Assembly (NCBI GenBank): GCA_951406725.2 | Contig: OX597829.1 | Span: forward strand, 34,534,001-34,598,000 | Reading direction: 5' to 3' | DNA: 64,000 nucleotides | From: Octopus vulgaris | Taxonomy: Eukaryota | In this document: in pieces, positions 1 through 64,000 of the stretch | How positions within the stretch are numbered: the first letter of the stretch is position 1 | Layout of the letters: every line of letters starts with the position of its first letter | Translations under genes and position numbers: made by a program | The notes under the pieces: generated by a model | Databases searched by the model: none | What the model was told of the DNA's origin: nothing | What the model saw: the letters and a program-made list of their open reading frames with translations, nothing else

Positions 1-372
1 ATACGAAGTTTAAAAGTATTTAGTTACGTGGAAATTGTTTTAAAAAATTGCCGTTTAAACCGAAAAGATCCCAAAACAGATATTTAAATCACACTAGAAC
101 TGACTACAGGGCTTAATCATTGACATTCATTCTTTTATCTGTGATGATCTCCCTTCCTCTGTTCCATAAATGGTTTCTAACTTTATGAATTTCAGTGAAG
201 TCAACACTTTAATATTTGCAAATCCTGAAGAGTGCCATATCGACTGATAGATGTGATTCTATGGAAAGCATATTGTAGGACATTAAAAAGAAATTCAGTT
301 TGCATTGCACACCTTTAAAGCAACTAAGGTGATTGAAATAAAGACAATAAGTTGGTAGGTGGTATGGGTACA

Positions 373-604
373 AGGCGGCGAGCTAGCAGAATCGTTAGCA
401 CGTCGGGCGAAATGCTTAGCGGTATTTCGTCTGCCATTACGTTGTGAGTTCAAATTCCGCCGAGGTCGACTTTACCTTTCATCCTTTCGGGGTCGATAAA
501 TTAAGTACCAGTTAAGCACTGGGGTCGATATAATCGACTTAATACCTATGTCTGTCCATGTTTGTCCCCTCTATGTTCAGCCCCTTGTGGGTAATAAAGA
601 AATA
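373..604 (+). mobile_element. tRNA-derived SINE, full length, with 12-bp target-site duplication
   Basis: tRNA-like head (GGCGGCGAGCTAGCAGAATCG...GAGTTCAAATTCC, B-box-like) and central CTTTCATCCTTTCGGGGTCGATAAATTAAGTACCAG domain. It is flanked by GGTATGGGTACA at 361-372 and 605-616. Decayed copies lie at about 46590-46920. Confidence 0.85.
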
Positions 605-1605
605 GGTATGGGTACAGAGGTTTCACTTTTTACAACAATATCTGGTTGCGTATCTCCATAGATTGGAATTGGCTTCCATAGACAAAGCTTAAAGAGTCTA
701 ATGAAAATAGAAACTAGCTCTAAAGTAGAATTGAAGTTGTACTTTTGAAATTCAAGGTGGGTCCTCTTGAATTTCAAAGAGGAGAATAATGAAAAGTTAC
801 AAATATTTAGATGCAGATTTTTCTCTATTTTCTATTTTTTAATAAGACACTAAATTGCAAAAACTTAGTGTTTTGATAATATCAGATGGTCCAACAGTCT
901 TTGTCTTTATTTCTTTCAAACTGTCAATTTAGTGGAAGGCTGAGTTTATTTTTCACATTTAATGTGAAGAAAATAACATGGATGGCTTCAGTAATTTACT
1001 TTTACCTTCAATAATTAAAAGAAACTTGTATAAATGTTTCATATCTTGGTAGCTGTTTTTTGTTCTGAATTATTGGAATATAAAAAAACACTTGAAATTA
1101 AGAATGTTTAAACTTTTAGCATTTTAAATTTAAGAAGGCCATATCTGACCAAATATTCTACCTATTTTATGTTTAAACTGGCCAGACCCAGACTCTCACT
1201 CCCACCCTACAATGTCATTCTAAAAATAAACTATCACATCATCAGAATTCTCAAAGCTATAAGTCCTGATTAATTCAAAGAAGTGTGAATAAATATGCAT
1301 TACATTTGACAGAGTTATCTGGATAGTAAAGAATTAGTCCTTATTTTCTAAATAAAATTAGTTTTTCCTTATCATTACTGCTTTGATGATATAAAAACAA
1401 ATTTAGGGCAACTGTCTTATTACGTATGCATTTCTGTTTTTTTTTTTAGCATTATTTTAAATAAAATTTAGCGATTTTGACTTGAAGTTAACCTATTTGA
1501 TTCAAACATAAACTTTTAGTTCACTTCATTTTCTTTTATGGATAGAAATATCAAAGTTGTGTTGATCAGAATATGGCTGGTTTTAATTGACTGTTTCTGT
1601 TCCAG

Positions 1606-1802
1606 GCAAAGCAGGATGAAGAATCAAAAGTTATTGGTGCTACAAGGATTTCAAACACAGATGCTGACAAAAATGTCATAATCCAAGATGTTGTTGCGAA
1701 TGTGAAGTGGCAGATGTCACAGAATCGTAAAACTACAGCCCTGAAACAGTTACAGGGTCATATATGGAAGGATGCATATAAGCTTGGAGAAATTAAAGGA
1801 GA
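1606..1802 (+). CDS. ENOPH1: Enolase-phosphatase E1, internal coding exon (upstream exons lie outside the window)
   Basis: ttccag acceptor and GA|gtatgt donor. Translates AKQDEESK...VVANVKWQMSQNRKTTALKQLQGHIWKDAYKLGEIKG, matching the ENOPH1/MtnC motif DRKTTALKQLQGH. Confidence 0.93.
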
Positions 1803-3649
1803 GTATGTAAATTAATTGTTATTTGTTGTTATTATTCATGATATCGTTTCTTCTCTCATCCTTAATTTTCCCATAGAAATGATCGCAAGGACTAAAATTT
1901 ATGATACTATAGGTTCTCTTCTCTATAAAGATATTTACAACTTGACATTTTGTTATAATTTCAAAACTAAATACTTTTCGTGATAGCAATTTCTTTATTT
2001 TCCTCAATTTATTTAATTTTGTCATCCTCATTATCATCACCATTGCTATTATCATCACTTTTAACTGCAGTGACTTCCACTTTTTATATAAAGAGATGGT
2101 CTATCAGTTTGATGTCAGTGGTTGCCTTTCACTTTAGCTGTTTGTAGGATTATTGCTACACCAATCAATTTCTGAGTAGAAGCTTGTATAGTGTTTAAAT
2201 AACCTGATATTTACAATGTCTCTGTAACTATTTCTGGTGCACTTGCAGTTTTCTCTGCCTTAACAACCTTAATTGCTTTAACTGACAATGTTGAAACTTG
2301 TATTTTTTGTCCTTCTGTTTCATTATAAGATACATCCCTATCTCAATTCTAATTTCTTCAACAATATATAAGAACACTTCCATTCCACTGTCTTTTCACT
2401 TAGTCTTAGTGACAAGGGCATTGATGTTCTTTCACAAATACTCTCTCTCTCTCAAATACTCCTCTCCCTCGGGAGGACTTTTTACTCTTTTTTTTTCTGC
2501 CAACCTCACTATTGTTGGTGGCACAAAAAATACACCCAGTACACACTGTGAATTGGTTTGCATTAAGAGCACCCAGCTATAGAAATTGTATCAAAGCTTA
2601 CACTGGAACTCATTGCAGCCCTGTGGCTAGCTGGCTCCTGTCAAACATCCAGTCCATGCCAGCATGGAAAACAGATATTAAATGATGATGGTGATAGTGG
2701 TGGTGGTGACCAGTGCTGGAGACACACACTTTCTGTTGGGGTACAGGCATCAAACATTAGAGTGAGATGAGTTTTAATAAAGTTGGTAAATGGTATTTAG
2801 CAGCCATTCTAATCATTGTAGAACATTTGATACAGCACATTTGGATGGGATTTACTTAGTCTACCTTGCTTTTATACTCCCTCTCACCTCAAAAACTGTA
2901 TACACACATGCAGCTGTCAGTATAGATATTAATTGTATTGTATATCTTATTCTTAGTAAGTGGGTATGATTGCTGTTAGCAAATTCTCATGAAGTCTTGT
3001 GAACAATTTGAACTGGCTACTGTACCTACATTCATCCTAACACAACACTTTCAATGGCTATGTATGTGTTAGGTTGCTGTTACAACTCTGGAAGGAGTGC
3101 ATATTATAGTTCTTTGGCCAGAAATTTATACTGATTCATACTTTGCTTCAGTTGAAGTTTGTTGGTTGTCAGTAAATCTTTTATGGAAGTGTTATTCCTT
3201 GATTGCTGTAGCATGTGATATAATTTCCTTTCTGTGGGATGCTCAAGACTTTATTCTTTCAGTCTTCAAGAACAGATCTATAGTTCCAGACCTAGTTACA
3301 TAGTTTGCACATTCTGCTAAGAACATATTCTCTCTGGACTATAAATCTTGCATTAATTCCATCAAAGCTAAACAATTATTTTTCAACCTCTCAAACTTCA
3401 AAACAATTGTACTTCAGTGGTTAAGATTGAGAAGGCCAGTGGGTGGGAGACATAACAAGGATGATGAGAGGAAGATTGTGACTAAGTTTCTCACAGAGAG
3501 TTCAGAGGCAGCAGGTTTTATGCTCACAAATACTGAGCAATACTTCATTGTGAACCTCACCTGAGTTTTAAAGATTATTCATAGGCTAAATTATTTTCTG
3601 GTCCTCAAAAGATGATTGGGCTGCAGACCTAGCAATACTCAGAATGTAT

Positions 3650-3897
3650 CATCATTGTTCAACGTCCGTTTTCCATGCTAGCATGGGTTGGAGACAGTTC
3701 GACCGGGGTCTGGGAAGCCAGGAGGCTGCACCAGGCTCCAGTCTGATCTGGCAGTGTTTCTACAGCTGGATGCCCTTCTTAACGCCAACCACTCCGTGAG
3801 TGTAGTGGGTGCTTTTTACGTGCCACTGGCACAGGTGCCAGGGGAGGCTGGCAACGGTCACGATTGGTTGGTGCTTTTTATGTGCCACCAGCACGGA
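3650..3897 (-). mobile_element. 3' end fragment of an RTE-type LINE or its derived SINE
   Basis: CGTCCGTTTTCCATGCTAGCATGGGTTGG...CTGGATGCCCTTCTTAACGCCAACCAC block, shared with copies at 5822, 7093, 7717, 31244 and 60595. Confidence 0.75.
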
Positions 3898-4186
3898 AGC
3901 ACGTGTTTATAACAAGTGATCCTTGGTGATAGTGAGTGCTAGCATTTTCAGTGATTATGAGGACTCTGTTTGTGTATTGTGGACAGAGTGCAATGAGTTT
4001 TTCTTGACATGACTAAAAGATACAAAATTAGCATGATCCCTTTGAAGTTGGTGTGGAAAAGACCATACCTTAGGACATAGCAGAGTATGGCAAGATTTGA
4101 AGCTTTGTTTCAAATGCAAATATTTGTTTCTTTGTATTTTTTTTAATATTATCATAACTCTCTGATTATTTGAAATGTTTGTTTAG

Positions 4187-4319
4187 GCTTTTCAGTGATG
4201 TCGTACCTGTTTTGCAGCAGCTGAAAGAAATGGGCATGAAACACTACATTTATTCATCAGGAAGCATTGCAAGCCAAAAACTCCTTTTTTCTCACGTACC
4301 AGAAGGAAATATTATTGAT
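4187..4319 (+). CDS. ENOPH1: Enolase-phosphatase E1, internal coding exon
   Basis: tttag acceptor and gtgagc donor, phase-compatible with the previous exon. Translates (E)LFSDVVPVLQQLKEMGMKHYIYSSGSIASQKLLFSHVPEGNIID with HAD motif II YIYSSGS. Confidence 0.95.
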
Positions 4320-4857
4320 GTGAGCATTATATTTTTTTAAATATGAAATTTTGATAAAATTTTGCTTTAAAAATATTTGGTTAGCATTTTGGTGTGTGTG
4401 GATGTGTAAGCGTATGAATAAATATTTTTGTTTGTCAATCTAGGAAAGCTGGCTGGCTTCAAACATTTTCAGGCATTTCTTGCTGGACTACAGGCATAAG
4501 AACTGGATTTAATGTTCAGTTAGAATTGCTGCAGACCACTGGTTGAATAAAAGGAAACTGTTCTGTGGTTGAAATACTTGAATGAAGTGTTTAATATAGC
4601 ACTAGTACTAGAAGTGGGATAAGGAATATCACCAAATTTAAAGAATATAAAGAGCTGTAAAGATGAGCAAGTGATTAAAGTACATAGCGAAATGAAGATT
4701 GCTAACCAGGCAGGCTTTTGTTTACTGTTCAGATGTACTGTTACATATGTATTAAACTTGAACATTTTTGAACCTAATAGAAACTAAGAAACAGTATCTC
4801 TTGTAGCCAACTTTGTCCGAGTAAGGTAATAATCTCCCAATCTGTTAAACAACAAGC

Positions 4858-5754
4858 AGAACCTCAACGCCGGCCATCTCTTCAAACTTGTCTTTGGTCT
4901 TCCTGGCGGTGTGTGGCTTGGCATTGTCCTGCTGCATCAAAGCGCGCTTTCGGTTGATCAGAGCCGGGTACTTTTGCTTCAACATTTCGTAGACCCGCTC
5001 CAGTTGCTGACAGTAAAGTTCGGCACTGATAGCACGACCACTCGGAACCAACTCAAAATGCACGATTCCTTCAAAGTTCCATCAAACGCACAACATGACT
5101 TTGTTGCCGAATCGATCTTGTTTTGGAACCGACGGTGTCTCTTGCCCTTTCTGAACCCATCGCTTGTCTCGATTGTGCTGGACCAGATAGACCCAATTCT
5201 CGTCCGAAGTCACAATGCGCTTCCAAAACCACTCGTCCAATGGATTGCTGAGCAATTGACGGCAAATTTCAACTCGTCTGTTGGCTTGTGCTTCGGTGAG
5301 TTCGTGTGGATCTTGGTGCAGCTTTTTGTGAACAAAATCAAGTTGCCTCAAGTGTCGGTGAATTGTTGATTTGCCAACTCCAAGCTCATCAGCCAATTCT
5401 CGAGTACTCGATGAAGGCGCAATGTTCAACCCGGTTTGTAAGTCTCCATCATCTAACTTTAACGGCCGTCCCGAACGAGGCTTATCTTCAAGAGTCATGT
5501 CGCCAGAATCGAAACGCTTGTACCACTTTGAGATCGCCGCATATGCAATTGTTCTTTCACCTTCGGCAGCTTTTCTGGTTGAAAGACCTCGCTTCCAGCA
5601 GTAACGAATCAAAACTCGCAGCTCAATTTTATTCATGGGCATCTGGAATATAAAGATGAAGGTAACTATAACAATATAAACCCAAACAAACAATTAAAAA
5701 TTTCATAAAAATTCAAATTTTCGCAAGTGTTTACGAACTTTTGGGACAACCTTA
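4858..5754 (-). mobile_element. Mariner transposon, 3'-truncated, frameshifted transposase
   Basis: ORFs 5082-5693 and 4845-5063: HTH region ELRVLIRY...LEDKPRSGRP, then WKRIVTSDENWVY and QQDNAKPHTA (first two catalytic Asp). A TIR-like end (minus strand TAAGGTTGTCCCAAAAGTTCGTAA) abuts TA. The YSPDL region is missing. Confidence 0.9.
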
Positions 5755-5821
5755 TATATATATATACACACACACAGACATATATATATATACACACACA
5801 CATATATATATATATACATAT

Positions 5822-6497
5822 ATCATCATCATCATCATCATCATTTAGCGTCCGTTTTCCATGCTAGCATGGGTTGGACGGTTCTGCTGGGGTCTGTGAA
5901 GCCAGAAGGCTTCATCAGGCCCAGTCAAATCTGGCAGTGTTTCTACGGCTGGATGCCCTTCCTAACGCCAACCACTCCGTGAGTGTAGTGGGTGCTTTTT
6001 ACGTGCCACCCGCACTGGTGCCAGACAGAGCTGGCAAACGGCCACGAACAGATGGTGCTTTTTATGTGCCACCGGCACGAGGGCCAGGCGAGGCTGGCAA
6101 CGGACACGAAACGGGGCGGTGCTGGCAACGGTCGCGAAACGGAAAGTTCTCTTACATGCCACCGGCACTGGTAACACATCTGCAATTTCCATTGATCGAT
6201 TTCGATTCTGATCCTCACTTGCCTCAATGGGTCTTCACAAGCAGAGTTTCGACATGCCACCGGCACTGGTAGCACATCCGCAATTTCCATTGATCGATTT
6301 CGATTCTGATCCTCACTTGCCTCAACACGTCTTCACAAGTAGAGTTTTGTGTCCCAAGAAGGGAAGGTATGCATACGTAGGCTGGCTCCATCCCATGTAG
6401 AAGGCCACGGGTTGTGGACTCACTTGTCCTGCCGGGTCTTCTCGCACACAGCACACTTCCAGAGGTCTCGGTCTCTAGTCATTTCCTCAGTGAGACC
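5822..6497 (-). mobile_element. 5'-truncated RTE LINE 3' end with (GAT)n tail
   Basis: The minus strand encodes an RTE C-terminus (GLTEEMTRDRDLWKCAV), similar to 28960-29000, followed by a 3'UTR and (GAT)n tail. Internal tandem duplication of about 98 bp at about 6154-6348. Confidence 0.8.
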
Positions 6498-6500
6498 TAT

Positions 6501-6564
<64 letters not shown>

Positions 6565-6565
<1 letters not shown>

Positions 6566-7092
6566 ACCTGTCCTCTGAACCACCCCTCCCACTGGTGCTC
6601 CCCTATATTTCTGCACCCCCCCACCACCATTATAGGTGTCTACTCTTTGAACCCCCCTCTTCAATACGCTATTTCACCATGCATTACCCCTCTCTCGATA
6701 TCCTACGTTCTACTTGCCTAGAACCTGTCCTCTGAACCACCCCTCCCACTGGTGCTCCCCTATATTTCTGCACCCCCCCACCACCATTATAGGTGTCTAC
6801 TCTTTGAACCCCCTCTTCAATACGCTATTTCACCATGCATTACCCCTCTCTCGATATCCTACGTTCTACTTGCCTAGAACCTGTCCTCTGAACCACCCCT
6901 CCCACTGGTGCTCCCCTATATTTCTGCACCCCCCCCACCTCCATTATAGGTGTCTACTCTTTGAACCCCCCTCTTCAATACGATATTTCACCATGCATTA
7001 CCCCTCTCTCGATATCCTACGTTCTACTTGCCTAGTACCTGTCCTCTGAACCACCCCTCCCACTGGTGCTCCCCTATATTTCTGCACCCCCC
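6565..7092. repeat. Minisatellite, about 157-bp unit, about 3.4 copies
   Basis: Unit AACCTGTCCTCTGAACCACCCCTCCC...TTGCCTAG restarts at about 6565, 6722, 6878 and 7036. Confidence 0.95.
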
Positions 7093-7338
7093 CAATAAAA
7101 AGCACCATCCGAACGTGGCCGATGCCAGACCCCTCTGGCACCTGTGCAGGTGGCACGTAAAAACACCCACTACACTCGCGGAGTGGTTGGCGTTAGGAAG
7201 GGCATCCAGCTGTAGAAACACTGCCAGACTAGACTGGAGCCTGGGGCAGTCCCGAGCTCCCCAGACCCCGGTCGAAGCCGTCCAACCCGTGCTAGCGCGG
7301 AAAACGGACGTTAAACGATGATGATGATGATGATGATG
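7093..7338 (+). mobile_element. RTE 3'UTR/SINE fragment with (GAT)n tail
   Basis: Reverse complement of the 5822 and 7717 copies, ending GGAAAACGGACGTTAAACGATGATGATG. Confidence 0.8.
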
Positions 7339-7716
7339 ATATACACATACACATATATATATATATACATATATATATACACATACACATATATATATAC
7401 ACAGATATATACACAAATATATATTCATATATATATATATATATGATCTTTCCGATCAGACCATCAGATGTTGTTACACATCGCTGGTCACAATGCATTC
7501 GCATTGTTTTAGCCTTCGAATGACGCCACCCCGCTGTGTATATATATACACACACACACATATATATACAAATACATATACACATATATATATATATGCA
7601 CACACATATACACACATATATATACATAAATATGCATACATATATATATATATATATATATACACATAAATATACACACATTCTCAGTTTTATATATATA
7701 TATGTACATATATATA

Positions 7717-8160
7717 TCATCATCATCATCATCATCATTTAACGTCTGCTTTCCATGCTAGCATGGGTTGGACGGTTCAACTGGGGTCTGGGGAGCCCGA
7801 AAGCTGCACCAGTCCAGTCAGATCTGGCAGTGTTTCTACAGCCGGATGCCCTTCCTAACGCCAACCACTCCGAGAGTGTAGTGGGTGATTTTATGTGCCA
7901 CCGACACAGGTGGCAGACGAGGCTGGCAAACGGCCACGCTCGGATGGTGTTTTTTATGTGCCACCGACACAGGTGCCAGATGAGGCTGGCAAAACGGCCA
8001 CGATCGGATGGTGCTTGTTACGTGCCCACAGCACGGAGGCCAGTCGATGCGGTACTGGCTACGGCCACGTTCGGATGGTTTTCTTGTGTGCCACGTGCCA
8101 CCGGCACTGGTACCACAAGGATACAAATTCCATTGATGTTCATCTATTTTGATTTGTTTT
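7717..8160 (-). mobile_element. RTE 3'UTR/SINE fragment
   Basis: (CAT)n followed by TTTAACGTCTGCTTTCCATGCTAGCATGGG...; same family as 5822-6497. Confidence 0.8.
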
Positions 8161-8679
<519 letters not shown>

Positions 8680-9063
8680 CCAGCAGTATCGCCCGGCGTT
8701 GCTCGGATTGTAAGGGAAATAACTATATAAGCATTTTTAGAGAGTTATAGCAAAAAAATGCATTAAAAATTGAAAAAAAATTAAGGTAAATTTTTTTTTA
8801 AATCGTTGACACATCGTAGATATTTTTAGAGAGTTACTTCCCTTATATAAAAGCGAAAAAAATGCATTAAAATGGAAAAATATGATGGTAAATTTTTTTA
8901 AAATTGTAGACTCATCGTAGACGTGCGCTAATACCCAGAAGGGCTCGATATGAATCACGACTATAAGATACCCGCTTTTGGTTAAACTGCACTGCAAAAT
9001 GTGGGAGTAGTTAGGAATCTAAATCGTAGGAGACAGACACACAACTTCACTCTTATATAAAGA
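8680..9063 (-). mobile_element. Non-autonomous Helitron (family A)
   Basis: The minus strand starts TCTTTATATAAGAGTGAAGTTGTGTGTCTGTC and ends with hairpin CCGAGCAACGCCGGG then CTGG|T. Homologous to 13648-14042. Confidence 0.85.
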
Positions 9064-9069
9064 AGGTTT

Positions 9070-9394
9070 TTTTTTTTCAGTCATAGAGTTAGATTTATGA
9101 AGGTCTTCAGTAGAAAATCCTTCGAATTCTGACTCGCTGCTTGATATAATGAAATTCGTATCCATTTTTTGTCAGAATTACAAATTTTGAAAACACAATA
9201 GGAACAAATTTCGGAAAAAAATCTCCCATAATTCACGGAATTAAAATTACACTTCGATTTTTGTACAAAACTGTAGTTGAAGTGTTTACGAAGTATAATA
9301 CGTGTTTTCACGAATGTACTAAAGAGATTTGCTCTGATATTCTCATTTAAATATGAATAGGTAAATTCGGGCGGTTTGGTAACGAAAGGGTTAA
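9070..9394. mobile_element. piggyBac-like element end fragment
   Basis: Ends ...GGTAACGAAAGGG|TTAA (CCC terminus plus TTAA target on the other strand). A diverged related stretch lies at about 48180-48512. Confidence 0.55.
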
Positions 9395-10038
9395 ACGGAT
9401 GCATACATTTATTAATCTCTTATTATAATAACTATATATAAGTGTCGTCTGTTTATACATAAACACTGTTTCATACTGCAATTATATATACATATATCTA
9501 TATATAATATTATATAATAAAATATATACAGAGTAAAATAAAAACCAATTTACCTTTTCTGTATTGTTATAGCAATTCCACCGTCCGTGTGTCTTTGCAA
9601 ATGTGTTGGAATGATAAGTGAGTTGTGTTTTGGCGCCTTTTTTACTAATAACAAACACACACGTGTTTGTATGTAGTTGTTTGAAACGTTTGTTTGCCAC
9701 TCTCATATATGTATGTGTATGCGTGTGTGTGAGGAATGACACACACACACTCACGCACGCACACATGTACATCAATGCTTTAGGAGTGATATGTTAAAAT
9801 ATTGAGTTTTCTCGAATTTTGTCTTAATTGGTGGTAAAATTGAAAGAAATTTTTATGGCATCACCCACTGTAGTACTCTGAAAAATCATGGGTACACTCT
9901 AATTGAAGAAATTGTGTGAGGAGTAAATCGTTATGTATTTATTTGTTTCTGTTTGCTGTGTTTTTTTATTTTTTGATTAGTGGTTTAAATACTTTCAGTT
10001 TAGTCTTCCTCAAATCACTCTGTCGCTATTTACTTTCA

Positions 10039-10302
10039 TTTTATTCGTTGCACAATGTGTGTGTGTGCGTTTGCGTGTGCTGTAAACCAGACTAAGAAAA
10101 GCATTTGACATACACACCAGAATGTGAGTTTTCTGTAAATTTTGCTTAATTGGAGTTTAAATTTTAAAAACTGGACCTGGCATGACCCGATGCATTCTAC
10201 TCTTAAAAATGCTAGGTAAATTGTAATTGAAGAAATCCTATATTGTAGATTTCTATAAGTTACAAAGGGAGGCAGATAAAATCTGCCTTTTATAATAAGA
10301 GA
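10039..10302 (-). mobile_element. Helitron-like 5' segment (family B), left arm of an inverted pair
   Basis: The minus strand begins A|TCTCTTATTATAAAAGGCAGATTTTATCTGCCT. Near-identical inverted copy at 11864-12125. Confidence 0.65.
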
Positions 10303-11863
<1,561 letters not shown>

Positions 11864-11868
<5 letters not shown>

Positions 11869-12125
11869 TATTATAAAAGGCAGATTTTATCTGCCTCCCT
11901 TTGGGAGTTATACAAATCTACAATATAGGATTTCTTCAATTACAATTTACCTTGCATTTTTAAGAGTACAATGCATTGCGTCATGCCAGCTCCAGTTTTT
12001 AAAATTTAAACTCCAGTTAAGCAAAATTTACAGAAAACTCACATTCTGGTGTGTGTGTCAAATGCTTTTCTTAGTCTGGTTTACACCACACGCAAACGCA
12101 CACACACAGTGGGCAACGAATAAAA
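11864..12125 (+). mobile_element. Helitron-like 5' segment (family B), right arm of an inverted pair
   Basis: Begins A|TCTCTTATTATAAAAGGCAG; reverse complement of 10039-10302 with scattered substitutions. Confidence 0.65.
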
Positions 12126-12378
12126 CGAAACTAATTGACTTACTGTAGTGAGTGATTCTTTCACTCTGCCTCCCACTTCTTCTTTCCACACAGACACGCA
12201 AATATATAAATAAAATTGTAAGCTAACGTGCGTGTGTGTGAATGGGTGGGTGTGGGTGTGCGCGTGTGTGTGTGTGTGAGGGTGCGTGTGTGTGTGTGTG
12301 TGTGTGTGCGTGTGCGTGAGTGTGTGACAGGAAAGTTTTTTTACGACGAATATAATACCTATATCCAAGTAGCAGAAA

Positions 12379-12863
12379 GATAAGACAGTAAGGTGTGATT
12401 TGAGGGAGATTTGGCTGCTATTTCTACCATGTCTAGCTGCCATGTAGGGGTCTCCCTCATAGGCTCATACATACATATATATATACATAGATAAGACAGT
12501 AAGGTGTGATTTGGGGGAAATTTGGCTGCTATTTCTACCAGGTCTAGCTGCCATGTAGGGGTCTCCCTCATAGGCTCATACATACATATATACATAGATA
12601 AGACAGTAAGGTGTGATTTGGGGGAAATTTGGCTGCTATTTCTACCAGGTCTAGCTGCCATGAGGGGTCTCCCTCATAGGCTCATACATACATATATACA
12701 TAGATAAGACAGTAAGGTGTGATTTGGGGGAAATTTGGCTGCTATTTCTACCAGGTCTAGCTACCATGTAGAGGTCCCCCTCATTGGCTCATATATATAT
12801 ATACATACATAAGACAGTAAGGTGTGATTTGAGGGAGATTTGGCTGCTGTTTCTACCAGGTCT
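12379..12863. repeat. Minisatellite, 106-111-bp unit, about 4.5 copies
   Basis: (G)ATAAGACAGTAAGGTGTGATTTG...TTTGGCTGCTATTTCTACC restarts at about 12379, 12490, 12597, 12703 and 12809. Confidence 0.95.
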
Positions 12864-13226
12864 GTTAGGCCTTCTCATGTAAACTCAAGCTTTCTCATGC
12901 CTTCAACATATGACCAAAGCAGAGAATGTATTCTTTTATTCTTCTGCTTTTTCCAGCCATTGGTCTGTGGCCATGCTGGGGCAATGCCTTGAAGAATTGT
13001 AGTTTAATGAATCAACTCCAGTTTTATTTTTGTAAGCATTGTACTTATTCTATCTGTTTCCTTTGTCAAACCACTAGGTGACAGGGATGTAAACAAACCA
13101 ACATTCGTTGTCAAGCAGTGGTGGAGGACAATCACAAGCACAGACATGCACACACACACACACACACACATACATGCATACACATATACACACATACATA
13201 CATATATATATATGTGTATATATATA

Positions 13227-13485
13227 TTGCAGCGTGGAAGGTGTTTGTAAGCCATTTAAGAAACACACAAAAACCGTTACATTCACTTCAACATTTAAAT
13301 TTAATTTGCCAAAATATTTTCGTCGCTTTGAGACCGCCACCTGTTCACTGACAAAAATATCGTGCTAACAGGTCGCGGTCTCAAAGCGACGAAAATATTT
13401 TCACAAATTAAATTTAAATGTTGAAGTGAATCTAACGGTTTTTGTGTGTTTCTTAAATGGCTTATAAACACCTTCAACGCTGCAA
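13227..13485. repeat. Fold-back inverted repeat (119-bp arms, 21-bp spacer)
   Basis: 13227-13345 is the reverse complement of 13367-13485 with a few mismatches. Confidence 0.92.
13305..13355 (-). ncRNA. Candidate variant hammerhead ribozyme (G3-C8 core)
   Basis: Minus strand: UUUGUCA-GUGAACA-G-GUGGC(GGUCUCAAA)GCGAC-GAAA-AUAU-UU-UGGCAAA. Stems I, II and III are in hammerhead order, but the core is GUGAACA instead of CUGANGA. Confidence 0.45.
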
Positions 13486-13647
13486 CTGTTTTCGTTCCAG
13501 CACACGATCTCAGATCAAGTCACTTGCTATGCAAGTACATCTCTGTAACTATATATATATTTATATATATATATATATGTATATTGGTAAAAACAGTAAG
13601 ATAACAAAAGAAAGAAAGAGACCTCAATATTATGTAAATAGAGGAAA

Positions 13648-14042
13648 TCTTTATAGATAAAAGTGAGGTTGTGTGTCTGTCTCCTACGATTTAGATTCCT
13701 AACTACTCCCACATTTTGCGGTGCAGTTTAACCAAAACCGGGTATCTTATAGTCGTGATTCATATCGAGACCGTCTGGGTATTAGCGCGCGTCTACGATG
13801 AGTCTACGATTTATAAAAAAATTTACCATCAATTTTTCCCATTTTTAATCCATTTTTGACATATATAAGGGAAGTAACTCTCTAAAATTTATTATTAAAT
13901 CTCAGAACGTAAAAAGCTACAGTAACACCCCTCCCCCTATGTGGTTAGCCATATTGAGATGGCTATTATACTTTACATCTCTAAAAATGCTTATATAATT
14001 ATTTCCCTTACAAACCCGAGCAACGCCGGGCGATACTGCTAG
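13648..14042 (+). mobile_element. Non-autonomous Helitron (family A), complete
   Basis: Canonical A|TC...CTAG|T termini with subterminal hairpin CCCGAGCAACGCCGGG (14015-14030) and no TSD. Confidence 0.9.
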
Positions 14043-15055
<1,013 letters not shown>

Positions 15056-17053
15056 AACTTAGAATAACTTAGAAAGGTTTTTGGCCAGTATTGGCCCAGG
15101 CCATGTCTAACTTAATAGCACCACCTGGCGAAGTCTTTCAGTTCAGGATTTGGGCACCAAGGCCCATTCGAGCAGAGAGTTATTGTTTGCGGAGACATAT
15201 CCGGGTGTGGATGGTTTGTCCGGTACTGTTTGAAGGAATTTGTCCAAAGACTTCTTGAATTTTGTGTGGTCAGTTTCTTTTTTGACGTGTCCTGGTGTAA
15301 TGTTGAAGAGAGCGGGTCCAATTGAGGTGAAATAGTTGTGCCGTATTGTCGTTATGTGATGCGATTTAGATTTTTGTTGTGGACGGATGGCACGTGGTCC
15401 AAGCCTTGGATGCATTTTGAAGGTGATGCCAACATCATTCGGACAGTGCTGATGGAATATTTTCCACATCATACAGATAATGTAGCGTTCACGGCGTCGT
15501 TGGAGTGAATACAATTTCAGCTTCTCTAGTCTACCCCAGTAGTCAAGGTCTGACATGCCATCTATCTTTTTTGTGATTGACCTTTGGGGAGCTTCAATTC
15601 TCATAATATTTTGTTTTGTGTAGGGAGACCACAGTGGACAGCAGTATTCAAGGTGGGGTCGGGCAAAAGTGGAGAAGAGAAGGATAATAGCGTGGGAATC
15701 TCTCGACTGGAAGGTTCTGAGAATCCAGGAACACATTCTGCGGGCCATGTCAACTTTGCTGCTTATATGTGTAGCCCAGCTTATGTTGTTGTCCACTGTT
15801 ACTCCCAGGTCTCTGATGTTGTTGGATGCCATGAGAATTTCTCCAGAAGGAAGAGAGTATGGGAGTTTCAGAGCGTCCTCCCTTCCAAAGTGGATCAGTT
15901 CGAATTTGTCTTCATTTAGCAACATGTTATTCTTTTCCGCCCATTGGACAACAGCCAGTAGGTCTGACTGAAGGTTTATTCGGTCATCCACGCCATTGAT
16001 GACCTTCTGGAGCTTGGAATCATCAGCGAAGGTTCTGATGTTGCTGTGTTTGATGGTGTCAGTAATATCATTTATGTAGATGATGAAGAGAAGTGGGCCC
16101 AACACAGTGCCTTGTGGGACACCACTGCTGACTTTGGCTGGGCTGGATTTGACTCCTTCGACTACAACATGTTGGGTTCTGTTAGAGAGGAAGCACTTGA
16201 TCCATTGCAGCAGCTTTCCAGTGACACCAATATTGGACAGCTTTCTCAGAAGGATCTTATGATCAACCCTGTCAAAGGCCTTGCTGAAATCAAGGTAGAT
16301 GACATCAGTGTTGGAACCCTCTCCCAAGGCTCTCAAAATGTCATCAAAATGATGCAGTAGCTGCGTCAGGCAATCTCTCCCATTACGGAATCCATGCTGG
16401 TTGGGGTTCAGCATATTATGACTCTCAAGGAAGTGAGTCATACGCGATCTCAGCACCCTCTCAAATACCTTGATGATATGAGAGGTGAGTGAGATTGGAC
16501 GGTAATTCACGGCAAGCGATTTGTTTCCTTTTTGAAAACTGGGACAACAGACTGGGATAGAAGGTCTTCTGGTATATATCCAGCATCCAATGAGTTCCGC
16601 CACAGATTGGCTAGAGGGGGTGCAAGTTGGTTTTGACACATCTTCAAGACACAAGCAGGGAACCTATCGGGACCTACTGCTGAATTATGCTTCATTTCCT
16701 TTATTGCTGCTAAGACATCAGGAGCGCCAAATGTTATGTCCGATAAAGTGTATTGGGGAGTAACATCACTGATACAGCCCAGATCAGTCATATCAGGATT
16801 GCTGAAAACAGAGCAATATTGTTTCTGCAATATTTCTCCCATGGTTTTGGCATTGTCTTGAAGAATACCATTTTCATCAATCAGAGGGCCAACAGTAGAA
16901 CCAGTGACTCTGTGTTTTTTTGCAAATGAAAAGAACACTTTGGGATTGAGTTTGATCTTCTCAATGGCCCAGGCCTCTTCAGCTCTTCGCTGGCTATTGA
17001 TGATAGACATCATGTTGTTTTGGATCATATATGTATTGATGATAGACATCATG
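15056..17053 (-). mobile_element. 5'-truncated non-LTR retrotransposon (CR1/L2-like) with near-intact reverse transcriptase
   Basis: NYRPISLTS, QHGFR, YLDFSKAFDRVDH, SGVPQGTVLGPLLF, FADD, RDLGV and RPHLEYC motifs. One frameshift near 16525 (VVPVFK/KGNKS). Short repeated tail (TTCTAAGTTA on the minus strand). Clade assignment is tentative. Confidence 0.92.
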
Positions 17054-19247
<2,194 letters not shown>

Positions 19248-19256
19248 TACCCTGTA

Positions 19257-19363
19257 ATTTCTTATACGATATACCGTTTCATCTGCTGATTAATGGTAAA
19301 CTAACCTGATTAAATTAAATCAAGCCAATCTTCCAAAGGCCCTCAGATTCTTCAGTAAGAAAT
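19257..19363 (-). ncRNA. Type I hammerhead ribozyme (copy 1)
   Basis: Reverse complement of 19923-20029. Confidence 0.85.
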
Positions 19364-19922
19364 AGCCCAAGTCGGAACAGATATTTTCACGAGGCATTTC
19401 CGACCTTGCCAAGGTTATATCTGACCTAAAATTTTCAAATCGTCGCACTCGCGCCAAATTTATCGGCAGCAAATAAATATAAGCCGTGGATTCCATTACG
19501 GAATTAACCAGAAAATTCATAATTAATCAATATACGGTGGCAAAAAAAAATTTTGTAGAATTCTTTTGCCACCAGCGGCCTAGTGGGAAAAAATTAAATA
19601 GTCATAGACCATTTTTAAGTTCAACATCAACAATCAAGGAACGGCCATAATAGGCCATTCACCCACTAGAAATAACAGCCAAAGCTTCAACCGCAAATAA
19701 AAATTAATTCCGTAAACCAGGAGAAAATTTAAAAAACATTTACCCTGTAAATGTATTGATTAATTATGAATTTTCTGGTTAATTCCGTAATGGAATCGAC
19801 GGCTTATATTTATTTGCTGCCGATAAATTTGGCGCGAGTGCGACGATTTGAAAATTTTAGGTCAGATATAACCTTGGCAAGGTCGGAAATGCCTCGTGAA
19901 AATATCTGTTCCGACTTGGGCT

Positions 19923-20029
19923 ATTTCTTACTGAAGAATCTGAGGGCCTTTGGAAGATTGGCTTGATTTAATTTAATCAGGTTAGTTTACCATTAATCAG
20001 CAGATGAAACGGTATATCGTATAAGAAAT
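19923..20029 (+). ncRNA. Type I hammerhead ribozyme (copy 2)
   Basis: Stem I AUUUCUUA/UAAGAAAU (8 bp), core CUGAAGA (19931-19937), stem II AUCUG/CAGAU enclosing 58 nt, GAAA (20006-20009), palindromic stem III ACGGUA/UAUCGU, triplet GUA. Predicted cleavage after 20021. Confidence 0.88.
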
Positions 20030-20414
20030 TACAGGGTAAATGTTTTTTAAATTTTCTCCTGGTTTACGGAATTAATTTTTATTTGCGGTTGAAGCTTTGG
20101 CTGTTATTTCTAGTGGGTGAATGGCCTATTATGGCCGTTCCTTGATTGTTGATGTTGAACTTAAAAATGGTCTATGACTATTTAATTTTTTCCCACTAGG
20201 CCGCTGGTGGCAAAAGAATTCTACAAAATTTTTTTTGCCACCCTATATTGATTAATTATGAATTTTCTGGTTAATTCCGTAATGGAATCGATGGCTTATA
20301 TTTATTTGCTGCCGATAAATTTGGCGCGAGTGCGACGATTTGAAAATTTTAGGTCAGATATAACCTTGGCAAGGTCGGAAATGCCTCGTGAAAATATCTG
20401 TTCCGACTTGGGCT

Positions 20415-20521
20415 ATTTCTTACTGAAGAATCTGAGGGCCTTTGGAAGATTGGCTTGATTTAATTTAATCAGGTTAGTTTACCATTAATCAACAGATGAA
20501 ACGGTATATCGTATAAGAAAT
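20415..20521 (+). ncRNA. Type I hammerhead ribozyme (copy 3)
   Basis: Same as copy 2, shifted by 492 bp. Predicted cleavage after 20513. Confidence 0.88.
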
Positions 20522-20761
20522 TACAGGGTAAATGTTTTTTAAATTTTCTCCTGGTTTACGGAATTAATTTTTATTTGTGGTTGAAGCTTTGGCTGTTATT
20601 TCTAGTGGGTGAATGGCCTATTATGGCCGTTCCTTGATTGTTGATATATATATATATATATATACCGGAGTAAACACATAAATGTGAAACAAGGTGGAAA
20701 AAAAGAGTACTCAAATACCAGTGGTAGAGTAATATGCTTTATTTAAAGCCGCAGAAAATTC

Positions 20762-20815
20762 AACAAAATCTGTTACTCTGAGTTTCTCGTTGCCGTTCAT
20801 CAGACAGTTTTTGTT
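20762..20815 (-). ncRNA. Minimal type I hammerhead ribozyme in a separate repeat fragment (about 20664-20820)
   Basis: Minus strand: AACAAAAACUGU-CUGAUGA-ACG(GCAA)CGA-GAAA-CUC(A)GAG-UA-ACAGAUUUUGUU. Stem I pairs at 11 of 12 positions; the base of stem II is an A.A mismatch. Confidence 0.75.
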
Positions 20816-21666
20816 AGAATGGAACCGATATATCAATTCAATCCAGACTCTTAAAAACGCTACACCTTTAAAAAATGGACTTGTTTGATTGGCCCTTTAG
20901 CAATAACGCTCAATCTTCGAGCGATAAACAAAAAATGAGCTCAAAAATATATATGTATATATATATATAAAAAAATTATAAAAATCGAGGAAAAACCTTA
21001 CATTGAATAAAATACATATTGACGTTAATGAAGGAAATATAATTAATACATGGAAATTAAAATGCATTATAAATATTACACTGCAATACATATTCATATT
21101 AAAGTGTACATATATATATCAACAAACACAGAAGGATGCGTGCAAACGCCATACATATACAGACGTATAAATATAAATCTAAAATATACACATAAATGCA
21201 TGCATACATATGTATACGCAATCTATCTCGCACGCAAGTTAAAATCATGGATGCTAATGTAGCGTTCCTTATTTACGGAGCAAAGCTTAAGACATAAGTA
21301 AGTGAGGGGGATGTAAAGTTGTATGCACCAGTATCATATAGTTAGAGAAAAAAACGAAAGAAAGGAAGAGAGAGAAAAAGGAACGAAGAAGAGGGAAGGA
21401 AAAAAAGAAAAAGGAGGGGTGGGGAAAAAACGAAATAAGAAAAATTTATGTATTTATGTGTATATATATATGTATGTATATTTATGTATATATATATATA
21501 TGTATGTATATTTATGTATATATATATATGTATGTATATTTATGTGTATATATATATATGTGTGTATATATATATATGTACATATATGTATGTGTATATA
21601 TATGTATATATATGTGTATATATGTATATGTATATATCTGTATATATATGTATATGTATATATATA

Positions 21667-22460
21667 TGAATGACACCCTATTGCAGACTACCTTGTTGAC
21701 AAATGACAGGGACCTTTTCTTTGTGGCAGGTGACTTCAATGGACATGTTGGACGGCATGGCGTTCATGGAGGCTACGGTTTTGGTTCTCGCAATGAGGAG
21801 GGAACCAGGCTGCTGGAGTTCTGCGATGCAAATGACCTTATGGTTTGCAATACTAACTTCAGGAAACCCACCTCTCAACTAATCACCAACCGTTCTGGCA
21901 GACACACTAGCCAGATTGACTACATCATCGCCAGAAAGAGGGAAAGAGGGCTGCTTATAAATGCCAAAACCTTCCCAGGTGAAAAATGTACTCCTCAACA
22001 TAGATTAGTACTTAGCGACTTCAGGATCAGGGCTAAATGGTTGCCCAGAAGAAGACCAGCTTGGAGGAGAAGGGTCTGGAAGCTTAAAGATCCTGCAAAT
22101 GGACAGAGATTTAGTGACGTACTACTCGAAGTCTTCGATGAAAAAGAAGGGGATATAGCTTCACTTAATGTGGAAGGAAACTGGAGGTTTCTACGGGACA
22201 ATCTGCTGACAGCCACTGACCATCTGTGGATGGAGCAAAGTCCCATCTCGACCCAGAGTAATGTGGTGGTGGTGGAACAATGTGGTTGATAGGGCTATTA
22301 AACAAAAGAAACAGACTTGGAGGGACTGGAGAATGGAGGTAGCAGGGAATTGTATCAGACTGACAGAAGGGAAGTTAGGAGACAAGTTTATTTAGCCAGA
22401 GAGGAAGCAGATAAGAAAAAATTTGCCAATGTTCTGCACCGTGAGGACCAAAGACTTGAA
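21667..22460 (+). mobile_element. RTE LINE fragment, APE endonuclease region
   Basis: [38 protein letters not shown] and QHRLV motifs; frameshifted downstream. An older inverted related fragment lies at about 22530-22820. Confidence 0.88.
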
Positions 22461-24546
22461 ACACCTCAAGTATCTGATTTTCAAGTTGTAGGACATTGGC
22501 AAATCGCTTCATTTTTCTTTCGGCCTTAGCTAGATAAACCTGATGTCTAGCTTTCCTTTTAGCTTTCTGATATGATTCTTTGCTACTCTCACTTTTCCAT
22601 TCTTTCTGGGCCTGTCCTCTTTTATGGTCCTGTCAACGTCACTGTTCCACCACTATATCACCCTTGATCTAGCAGAAGCTTTGCTCCAACCACAGGTTTG
22701 GTATATTGCTCTCAGTAGATTGTCCCGTAGGAACTTCCAGTTGTCCTCTATGTCATGTGTCTCTATCTCTTCTTCCTTCTCATCAAAGGCTTCATTAAGA
22801 ACATCTCTAAATCTCTGCCTGCCTGAATTACATTATGTCATGTCAAGGAGTTTACATATCTACAGTATCATTTTCAGTTAATTTTTTTCAATGTCCCTGT
22901 CTCTGTATCTTTCTCTTCATCTCTCTCTCTCTTCCTCTCTCCCTCTCTCTCTCTCTCTCTGTTTGCCAAGAATGCCATTACACGACCAGTTTTACTTTTA
23001 AATTGACCATTAGTAATATACTTAGATTTTATCATTTGTAAATTAATAATTATATTTTCTCAAAATTTGTTCTTAACTAAATCTTGTTTCTCCTTATGCA
23101 TTTTGTGGATGAAGCAAACTAACATGAACATTTTGACAATTTATGATTAAAAAAAAATGAGTTTTTATATTTTGTATACATGCAAGTACAATACTTAACA
23201 TGGTACATACATTTTCACTTCCCTTTAGTACTGAAGATATTTCTTGCAGAAGGTGTTGCGGTTTAAGATTGCAGCAGTTCTACCTTTATGGAAGCTTGCT
23301 TATTCTTCAGTTATATTTTCTGCTTGTGGTCTCAGTCTTTTCAAGCTGACTCTGAGCATCACCTTGCTTGTGTGGTTAATCTTATTGGGGTACAATAATT
23401 CTGACAGAGATGAAGATTAATTTCCTTGGGAAATACTACAATAAGCAGTGGAATATAAGGCATTGGCTGTTCAAAAGTTTGCCAGATCTTGTTGCAGATA
23501 GCTATTAGTTTTGTCTTTTAAGACCTCTCAGTATTGATGAAAAAAATTAGAGTGGTGAAGAATTAGTAGTGGACAGAGGAAAAGATTGAAGGGAAACATC
23601 AAGGAATAGTCAGGCAAATTTGTGATCTGACATGCAGTTGTGACAGAGAGGTGTTCATGCTTCTATTATTACATACTGATATTTGGTTGGTATCTTTATG
23701 ATTCCATTAAGAGTTCTTTGTCATTTGTATTTAACCTCTGAAATGTCATATGTTGGTGCAATATGTTTCTGCTAAGAATGACAAGTTCCAATTTCACTGA
23801 TAAATACATTTCCATTGTTATTTCCTGATAGAATTTTCACCATGTTCACAGCCATATCTTCAGAATTGTTTAGGCTACAGTTGGTTGTCTATGAATTTGT
23901 TTACCATTTACTGAAAAGCATTCTATACGAGCTTGTAAATATATGGGGTCAACAAAAACGTTGGGAAATATTTGGTGTATCCCCATTACAATTGTTTTTG
24001 CTCTGATTTGGGAGATATATGAGGAATAGAAGAGGATAAGTGAAGATTGTCAAGTTCATTTTCCCTTCACATTCTTTCTCGGTTGGAAATACATAGGAAA
24101 AATAGTAGTCATGGATATAATGACACTTTTCGTACTACAAAAAGCAGGCGTAGTTTTAAAATTCAAGTACTGACAAATGCATGTGTGTATATATGTATAT
24201 AGCTGAATAGTTCTTGCCTCAGTCTTCCAGTCTTTAATCCAAAATAATGTCATGGGCCTTCTTCAACATAGATTATGTTTTTGTAATGCAGTTCTCCATA
24301 AATATGACCTTGTTTCATACATTCAAAATTTTAAAGACCATTTTCAAAATTGGTAACACAGAATTATTAAGATATGCAATTTTTATGAGAATAGTAAGTG
24401 ACAAGACTTACTTGTTGAAGTTTTCTACTAGCAGAAAATGTGAAAAAAATATCAGTACTGAATTTCATTTAAAATGTTTTTTTTTTTATTTTTGATGTTG
24501 ATTTCTTAAAAAATTATAACGATTTCTTAATTTTATTTCCATAAAG

Positions 24547-24670
24547 CTATTCTCTGGATTTTTTGATACTCTAACTGGCAGTAAAGTGGAGAGTGAGAGT
24601 TACAAGAAAATAGTTGAAGAAGTAAATGTAAAAGCTGATGAAATTATGTTCCTTACAGATAATCCTAAAG
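24547..24670 (+). CDS. ENOPH1: Enolase-phosphatase E1, penultimate coding exon
   Basis: Translates LFSGFFDTLTGSKVESESYKKIVEEVNVKADEIMFLTDNPK (FDT..G.KVESESY and FLTD motifs). Ends AAG|gcaagt, a GC donor. Confidence 0.93.
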
Positions 24671-26035
24671 GCAAGTTTATATTTTATGTTTATTCTTTTT
24701 CTAATCTTTCACAGTAGGATGATTTTTTACTATTTTAGACAATAGCATATATGAGCAAGCATTTTTATAATACTGTAGGACATGGTGCTTGTAGACAAAC
24801 AGGCTGACTTTAGCATATGGAGTTATATTTCTTATCTTAGAGCTATAAATAGGACGAGCAAAACACTAGAAAAATCAAGGCTCTTAGGGTTTTAAGATGC
24901 ACATCACCTTTGCCAAATTAACTTTGTATTTATCAGGAAATAAAGCAGGCTCGGAATGTGAATAATAGATTCTCCCTTGTTGAGGAATATATCAATGCAC
25001 ACCTCAGAATAGGACTGTAGTTTGTAACTTCAGGTTGAAGGCAAAGAAAATTGGGAAACAAATGACAAATGAAAGAAAGATATGAGTTCTAAGAGATTTT
25101 ACTGTTACACTAAATTTCCATTTCATATTATATGTTCTCAACTTCATAGAGGTAGAGAACAAAGGGATTTTCTGTATGATATTGATAGTATTCACATGGA
25201 TAGAGCAATTCCATGCCAGGAGCAGATGATGATGATGAAGTAGAGCTAAAAGACCTAAGTGGTAGGCCTGGAAAGAGGAGAGTTGTAGGGGGCTAGGCTG
25301 GAAGAGCAATGATCAGTTTATCAAGATAGGATAGAAGCTAAGAGTAAATTTACAGGCAACAAAACAGTAAAATAGTATTGGGGATAAGGTTATAGTGACT
25401 GATGTGTAAAGGGTGACAAGAAGCGATATCAGGAATGACTAAATAAGAAGCTAAGTTTAGGTGGTTGATTGATGTTCTAAATAGTATAAGGATCATGTAG
25501 TATTTTCAATTGCAGATTATGTGTTTGTATGAAGTGGTAAGAAACATATGTGGTGAATAGAGGTTTTATGATATGAACTTGTCGAATAAGAAATAGAAGA
25601 GATAATGTAAGAACCTATATTTTGGGGAACCAATAGAGAGGTCACCTCAGACATGATTAATAAGACAACAAAGTAACTGAAATCAAAGGAAGTTATAGGT
25701 TACCTTGCTATAGCTGCTAAAATAATCTAAGCATATTATTGTGAGATATAAACAGTAGATGCAGATTTGCTGAAACTGGATACAATAGAATATGGTGAGT
25801 ATGAGGCAGTTGATGAATAATGTTAACCTGCATAAAAAATAACGCTAGTGATATGTGAAAGCTGCTGGACGTTCTCAGCATCGTCCAAAGTGTACTAGTA
25901 AGAAGACTATACTTTGTGATGGAAAGCATATGTTAAAAAATTACTTTAACTTATTATTGGAAATGTTAAACGTAGTGCCATTCTTGTGATGCTTTGTCAT
26001 AGTAATCCTTAATATGTTTTGCTTCTATTCAACAG

Positions 26036-26217
26036 AAGTTGCAGCTGCAACATCTGCTGGTGTCAAGTGTCGTATTGTTATCCGAGATGGAAACGAAGCA
26101 CTATCTGAAGATGATCTCAGTAAATTCTGTACAATTCATAGTTTCACCGAACTTATAAAAAAAGAAGAATCAGAACCCTCAGTTTCTAAAAAGAAGAACT
26201 TAAAAACTGAGAAATAA
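26036..26217 (+). CDS. ENOPH1: Enolase-phosphatase E1, last coding exon
   Basis: caacag acceptor. Translates (E)VAAATSAGVKCRIVIRDGNEALSEDDLSKFCTIHSFTELIKKEESEPSVSKKKNLKTEK*. AATAAA follows at about 26420. Confidence 0.92.
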
Positions 26218-28329
26218 AACAAATTTCTACAGGTTTTTTTAAAAAATTTCATTATGTAAACTGATTTTCAGAAAGAAATTCATTTTTGTTGTAAAGTATA
26301 TATAGTAGATTAGGGATCAGTCATTCAAACTCACCTTCTATCATTATAATTTTGTATTTTTTGTAAGTTACTCAGATACCAGACTATATCTGAGTTAATG
26401 AAAGCAAGCTTATTTTTAAAATAAAAATCAACTTTTTCTTTATATTTTATTATTGCAGTCTCTACTTATTATTACTGGTGTGACATATGGGACAGATCTG
26501 GCTTTCAACTGTATCCATTTTGAAGATTGCCCTGCTGCCTTCTTTTAACTGGGAAGAGCATGCAATTTTTATATGCTTGGTGGCCATGGCAAAAGAGGTT
26601 GTATGGTGGTTGTGATTAAAGAGGCTGAAGACAAATACTTTTCCTTCATCAACTTCAAGTTTCACTTGAAAGGTAAAGTAAATGGAGAGAGGGAAATGTT
26701 ACCTTCTAACAATTTTGTTGAAAGATGGGTGAGAGTAGTAAACATGGTACAAGTGAATGGGCCTGCCCTGAGCATACACCTGTAAACTGGAGATAAGGAA
26801 CTGAGAAAAGGCACCTGCCCCAGAAGTCAGGACATTTGTGGTTTTATGGGGGTTTTCGATGAGCAGTCCTTAAGTATCTCTTCTCTATTGAGGAATTCTC
26901 ATTGTTTAAACTAATTATTTCCTTTTTCATTTTTTTTTTTTTTTTTTAAACCTGTTTACATGATTTTTACCAAGTGGTCAGCATGGAAATAAAACCCTCA
27001 GACCAACACATACACACCCACCCAATATTTTGTCTGTTTTGTCCTGTGCTGTCCTTAATGTTTTTCTTACATTCAGAATCTTCCTTAGGATTCATACAGA
27101 ATATGGGATGGTACTTTTCTGCAGATCTATAGTGTGATTCTTAATTCCAATATCTTTCAGTCTTTTAAATTGCATTTCGGGTATTCTGCTGAGTGCACCA
27201 ATTACCTCAAGAATAATTGTCTTACTCTACTGCAGTCTCTTCAGCTTTCTGGCTAGATCCTGATATTTCTCAATTTTTTTCAATTTCTTTGGTATCAGCT
27301 CTGCTCATCATTATCATCATCATCATCATCACCTATTTTCCATGCTGGCATGGTTTGGACAGTTTGACAGCAGTTGCTCATCATTATCATCATCATCATC
27401 GTCATCATACATCTGTTTCCCATGCTGGACAGTTTGACTGCAGTTGATAAGGCTGGGAGCTGCATCAGGCTCCATTGTCTGTTTTGACATGGTTTCAATA
27501 TCTAATGCCAACCATTTTACAGAGTGTACTGGTTGCTTTGTACATGGCACTAGCAGCAGTGCACCAGCACTGACAGTCACAAAGTACCTTGCAGGACAAA
27601 AACTCCTTAGCTGGGATTGTGGATTTGTGTCAGTTGAGAGATTAAATGTATAGAAAGATAGATTTAGGTGTCTCTCTCTAGTGTAGATACATGGGTCTCC
27701 CAGTTGGAAAAGAAAGGAGAGCAAGTTAAAGAGTTGGATAAAGAAAGCAATAGTAAAAGAGATGATAGCATAGACATGCATGCAAGGGATATTGAGGGTG
27801 ATGAGACTAGATGAGGTGACACAGAGGTTTGGACTGGGTGGGTGGATGGGGAGGACAGAGGTGACAGTAGCAAATGATGGAGAGAAATATAGGTGAGGCT
27901 GGGGGGGGGGGAAGTTTGCAGTACATATGTGAGGGTATTGTAGGTAATAGCAGGTAAGTGAGGTATTGATAATGGAGAAGAGAAGGTGCAGAAAGGAAGT
28001 GATTAGTGGAGACAGTACACAGTGGAAGATAATGAGAAATGGAAGTGGTTTGGTGTGGGGGAAAAGAGGTCACTGAGAAAACCAGTGAAGGAATGTAGTA
28101 CGTGCCTTTTCTGATCTCAGGTGATAAAGATATGATGGGTATTAGAGGATGAAATGCGGTGGGGAAAGGTTGACAGGGGAGAGAGGATGGAGGTGGGGAT
28201 GGGGAAGAGCCCTTTATGGACAAGCATTACCAAGATGGTTTTAGGATATCCGTTCTGCTATGGTGGGCATGTCTTCTTGAGTAAAACAAGGTGCCAGATA
28301 TCTCAATCCTTTCTCATTTCCTTTGTAAG

Positions 28330-28860
28330 ACTTAGCATTTGGAGATTGACCTTCAATAGTTCATCCCAGGTCTCCCTCATCCACAAGTACCATCCACTTT
28401 GAGTGATTGGCACTTCTTTATGCAACTATCCTCATCCATGCATATCACATGACCAAACCAGCACAGTCCTCTCTCTTGTACATGGCATCTAATTCCTCTT
28501 ATGCCTAACTTTTCTCTCAATACATTAACACTTTGTCATACATACCATTGACATTGCAGTTTGTACACATGCATCATACAATCTTCCTTTCACTTAGACA
28601 AAGAGACCTTTGGTTGCCAACAGAGGTAGTAGCTCTCTGAACTTCCTCCATCCTATTCTTATTCTAACAATTACTCTTTTGGTACATACTTCTCCACGAC
28701 TAATTAGGGACCTAGGTAACAGAAATTATCCACTGTCTCTACAGAACCTGCAGGACATTTGAGAAAAGCAATTTCCTGTGTATTTGTAGACTGTCTCTTG
28801 TACATCTTCCACATATAAACACTACTTTCTATTAACCTTCCTATTATTTCACTGCACCTC
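28330..28860 (-). mobile_element. Older degenerate RTE fragment
   Basis: Similar to parts of 28930-29620 (e.g. CACATGACCAAACCAGC = RWFGHV; AGCTCTCTGAACTT). Confidence 0.6.
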
Positions 28861-28929
28861 TGTTATCATAGGAAATTGTAAAGTCTATGATCTTACACTG
28901 TCTATTTTGTCCTCTGTTATATTTGGTCT

Positions 28930-30652
28930 TCTTGCTTGGGAAAGTCTCATAAATTTCCAAAAGTCTCGGTCACTAGTCATTGCCTCGGTGAGGCCTAATG
29001 TTCAAAGGTTGTGCTTCACTACCTCATCCCAGGTCTTCTTGGGTCTACCTCTTCCTCAGGTTCCCTCAACGCTAGGGTGTGGCACTTTTTCACACAGCTA
29101 TCCTCATCCATTCTCGCCACATGACCATACCAGCGCAAACGTCTCTCTTTCACACTACATCTGATGCTTCTTAGGTCCAACTTTTCTTGCAAGGTACTTA
29201 CACTCTGTCAAGTATGCACACTGACATTACACATCCATTGGATCATACTAGCTTCATTCCTCGCGAGCTTACGCATATCCTCAGCAGTCATGGCCTGTTT
29301 CACTGCCATGTAGCATGGCTGTTCGTACACATGCGTCATACTGTCTACCTTTTACTCTGAACGAGAGGCCCTTTGTCACCAGCAGAGGTAAGAGCTCTCT
29401 GAACTTTGCCCAGGCTATTCTTATTCTAGCAGCTACATTTTCAGCTCACCCTCCCCCCGTTACTGCCTTGGTCACCTAGGTAATGGAAGCTATCGACTCC
29501 TTCAAGTTTTTCTCCCTGGAATGTGACAGAAGTTGTTCTCTGCCACATACAAAAACTATCTTCCCAGTTAGCCTTCCTTTGATATTGCTGCACCTCTTAT
29601 GTGTCCATAGCTTACACTGGGTACATCTTATAGAGTTTCTACCTATGCCTTTTCTACAGATCGAGCAGAGCCATCTACCTGAAGGGATTTGTGGTTTGCC
29701 TGCCCTTCTACTTATTAGGACTTTGGTTTTAGCTAGGTTGACTCTAAGGCCCTTCGATTCTAATCCTTGTTTCCACAACTGAAACTTCTCCTCTAGTTCT
29801 GATAGTGACTCAACAATTAGAGCAAGGTCGTCAGCATAGAGGAGCTCCCAGGGGCATCATGTCTTGAATTCCTCTGTTATTGCCTGGAGGACTATGATAA
29901 ATAGGAGGGGGCTCAGGACTGAACTTTGGTAGACCCCTATCTCTACCCAGAATTCTTCACAGTACTTGTTGCCAACCCTCACCTTACTGACAGTGTCCTT
30001 ATACATGGCTTGCACAGCTCTCACTAACCATTCATCTATCCCTAGTTTCCTCATTGACCACCAGATAAGGGATTGGGGGCCCTGTCAAAGGCTTTCTCCA
30101 TGTCAACAAAAGCCAGGTACAGAGGTTTATCTTTGGCCAAATATTTCTCCTGCAGCTATCTTACCAGAAATATAGCATCAGTGGTGCTTTTCCCTGGCAT
30201 GAACCCAAACTGCATCTCATCTAAACTGACTCTCTCCCTAATTAGTTGGGCTATGACCCTCTCTGTGACCTTCATTACCAGATCCAACAACTTGATACCT
30301 CTGTAATTATTTGTATCTAAAGCGTCACCTTTACCTTTGTAGCGGTTGACTATAATGCTGTTACACCAGTCATTGGGTATGACTCTTTCGTGCATCACCT
30401 GGTTAACTATATGGGTGGCTAGGCTATAGCCGACACTGCCAGATATTTTGAGCATCTCTGCAGTGGTTCCTGATGGGCCGGGGGCTTACCCTGTCTTCAT
30501 ACTCTTAATTACTTTATCTACCAAGGTACTATCAACTCGGATAGGTGGTCCCTCCGTTGGGTCGATATTTGGCAGACTCTCTTTCTTACATTCATTTTCT
30601 TTATTCAGCAACCTTTCATAGTGGTGTCACCAAACCTCACTCTTTGCAGCCT
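28930..30652 (-). mobile_element. RTE LINE, 5'-truncated, RT domain with frameshifts
   Basis: YKGKGDALDTNNYRGIKLL, MQFGFMPGKSTTDAIF, QSSVLSPLLFIIVL and LLYADDL (RC of AAGGTCGTCAGCATAGAGGAG), followed by a Cys/His cluster CSIC...CTQC...HKRC...FVC. Confidence 0.9.
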
Positions 30653-30732
30653 CATCTAATTTATAAATATATCTAAATATATGCACTTTTTAATCCCCAG
30701 TGCAGCATAATTCAAGATTCGTTATAAATCTT

Positions 30733-30809
30733 GAATTATGCTTGCACTGAGGATTAAATAGTGCATTCCTGCACTAATTATGAAATCACAGTGATATGCA
30801 GCTAAATTC
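30733..30809 (+). ncRNA. Type I hammerhead-like fold (third family)
   Basis: UUGCA-CUGAGGA-UUAAAUAGUGCA(UUCC)UGCACUAAUUAU-GAAA-UCAC(A)GUGA-UA-UGCAG. Stem II is closed by U.U. Confidence 0.65.
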
Positions 30810-30922
30810 TGTTTTTAAATGACTTGCTTTGAGAGTTGCATTCGGTATGATGTATTTATTTATTTTGGTAGTTTTGACTTTGAGTCCCTCCTAGCGTGTG
30901 GCATTTATGTGTAATAATGCCC

Positions 30923-30994
<72 letters not shown>

Positions 30995-31638
30995 CCCTCC
31001 ATTGGGTCGATATTCGGCAGACTCTCTTTCTCACACATATATATATATATTTAGATATATTTATAAATTAGATGAGGCTGCAAAGAGTGAGGTTTGGTGA
31101 CACCACTATGAAAGGTTGCTGAATAAAGAAAATGAATGTGAGAAAGAGAGTCTGCCGAATATCGACCCAACGGCGGGACACACACACACACACACATATA
31201 TATATATTATATAGAGGGCATTACTATACATAACATATAGATATCATCATCATCATCATCATCATCATTTAGCGTTCGCTTTCCATGCTAACATGGGTTG
31301 GACGGGTCAACTGGGGTCTGTGAAGCTGTAAGGCTTCGTCAGGCCCAGTCAGATCTGGCAGTGTTTCTACTGCCAGATCTGACTGGGCCTGACGAAGCCT
31401 TCCAGCTTCACAGACATAATTTAAAAATAGGATAAAATCTTTATAAGTTAGTGTGAAAAACCTCATACGAGAAAAAAATACACCAATTTTTTCACTTAAA
31501 TATATATATTTATATTATATAGTGGGCATTAATATACATAAATGCCACACGCTAGGAAGGACTCTTAAAGTCAAAACTACCAAAATAAATAAATACAGCG
31601 TACCAAATGCAACTCTCAAAGTAAGTCATTTAAAAACA

Positions 31639-31714
31639 GAATTTAGCTGCATATCACTGTGATTTCATAATTAGTGCAGTAATGCACTTTTTAATCCTCA
31701 GTGCAGCATAATTC
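31639..31714 (-). ncRNA. Type I hammerhead-like fold (third family, second copy)
   Basis: Minus strand: GAAUUAUGCUGCA-CUGAGGA-stem II(AGUGCA/UGCACU)-GAAA-UCAC(A)GUGA-UA-UGCAGCUAAAUUC. Confidence 0.65.
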
Positions 31715-31839
31715 AAGATTTGTTATAAATCTTGAATTATGTTTGCACTGAGGATTAAATATTTATTTATCTTGGTAGTTTTGACTTTAAGAGTCCCTCC
31801 TAGTGTGTGGCATTTATGTATAGTAATGCCCTCTATATA

Positions 31840-31873
<34 letters not shown>

Positions 31874-31874
<1 letters not shown>

Positions 31875-32160
31875 GAGGTGCAATGGCCCAGCGTTTAGGG
31901 CAACGGACTCGTGGTTTCGATACCCAGATTGGGCATTGTGAGTGTTTATTGAGAGAAAACACCTAAAGCTCCACGAGGCTCCGGCAGGGGGTGGTGGTGA
32001 TCCCCGCTGTACTCTTTCGCTACAACTTTCTCTCATTCTTTCATCTGTTGGCCTGCTCGCTTAGCCAGCGGAGTGGCGTCATTTGAAGGCTAAAACAATG
32101 TGAAGCGCATTGTGACCAGCGATGTGTAGCAGCATCTGATAGCCCGGTCGATCGCTGTGA
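31874..32160 (+). mobile_element. tRNA-derived SINE (second family)
   Basis: Head GGAGGTGCAATGGCCCAGCG...GGTTTCGATACCC (A/B-box-like). Its 3' part recurs inverted at about 7446-7535. Confidence 0.7.
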
Positions 32161-32589
32161 TATATATGTATTAGAAGGTTTGGAGATGATGTACAGGTAT
32201 TATATATTAGTAGAAATGAGGTACTCAGAAATCTGGATGGGTTTATATGAAAGTGTCACCTCTGGATTTTGCAAATGACCTCTACACTGATACGTAACTG
32301 GACAGAATAAATTTACAATCTATAAATGTCTTTGAATAACCAGTCACTCATCTGGGAAGGCCTTGAAATCAATGTTACCATCTGGGGACTATGTGTGACC
32401 CAGTGATAATAAAAAGACTGAAAGCAGGTCTGCAATCAAATAACTTTACTCAACACTTTGCAACTGAATTAGTAGAGGCAAAGATGCCTCTCATTTACTT
32501 GACAATTTATGCACCACATTGCAGAAATCACAATCTAAGTATATGTCAAAGCAAACTCTTACACTGTTGTACCATTGAATTACCAACAA

Positions 32590-34870
32590 TGCTCATCTTT
32601 TATGCTCGGGTGACCCTACAGCTTCCAAGAGTACAACTGTTTTCGTCTTTTCGTAGATAAAATGATGGCTGAGTGAGCTGACCAGGTACAAAAACTTGTC
32701 TACCACTTTCAGAATTTTTCCTCCAACTAAGATAGCTGGTTCCACATATGGATTTCCTGGTGCAGGCTGGAACAAGAGTCTTGTCCAGGCTAATATTGAG
32801 TACAAATGCCTTGCAAGAGGCAGAAATATGATTTATAAGTATTTGCATGTCATCCACTGTATGAATAACTAATTCACAGTCATCTGCATAAAGGAGTCAC
32901 AAATAAGAGACTGGAAAACTTTTGAATTGGCAGCAGATCAATGCAGATTACCTGACATATATTCCCAGAGAGCTAACCTTAGCAAAAGCATGAGTAAAAG
33001 CAGCAGCAAAGTACAAAGAAAAGAGAGTTGGGGCAAGGATGTCACCCTGCTTGACACCATTCTCTAAAGAAATGGGTCCCGCCATGCCACTGCCAACATT
33101 GACCCAAGCCTCCAACCCATCATGAAATGATTAATTATAGATACAAAGTCATCCAGACATCCAAGTTTGCCAAATATTTTCCATAGTAAGGCCCTATACA
33201 CAGTATCAAAGGCCTTCATTAAATCAATGAATGACTGGACAAGATCCATATTCTGCTCATAGCACTTCTCTTGCATCTGTCTTGCTGTGAAAATCATATC
33301 CATTTTCCTTCTACCAGATCAGAAGCCACATTGAGATTCAGATAGGACATCATTTACGAGACACCCATTCAGGCGAGTATGAAAGAATATTTGCCAGCAG
33401 CAGATAGTAGGGCAATACTTCTGTAGTTACCACACATTGTTCTGGCTCCTTTTCCTTATAGAGAGGGAAATTAATTGCATCCTTCCAGTCCTTAAGCATT
33501 GCACCATCCCTCCAGACTGCACTAAGTTTATGAAGGGACTGTATGATGCAATCACCACCGAATCGCAAGACCTCAGCACAAATTCCATTCTTTCCAGGTG
33601 CCCTACCAAGATTCAATTTACTTATTGATGTCATTACTTCATCTGTTGAGGGCATGGAATTTAAGGAGCCAGTGATAGGTCTTTGTTGCATAGTATCAGT
33701 CACTGTTTCACCCACAACTGACTCATGGTTTAAGAGTTCAGAGAGGTGTTTGATCCAGTGACCTATGGGTTCTGTTGATTTAGTAAATAGAGTGGAAGAC
33801 TCCTTGGAAAGCAAAGGAGCTGATGTGGAGCTCTTAGTCCCATAAACATGCTTCATAAGCTTCTTGCAGTATTTGCATCAGCAGCAGCCTGAACATCACA
33901 AGCAAGATCTTCCTGAGAGATTGCTGCAGTAGTGATTTTACACTACTATAGTGGGCAAGTGCTAGATTTCGCTGCACAGCTGAAAGTCCTCTGTACATTG
34001 TGGGCATGGCGCTTTATAGCTATTAGTTGCTGAACTTCAGCATCATTTTCATCAAACCAGTCTCTAATGTCTGGCAGTAGTATATCCCAGTGTTTCAGCA
34101 GCACATTGAAGAACCTGGTCTCAAAAATATTCCCATGCTGCAGTATTTTCAATGCTGGACATGCGAGTCTGAAGCTCTTTCCTCAACACAGCATCATATA
34201 TCTTGTGGACATTCAGATACTGAGGAATACCAAATGGCCCTTTTCTCTCTTTCACTCTAATCATCATCCAGAACTTTGCTCACACCAGACTGTGGTCTGT
34301 CCAGCATTCCAATCCATGAAAAGACTTGACATTACAAATGTCATAGATGTCACACTTGCAGATGATGACATAATCCAGCAAGTGCCAAACTTTAGACCTT
34401 GAATGTATCCATGTTGTTGTGTGATCACCTTTGTGCATAAAACGAGTGCTTATGATGTAAAGTCCATGTTCATCGCAGAGCTCCAGCAGCATGAGACCAT
34501 TGCTATTCATTTTCCCTACACCAAAATGTCCTAGAGAGTTCCTTGTTTGCCAGTCTGTTCCAACCCTGGCATTGAAATCCCCCAGTAGAATGACTTTATC
34601 AGAATTGGGGATTTTCCTAAATATGGCTCTCAGCTGGATATAAAAAATAGTTTTATCTTCATCACAACTAGTTAAAGTAGGTGCAGAGGCACTTATTAGA
34701 GTAGCAAACCGCCCTCCTTTCAGGTGCAATTGTAGTCATTAGACGTTCAATTATAAGAACAGGAAGCTCCTCCAACTTGTTCAAGATATCAGATCGAACT
34801 GCAAAACCAACACCAGCCTCTCTGTGCTTTCCTTTCTGCCTCCTCTTCCAAAACAAGGTGTATCCTCAAG
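32590..34870 (-). mobile_element. Degenerate RTE/BovB-like LINE (endonuclease plus RT)
   Basis: Broken ORFs with GVGFAV, ISASAPT, GDFNARVG, TDH, GRAPGKNGI, DMIFTARQMQEKC, FIDLMKAFDTV and YADD (RC of TCATCTGCATA). Confidence 0.88.
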
Positions 34871-34874
34871 CTGA

Positions 34875-34941
<67 letters not shown>

Positions 34942-35044
34942 AAATAAGTTAGGGGTTGTGGATCCAACCCTCTAAGGGATAATACTTATCCAATATACTG
35001 TTCTTATATATACATATGTGTGTGTATGTATGTATAAGTTTGTA

Positions 35045-35225
35045 TACCATCGCTTGATAACCGATGTTGGTGTGTTTACGTCCCCGTAACTTAGCGGTTC
35101 GGTAAAAGAGACAAATGGAATAAGTAGCAGGCTTACAAAGTACAAGTCCTGGGGTCGATTTGTTCGACTAAAGGCAGTGCTCCAGCATGGCCGCAGTCAA
35201 ATGACTGAAACAAAAGCATAAAAGA
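35045..35225 (+). mobile_element. SINE 3' portion
   Basis: ...GTGCTCCAGCATGGCCGCAGTCAAATGACTGAAACAA end; opposite-orientation relatives at about 12930-13130 and 39065-39395. Confidence 0.65.
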
Positions 35226-35290
35226 ATATATATACACACACAGACATATATATATATATATATAGACATATATACACATATATATACACA

Positions 35291-35338
<48 letters not shown>

Positions 35339-35356
35339 ATATATATATACACACAC

Positions 35357-35390
<34 letters not shown>

Positions 35391-35889
35391 GTGCGTGTTT
35401 GTATCTTTGAGAGGAATCTATGGCTATAGTTTTTTTGTTTTTTTTTGCCAGACAATAGCGTCATTCAACTTTCCGTTTACTTTTGACATTTAACTTGTTT
35501 GTTTCTCAATGTCTCACTGTGTATGTGTGTGAGATAGATAGATAGATAGATAGATACATAGATAGATGACGTATGTGCACGAGAGAAACATCTATTCAAT
35601 ATATGTACTAATTTTTGTCTCCTTTTCCCTTTATTGTGACGTTCCTTAATATATATGTACTCACTTAGATATCGTCACACGGAAAAAAAATAAAACTCTC
35701 GCAGCTTTGTCGTTTTACCAGCTAGAAATAGCAGCCAAATTTCCAGAAATTAAACCCTACCTTCCTGTGTAAAGGAAGTATACATTGGCAAATGTAGGAC
35801 TCCGCACCCCTTAAAATATGAAGTAGTGCCTTGTATCAGAGATGATTTGAGGTTAAACAACATTTGGCCCAGTTGAATCTCACGAATCT

Positions 35890-35990
35890 ACCTTGACGTT
35901 CCACATTGGAGTGCGCAGACTCACGCACCATTCTTCTCTATTCCGATTGGTTACGACACTCTGCTCTGTTCTGATTGGTTACGACATTCT
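35890..35990 (+). promoter_or_regulatory. Putative septin promoter with three inverted CCAAT boxes
   Basis: ATTGG at 35905, 35946 and 35974, the last two inside a repeated GATTGGTTACGACA. CpG-richer than the flanks and 100-200 bp upstream of the ATG exon. Confidence 0.6.
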
Positions 35991-36085
35991 ACTGGTGGTG
36001 TGAGTCGTGCAATTCATCACAGATCTTCAGTGCTTCGCAAAGACGACGTATTGTACCTTCTCGATTTAATTTCACTTGCCGCACC

Positions 36086-36109
36086 ATGACAGCTGTAGAG
36101 ACTCTAATG
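36086..36109 (+). CDS. Septin (SEPT6/8/10/11 group, Drosophila Sep2-like), exon 1
   Basis: Kozak-like GCACC-ATG, MTAVETLM, strong ATG|gtaagg donor; phase 0 matches exon 2. Confidence 0.72.
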
Positions 36110-36808
36110 GTAAGGGGCTATCTTAGCAATCTTTCCACACACGCATTCCTTATACTCATAAATACGTTACAAACATTCATTATATATGTACGCTTTTTAA
36201 TATAAGCTATTAATATATATTTTTATTTTATTTGTAAACATAATAAGCATAATCTATATTTGACTGTTCATGTATATATATTTTTGTCTATCGTTTACTT
36301 TATAGTAATAATATAATAATTCATCAGAAATATTCCAGCTGCGACCTCACCGGTTCTTCCTATCTGGAGGCAGTGTGCATCACTTTAAGACAGGTAGCGG
36401 GAGGAGGTGTAATTGACTGTTATTTCTAGTAGTTCAAGCGACCGCTTGAGTATTCCTAGTTGTTTTCCTGTGTACACTGGAAATGATCTATCTTTTAAAG
36501 TGTTGTAAGAGCTTAAATAACATTTCTGAGATGGAGATATTGCATTTATTTCTAGATTTCCAGCTGTATCCGTATCTATATCTCTATTTGTATGTTATCT
36601 ACCCATCTATCAATTCTATCGACGTTTTTAAGTAAATATTTCTTCAATCTATATATTTTTGTCATCTCTTTCTTTCTCTCATCCTCTTTCTCTATATATT
36701 CGTATGATGATCTTCCTTATATTTCGAAATTTCGAACCTTCCACATTAATATTTCTCTGGCAATCTATCCGTTTCTTTATCTTTCTATCTCTTTTTATCT
36801 ACACTCTC

Positions 36809-36895
<87 letters not shown>

Positions 36896-37430
36896 TCCAT
36901 CCTAAATGCCATTCTATATCCATTCACATTACCTCCTCATCCGTCTGTCTGTGTGTCATTACTTGCTCACCCCTTGTCATGCACGCAATTTCCTCACAGT
37001 CTCTCTCTCTCTCTCGACCTTATGACATTACTAAACTGTACAAAAAAGGAAACTAGCAACTTATGGGGGCGTGATACTTTTCAAGTTAAGTGGATAACAC
37101 AAAGAAGCATAAGTATACATTTGAAATTATAAAAAAAAAAACAAGAAGAGATAGATGAGCGCAATATACATATGATGGACATAAATGCAGACTGAAAGAT
37201 ATTGCCAATACTTTTTTTTTCCTTCTTTTTTCCTAATTCTTCAATTTCAACCGAGCACACATGGCTGCATACTTTCAACCAAATATCTGTACCACGACCA
37301 TCAACACCCAACCCCCTCAACCGACATTCCAGCGTGAGACCAGATAATTGCTGCAGATTGAAGTGGGATACAGGAAGTTCTAAAAAGACTACATAATTCA
37401 CTTGCTACTAGGCTGGTGATAATATGAGGA

Positions 37431-37472
<42 letters not shown>

Positions 37473-37566
37473 GTATATAAATAAATAAATATATATATAT
37501 TATATATATATATAGGCAAAGATCTACTAGAGACGAAAGATCGCCATATATATATATATATATATA

Positions 37567-38834
37567 GTTAATGTTGACATTATTACCCAGAAACGAAATC
37601 GAAAAAAGATAGTGCAACGGGTGTAAAAAAAAAAGGTGTAGGAAACGAATATAAAAACAAAAATGCGCGGAAAGCAACGGGTGGGGAGAGAGAGACTTCG
37701 GAAAATTCATTTTTTTTTGTTTTTTTTTCAATGAAATTTTATATAAATACCTCTCAAACGGCATAGATTACGATTATAACGAAATTTGTGGGTAAAATCT
37801 TTTCCGAAGGGGTGGGGAGAGAACTTCGGAAAATTTACAAGATCCGGTTTTTTCCCTCGTAACTTTAAGGAAAATGGATATCTTTTAATGAAATTGTTTA
37901 TAAATACCTTTCAAAAGGCATGCATTACGGATGCCTAACATGCCACAAACCCCTTATTTTAGTTCGGGAAAAGGTGGGTGGACCCCAATAAATGCGTTCT
38001 TGAAGCTGAGAAGCGAAACTGCATTAGCCACTTTTCTTTACCCATATTTTAAGATAACATTTTGCAGAAATATAATGTAGATTACATTGTATTGAAAATT
38101 GAAACAAGTTTGAAAAGAATAATAAGTGAAAATGCTGCAGTTATAAAAATTAGTGGTAACCAAAGTCTGAACAGGAGAAAGAAAGAATGATACAAAATCC
38201 TTATAAAAATCACGTTAGTGTTTGTGTGTGAAACAAGTAAAATTATAATATTAAAACAAAAAATATATTTTACATACCTCTTAAAAATCACTGTATATAT
38301 TAATCTCAAATTGTAGATTGTAGCATATTAAGGTCACCGTAATTCATTCATCGATAAAGAAAAAAAGGGAATGCATTTTCCAATAATTCCGGTTTCTCCC
38401 CACCCTTTTTTTTTTTTTTTTCTGAACTAAAATAAGGGGTTTGAGGGCACATTAGGCATCCGCAATGCATGCCTTTTGAAAGGTACTTATATACAATTTC
38501 ATTAAAAGATATCCATTTTCCTTAAAGTTACAAGGGAAAAAACCGGATCTTGTGAATTTTCCGAAGTCCTCTCCCTACCCCTTCGAAAGAGATTTTACCC
38601 ACAAATTTCTTTATAATCGTAATCTATGCCATTTGAAAGGTATTTATATAAAATTTCAATAAAAAAAAACCCTATTTTCCTAAACGTTATGAGAGAAAAA
38701 CTCAGGTCTTGTGAATTTTCTGAAGTCTTTTTCCCTCATTGCTTTCTGCACATTTTTGTTTTCATATTCGTTTCCTACACTTGTTGCATTTTCTTTTTTG
38801 ATTTCCGTTTCCCAGTAATAATGTCAACATTAAC
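37567..38834. mobile_element. Fold-back / MITE-like element with about 400-bp terminal inverted repeats, inserted in TA
   Basis: GTTAATGTTGACATTATTAC... at 37567 and ...GTAATAATGTCAACATTAAC at 38834. Arms about 37567-37975 and 38400-38834 enclose an AT-rich core. Confidence 0.8.
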
Positions 38835-40905
38835 CATATATATATATATATTGTCAGTATATAACATTGCCTATGTATTAATGTTATATAATGTTAATAT
38901 ATATTATGTATGGCATACCTACGCACTCTTATACAGGTATGCCTATAATATATACCTATAATATACACATACTATATAATAGATTCATGATATATAATGG
39001 GTATACATATATAGATACTGTATTATACTATATATAATGGGTGTGTATATATCTCGTTCATGTATATCTTTTATTTGGTTCAGTCATTAGACTGCAGAGC
39101 CATGCTGGGGACACTGCCTTGAAGGATTTAGTTGAACAAATCGATCATCATCCTCTATACTAATTCTGAACTGCTAAGTTATGTAGGCAGGAACAAAGCT
39201 ACATCAGTTGCCAAGAGGTGGGAGGGGCGAACACTCACACACACATGCATATACATATACAACGGGCTTCCACCAAATTCATTCACAAAGCATTGTCAAC
39301 CCAGGGCTATAGTAGAAGATATTTGCCCAAGACACCACATAATGGGGATGAACCCGAAACGACATGGTTGCAAAGCGAGCTTTTTACCACATGGTCAGAT
39401 ACTATATCTAATAATATAGCTTTACTATCTCTTAAATTATTCTCTATTCCAAGCTGTGTAGTGTACTTTGATAAGGATAAGATGATGTTTAATTTCTCTA
39501 TCTGAAGAATCTTAGTCAATCAAATGTGGGATCACAAGTATGGCTGTATGGGTAAGAAGCTTTCTTTCCAACATCATGGTCTTGGGTTCAGTCCTTTTGT
39601 GTAGCACCTTGAGTAAGTGCCTTCTGCTCTAACCTTGGGCTGATTAAAGCCTTGTGAGTGAATTTCGTAGGCAGAATTTCCATTGTTGTATATGTGTGTC
39701 AAAGTGTTTGTGCCTTCTTTGACAGATTGAAGGAAAAACTGCATTGCAGTGTTTGAGAATTTGCCAATCTCTCCAAAACATGCATAAGCTGATTAAATAA
39801 TTCTCCTTCTCTTGTGTTTTTCTATACTTTGTAGTCTTATATTAAATTTATTAAGTGTTTGAACTTTACATTTACAATTTACAAGTAGTGGAAAGTAATT
39901 TTAAAGCCTACACGGATTACAATGACTTTCACTTGACAATCACTTAGCCAAGTTTGATTCCTACAGAGTAATTATAAAATATTCACTGGATGTTTAATCC
40001 CTTTTCCATTTGTGTGTGTGTGTGTGTGTATACATATATATATATATATGCACACATACTATATCACCATCATTTGACATTCATGTACAGTGCTGCTGTG
40101 GGTAAGATGATGTTTTCACATAATTCAACAGGTCCAAGAACTGCATTCTGCTCCAATATCTATCTGCTTTGACATGATTTCTATGGATGGATGCCCTTCC
40201 TAGTACCATTCATTTTAAAGTGTGTACTGGTTGCTATTTTTTTGAGGATGCAGTACAAGTGAAATTCCCATGCAGTTTGTAAGAGTACATGGCAAAGTGA
40301 GAGACAGAGATAGGGAAGGATTGGAAAGGAGAACATAATGAAGAACAAATATTGAGGAGTGAGTAAAGAAGGAAGAGGTGATGACTATAGAAACTGTGTA
40401 GGGTTCACTGCTGACTAATGATATATCGCAGGGTGACTGACTGGAACAGGGGAGTGTGTGAAAAGACACAATAGGAATAAACAAAATAACATATAATATA
40501 TATAAACATTAATTTTATGCATAAAATATTATGAATATATTCATATGTATTATATAAATATAGCATACACAATGTAATATGCAATTAGATTATATGAAAG
40601 TGTTAATATACATAATATTGCTACGTACATGGGTATACATGTCAGTCTTTGTAAATTTATTTTACATATATAATACACACACACGTATATATGTGTGAAT
40701 GCGGATGTATATGAAATGTGTATATATATATATATACATACATATATACATACATACATGCATATATATATATATATATATATAGTTGTGTGCATAAATG
40801 TGTGTCAACATATGTTTAAAATATACAATGCCTATGGCATAAATGTGTTCTGCTCTTTGTATAAGCCAAAGTCCCTTGACTACTGGAGATAGGGTTGGAC
40901 GATTA

Positions 40906-40946
40906 TTGTGCTGATGATGTCTATTGAAGCAGAAACACGTCCACAA
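40906..40946 (+). ncRNA. Minimal type I hammerhead ribozyme (fourth family) in septin intron 1
   Basis: UUGUG-CUGAUGA-UGUCUAUUGAAGCA-GAAAC(AC)GUC-CACAA. GUC triplet, predicted cleavage after 40941. Stem I is extended by CUGGAGAUAGGGUUGGAC/GUCAACUUAUCUCCAG (40883-40964). Confidence 0.75.
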
Positions 40947-41217
40947 ATGTCAACTTATCTCCAGACAAGTTCTTTTTCTTCAGTGTGTGTGTGTGTGTGT
41001 CAGTTTTGAAGAATTTTTTGAATCTGGAGATTATCTCCCCTTCTCAGGTTGTGTTCTTGTTGTCACCTAGAGGTGAAGATAATTTTAATAATCAAAGATT
41101 TATGTTGTATGTTATTTGATGTCGGTATTTGTGTGTCTGTATGAATATGTGCAGGCACATATATTTGCGGATGTGTGTATATATGCATTCATATATGTCT
41201 ATAGATATGTGTGTATA

Positions 41218-42063
41218 TGAGATGCATTCAAAAAGTATCCAGCTTTATTTTTTTCACTCCCACCAAAACTAATGTTGCATGGGCAAAATCCTTTGGGTGA
41301 GAGGCAACACTATCCTTCCTGCACATGTGAAAATTTTGGTGCCAATAAGCCTAGTCAGTTCCTGGCTGTTATGCCTCGAATACAGAATTGTAGTGCACAC
41401 TTGTTAAATTTTTGTTTTCAATCAAGATGACTGAACACATCGAGTAATGACCATAAACCCATGTGTCTTCACCAGTAATGATGGTTTTCATGAATGCTGG
41501 GTGGTTTGCGCAGTCTAGCATCTCCTGAGTGGTTTCCACTCTTCACATGCACAAATCCTCCATTAAAATGGAATTCGCTGATGCTGTTCTTATTCCCACT
41601 TCATGACCAATTTTCTAGATTGTTACACAATAGGCTTCCATGACTATTGGTCAAACCTTCTCAATTGGCTTATCATCGCAGCTTATGGATGGCCCTGCCT
41701 CCCTCTCCACTGAGGTGCGACCATGTTTGTAGCAGTTGTATCACTCCTTGATCTGAGTTTTGCTCATGGTATTATTGCCAAAGGCCTGCTGAATCTTCTG
41801 GGTGGTTTGAGCTTAAGTACCACCAGGCTTTTGGCAAAACTTGATGCAATATCTCTACTCAATGCATTTGGTGAAACAAATGTGCTCTACACATTTGTAC
41901 TCTAGACGTAACAGCTGGGAACTGACACAGCCTACTAGTGTGAAAACTTTCATGCATGCACAGGAAGGGTGGTGGGTGTCATCTCCCATCCAAAGGATTT
42001 TGCCCACATGGCAGAAGTTTTGGCAGGGAAAAATAGTTGATTTTTTTTTTTAATGCACTTTGT
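41218..42063 (-). mobile_element. Degenerate internally deleted mariner with long TIRs
   Basis: Diverged inverted ends (about 41218-41405 vs 41878-42063). The minus strand gives IITGEDTWV, a TGDExW-like motif, near 41455-41482. Confidence 0.65.
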
Positions 42064-42080
42064 ATGCATGTGTGTGTATA

Positions 42081-43048
42081 CAGGTTATTTCAAAAACTTT
42101 GATATCATTTGAGACATAAATATCACAGACACTACATAGTCAAAGCAAATGAAACTAAACAAACGTAATGTTGTGCAACATAAGATTTATTCCTCCAAAT
42201 TTGAATGAGAAATTCAAAGGTATGTGGATTCCATGAACAATTTCACATTGCTGGTCTCATTTTCCTCAAGAAAAATGGGCCATGAAGATGCTTCTTGGAG
42301 ATGGCGTAGAACACATTCACTTTTGGTGTATCCCTCTCATGCTCAACTGTACATGGAGATTTTTTGCCCCAAATGCAGACATTATGCTTATTGACTTTGC
42401 CATTCATATGAAATGTGGCCTCATCACTGAAATCAAAATGTTCCTTGAACTCAGCTTCTTCAAGTTTCTTTTGCATATCAACACAGAATTGTTTGCGCTT
42501 TCGCTTGTCATCTGCCATTATGGCCTGAATGCGCTGCAGCTTGTAGGGTTTCATTAGCAAGCCTTTCCTCGGGTCTTGCCAAACTGTCGTTGGAAGCATC
42601 TGGGTTTCCAGACTTGTGCCTCTTTTGGACTTCTTGGGGCTTTGCAAAAATTTTTGGCGAACCCGCTCAACCATGTCTTTCAATGTTAGTGGTTTTTCCA
42701 GATCTCTTCAGATATTAGTAGTCGTCCAGGTCTCCTCCGATGTTAGTGGTTGCCCTGCACAGACAGCCTTTCTCTTTGAATCTTTTTGTGCCATGTCCAA
42801 ATTTGCATTGCTGTTGGTGACTTTTTAGAGAACAAATGCATGCAGCACAGTCTTGTTCAACTGTGTTTGAGCATATTCCAACACACAAAATGCTTTTCTT
42901 TTCCAGTGAATGCCATTTCTATACCTGAAAAGGCAAGCATATTAAGCATAAAATTTTGATCTGTTTCTACGCATGCTGTTAACATTTGAACAAGAACTGG
43001 CAATGTTACTAGATTGCAAAATGATATCAAATTTCTTGAAACAACTTG
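42081..43048 (-). mobile_element. Tc1/mariner-superfamily element with TIRs and TA TSD
   Basis: TIR CAGGTTATTTCAAAAACTTTGATATCATTT matches the RC of 43019-43048, with TA on both sides. ORF 42243-42683 has SPKKS, KPYKLQ, FSDEATFHMNGKVNKHN. Confidence 0.85.
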
Positions 43049-43060
43049 TAGATATCTTTT

Positions 43061-45030
43061 ATCTTCTAATATATAAAATGGGGATGTGTGTGTATTTGCT
43101 TTTCACGTGAAAACGGCTTCACCAATTACTTCCATACTTCTGATGCACGAATAATTTGACTTCGGACATATAGTAGGGTCTTCGTTTGATTTAAAAACAA
43201 AAGAAATAAAATATTACTTTATATTTATGATTCACTTCTTTAAAAAGGTTTTCTCAATGTCTACTTCCGGTATTGACGTAAAAACGGCGAGGTCTCTCAC
43301 TCGCTATTTTAATGTTTGCTATTTGTAAACAACTATGATGAATTACCGAAAGAAACATTTACGAAGTTCACAAAATTAGATATTTGGTACAAGATAGTTT
43401 TTAACGTGCTTTTAATTAAAAGATTTTTTTCATTCCTTGTTTGTCTCATTCATTGTTTGCAATGCTCTTTTTCTGTCTCTCTGTGTCTCTCTCTCTCTTT
43501 CTGTCTCTCTCTCTCACACACACACCCTCCAGGTTTGACTTCGTTCCCAACTCGCACACTTAGTTCATTTCCGTAAAAAATTATTTTCTTTTGTACGTCC
43601 TGTTCAGCTTTATGTATTTGTAGTTAGTCGTTGTCATGTATGCGTACATACACAGATACATATGCACACGTCTTTTTTTTCTGTGTGCGTTTGTGTGTGT
43701 GTGTGAGAGAGAGAGAGTGATGTCTAAGTGGCACTCTCACACACATACGCACGCATATGTACAAGAAATATATATGCTTATTTATGTATGTATGCATGAC
43801 AACACACCCCTTCACTCGCTCTCTCTCTCTCACATACACACACACACACATGTCCTATATGTGTGTGTGTGTATGCGTGTGTGCGGCGTTCCACAGTGTG
43901 TGGCGTTCCACAATCGCCAGAAAAAAAATGCGGAGGAATTATTTCTTGATACCCCTAGTGGCACAGGTAAAACGTTTATAACATTGCTTGGTACTTTTTG
44001 GTTATCTCACCCCATAAAAAAATTGCCAATATAAAACTGGGTTATTTGCCCACTAAAAAATTGAGTTTATGTGGCGTCTACAGATTGGATAGAAGAGATT
44101 CTTTTGATTCAATACTTCAACACATTGTTGAGGTTTTGCCTCTTCAATAGGCATGGCACGATTTGTTATAAAAAGGCTATCAGATTCAGTAAGATGTTTA
44201 ATTCTTTCAGTTTTGTATAATTTGTTATAAATATATCAGATTCAATAAGATGTTTCATCTTTACATTTGTTTTTTGAGGGTTAAACAGTTTTTGCAGTTG
44301 AGGGAGATAACCAAATTTTTTAATGAGGGTGCGATAACTAAAAAGTTCCCAATACTTCTCTCCAAGGTAAGGTAACAAATAAGAATTGCAGTTGCTGTAC
44401 CATTGTCTGGCTTTCCTGCCACCATTCTCCCAGGAGGACGAACAGCTCATTCTGCTTTTGAAGTACCACCAGACCTGGTCACAAATGACAGTCGAATTTG
44501 TAACATAAGCAAAGATTTAGGTTCAGCAGAAGTGTTATGCCAATGTCACCTTATCATTTGGGATGAATGCACCATGCCACATAGATGTGCAATGGAAGCT
44601 CTTGGTAAGACCTTGCAGGACAACAAGATCTGATGAAATAAAAGCGTGCATTAAGTCTTCACACCTATAGCAAGGACACAATAGTAAGGATTAACCATGA
44701 ATTAAGGAATAAGATTCCAACAGTCATTAAGAAGTACAAATCAATTGATTCAGACCTTGATGAAAATCAAGTTGTCCATTACCCAATAGAGTTCCTTAAT
44801 TCTCTTGAGCCACCAGGAACTCTTCCACAAACTTTTCCTGAAGGTAGGAGTCCCAATAATGCTTCTGAGAAATTTAGATCCTCCTAAATTATGCAATGGG
44901 ACAAGGTTGATTGAGAATACATTATCGTCTAATGCGATAGAAGCTACCATCATCACTGGATGTGCCTTTGGGGAAGAGGTTTTCATTCCAAGAATTTCTA
45001 ATCAAACCAACAGACATGCCATTTGAGTTC
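43061..45030 (+). mobile_element. Degenerate Helitron with PIF1-like helicase remnants
   Basis: 5' ATCTTCTAATATATAAAATG end; FLDTPSGTGKTF, LPGGRTAHSAF, LIIWDECTM and [24 protein letters not shown] motifs in broken frames. Confidence 0.85.
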
Positions 45031-46250
45031 TAAAGACTGTGTCAGAGAATATTCTTAAGGTGCAAGGAAATTAATATATAAGTGTAGGGAATGTGAGAGA
45101 TGGTTAGATATGGTAGGTGAATACAGTGATTAGTGAAGAAGTATGGAGATGTGGTTGTTTGTAAATATCATGTAAGTAGAGATGAATGTGAGAAACTTAC
45201 AAATTGCATGTGAAGTAGGTGATAAGTAGCGATTCAGAAAGGGTGGAAAGCAGCACTATACCACTAGATGGATGAGGAACAGGAAGATGACGTGTGGAGT
45301 AGGAAAGAGAAATAGTGACAGAGATGAAAGTTAGAGGTATATTGGGATGGGTACAAGGAGAGATGAACAAAAGTGGGAGGAGACATCAATAGCAGATGTG
45401 AGAGAGTGTTGATGATGGAATATGACTGTCATAAGATGTAGCTAAAAGAAAAAAACAGAACTAGTGGCACAGTGTGGGGTCATGAATAGAAAATAAAGTG
45501 GAAAGGAATGATAATGAGAATGAAGGATGGATTACAAGAGGAAGTGGTTCTAAGGAAAGGGATAACTGGAATACAAAAGGGGATAAATATGAGCAGTTCT
45601 GCTCTCATATAATCACACGAGTGATGTAGGAATGGGTGTTAGGAAGATGAAAGCTGCAGGAAAGCTATATGTATGCACATATATCTGTATATGTATATAC
45701 ATGTGTGTGTATTTACATATTTGTGTGTAATAGAAATTTTTAATTGGTCTTTATTTAGCTTTTGACAAAGACTCTTAATTGTTGTATGCTTTTTAAAAAG
45801 AAACTTTTTGAAATCAAATTGTAAGATGTAGATTAAAACAATGTTTTATTCTTTGCGTTGTTTTAGACTTTCTACTCTGTTTCTATAATATGCAATATGT
45901 CAATACATACACGTGTATATGTGTATGTATGTATATATATATATATATATATATATACATACATACACACACACACACCTCCACACAATGCTGCCTTTTA
46001 ATGTTCAAAATATATATATATTTATAATTTTGTAACTGTTATTTATCTTTTACTTTCCTTTGTCATTCTTCACAACACATTCTTTCACAACTCAAATATG
46101 ATCACCTTATATCACTCAAAACACAATGCACACATTCCCTCATGGCTATACAATCATTCTACACACACCCCATTACAAAATTCCACAACAAATCATTCCA
46201 TCATGTTTTCTATCAATGTTTAAAATTTCCTATACCCTTCTCTTAAACAG

Positions 46251-46383
46251 CCGGCTATTGATGCCCAGTTACCCCAGCTACGCAATCTACACCTGAATGG
46301 ACATGTTGGCTTTGACAGTCTCCCTGATCAACTGGTGAAAGAATCCGTTGCTCAAGGATTTTGTTTCAATATCTTGTGTCTGG
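46251..46383 (+). CDS. Septin exon 2
   Basis: [44 protein letters not shown](G); [13 protein letters not shown] is the SEPT6-group signature. ag/gt boundaries. Confidence 0.95.
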
Positions 46384-47226
46384 GTATGTACTTGTTTCCT
46401 TTATTTTGTGTGTGTGTGTGTGTATATAACATTCTAGGCTCAATAATATTGTGTCCCATCTTCAGTAAGTATTTTTTTATCTTAGCTTCAAATCTACCCA
46501 GTTCTGCTGTCTGTTGAGTTAAATTGGGCAGAAAGAAACTGCTTGGAAGCTTAACAGCCTGTTTTGTTACACATTGTATCAGGCTAATTCTCTAAGAATC
46601 ATTAGCATACTGAACAAAATGCTTGGTGGTATTTGCTTGTCACTCCGTTCTGTGTTCAGATTCCACCAGGAGACTTCACCTTTCATCCTTTCAGGGTCGA
46701 TAAAATAAGTACCAGTTTGGCACTGGGGTCGATGTAATCGACTCATCTCCTCCACCAAAATGTGGAAAAATTTGAAATCATCATTATTATTATTATTAAA
46801 CTTTACCTTTCATCCTTTTAGGGTTGATAAATTAAGTTCTTATGAAATACTGGGGTCGATATAATTGATTTACCCCCTCTCCACAAATTTTGGACCTTGT
46901 CCGATAGTGGAAAGGATTACTATTATTATATATATATGTGCACACAGACAGACAGACGTATGTGATGGTTTATTGAGTGGAATTAGAGGTGCGTCATGGT
47001 AATTGTCAGTTTTGATTACATCTCTAACAGCTATACTTTTTAAAGTGTTATTCCCTGCATGGATTCTGTTCAGTGGCTTAAAACTAGTAAAGAGTGGGGT
47101 GTGTGTGTTTGTAGGTTTTACTTATATGTGTGTGTAGTGATTTATATATTCATTTATTCATCTAATAAATGTGTTTCTAGATGTAATATGTATATATATC
47201 ATTTTATTTTATTTTTTGTTTTACAG

Positions 47227-47340
47227 GTGAAACAGGAATTGGGAAGTCTACCCTGATGGACACCTTGTTCAACACAAGTTTTGACTCTACTCAAAGCACA
47301 CATGACCTTCCTGGAGTCAAGCTGAAGTCTAATACCTATG
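47227..47340 (+). CDS. Septin exon 3 (P-loop)
   Basis: [38 protein letters not shown]; G1 motif present and the catalytic switch I Thr is absent, as in the SEPT6 group. Confidence 0.95.
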
Positions 47341-48643
47341 GTGTGTATTATTGAACATGTGAATTGTGTGTGTATATAATCACACACACACATATATATT
47401 ATATAAACAGATTTCCTATATATAATAATTGGATATGCATTGAACAAAATGCCTTGAATATTTAGTTATAGCATCTTACATACTGAGTTTGAATACCTTT
47501 GCATTTGATTTTGCTTTCCATTCTTCCAACATTGATAAATAAATGGCTAGTGTATACTGAGATCATTATAACCAAAAATTCTTTCTAACTTTTGTGATTT
47601 TCTAGAATGCAATTTAAAAATGAGTTTTAAACAAAATATAAAATCATTTAAATTTTGTTTAAACATCTGCATAGAAAATAAGTTAGCTAATATTCAATGG
47701 TATACAACAAAATTTTAATATTGAAGAATCGCGCATATAACTGAAATTTATCTCAAGAAATCTAGAATATTAAATAAGCCATCAACTGAATGAATTAAAT
47801 TCATATTCATACATTAATAATACACAGAAACTTTTAAAAAAATGATTCATAATACAAATTAATTAAAATTTGTCATACACCTAGCAGGTAAATAAAAACA
47901 AGGTAAATTTGAAAAAAGCATTATAAATCAAATTACACACACAAACACACACACACAATATTCCTTAAAATACTTGGATTTTTTTCTTTCTTGTTTATGT
48001 TCTGCATAATTCATTTCTGCAGTAATTGCTTCAGACAAAAAGGAAAAAATAAAATATATAATCTAATGGTTTTGTTTACTTGGAAGGACTGTAACTAGAT
48101 TTAGTCTCTTTCTAAAAGTAACTAAGAAAAACAGTTTTCAGATTCATTCTACAATCAGGTACAAATTCATTTGTTTTGTTTATTTTTTTATTGCTACCAG
48201 AATTGTTCTCAGAATCATTTCACTTTCAGAAACTGAAATATCTGATTCAAAATCACACAAGTAGTTTTGTATGTTCTTCATACATTTTGCTAGAAAATCA
48301 AAATGCAGAAAAATCTGGAAAAAAATTTCCCAAAATTTGCAGAGCTCAGATATTACTTAAACTCAATTGTGAAATCATGTGTTTTCACATATGTTTTAAT
48401 GAGATTTGCACTGAAATTCTTATTTAAATATGAATTGGTCACTTAAGGTGGTTTGGTAATGTGGGACAAGATTTTCATGCAGTTTCAGGTGGGTTGGTAA
48501 CAAAAGGGTTGAATTTATTTTTTAGAATCTTAATTTTTTTCATTTTAGAAATTGTAATTCCTTCTCTATATTCTTAACTTCATTATATTGCTTATTTGTT
48601 AATCTGGTTATAAGCTTCATTGCTATGTGTTCTTCATTTTCAG

Positions 48644-48725
48644 AACTTCAGGAGAGCAACGTGAGACTGAAGCTGACTGTTGTGGACACAGTTGGGTTTG
48701 GGGACCAAATCAATAAGGAAGACAG
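48644..48725 (+). CDS. Septin exon 4
   Basis: [27 protein letters not shown] (G3 DTVG); cag/gtgag boundaries. Confidence 0.95.
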
Positions 48726-50352
48726 GTGAGTTGCAATCCCCTTTGATAAATCTGCTCAGTCAGGGTTGATTTGGGGCTAAGCAGTTCTACAAAACACTGT
48801 CTAGCAAACCACTAAGCCTATGTGGTATATAACAACACATTATGAATTTAGATTTTCTCTAATCATATAGCATGAAAATCTTATTCTCTCTTTCTAGCCT
48901 ATTCCTACACAACCTTCACACATACACCACAATAGAATATACACATCTTCCATACTTTTTCTGGAGACAGCTGCAAAACTACTCCAACTTACATCAGTCA
49001 CATAGAAACATGGCTCCACAACTGTAGGCTTAAAATGGCAGCTACCAAATCTTTTGAAACACTAGCTGTATCTACTACAGCAAACTATCAGACATAACAT
49101 ATCGTGCACACAAGATACAAATACTAATACTTTATATAATATTGACAATATTGTAAAGAAAACAAAACACAACCATCCTTGGAGCACCCACAGTCATCAC
49201 ATTTGATTAACAGAAAGCAACAACACTTGTTTACAAATAATACATAAAAAAAAATGCACCTCATGTCAACAGTTACTGCTTACAAACTTCACTTACATAA
49301 CATGGCAAAATGAAAATGAAAGTTCAGCTGGTCATGTCAGGTGTACAGTTTATTACCCAACAAATTAAACCCTTACACTCTCTGCATACTGTCCAAAATC
49401 ACCACTCTAAAATCACTATCAATCTTCTGTAGCTCAGACAAACAAAACAAAAAGCCCTTGCATACAAAAATTGTATCAGTATCACTGCTGTCATCTGTCT
49501 AACACATTAACTAGATGTACACCATCTTTAATGTGTAGAACAGCTAGTATCATGCTTTGATCACATTCACTTGGCTACTGCAGCCATCATCAAAATCTAT
49601 ATGCATATGGAAATAAACTAAACAGCAGAAAAAATATATTTCTGCATCATATATAGTAAACCACTATCAGAATTTCCAATATTATCCTCAATAGATGTAG
49701 GTACTCTATATCTAGAGCAATAGCTATATCATGACTATTATGTGTATTTTGTTGTGATATGTGAAGGTTATATATGTATTGGTTAGAAAGAGAAAATGAG
49801 ATTCTCATGGTACTCAATTTGAGAAAATCTACATAGACTTGGCGATTTGCTACAGTTACTAGTGAATTGTCTACGTGCCATGTGTCAGCTCTCTCAGAAC
49901 TAATTTGGGCCACTGCTTCATTAACTTCCATTCCATTTCTTTAAAATCCATTTCACTCCTTTAAATTCCGCTGTTCACATTCTTATCTTCCATACTCTTT
50001 CTTTCTCTTTGATTAACATTTTATTACTTAAATTGAGATTATTATTTTAAAGTATTAGTAAAGCATAACTATGTGGTTGAAAAGTTCACTTCCCAACTCT
50101 GGTTTTAGGTTCAGTTCCACTTGATGGGTTGATCAGTGCCTTGTGAACTGATTTGCTAGGCAGAAACTGAAAGAAACCTGTCATGTGTTCACCTAATTGT
50201 ATCTACCTTTGTCTTGTGTGTCTCCATTTAAAGTTACAACTCTCTTTTTCTAACATGCACTCAATCTATCCTCTTTCGCTGCTATTTGATTATAATTATT
50301 ATCACTTAAGCTTTTAACTTCTGCTTTTCCTTCTTCTCTCTCTTACTTTTAG

Positions 50353-50493
50353 CTGGAAACCAATTGTTGACTATACTGATGCCCAGTTTGAGTCATATCT
50401 CCAAGAGGAGCTGAAAATCAAGCGTTCACTTGATACTTACCATGACTCAAGGATTCACCTCTGCCTCTACTTCATTGCCCCAACTGGGCATTC
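50353..50493 (+). CDS. Septin exon 5
   Basis: [47 protein letters not shown]. Confidence 0.95.
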
Positions 50494-51106
50494 GTAAGTT
50501 TTGATAGTTTGTTATAAATGTGGTTATATGGGTTTATAAATATGCATTATATATATATATCTGAAGTTAGTGCAGATATATATGTGTGTGGGTGGTGTAT
50601 GTGCGCACGCATGCGTGCATGCATGTGTTTGGGCACAAGCAAAGCCAGGTGTGAAGAAGCATGCCTCACAATTATGAGGTCCCTGGTTTGATCAATTCAG
50701 TGTGGGATTTTTGGCAAGTCTCTTCTATAATCTTGGTCTGACTAGAGCTGTGTGGGTGGATTTGGTAGGTAGAAACTGAGAAACTGATAGCCTGTTGTGC
50801 ATGTCTCTTAGTCTTGACATCATGTGATGTATCTAATCTGTAATACTCCTACAAATGATGGTGTTCATTTCCAGTTCTGTGGAAAACCTGCCTTGCTCAG
50901 AAATAGATAAGGTTTGTTAACAGGAAGAATATCAAATGTGTCCCATCAAATTCTGTCTGACCCATGCTATCATGGTGAAGTGGACATTAAAAGGATGATG
51001 ATGATATACATCTTTGTGTGTGTGCATATCTTTCTGTATAACTAATGCATCAGTAATTTTTGAACAAACTACTAAAATAAATCTTATATATTTTTTTTGT
51101 CTTTAG

Positions 51107-51224
51107 ACTTAAAGCTTTGGATCTTGTCACTATGAAACAACTGGATAACAAGGTGAACATAATTCCTGTCATAGCAAAGGCTGATACAATTACCAAGGTT
51201 GAGCTTCATAAATTCAAATCCAAG
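51107..51224 (+). CDS. Septin exon 6
   Basis: [39 protein letters not shown] (G4 AKAD). Confidence 0.95.
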
Positions 51225-51774
51225 GTAGGATTCTCTGCCACTACCATCTTTTTTTTTGGGGGGAGGGGGATTTTTGATTTTTGTTCTATTTGTGTATATA
51301 TGAGCTTGTATAAGTGTGAACACATGAAATCATTTAGTTCTCATTTTAACTATTTAATAACAACTTGACTCAGCTCTACAATACTTAAAATTTTGTATAT
51401 GCAGTATATGTTTACATCTTGAAATTTACTAAGACAATGAAAATAATTCATAAAATATTTTATAGAGGCTTCATTGTTGTCAATGAATGCTTTAGAGGTT
51501 AAGTTGTTATTTATGTATATGTAATGGGTTGGGTGTATATAAAATACATATGTGGATGTTATAAACTTCTCAGAAAATGTGAAGTAATCCTTGTTTAGGA
51601 ATTCTAGTTCTTGAAGTTCATGACTTAAAGCTATAAAGAATAGTATGTAAATATTGTGTTGCAAAATTTACACAAACATAAATATATACGTATATTTATG
51701 TGTGTATGTTTATATACACACACACACACACACACACATGAATTGACACTCAATCATACTCCCAATATTTTCAG

Positions 51775-51864
51775 ATCATGACTGAACTGCGTAACAACGG
51801 GGTTCAGATTTACCAGTTTCCAGTAGATGATGAAACTGTGAAGGAAATGAATGCTGCCATGAAT
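51775..51864 (+). CDS. Septin exon 7
   Basis: [30 protein letters not shown]; cag/gtaagt boundaries. Confidence 0.94.
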
Positions 51865-52062
51865 GTAAGTACTATTTTGGATTTCATTGCTGCATTAGCA
51901 GTGATTTGTACAATTATTTGTTCAGTTTAAAATTCCACTACATGAAAGAATTCAATTTATTTTGCCCTGTGTTTTCTAAGTGTTTTTCTAAATATATTTT
52001 CTCATTGTTCAGTAATATTTTTTTTTATTCGTCTTTCAAAATGAACATTTTGCTAAGCAATT

Positions 52063-52105
<43 letters not shown>

Positions 52106-53249
52106 TTACATGTGTGTGCAGATATGTGTGTAAGTAAATCTACATATTTCAATATTGAGACTGCAATACATGTAGTGATAAAGAAATGACATAAGAGTTA
52201 TGATGAATTGTCTGGTCTTTACCCATCACAATTTTAGCTGTTCTGAATATCATGTCAGCATCTCAAAACACTCAGATGTTTCTAGTTTTTACTAACACTC
52301 TCGTAAATATAGAGGTAATGAGGTTATCAACACTTTAGCATCATGCAAAAAAATTGGCAATTAGCAAAACAATATACCTCAAGATGCTGTCAGTGTTTGC
52401 TCCTGGGATTCATTGATGGACTTAGCAAAGCTTAGTTGTTCTGGAGTCTGAAGTCTTCTAAATGAATAGGATATATCTGTTGGCATGAGTGGAATTTGAG
52501 GTATAGTTACATCCTCCCCTTTGGTGCACCTAGTGAGAATGCAAATTATACGGCAGTGTTATTTGTGACTTTTTGGAGCTGATGTCTGTATGGTGGTTGT
52601 TCCAAATGTACCAATGAATTTCAAAATTCTGCAGATTAGTAAACTGTTTCTTCCTAATCAAATTAATTGATACTGTTGTGTCTCTTGATCGATTTAAAAA
52701 TCTGCCTTTTTCGCAAGGGGAAAGGATAAAAAAAAAGTTATTAAAATTCAGTGAAATTAAACACCATAAACATACAAGTATAATTCACATGTGTAAAAAC
52801 TACACCCACAGATTCACAGATATGAATTATCATCATCATAATAATTATTTAATGTTTGTTTGCCAAGAAGCTGGCACATGTTGGCTGGTTTGACAAATTG
52901 GAAGACTGCATTGTGCTTCAGTGTTTGCTTCAGCATGTGTTCTATGGTTTGATGACTTTCCTGATGCCAACCACTTTACAATGTTATTTGTTTGTTTGGT
53001 TTTAAGTGGTGCTGGCACTACTGAAATAACCTTGCAATCTACAAGGAAAGAGATGAAAATACTAAGAAATGGAGGGTAAAGGCATTATGGGAAAGTAATA
53101 CAGTAGATCCATTGGTAAAGACAAGTGTGTGACACGATCTAAAGTTATTTTAAGAAAATATGTACAAAATCATTTGGTAGATTATTTAAAGAACTGATCT
53201 TTTTTTTTCATACCCCTTTGTAGGGTATGAAATTGACTCCAATAAAAAA

Positions 53250-53960
53250 TTAACAAGTGAATGTTATGATGTCTGATTTTTTTTAATGTGCAAAGTGGCA
53301 ATTTTTTCTCTTAACCATTGATGTAGGTAGGAGCAGATTCAATAATGAACCAATCAATATTGACAGTTTGTTTAAAATTTCAGATGCATTTATTGAGTGT
53401 TGATATGGTTCTTTTATTGTTTTATCTAAACATATGTGCTAAGTATATGGATTTACAACTATTCTCAATGACACCTATGTAGCACTTTGAGTTGTTGTTA
53501 TTGGTGGTGACCTTAGTGCAGTATACAACACTCTTCTGAAAGTATTTGATATTTAGGAAGCATATATTTCTTTGGCAGCTATTGTATTGAGGAAATGAAA
53601 CATGTAGACAGGACCAGTTTCTTCTTGTCAATCCTGATTAATGAAGAAGCATAACTTACTGTAAAGTTATTTTTATTAAAACTTTTATGGAATTTATGCT
53701 AAATATATTGCTATGAGTGCTTATTGGAGAATGTAATTGACCCTACCTATAAAAGTGTTTTTCCTTAGTCTTATTGTAAAATTCAGTTATACAGTTGTTT
53801 CTTTATTGGAAAATATTCTGAAAATATTCTTGCTAATATTTCTAGATAATTTTTCAGAATGAGAGGGGAATGATTCAAGTTTCATTCAGCTTTCTGTAAT
53901 AGTTGAAATCACCTGAAGCTTGATTAAATATAATACTAAAAAGCTGACTATTACAATAAT
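53250..53960 (-). mobile_element. Highly decayed Penelope-like element (RT thumb/linker plus GIY-YIG endonuclease)
   Basis: Minus-strand remnants HKSFNKNNFTVSY, KSVVYCTKVT...KCYIGVIENSCKSIYLAH and IDWFIIESAPTY...C, in the order typical of PLE C-termini. Confidence 0.7.
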
Positions 53961-54301
53961 CTTAAACTCAAAACTTTCTGAAAGTGTTTTGTTAATATTG
54001 TAATTTTTGTTATACTTATTATTAACATCTCATTTTCAACACCTTCATGTCAGTTTCCACTGTACCACCTAGTGCACCTTTGGATGCCCAAGGAGTGTGC
54101 AGCATTGTTTTTAGAACCTGGAGAATTGCATTTATATGCTATATCCATTTTTTTGGGGGTTTTTTTCTAGTGTTGTGTTTTGTCTGAAGGTTGTGCAGAA
54201 TGTGCATTGTGAGTTCTGTTATATTCATGGGTACTAATTTTTTCACGTGTGTTGTTATTATTATTAGTATTATTAATATTGTACTATACAACTCATTACA
54301 G

Positions 54302-54398
54302 GGTCATCTGCCTTTTGCTGTTGTCGGTAGTAATGATGAAGTCAAGGTTGGCAACAAGATGGTGAAGGCCAGGCAATATCCCTGGGGTACTGTCCAAG
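54302..54398 (+). CDS. Septin exon 8
   Basis: [32 protein letters not shown] (septin unique element). Confidence 0.95.
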
Positions 54399-55632
54399 GT
54401 AAGTGTGCATCTATGCATCAGTGTCTGTGAATATACATGAATGTGTATGTGTATGTGCACACAAATATATAATAGATAACAAACTCAAAAGAATGTTATC
54501 AGGTCACTTAGAATAAAGAACTCAGTTAGAAATCTGTGTCAAAAGTTTAAATCATAACCGAGTTCAACTTGTGTGTGTGTATGCCATGCATGTGTATGTG
54601 TATCTGTACATATATGCAGATCAGCCTGATAATCGGTTTTTTTCCTTGCTTGCATGAGTCAGATGGAGTTATTTGGTTAGATTTTATACAGCTGGATGCC
54701 CTCCCTCTTGCCAACTCTCACCTGTTTCCAAGTAAGGTAATATTTCCCCATGACCAGACATGTTCTTAAAGAAAATTGGAAATGAATGACACTACTTGTA
54801 TGACAGTGACACTATCGCATGATGTCAAGTCAAAGTAGTGCAATCATACTTATGTGCACATCAGGCTTCTTTCAGTTTCTGTCTACCACAAGACTTTGGT
54901 AAGCCCAGAGCTGTAGTTGAATATACTTGCCCAAGGTGCCATGCAGTGGGACTGAACTCAAAATAATGACTAGGAAGCACCCTTCTTAACCACACAGCCA
55001 CGCCTGCACATATATATTTGTATTTATGCTTATATGTGCACACATATATATTTACAAATATGTGTGTGTTTGTGTGTATTAGTCACTTGCTAAAGAGGGT
55101 TGTTTTCATTGGCCAATCTACAGGATGAAAAGACAAAAGTTTGTTATGAGTCAGATGAACTCAGAAGAGTCCCTAGCTATCCAACAACTGAGGGGAAACC
55201 CCTAGTCTTTGTTTAGCCCTCTCTCTTGAAGAAAATCTTTGTAACACCTGTGATTTTGTTTGCATCCAGTGATGTAATCTACTTCATTTTGGGAAAATGC
55301 ATGCGTTGTTTAGAAGGCTTTTCCCTATGTAAGGCCATTCCACACTTTAAAAACCTTCAGGCATAGTCATTGCTTGATTTTAAAAATCTGTTTTGTATTG
55401 CATTCTATGGGTGCAGTAGGCCAAAAACAAAGGCAAAATACTCAATGAAAATTCCATGATGGAAAGAAGGCTTGTGTCAGAACTTCTGCTGTAAGTGGTA
55501 CCCATCATTACCACATCTGTAATTGTGTAGGTCACTAGCAGACTGAAAAGCCACATCTTTGTTGCTTTAAGAGAATAATCAAGCAGTGGTTAGCTCCAAG
55601 TCAAATTGCAGTGTGTGTATGTATGTACGTAC

Positions 55633-55666
<34 letters not shown>

Positions 55667-55687
55667 CAAACCGTTCAATCCATGCCA

Positions 55688-55725
<38 letters not shown>

Positions 55726-56488
55726 TGGCATGGATTGAATGGTTTGATAAGATCCAGCTAGCCACAGAGTTGCTTCAAATTCCAATGTTAGCTTCAGCAT
55801 GATTATGGCCGAAGACTTTTTCATGCCACCAGCACTAGCAACTTTGCTATGTAACTTGCAAGGCATGAAAAAATCCCTCCACTAAGTATATGTATCCACA
55901 CACACATATACATATATATACATCCACATATATAAATGCACATGCATACATATATGCAACGTACAAACCAATGCATGCTCGTGATAGTAGTAGACGGGCA
56001 TCCCCCTCACCAAATATTGCATTTTTTATACATAAAGAAGGAAGAGGTTCATAATGAGTAAGTTCAGGTGATTCAAAAACCATTATAAGAGAGTGGGGCA
56101 GAAGGTTAGGGAAAAGGGTTTAGAAAGGCACAGGCTATCATGCTGTAAACTCTGAGAATCTAATGCTATTTGAAATTCATAATTTTAGTTTTAGTGGTTA
56201 CACATGAAACATGTATAGATTGATAGTCTATATAGTATATCACACAAGAATTGAAATGAGTAGGAGAAACAAATCTATGTACAGTATACATGGCCACTGC
56301 CATTAGATAAGATGAGAGACAAAAGAATATATTTGCAACAAAACATTAAACAAAGCTGATTGTAGATTCACAAGCTTGCTTGAAAGAAAATGAGCAAATT
56401 TAAAGGAAAACTATCTCCTCATTCACATAAACACATACTACATGTATACACACATACAATAATTATGTAAACTTTTTCTTACCACCAG

Positions 56489-56645
56489 TGGAGAATGAAA
56501 ACCATTGTGACTTTGTGAAACTCAGAGAGATGCTGATACGAACCAATATGGAGGATCTACGTGAGACAACCCATCGTACGCACTATGAGCTCTACCGCAG
56601 GCACAAGCTCCAAGCTATGGGCTTTTCTGATAATGAATCTAAGAG
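56489..56645 (+). CDS. Septin exon 9
   Basis: [52 protein letters not shown]. Confidence 0.95.
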
Positions 56646-57327
56646 GTATGTACAGTAACTACAGTGTTCTTTTTTGGAGGCATGGAAGGTCTAATAAAGG
56701 CAGAAGTAATTGGAATTGTCATGTCTAACTGAATCTTTTGACATTCTTTGAAGTGTCATATAGTTACTTCTATGTTTTTGTTGCAATGAGAATCTAAGAG
56801 GTGAAGTCACTACTGTAATTTTATTGTAGTGCCTTCAGAATTTAACAGTCTGTAATTTTAGCAAGTTGGTTGTAGTCAATGAGTCAACAACTTCTATGTG
56901 TGTAGATACTTATATACATACCTAGGCATGGGCCTGGTTGTGTGGATATGCCATTCTACTTCATAACCATGTGGTTTACTGTTCTATCTCTCAGCCTGGA
57001 CACATGACTTCTACTCTAACCTTGGGCTTATCAATACTTTATGAGTGGAATTGGTATACAGAAACTCCCTCTTGTAGTTATGTGTATGTGCATAAATGTT
57101 CTGATATAATTCACACAAAAATGGGGAGGTCATTTCAAGACTTAATATTTTATCCTGTAATTGGCATTTTATGAGGACAAATAGAATGAAATATCCCTTA
57201 CTTGGAAAGTAGGCATTAAACCAATAATATGTATATGTGCGCATATTCATGTTTGTTTTTTGTGTATGTGCACATATGTATCAATATATATATATACATA
57301 GATCTATGTGTATACAAATCTTTTTAG

Positions 57328-57460
57328 CTTGTCTGAAACATATGAACTGAAACGTCAACAGCACATGAATGAATTGCAGAAGAAAGAAGAGGAGATGCGT
57401 CAGACATTTGTCATTCGTGTTAAAGAGAAGGAAGCTGAACTTAAAGACGCTGAGAAAGAG
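57328..57460 (+). CDS. Septin exon 10 (coiled coil)
   Basis: [45 protein letters not shown]. Confidence 0.94.
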
Positions 57461-58017
57461 GTTAGTGCAACTGTATTTATTGTATATGTGTGTACGAAGT
57501 ATATGTGTGTGTGTGTATGTTATTACAATATATATATTTGTGTGTGTGTGTGTATGTATATGAGTATGTTTATATACATATTTGTATGTACGTGTGTTTG
57601 TCCAGTTAATTCTACCCCTTCTACAGCTCCCATCTCCTGATCCACACGAATTATTATAACATGAACGAACACTCACAACATATATACTCTCTCTTTCTTT
57701 CTTCTTCTCACTCACATAAATATTGAATCCAAAAAATCTGACAGGCAGACATGACCTGGAGTAGAAAGGTCATGTTACTGAAGAGGTCACAAATAGTATA
57801 AACAAACAAAACTGATTGACTGGCTAACTGAATGATTAATCAAGCAATTGTGTAATTAATTGGTCAAATAGTTAACCGATTAACAAATAATAAAGAACTA
57901 AAATAAAACCAGTGCTTGTGTTTATTACTGAACCCTTCCAAGATACAACAAAATATATTTATTGAGATGTATGTATTATTGTGTGCACATACTGATGCAT
58001 ATCTGACTCTTCCACAG

Positions 58018-58185
58018 CTCCATGCTCGTTTTGAAGCTCTCAAGAAACAACATGCTGAAGACAAGAAGAAGCTTGATGAAAGCAAACGAAAGTTGGAAGA
58101 AGAATCAAACTTGTTCACTCAGCGCAAGGTTACAATGCAAACCCAAGCACAGCAGTCAACCATGGGTAAAGGCAAGAAGAAGTAA
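58018..58185 (+). CDS. Septin exon 11 (terminal coding exon)
   Basis: LHARFEALKKQHAEDKKKLDESKRKLEEESNLFTQRKVTMQTQAQQSTMGKGKKK*. All exon phases are compatible; total 1257 nt = 418 aa plus stop. Confidence 0.93.
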   Translation, partial: LHARFEALKKQHAEDKKKLDESKRKLEEESNLFTQRKVTMQTQAQQSTMGKGKKK

Positions 58186-59205
58186 ACAAAAAGAGACCTG
58201 TGCTTGATTGATGGAAGTGCTTGGTGGCGGGCAAGTATGCGCGCGCGTGTGTGTGTGTCTGTGTGTGTGTGTGCATATATGCATACATATATATATAAAA
58301 TGCATCTCAGTACACATATTTACATGGCTTTTGTATACAATGGTGTGTGTGTGTGCATATATACATATATATATGTATATAAATTCACACAACCAAACAC
58401 ACGTCATGTTGCTGTGAAGACAGTAAAATCTGCTGACAATATAGTCAAAACACAAATATGCATTTAAAATCTCTTTTCCTTTCTCTCTGATACAGATCAT
58501 AAACTTATATATATACATATATATATATATATGAGGGAGAAAGTTGTTTAGCAGCAGTCGAAGCTGTTTTACAGAACTGGCTCATTAAACCTCTATAATG
58601 AAGTGTTAATGTTTATGTGTATATATATTTGTGCATATACACATTTTTACAAACATAACCCCTACACACACACACACACACACAGAGACATACATGTATG
58701 TGTATGGAAACATGTAAATGCATATACAGGTTTTTCGTTTAACTTGGTATTTTTGTAAGCCTTTTATATACATCCAAACTCATTTGTGAGTACATCTTGG
58801 GGAATACAAAAAGATATTTTCTTTCAATAAATACATTTTACATTTATTTGCAATATTTTAAAAGTATTTTGAGTCATTGCATGAAAAGGATGAAGCATGT
58901 TTTCCTTTTTTTTCTTTTTACATAATACACACAAAAACATATATATATAATATACAACTACCTGTATATGCACATAGGTATATATACGCAATATTTTAGG
59001 GGCCAAAAATCAAAAAATTGTTAAAGATCTGTCAAAGAGGTATTTATGTTACTTTTTCCATGTAATAACATGAGTGGCTTTATAGTAGATTCCTCTACTC
59101 CACTACAAATATATAATCATTCATTATTTATGTGTAATTTGTATTTCATTTGCTCTCTATATTTAAGTAGATGCTGTATTTTGTAAAATGTGTATTTAAA
59201 TATAT

Positions 59206-59249
<44 letters not shown>

Positions 59250-59498
59250 ATATATATATATACATATATATATATACATATATATATATATCAGTGTGTG
59301 TTGTGTGCAAGTGGATGTTTCTGCATGTCTTTAGATATTAAAATATACAAGCATATATAAATGTAGAAATAGATGTAAGAATATAAAGATACATACATTG
59401 ATATTTATATACTTGTACTTTGTGTATGTATATTTATACATATATGCACATGCATAAGTACATTGATACAAGGATACAATGTTTATACAAATATTTGC

Positions 59499-59540
<42 letters not shown>

Positions 59541-61699
59541 GTAATTCAGATGTGTTTGTAAATGTATTTTGAATTCAATAAAACATTTTTTATATCTTTT
59601 TACTATATTTTTGTTCTTGTTTTCCTTTATATGCATGTGTATGTATGTGTTTATATCTCTTATTATAAAATCTATAAATAAAATGTTTTTAAAAATTTTT
59701 TTGAAAAGCAAAATATTGTGAATTATAAGAAAGAAGATAAAAGTATAAACCACTGACATAGCTTTTGTTTCAATATTTTGGGGGTTAAAATCCATTCTTC
59801 AAGAAATCTCCAGAAATTTGGTATTATGATCTTGCTTTACTGCTCTGTAATGTGTGTATGTATTTGTATATATGGAGGATTGTTTAACCTACATAAGGTA
59901 GCATAACCAATCAGCTGCATGCTGCTTGATGCTGTTAATGTGATTGGGCTTTGCTAATGATGATGGCTTTTTTAATTCCCAAATTCTTATTTCATTCTGT
60001 GGCATGCATACTTAAGACCTTGTTATCTTAAATGTGTCATTTTCTTAAGTGTTTTATGACAAAAGCAGCATCAGCATAGAGATGTTTTTTTAACCCAGAT
60101 GTGCTCTTTTCTGGTGGTACTTTCTATATGTGTGTGTATACATATAGCATTATACCAAATGAGGCTATATTACAAATGCAGCATAAGTCCACTAAGCACA
60201 ATAATTGATACTAATAATAAAATATTGAGAACAAGCTATACTGTCACAGTCTGTTAGTACAAATTTACAAATATTCACTTACAATACATTGGTAGTTATG
60301 TGGGATAGGTTGCATATCATTATACCTCCTTCCTGACATATCTCTTACTTGATATGTATCTTAGATTATTCAGAGTGTTACCTTTTCAAAAACTATTTAA
60401 GTTTCTAAATGAGAATTCTTATTGAAAGATTAAAGGCACATAAACACTTTCATCTGCCTGTCAGCTATTTGCAATGAGTGAATGACAACAAAACCATAGA
60501 GATGGTGTGCCACCCTGATAGCTGATTGCAGTAATGTGTAACATCAAAGTCAAAAATATGAGTTTTGCATCCTGTATCGGAATTCTCTTGACATCATTAT
60601 CATTTAACATTGGTTTTAGCATGGGCTGGACGGTTTGACAGGAGTTGGCCAGTTGAAGAGCTGCCCAGGCTCATGTCTGTTTGGGCATGGTTTCTATGGC
60701 TGGATGCTCTTCCCAATGCCAATCACTTTACAGAGTGTACTGAGTGCTTTTTACATGGCACCAGCACCCGTGATCCTGTAAGATTAGGAATGCTCAGTAG
60801 AAGAGAGATATAGGGAACATGCTTGTATGCAAGGACAAAATACTTGTTTTTTTACTTTATTCCAGCACACTATCAAAGCATTGCATTTACTTTCACAGAC
60901 TCAAGCATTTCCCCCTACAAAACCACTTTAAAATATCTTTCAATGGATGTATGATGAAACAGTAAATTTGTTTCTTCCACAAAATATACTTGTAAAATAG
61001 GACAAGTCTTATAGGTCAACAAATATTGTAAATACATTCAAATTAGAGTTTGCACAAGAGCAAACATATATGCCCGTGCACTTCTAGAAATAGCCACAGT
61101 ATGAATGTACTATAGATAACCATATAGTTTTGCTTTTTGCTTACACTAAATAAATATGGCTGGGCTTTTGTGAAGGGGTTGCTGAAGAGTTCCTAGCTTT
61201 GGATAAAAGAAAATACAGGAGGAGGATCAGTTAATTATGATTTTATTCAACATATTCTCCTCTCAGATTCACACACTTATTGCAGTGGTCCTTCAGTTTT
61301 TCTAAGCCTTGTAAAAGAACTCAGAAGGTTGAGCCTCCAACTAGGCCTTCTGCAACACCCTTAAAGCCAGGAACTTTTCTGCACTACTTTGTATGTGAAC
61401 ATACTTCCAATTAAGATGGCAGTTCTTCATGTCCAAAGACTAAGAAGAGCAGTATGTCCTGAAATGACTATGTAAAGCAATCCTAAATTGACAGGCTCTG
61501 ATCCACTAGAGTGTGTGCCACACCCAGACCTCACAAAATACACATATTACCTATAGTAGATTCAAAAGTACCCCACCACCCCAGCTATGCTAGTGCTCTG
61601 ATGCTGTTCATGCTTGCACTTAGCAGCTTTGAAGTGAGTCCATGGAATTTGATCCCACTCTTTAGACTTAGAAATCTGACCAGTAACTCAGAGATATGA

Positions 61700-63314
61700 A
61701 TTAACAAGATAGTGAAAAGGGTGATAATTTCTTACAATAATTCCATCGTAAGGACAAAGTCTGCATTAGCCCTTTGGATCAGTGACTGCAGGAAGAAGAA
61801 CATTGCACTAAATACCAACACCATTCATAAGAAGGCCAGACAGCTGTATGGTAAGTTTAGGGATGGCGGTGATGACAGCCCAGATGACCCTGAATCAGGA
61901 CCATCTACAACATCTCTCACCAAACCAACCGAATTTAATGCCAGCAAGAGCTGGTTTGATAATTTTTCAAAGGAGGTTCAATCTTAAGAGTGTGTCCCTA
62001 CATGGAGAAGCTGCCTCTGCTGACAAACCTGCCGCTGAGGAGTACGTGAAAGAGATGTTCAAGACCATCATTGAGGAAGGGGGATATTTGCATGAACAAG
62101 TTTTCAATATGGATGAGTTTGGCCTCTTTTAGAAATGGATGCCATCGTGGACTTTCCTTATGAAGGAGGAGGCCAGAGCCCCAGGGTTTAAGGTGTACAA
62201 AGATCACCTCACAATTATAATATGTGGAAATGCTGCAGGCTTTATGGTAAAGCCAGGGCTTATTTATAAGTCCAAAAACCTAAGGGCCCTCAATAACCAA
62301 AAAAAGAACCTGCTGCCAGTGCATTGGATGCACAAGCAGAAGGCATGGATAATGAAACCACTGAAATCAGATTGGTTTTACCAATGCTTCACCCCTGAAG
62401 TCAAGGTTTTTCTTACCAAAAAAGGATTGGAATTCAAAGTGTTTCTCCTAATGGACAATGCTGGAGGTCATGCACTCGACCTGTTGTATGAGGGTGTACA
62501 AATTGAATTCTTACTGCTGAACACAACATCATTGATCCAACCCATGGGTCAAGATGTTATTCATGCTTTTAATGTGCTCTATACGTGAAACTTCCTGCTG
62601 AAGGAGTACTGGCATGGTTACACCAATGCAACATGTCTCAAAAAAATTCCGAAGGCCATAAAGGAAACTTTGAATTGTCAGCTGAAAGAAATTGTAACCA
62701 GAAGCAGTCTACGACTATAAAGGAATCTCTCCTGATGAAATTCACCACTCTGCAGTGGATAAGGCAGTGAAGCTGGCAAAATTGCTAGGAGGAGATGGTT
62801 TCACCAATATGACTACCAAAGACATTAATAACCTGATCAAGGCCCACTCAGCTCCATTAACAGATGAAGATCTGGCAGAGATGACAAAGTCAGCAAGTGA
62901 GAAAGAAGTCATCCTTTCACTAGAACACCACTCAACTCTAGCAAAAACGGCAAAAAAACTTCAAGGAATGGCAGAAGATTGAGACCTCTAGATGATTCAT
63001 GTGTTGCAGCTCAGAAATGCAATCGACGGAACCATGGAAGCTTATAAAAACCTCCTTACACAGAAGAAAAAGCAGTGCTAGCAACTACCCATCACTATGT
63101 TTCTCACCTGCAAAAAAGGAGAAAAGATAGGTACTCCTAAGAGTGTGGGAGAGTTTATAAAAGCTTAAATATATAAAAATTATAAAACAAATGTACACAA
63201 ATTATGAAAATGATTTTAAAAAATATACAGAAGAGTACTGTTTCTACTTTGTGGATTTTCACTTATTGCGGGGAGTTTTGGAATGTAGCACCTGTGATAG
63301 TCAAGGGATTACTG
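61700..63314 (+). mobile_element. Degenerate pogo/Tigger DNA transposon
   Basis: CENP-B-type HTH (ALALWI...FNASKSWFDNF), QVFNMDEFGLF, LLMDNAGGH and NTTSLIQPMGQ. 3' end ...GGGATTACTG|TA. Confidence 0.88.
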
Positions 63315-63364
63315 TATATCTAAATATAAGTATATATATATATATGGTGACATACAGCTAGATA

Positions 63365-64000
63365 CGAGGGGCGTTCAATAAGTAATGCCTCTGACCCACT
63401 TACCTTTGTTTGATCTAGCTGAAATTTTGCATGTGCAATTATTGATATCTCTATAGTGGCAAATTACAGCTCCGAACTAACTGTGGTTTCTGATTTACAG
63501 GTGTTTGAAATGAGTCAAGTGGGAAATGGAGCATGTTGAGTGTCGAGCAGTGATCCGGTTTTTGTATTTGAAATGACGCACACCACAGGAGACTTTTAAT
63601 GAAATGAAAGTAACTTATGGTGATGATGCCCCATCATATGACCTTGTAAAACGCTGGCATCGTGAATTCAAACATGGTCAGAACTCTGTGGAAACAGCTC
63701 CCAGATCTGGTCGCACCCCTTCTGCCATTGATGAGGCATCTGTCCGTCAAGTTGAGGCTGCCATTTTGGAAGATCGACGCATAACTATTCGCCAAATAGC
63801 CCATGAGGTCAAGATTAGTACCGGGTCTGTGGAAACTATCATTCATGACCATTTGCATATGCAAAAGGTGTCTGCCAGATGGATTTCCAGGTTGCTCACA
63901 CTTTTCCAGAAGCAAGAACGCAAGAATTCCAGAAGCAAGAATTTAGGGATGTGCCAAGAAGATGAGTCAAAATTTTTCAAAAGACTGATTACACAGGATG
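63365..64000 (+). mobile_element. Mariner transposon 5' part (runs off the window), pseudogenised
   Basis: TA|CGAGGGGCGTTCAATAAGTAATG TIR. ORF from 63526: MEHVECRAVIRFLYLK*...YGDDAPSY...PRSGRTP...KVSARWI, with an in-frame stop. Confidence 0.88.

Follow-up and report, generated by a model that had tools for sequence, protein, structure and literature searches.

In the window, a stretch of 64,000 nucleotides of Octopus vulgaris DNA, two inverted arms of 119 nt each (13227-13345 and 13367-13485), 95% complementary and separated by a 21-nt spacer, were present as the first-pass annotation had stated. Their identity had been missed: the arms are two inverted, 5'-truncated terminal repeats (pLTRs) of a Penelope-like element (PLE). 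Copy A (13227..13366, minus strand), which was aligned to the pLTR of an ORF-bearing locus (L142), is truncated at its 5' side about 11 nt ahead of stem I of a hammerhead motif and has a short 3' end, the end type being assigned from the ends found across the family. Copy B (13367..13548, plus strand), delimited by its sequence and by pLTR alignment, lies inverted with respect to copy A and has a long 3' end. The earlier claim that the right arm is truncated inside the hammerhead core was borne out, as copy B starts at A6 (13367); this plus-strand arm is without G3-G5 and without the 5' strand of stem I, and carries a perfect stem II (GUCGC/GCGAC). Copy B also includes the first 30 codons of the PLE ORF within the pLTR (13457..13546, plus strand), the translation of which is the N-terminus found at two loci where the pLTR continues into the ORF start (L248 and L249), and a "tail" of about 62 nt (13486..13548, plus strand), present in one arm only and defined by the spacing between the two 3' ends of the family. 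The fold-back has ordinary PLE insertion anatomy. Inverted 5'-truncated copies and one-sided tails are described as typical of PLE insertions in the available text of an earlier study, where tails measure 30-40 bp (PMC8557442). Here and below, statements on published systems refer to the available portions of the cited papers.

The minus strand of copy A holds a minimal type I hammerhead motif (13305..13355), recognized from its sequence, its isolated fold and its alignment with relatives. Its core, extra G, stem I, stem III palindrome and triplet read on the minus strand exactly as the first-pass annotation had claimed. The 5' strand of stem I, UUUGUCA (13355-13349), is followed by the core, with G3 at 13348, then U4, G5, A6 and A7, C8 at 13343 and A9 at 13342, and by one extra nucleotide, a G, after A9 (13341). 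Then come stem II, GUGGC/GCGAC (13340-13336 and 13326-13322), G12 A13 A14 (13321-13319), the palindrome AAUAUU of stem III (13318-13313), U17 (13312) and the 3' strand of stem I, UGGCAAA (13311-13305); motif alignment places the predicted cut between 13312 and 13311. All of U4 G5 A6 A9, G12 A13 A14, A15.1-U16.1, H17 and G10.1-C11.1 of the minimal PLE hammerhead are present. C3 and G8 as letters of the CUGANGA core are absent, and the Watson-Crick 3-8 pair is kept as G3-C8. In an isolated fold of the motif, stems I and II formed with first-pair probabilities above 0.93. Among the 85 matches to Rfam covariance models at E<=10 in 11000-16000 of the window there was no hammerhead family; as the letters are also not CUGANGA, the motif escapes standard hammerhead searches, as had been claimed. 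Matches to Rfam microRNA models were rejected as hairpin or microsatellite artefacts, being under their own thresholds.

The window copy itself is very probably inert, because its stem II contains a G.G mismatch, its partner arm is truncated and lies on the other strand, and its transcript would form a 119-bp duplex. The mismatch, at 13338, is the only one in stem II, and this mismatched type of stem II was found at only 32 places in the genome searched (G000). For the full fold-back, the predicted duplex reached -203.6 kcal/mol and the probability of stem II was 0.

The shared element extends on both sides of the arms, into a Helitron-like element, which had likewise been overlooked. When genome G000 (2.8 Gb in 227 contigs) was searched with the left arm, there were 943 first-look candidates, of which 40 were scored and 30 loci fetched. 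The 29 other top loci aligned over the whole carrier stretch, mostly at 91-99% identity, with shared flanks of about 1.4 kb and about 0.5 kb beyond the arms, up to Helitron-type termini, and both termini were present in 26 of the 30 loci. On the basis of this shared body and these termini, the carrier was delimited as a non-autonomous Helitron-like element of about 2.18 kb (11866..14042, plus strand), with TC at 11864 or 11866 as its 5' end and a GC-rich hairpin (14015-14030) followed by CTAG as its 3' end, sitting mostly in TA repeats or TA microsatellites. Non-autonomous Helitrons have a 5' TC, a 3' hairpin with CTAG, no terminal inverted repeats, and captured internal cargo. The carrier is like them in its 5' TC, its 3' hairpin with CTAG and a shared body amid unrelated flanks, and unlike the known ones in that it carries two inverted PLE pLTRs as cargo. 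Other cargo of the carrier includes a 106-bp tandem repeat of 4.5 copies (12378..12863), the copy number of which differs between loci. At one locus (L018), two Helitron-like copies stand head to tail with zero bases between CTAG and the next TC.

The fold-back is therefore a passenger, a PLE insertion within a non-autonomous Helitron-like element. An alternative is that the fold-back is itself the functional unit, either as a MITE-like DNA transposon or as a hairpin RNA with a role in siRNA or editing, its hammerhead look being incidental. The very stable arm duplex and the 943 candidates found with the left arm would suit such a unit. However, the inverted repeats do not bound the mobile unit, as they would in a MITE or fold-back DNA transposon, since the flanks are shared as far as the Helitron-type termini; the inversion points differ among independent insertions; and the same repeat also flanks an RT-GIY-YIG frame. 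We regard this alternative as highly improbable. A non-LTR retrozyme, in which hammerhead-bearing monomers stand head to tail, did not fit either, as the window holds an inverted pair and no tandem array of this unit. Helitron-borne copies are DNA duplicates of one insertion and thus uninformative on selection for the RNA, and we rejected them as evidence of conservation.

The parent of the arms was found through protein similarity. In 28 of 30 loci similar to the GIY-YIG protein P0001, which were chosen by protein similarity alone and include the query's own locus, the GUGAACA motif followed downstream at about 1.0 kb, in the same orientation. At L142, an open frame of 1,025 residues contains a YVDD motif, a CxxxCxxC linker and a GIY-YIG domain that matched Pfam PF01541 at 25.4 bits (cut-off 22.6). 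Pfam RVT_1 gave no match to L142 and a weak match to its relative P0002 (E 0.0042). The L142 protein had 246 relatives at E<=0.001, and the closest of those with a name was labelled Octopus vulgaris, at 57% identity. A motif-ORF-motif arrangement on one strand, with an additional inverted copy, was found at L271, and inverted pLTR copies also occur at L142, L143, L144, L146, L149 and L150. Older ORF copies, as at L154, have the loop II type of the window. The parent is a PLE (EN+, with a C-terminal GIY-YIG), in which an RT and GIY-YIG frame lies between hammerhead-bearing pLTRs. In an 11-row tree built without named references, L142 stood apart from the genome's two Neptune-like families and fell within an unresolved group with L161, L162 and L163; three loci with short frames (L167, L173 and L176) and likewise L194 and L195 were not part of this tree. 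The L142-family protein has a Cys linker, as in the Neptune or Nematis type.

An earlier candidate for the parent, L064, in which a PLE frame lies upstream of the motif, was rejected as a chimera with the frame cut inside GIY-YIG. None of 29 other copies of that type (L066-L094) and none of 16 longer regions (L095-L110) passed a palindromic-motif scan. About 1 kb behind L095 there is one unrelated decayed insertion.

Copies of the family have two alternative 3' ends about 62 nt apart (30 loci inspected). Among 70 records examined, all 30 with exactly two opposite-strand ends, representing 27 distinct loci, combined one long and one short end, and the inversion points varied between independent insertions. 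This organization resembles that of PAc (Poseidon of Anolis carolinensis), in which the hammerhead also lies at the pLTR-ORF junction, targets are also AT-rich, and a tail, explained by two start sites of reverse transcription, likewise results from two 3' ends that lie within the ORF start (PMC11167929). It differs from PAc, as described in the available text, in its tail of about 62 nt, in an ORF that starts about 70 nt past the cut instead of at stem II, and in a protein with a Cys linker (PMC11167929).

Upstream of stem I, the loci L111-L140 have the sequence CTAAC, which resembles a branch point, together with a run of pyrimidines that ends in AG, about 15 nt before the stem; many short copies start near that AG. 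Penelope of Drosophila virilis reportedly has an intron in its pLTR, and the AG before stem I may likewise mark the 3' end of such an intron. At L042 and L063 (G000:C1, about 6,252,000), a pLTR copy adjoins an intron-free frame on the opposite strand, which we take to resemble a dCMP deaminase (motif HAELNA...PCNEC); this frame is possibly a host mRNA copied through a template switch.

The G3-C8 state belongs to the family and not to the window copy alone. A pattern search of G000 for the GUGAACA core with a perfect stem II gave 4,663 exact matches and 0 for a reversed control. Freeing positions 3, 7 and 8 raised the count to 5,096, of which GUGAACA accounted for 91.5%. At the 30 loci inspected, loop II was variable and stem I mostly perfect, and intact family copies retained stems I and II, the extra nucleotide, which is a G, and the palindromic helix III. 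The first-pass annotation had placed the G3-C8 variant in a repeat family and had proposed a check of the consensus for the core and the three stems; the core is the family state, and intact copies retain all three stems. Contigs of the coded organisms B and C, to which this comparison was confined, had identical core letters. In the deepest contig of organism D, which is uncertain, one letter of helix III was changed. At C11.1, U was frequent in contigs from run X7 (64% of depth); the difference table for these contigs omits 13338, a position at which the window departs from the majority of family copies, and the absence of core rows from that table was therefore not taken as evidence. Outside loop II the subfamilies differ little, and conservation within the family is therefore weak evidence of selection.

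Some short copies depart from this state. At L265 and L266, rows of short same-strand copies carry the core GUGAAGA, a decayed variant in which G3 faces G8 unpaired, at a retrozyme-like spacing of about 170-190 nt. The same core was seen at L157.

Related PLE hammerheads provide the reference against which the 3-8 pair can be read. The canonical-core CUGANGA pattern had 457 matches in G000 against 77 for a control, and 20 regions fetched from these matches included two close relatives. At L215, a GIY-YIG fragment that resembles L142 (tblastn 5e-12) is followed after about 370 nt by a C3-G8 motif with nearly identical stems; L206 combines C3-G8 with an identical stem II. A metagenome scan yielded 36 related PLE loci, and at the 18 where the descriptor was applied (the match end being used), with positions 3 and 8 free, 8 held a motif. 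Five of these read C-G at 3-8, two read U-A, and one, at the distant locus L195, has A3 and G8 unpaired; G-C was found in none of the 8. In an alignment of 17 motifs, the 3-8 pair was C-G in 12, G-C in 3 and U-A in 2, and stem II was 96% paired, 4 of its 5 pairs having changed on either strand; this alignment was hand-picked with L195 left out and is favourable by construction, and 7 in-genome rows came through the CUGANGA pattern, so that their C-G state is likewise given by construction. Chance resemblance to a hammerhead in an AT-rich repeat might be suspected from the fact that no Rfam hammerhead family matched the window region, but canonical hammerheads with shared stems lie at the same place behind related ORFs (L215, L206 and L162), and the same descriptor had 0 matches in 100 shuffles; we hold chance to be an extremely remote explanation. 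Since related PLE hammerheads share the layout and read C3-G8 or U3-A8, G3-C8 is a real compensatory swap, and the motif is very probably a PLE-derived hammerhead homologue.

Other families of the genome carry hammerhead motifs as well. In a Neptune-like PLE family with 784-residue frames (L099-L110), 11 of 12 loci hold a U3-A8 motif with the core UUGAAAA and the palindrome ACCGGU (for example, L099 at 4974, plus strand), and families with C3-G8, U3-A8 and G3-C8 thus coexist in one genome. The other Neptune-like family (L095-L098), also with 784-residue frames and about 72% identical to the L099-L110 family, was different in that no hammerhead motif recurred among its fetched regions. The canonical-core matches include at least three further repeat families whose hammerhead cores read CUGANGA, and some of these occur as inverted pairs.

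Much of this anatomy is already known. Metazoan PLE pLTRs hold minimal type I hammerheads (Cervera and de la Pena 2014, PMC4209133; reviewed in PMC6765202), and the location, the extra nucleotide, the palindromic helix III and the opposite-strand pairs are all established features of these. The motif is like the PLE hammerheads described in PMC4209133 in its place in the pLTR, its extra nucleotide between A9 and G10.1, its G10.1-C11.1 pair and its short palindromic helix III, which implies a dimer; copies in both cases are mostly solitary or inverted pairs on opposite strands (PMC4209133). Within the scope of that text, it is unlike them in having G3-C8 instead of C3-G8 or U3-A8, a G at the extra position, where the published PLE consensus has H, and a 7-bp stem I (PMC4209133). 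The extra nucleotide after A9 had been likened to that of a viroid hammerhead. It is indeed present, and one extra nucleotide after A9 is shared with the CChMVd (+) hammerhead, which has an extra A10 (PMC3705267, PMC1636495), but it is not peculiar to viroids, since an extra nucleotide is the norm in PLE hammerheads (PMC4209133). Unlike the motif studied here, the viroid ribozyme is of type III with a canonical C3-G8 (PMC3705267, PMC1636495).

Covariation at 3-8 in nature is not new in itself. U3-A8 is known among PLE hammerheads (PMC4209133) and among natural hammerheads more widely (Perreault et al. 2011, PMC3088659), which are like the present family in this natural covariation (PMC3088659). 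U3-A8 would require two transitions by way of a U.G wobble, and G3-C8 would require two transversions by way of unpaired intermediates. In the available text of PMC11167929 and PMC3884650, G3-C8 is described only as a laboratory mutant. The engineered C3G/G8C core of PAc has the same G3-C8 letters as the family, and what was a laboratory mutant there is the natural family state here (PMC11167929). No natural G3-C8 hammerhead was found in the literature searched, of which the coverage of key hammerhead papers was incomplete, and no report of octopus PLE hammerheads was found in it. What appears to be new, and is well supported by the comparison of sequences, is a natural G3-C8 version of the PLE minimal hammerhead as a candidate ribozyme.

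Whether intact motifs of the family cut is a separate matter, and our analysis makes it somewhat likely that they still do. C3G/G8C partly restored cleavage in the lizard PLE hammerhead, dependent on the element's protein (PMC11167929), family motifs folded in isolation formed stems I and II, and tandem motif copies that could form dimers exist (L271). The swap, the extra G and the 10-nt palindrome predict a slow or dead ribozyme. PLE minimal hammerheads cleave poorly even as dimers (PMC4209133), and in CChMVd a change of A10 to G, at the place of the extra nucleotide, is strongly detrimental (PMC3705267, PMC1636495). The 10-nt palindrome could pair A13/A14 with U17/U1.1, giving a duplex of -3.8 kcal/mol versus -0.2 kcal/mol for the 6-nt helix, and stem III was absent from the predicted dimer minimum.

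The family motif could instead be a hammerhead descendant that no longer cuts. Its fold (stems I and II with the 3-8 pair) would then serve the PLE protein as a signal for binding or for folding, or would simply have been handed down in a family that is young and expanding. Copy ends showed no excess at the predicted cut, with 118 there, 105 one base upstream and 201 one base downstream, as would be expected from a motif that does not cleave; of 30 copies inspected at the cut, 10 still had the motif upstream, and the remaining 20 included several inversion junctions or decayed copies. The swap, the extra G, U17 and the long palindrome all suggest low activity. Cleavage is also dispensable for PLE insertion in vitro, which was unaffected in hammerhead mutants (PMC11167929), and many Naiad PLEs expand without hammerheads (PMC8557442). 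On the other hand, both partners of the 3-8 pair changed by transversion to another Watson-Crick pair, U4, G5, A6, A9, G12-A15.1, U16.1, G10.1-C11.1 and the palindrome remained unchanged, and drift after a loss of function is not expected to rebuild exactly this tertiary pair. Taken together, we consider a non-cutting descendant rather unlikely.

The explanation that we favour, and consider fairly likely, is an inverted pair of truncated PLE pLTRs that spread within a Helitron-like element, the hammerhead of the parent PLE being swapped at 3-8 and predicted to cut slowly as a dimer. Going by published PLEs, reverse transcription would begin within the ORF start at either of two sites, spaced by about 62 nt, so that one arm comes out long and the other short. 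Where a transcript is tandem (pLTR-ORF-pLTR), its two motifs would pair through AAUAUU to make stem III, and the dimer would then cut after U17, probably aided by the element's protein; the family G3-C8 motif would probably do so slowly. The window copy presumably takes no further part and would be an inert passenger. A bolder proposal, which we put forward tentatively and with some doubt, is that a recently active animal retrotransposon family fixed the double transversion from C3-G8 to G3-C8 and still self-cleaves, so that catalysis by PLE hammerheads would be under selection.

The window locus itself is ordinary, a decayed passenger, and the interest of the finding lies in the family. The role of PLE hammerheads is at issue because they are poor cutters in vitro and dispensable in the sole reconstituted system. 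A family in which both tertiary 3-8 partners are swapped, together with C3-G8 relatives in the same genome, amounts to a natural experiment, and a comparison of single and double revertants would separate selection on catalysis from selection on the fold. CUGANGA-based searches undercount hammerheads, and at least 4,663 copies were missed in the present case. If the family is still self-cleaving, it would represent a natural, high-copy G3-C8 ribozyme and a hidden class that escapes both CUGANGA descriptors and Rfam.

Follow-up and report, generated by a model that had tools for sequence, protein, structure and literature searches.

A protein-free 492-nt hammerhead repeat of Octopus vulgaris with the insertion anatomy of Penelope-like elements

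The stretch of Octopus vulgaris DNA analyzed here (64,000 nt of contig OX597829.1, positions 34,534,001 to 34,598,000 of the forward strand; hereafter the window) holds, within an intron of an ENOPH1-family gene, a head-to-head repeat carrying hammerhead ribozyme motifs. The locus raises the questions of how a repeat of this kind is mobilized and whether the copy in the intron can release a unit-length RNA. The explanation that we favor overall, with a confidence moderately above even, is that of a protein-free 492-nt hammerhead repeat that is inserted in TA microsatellites, likely by a Hydra-type Penelope enzyme, which in turn would likely copy a re-joined circular RNA.

Within the 64-kb window, the repeat has a period of 492 bp, with about 1.8 copies in plus orientation and 1.0 in minus orientation. 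Mapping of the two arms, whose 5' ends meet at a 3-nt spacer, confirmed the head-to-head arrangement given in a preliminary description made from the sequence alone (1x on the minus strand, 19248-19750, and about 1.8x on the plus strand, 19754-20645). Unit positions are numbered from the base after the predicted ribozyme cut (20022 being position 1), and the element is composed as follows:

17056..19246, left TA-rich tract, 2.2 kb
19248..19750, minus strand, minus arm, 503 nt, starting at unit position 8 and continuing round to 17, without the long end (position 238) that is normal for the family
19751..19753, 3-nt spacer at the head-to-head junction
19754..20645, plus strand, plus arm, 892 nt (1.81 units), from unit position 225 to 132, stopping at the family's short end against (TA)n
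20022..20513, plus strand, cut-to-cut monomer, 492 nt, 35% GC, no ORF
20646..20664, right (TA)n target tract, common to the 3' end of an older Hydra-type Penelope fragment

The copies differ by few substitutions, as had been noted before: 3 over 400 nt separate the copies of the plus arm, and the minus arm is 99% identical to the plus arm, with one gap. The longest stop-free frame of the low-GC unit (35%) is 68 aa, in keeping with the earlier remark that the unit has no reverse transcriptase (RT), and the RT plus GIY-YIG ORF that marks an autonomous Penelope-like element is absent from it. The copy in the window is atypical in that its minus arm stops at unit position 17, where the family norm is 238. 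Repeat-finder output on the window was dominated by the TA tracts.

The older Hydra-type fragment (20661-21245, minus strand) is the 3' end of a Penelope element that is 83-85% identical to the young autonomous family N1 described below. It ends at the long end of N1, against the same right TA tract as the plus arm, and a minimal hammerhead can be recognized by eye near 20765-20812.

A motif scan of both strands of the 64 kb, with thresholds of at least 5 for stem I and at least 3 for stem II, identified three type I hammerheads, all inside the element. Each is made up of an 8-bp stem I, CUGAAGA, a 5-bp stem II, GAAA, a near-palindromic stem III and GUA; the core CUGANGA, GAAA and UH around three stems, with stem I open, is present in 3/3 units of the window. 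Their positions, together with that of a predicted structured domain referred to below, are:

19923..20029, plus strand, type I hammerhead 1, predicted cut after 20021
parts of hammerhead 1, plus strand: stem I 19923-30/20022-29; core 19931-37; extended helix II 19938-20005, followed by GAAA; stem III 20010-19
20415..20521, plus strand, type I hammerhead 2, predicted cut after 20513
19257..19363, minus strand, type I hammerhead 3, antisense to ENOPH1, predicted cut after 19265
20063..20282, plus strand, predicted structured domain closed by a long-range stem, enclosing both family end points (20153 short, 20259 long)

The claim of a complete type I hammerhead in each unit, with sense cuts after 20021 and 20513, thus stands with two amendments, since in the predicted fold helix II bears a 58-nt structured extension rather than a simple loop, and stem III includes one G-U pair. 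A hammerhead search, which the preliminary description had suggested, returned these three matches in the motif scan, whereas the 131 Rfam matches at E<=5 were microsatellite noise only and included no hammerhead model. A relaxed scan found one further minimal type I hammerhead motif in the window, at 40906-40950 on the plus strand.

The predicted fold of the monomer was more stable than 100/100 shuffles (z -4.4), and that of the ribozyme region more stable than 200/200 (z -3.4). Since the ribozyme fold is only 3.4 kcal/mol less stable than the minimum-energy structure of its 126-nt region, the ribozyme should be able to form as a monomer; stem III is predicted to pair between two copies as well. 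We infer that the domain at 20063-20282 may be the region at which RT starts. In the consensus fold of this domain, which holds both family ends, only 2/42 pairs show two-sided changes, weak support for the fold.

Two exons of the ENOPH1 family flank the element:

4187..4319, plus strand, exon upstream of the host intron
24547..24670, plus strand, exon downstream of the host intron

The two exons join in frame, which places the element within one 20.2-kb intron. The downstream exon seems to end at a GC donor (24670-24676). The same intron contains a 506-aa stop-free frame at 15143-16663 on the minus strand, and tandem arrays of 157 bp and 106 bp at 6565-7094 and 12378-12863, respectively.

According to the preliminary description, the two sense ribozymes would cut the ENOPH1 pre-mRNA and free a 492-nt monomer from this intron. 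Both are intact and lie on the strand of the gene, but release of a monomer needs two cuts, and in the pre-mRNA the antisense arm is transcribed before the sense arm. In the predicted nascent fold, 283 bp of pairing between 19248-19531 and 19755-20038 bury all 7 core bases of ribozyme 1, and in predicted full-length folds ribozyme 2 is buried in its place. Forcing both sense ribozymes to fold gives -834 vs -983 kcal/mol, a predicted cost of about 150 kcal/mol. Because the antisense arm pairs over a sense ribozyme, monomer release is unlikely unless transcription starts inside the plus arm; a promoter there, if any, would bypass the antisense arm. Moreover, the run in which a cut end was seen (X13, below) carries A2 alleles and not those of this copy. 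The proposed excision is therefore not supported by the predicted folds, and we consider release from the ENOPH1 intron improbable; the copy in this intron is likely a passenger whose antisense arm would block double cutting.

A possible trace of cutting comes from run X13, which is guessed to be RNA. One of its contigs has a loose end just before 20515, where letters of a template-switch oligo (recognized from PMC11846981) are followed by C. The run carries four alleles of subfamily A2, unlike the copy in the window, and in A2 a C, with a compensating G as its pairing partner, is the first base after the cut. The junction with the adapter thus falls exactly at the predicted A2 cut site, a hint of cutting in vivo that has no bearing on circles, on the strength of one contig from one guessed-RNA run among the loose ends listed. 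Coverage in three guessed-RNA runs was not locus-specific and ranks no locus.

In the genome searched (2.8 Gb, 227 contigs), a 25-mer of the ribozyme core has 808 exact copies. A motif of subfamily A2, whose unit is 93-94% identical, has 231, and a motif common to families A and B has 2459; the control gave 0 in each case. Family B has a unit of ~488 nt that is ~75% identical to the window unit. A search with the unit gave 225 matches at the best 40 scored of 930 candidates, and the full-length ones were nearly all 98-100% identical. Copies are spread over more than 20 contigs, and the unit, together with its short end abutting TA, also appears in contigs from a large independent run. The family is thus young and dispersed, and the copy-number check agrees with the youth ascribed to the repeat beforehand.

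Among 307 ribozyme motifs, 11 of the 50 haplotypes occur in at least two loci. In these recurrent haplotypes 164/165 pair cells are canonical, with two-sided changes in stems I, II and III. Position N7 is free to vary, and H17 is A or C in 306/307 motifs. The number of independent events is small, and most core letters are required by the search itself. Covariation of the stems across genomic copies, the absence of which the preliminary description had named as speaking against its reading, is accordingly found in all three stems, on few independent events. The combination of a C after the cut with the stem III of the window gave 0 pattern matches, and the variant exists with a different stem III. 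The core change U4C is present in all 35 family B motifs of that type counted (L071-L100 examined); family B gave 2570 first-look candidates. Beside an element of the autonomous family N4, at L353:5503-5609, lies a third relative of the unit, which shares 76% identity with family B. Runs X16-X20, which carry the labels of four other organisms, contain 0.32-0.53 of the words of the element.

Judged by its sequence, the element fits the definition of a metazoan non-LTR retrozyme (PMC7229834), which asks for a non-coding, low-GC tandem unit with a hammerhead in at least two consecutive units and dispersed multicopy occurrence. The non-coding tandem unit, the dispersed copies and the covarying ribozyme stems bear out the initial assignment to retrozyme/Penelope-like repeats.

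To what extent does the insertion anatomy point to the mobilizing enzyme? We mapped 81 loci, of which 40 were the top matches and 41 came from pattern lists (solo hits at 20, multiple copies at 21), a sample that leans to young copies because loci were chosen by best match or exact pattern. Two arms facing outward were found at 68/81 loci, and the other 13 are single-armed or fragmentary. At 59/60 loci with two regular ends, one arm ends at about +238 from the cut (long) and the other at about +132 (short), a pairing with a binomial p of 1e-16; the remaining divergent loci comprise 1 long+long, 0 short+short and 8 with one irregular end, the window included. TA lies on both sides of 70/81 loci. 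The same layout recurs in family B, where each of the 7/7 loci at which both ends could be scored pairs a long with a short end on opposite strands (8 more of the 30 loci have one scorable end and 15 have none). The 5' ends of the arms, by comparison, are spread round the unit. At five loci (L246, L257, L262, L268 and L274) the long-end arm is only 15-18 nt long and extends no farther than unit positions 221-224, where a predicted hairpin has its base, possibly a site of RT stalling.

In Penelope-like elements, tandem and inverted copies occur together and one end carries a tail (Craig et al. 2021, PMC8557442). Two RT start sites delimit this tail, and the protein, a predicted dimer, extends both strands (Frangieh et al. 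2024, PMC11167929). By analogy, the 106-nt gap between the +132 and +238 ends corresponds to the Penelope tail. Tandem and inverted 5'-truncated copies, a one-sided tail and microsatellite targeting, the marks of a Penelope-type insertion, are all present at these loci. The Penelope-like mobilization put forward earlier is strengthened by the 59/60 long+short loci and by the same layout on autonomous Hydra-type elements of this genome, and we regard the repeat as very probably a non-autonomous, Penelope-borne element.

Candidate helpers were sought with five protein queries, which led to families N1-N4; microsatellites are also favored by Naiad and Neptune elements (PMC8557442). Autonomous families in the genome number at least four; they are young, with intact ORFs of 727-899 aa and many equal-scoring copies (very young loci include L341-L346 and L353-L354 for N4, L221-L223 for N2 and L104 for N1). 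They carry RWK-like, DKT-like and CxCX5C motifs, clearest in N1 and N3; a Pfam search with an N1 fragment returned 0 families. By these motifs, which define that clade, N1-N4 match the Hydra clade, which is known to target (TA)n and to carry hammerheads. The families have two ends, and similarly extended helices II are found in the hammerheads of N2 and N4 (56 nt in N4, with a mostly U4C core). Very young N4 elements end at about +49 and about +200, and one such locus is two-armed, with a long and a short end; among 30 N1 loci, 4 have both a long and a short end.

No pLTR clearly homologous to the unit was found in the four Hydra-type families, which were sampled from tens of thousands of candidates. 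A weak gapped alignment of the unit with N1 beats 300/300 shuffles, but leaves the ribozymes out of register. Penelope fragments that adjoin copies of the repeat were considered as a linked helper and rejected, as they are separate insertions. Overall, a helper of the Hydra type appears somewhat more likely than not.

What template such an enzyme would copy can be approached through the arms themselves. Arms of one locus differ by 0.21% vs 1.78% after permutation (0/2000 permutations; 42/81 loci testable), and by 0.22% vs 1.39% within subfamily A1 alone, which indicates that both arms derive from one source. All 272/272 cut-site motifs have the same length and show no scars, and 42/54 long and 43/48 short arms cross a cut site. 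The template must thus have been circular or an uncut multimer, as a cut linear monomer cannot yield such arms. In addition, the distance from the cut is at most 10 nt for 12/108 arm 5' ends, where 4.4 are expected (p 0.0015), so that some templates may be cut linear RNA; most ends lie farther away.

The length and uniformity of the arms bear on the choice between circle and uncut multimer. Young subfamilies have arms of 8-14 units, one arm reaching ~14, and at one locus a single variant site was found in 11 full units. Among locus-private alleles at sites covered at least 3 times, 80 are singletons, 9 are fixed in all covering units and 8 are intermediate, where private refers to the 81 loci mapped, out of several hundred, and arms can also be homogenized by gene conversion. 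Minor variants recur with a period of 5 or 3 in three arrays: L065 and L067, on different contigs, have a common ordered five-unit pattern (T....T) counted from the long end, and L060 has a three-unit pattern. The arrays of L240 and L032 are irregular, non-periodic mosaics. These mosaics and the ordered pattern common to two loci imply that a monomer circle was not the sole template. Long uniform arms and periodic variants are explained by circles, small multimers included, and ordered patterns common to loci by uncut tandem transcripts. The latter agrees with a Poseidon element, for which uncut RNA is the main substrate in vitro and no RNA-seq ends were found at the cut site (PMC11167929). 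On balance, the sequence evidence modestly favors a circular template.

Taken together, these results suggest a model in which tandem arrays would be transcribed and the transcript cut by its hammerheads, the one adapter-marked end being in support of cutting, and in which a host ligase would close monomers and small multimers into circles. A Hydra-type Penelope enzyme would nick both strands of (TA)n, and two cDNAs would start on the same RNA, one at +238 and the other at +132. Each would roll round the template and stop at a near-random point, and joining of the two 5' ends would create the head-to-head arms. In its most specific form, in which a dimeric Hydra-type enzyme primes both microsatellite strands on one ribozyme-made circle, with its subunits at +238 and +132 and rolling round, the model is tentative and in our judgment falls short of an even chance. 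If true, a genome would for the first time record an animal retrozyme circle being retrotransposed by a rolling-circle route, and this very young family would provide a minimal 492-nt substrate for Penelope two-site priming.

The same element and a Penelope-type enzyme could also act on uncut linear read-through of a tandem array, with unequal crossover growing the arrays and the ribozyme only trimming ends. The in vitro preference of the Poseidon protein, the pattern common to L065 and L067 and the mosaics of L240 and L032 are in its favor, and scar-free junctions fit it equally well. However, copying alone would only shorten arrays, yet the arms of young subfamilies are many units long; the nine private alleles have reached fixation throughout their arrays, a covarying ribozyme is retained in a unit that is non-coding, and the periodic variants also fit small multimer circles. 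We therefore regard an uncut linear template as rather unlikely.

Far less room is left for readings that dispense with a non-autonomous element. The ends and the ribozyme resemble pLTRs, and the unit might be no more than a truncated pLTR from an autonomous Penelope element that has yet to be seen. This is already largely refuted, since arms pass through many complete, ORF-free 492-nt units, family B retains its whole ~488-nt unit, and no contiguous Penelope ORF was found in 101 family A loci, among them 20 chosen for a solo ribozyme hit, or in 30 family B loci; the latter result upholds the earlier preference for a retrozyme over a pLTR, and we consider the pLTR reading very improbable. Because the locus adjoins the 2.2-kb low-complexity tract and its left end is irregular, one might suspect a satellite, an artefact of assembly or LINE twin priming. 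Against these origins stand the dispersal over more than 20 contigs with fixed ends, the contigs of the independent run, the absence of poly(A) and the rule of one long and one short end, which matches Penelope tails, so that we find them scarcely credible. The reading that we retain is the Penelope-borne hammerhead repeat set out above.

Animal non-LTR retrozymes have been argued to be non-autonomous Penelope derivatives (Li, Clavereau and Pollet 2026, bioRxiv 10.64898/2026.07.22.740005), and the octopus repeat shares many of their features (Cervera and de la Pena 2020, PMC7229834; bioRxiv 10.64898/2026.07.22.740005). These include a non-coding tandem unit with one type I hammerhead each and GC <45%, a short palindromic helix III, a self-paired monomer, arrays from dimers to multimers, and co-existing Penelope elements, which are proposed there as helper or origin. 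At 492 nt the unit exceeds the 150-450 range of PMC7229834 and lies inside the 51-972 range of the bioRxiv report. Unlike these retrozymes, the octopus unit has a helix II with a 58-nt extension, and its head-to-head arms with two fixed ends are absent from the main-text descriptions in both papers. For the published retrozymes, cleavage in vitro and circles have been shown, whereas the octopus unit is known from sequence, and large target-site duplications are unreadable in (TA)n here.

With endonuclease-bearing Penelope-like elements of the Hydra clade (PMC8557442; PMC11167929; Cervera and de la Pena 2014, PMC4209133), the repeat has in common 5' truncation, tandem plus inverted copies, a one-sided tail, (TA)n targeting and a type I hammerhead upstream of two ends. 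It differs from them in the absence of an RT-endonuclease ORF, in having up to 14 units per arm, and in that no pLTR homology to a helper was found; its tail is 106 nt long, compared with the usual 30-40 of Penelope elements and with ~70 and ~150 in autonomous families present in the octopus genome. MRC1 and other non-autonomous Chlamys elements (PMC8557442) are likewise protein-free Penelope parasites with insertions of multiple copies head to tail, and with pLTRs. Their 3' ends, however, resemble those of autonomous partners, and their clade mostly has no hammerheads, whereas here the ribozyme is central and no partner was matched.

We found no paper on a cephalopod retrozyme in the literature searched; Repbase, Dfam or supplements may hold the family. 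The suggestion of an undescribed family has to be narrowed as to kind, as elements of this kind are already described in published retrozyme/Penelope work. Who mobilizes animal retrozymes, and whether their circles serve as templates, has been proposed but not demonstrated in the literature consulted. The class, its Penelope link and the two start sites are already published, and what this family adds is an unusually clean footprint. The strictness of this footprint (59/60), variants that can be traced unit by unit, and intact, very young Hydra-type neighbors make the questions of helper and circle directly testable with a 492-nt RNA.
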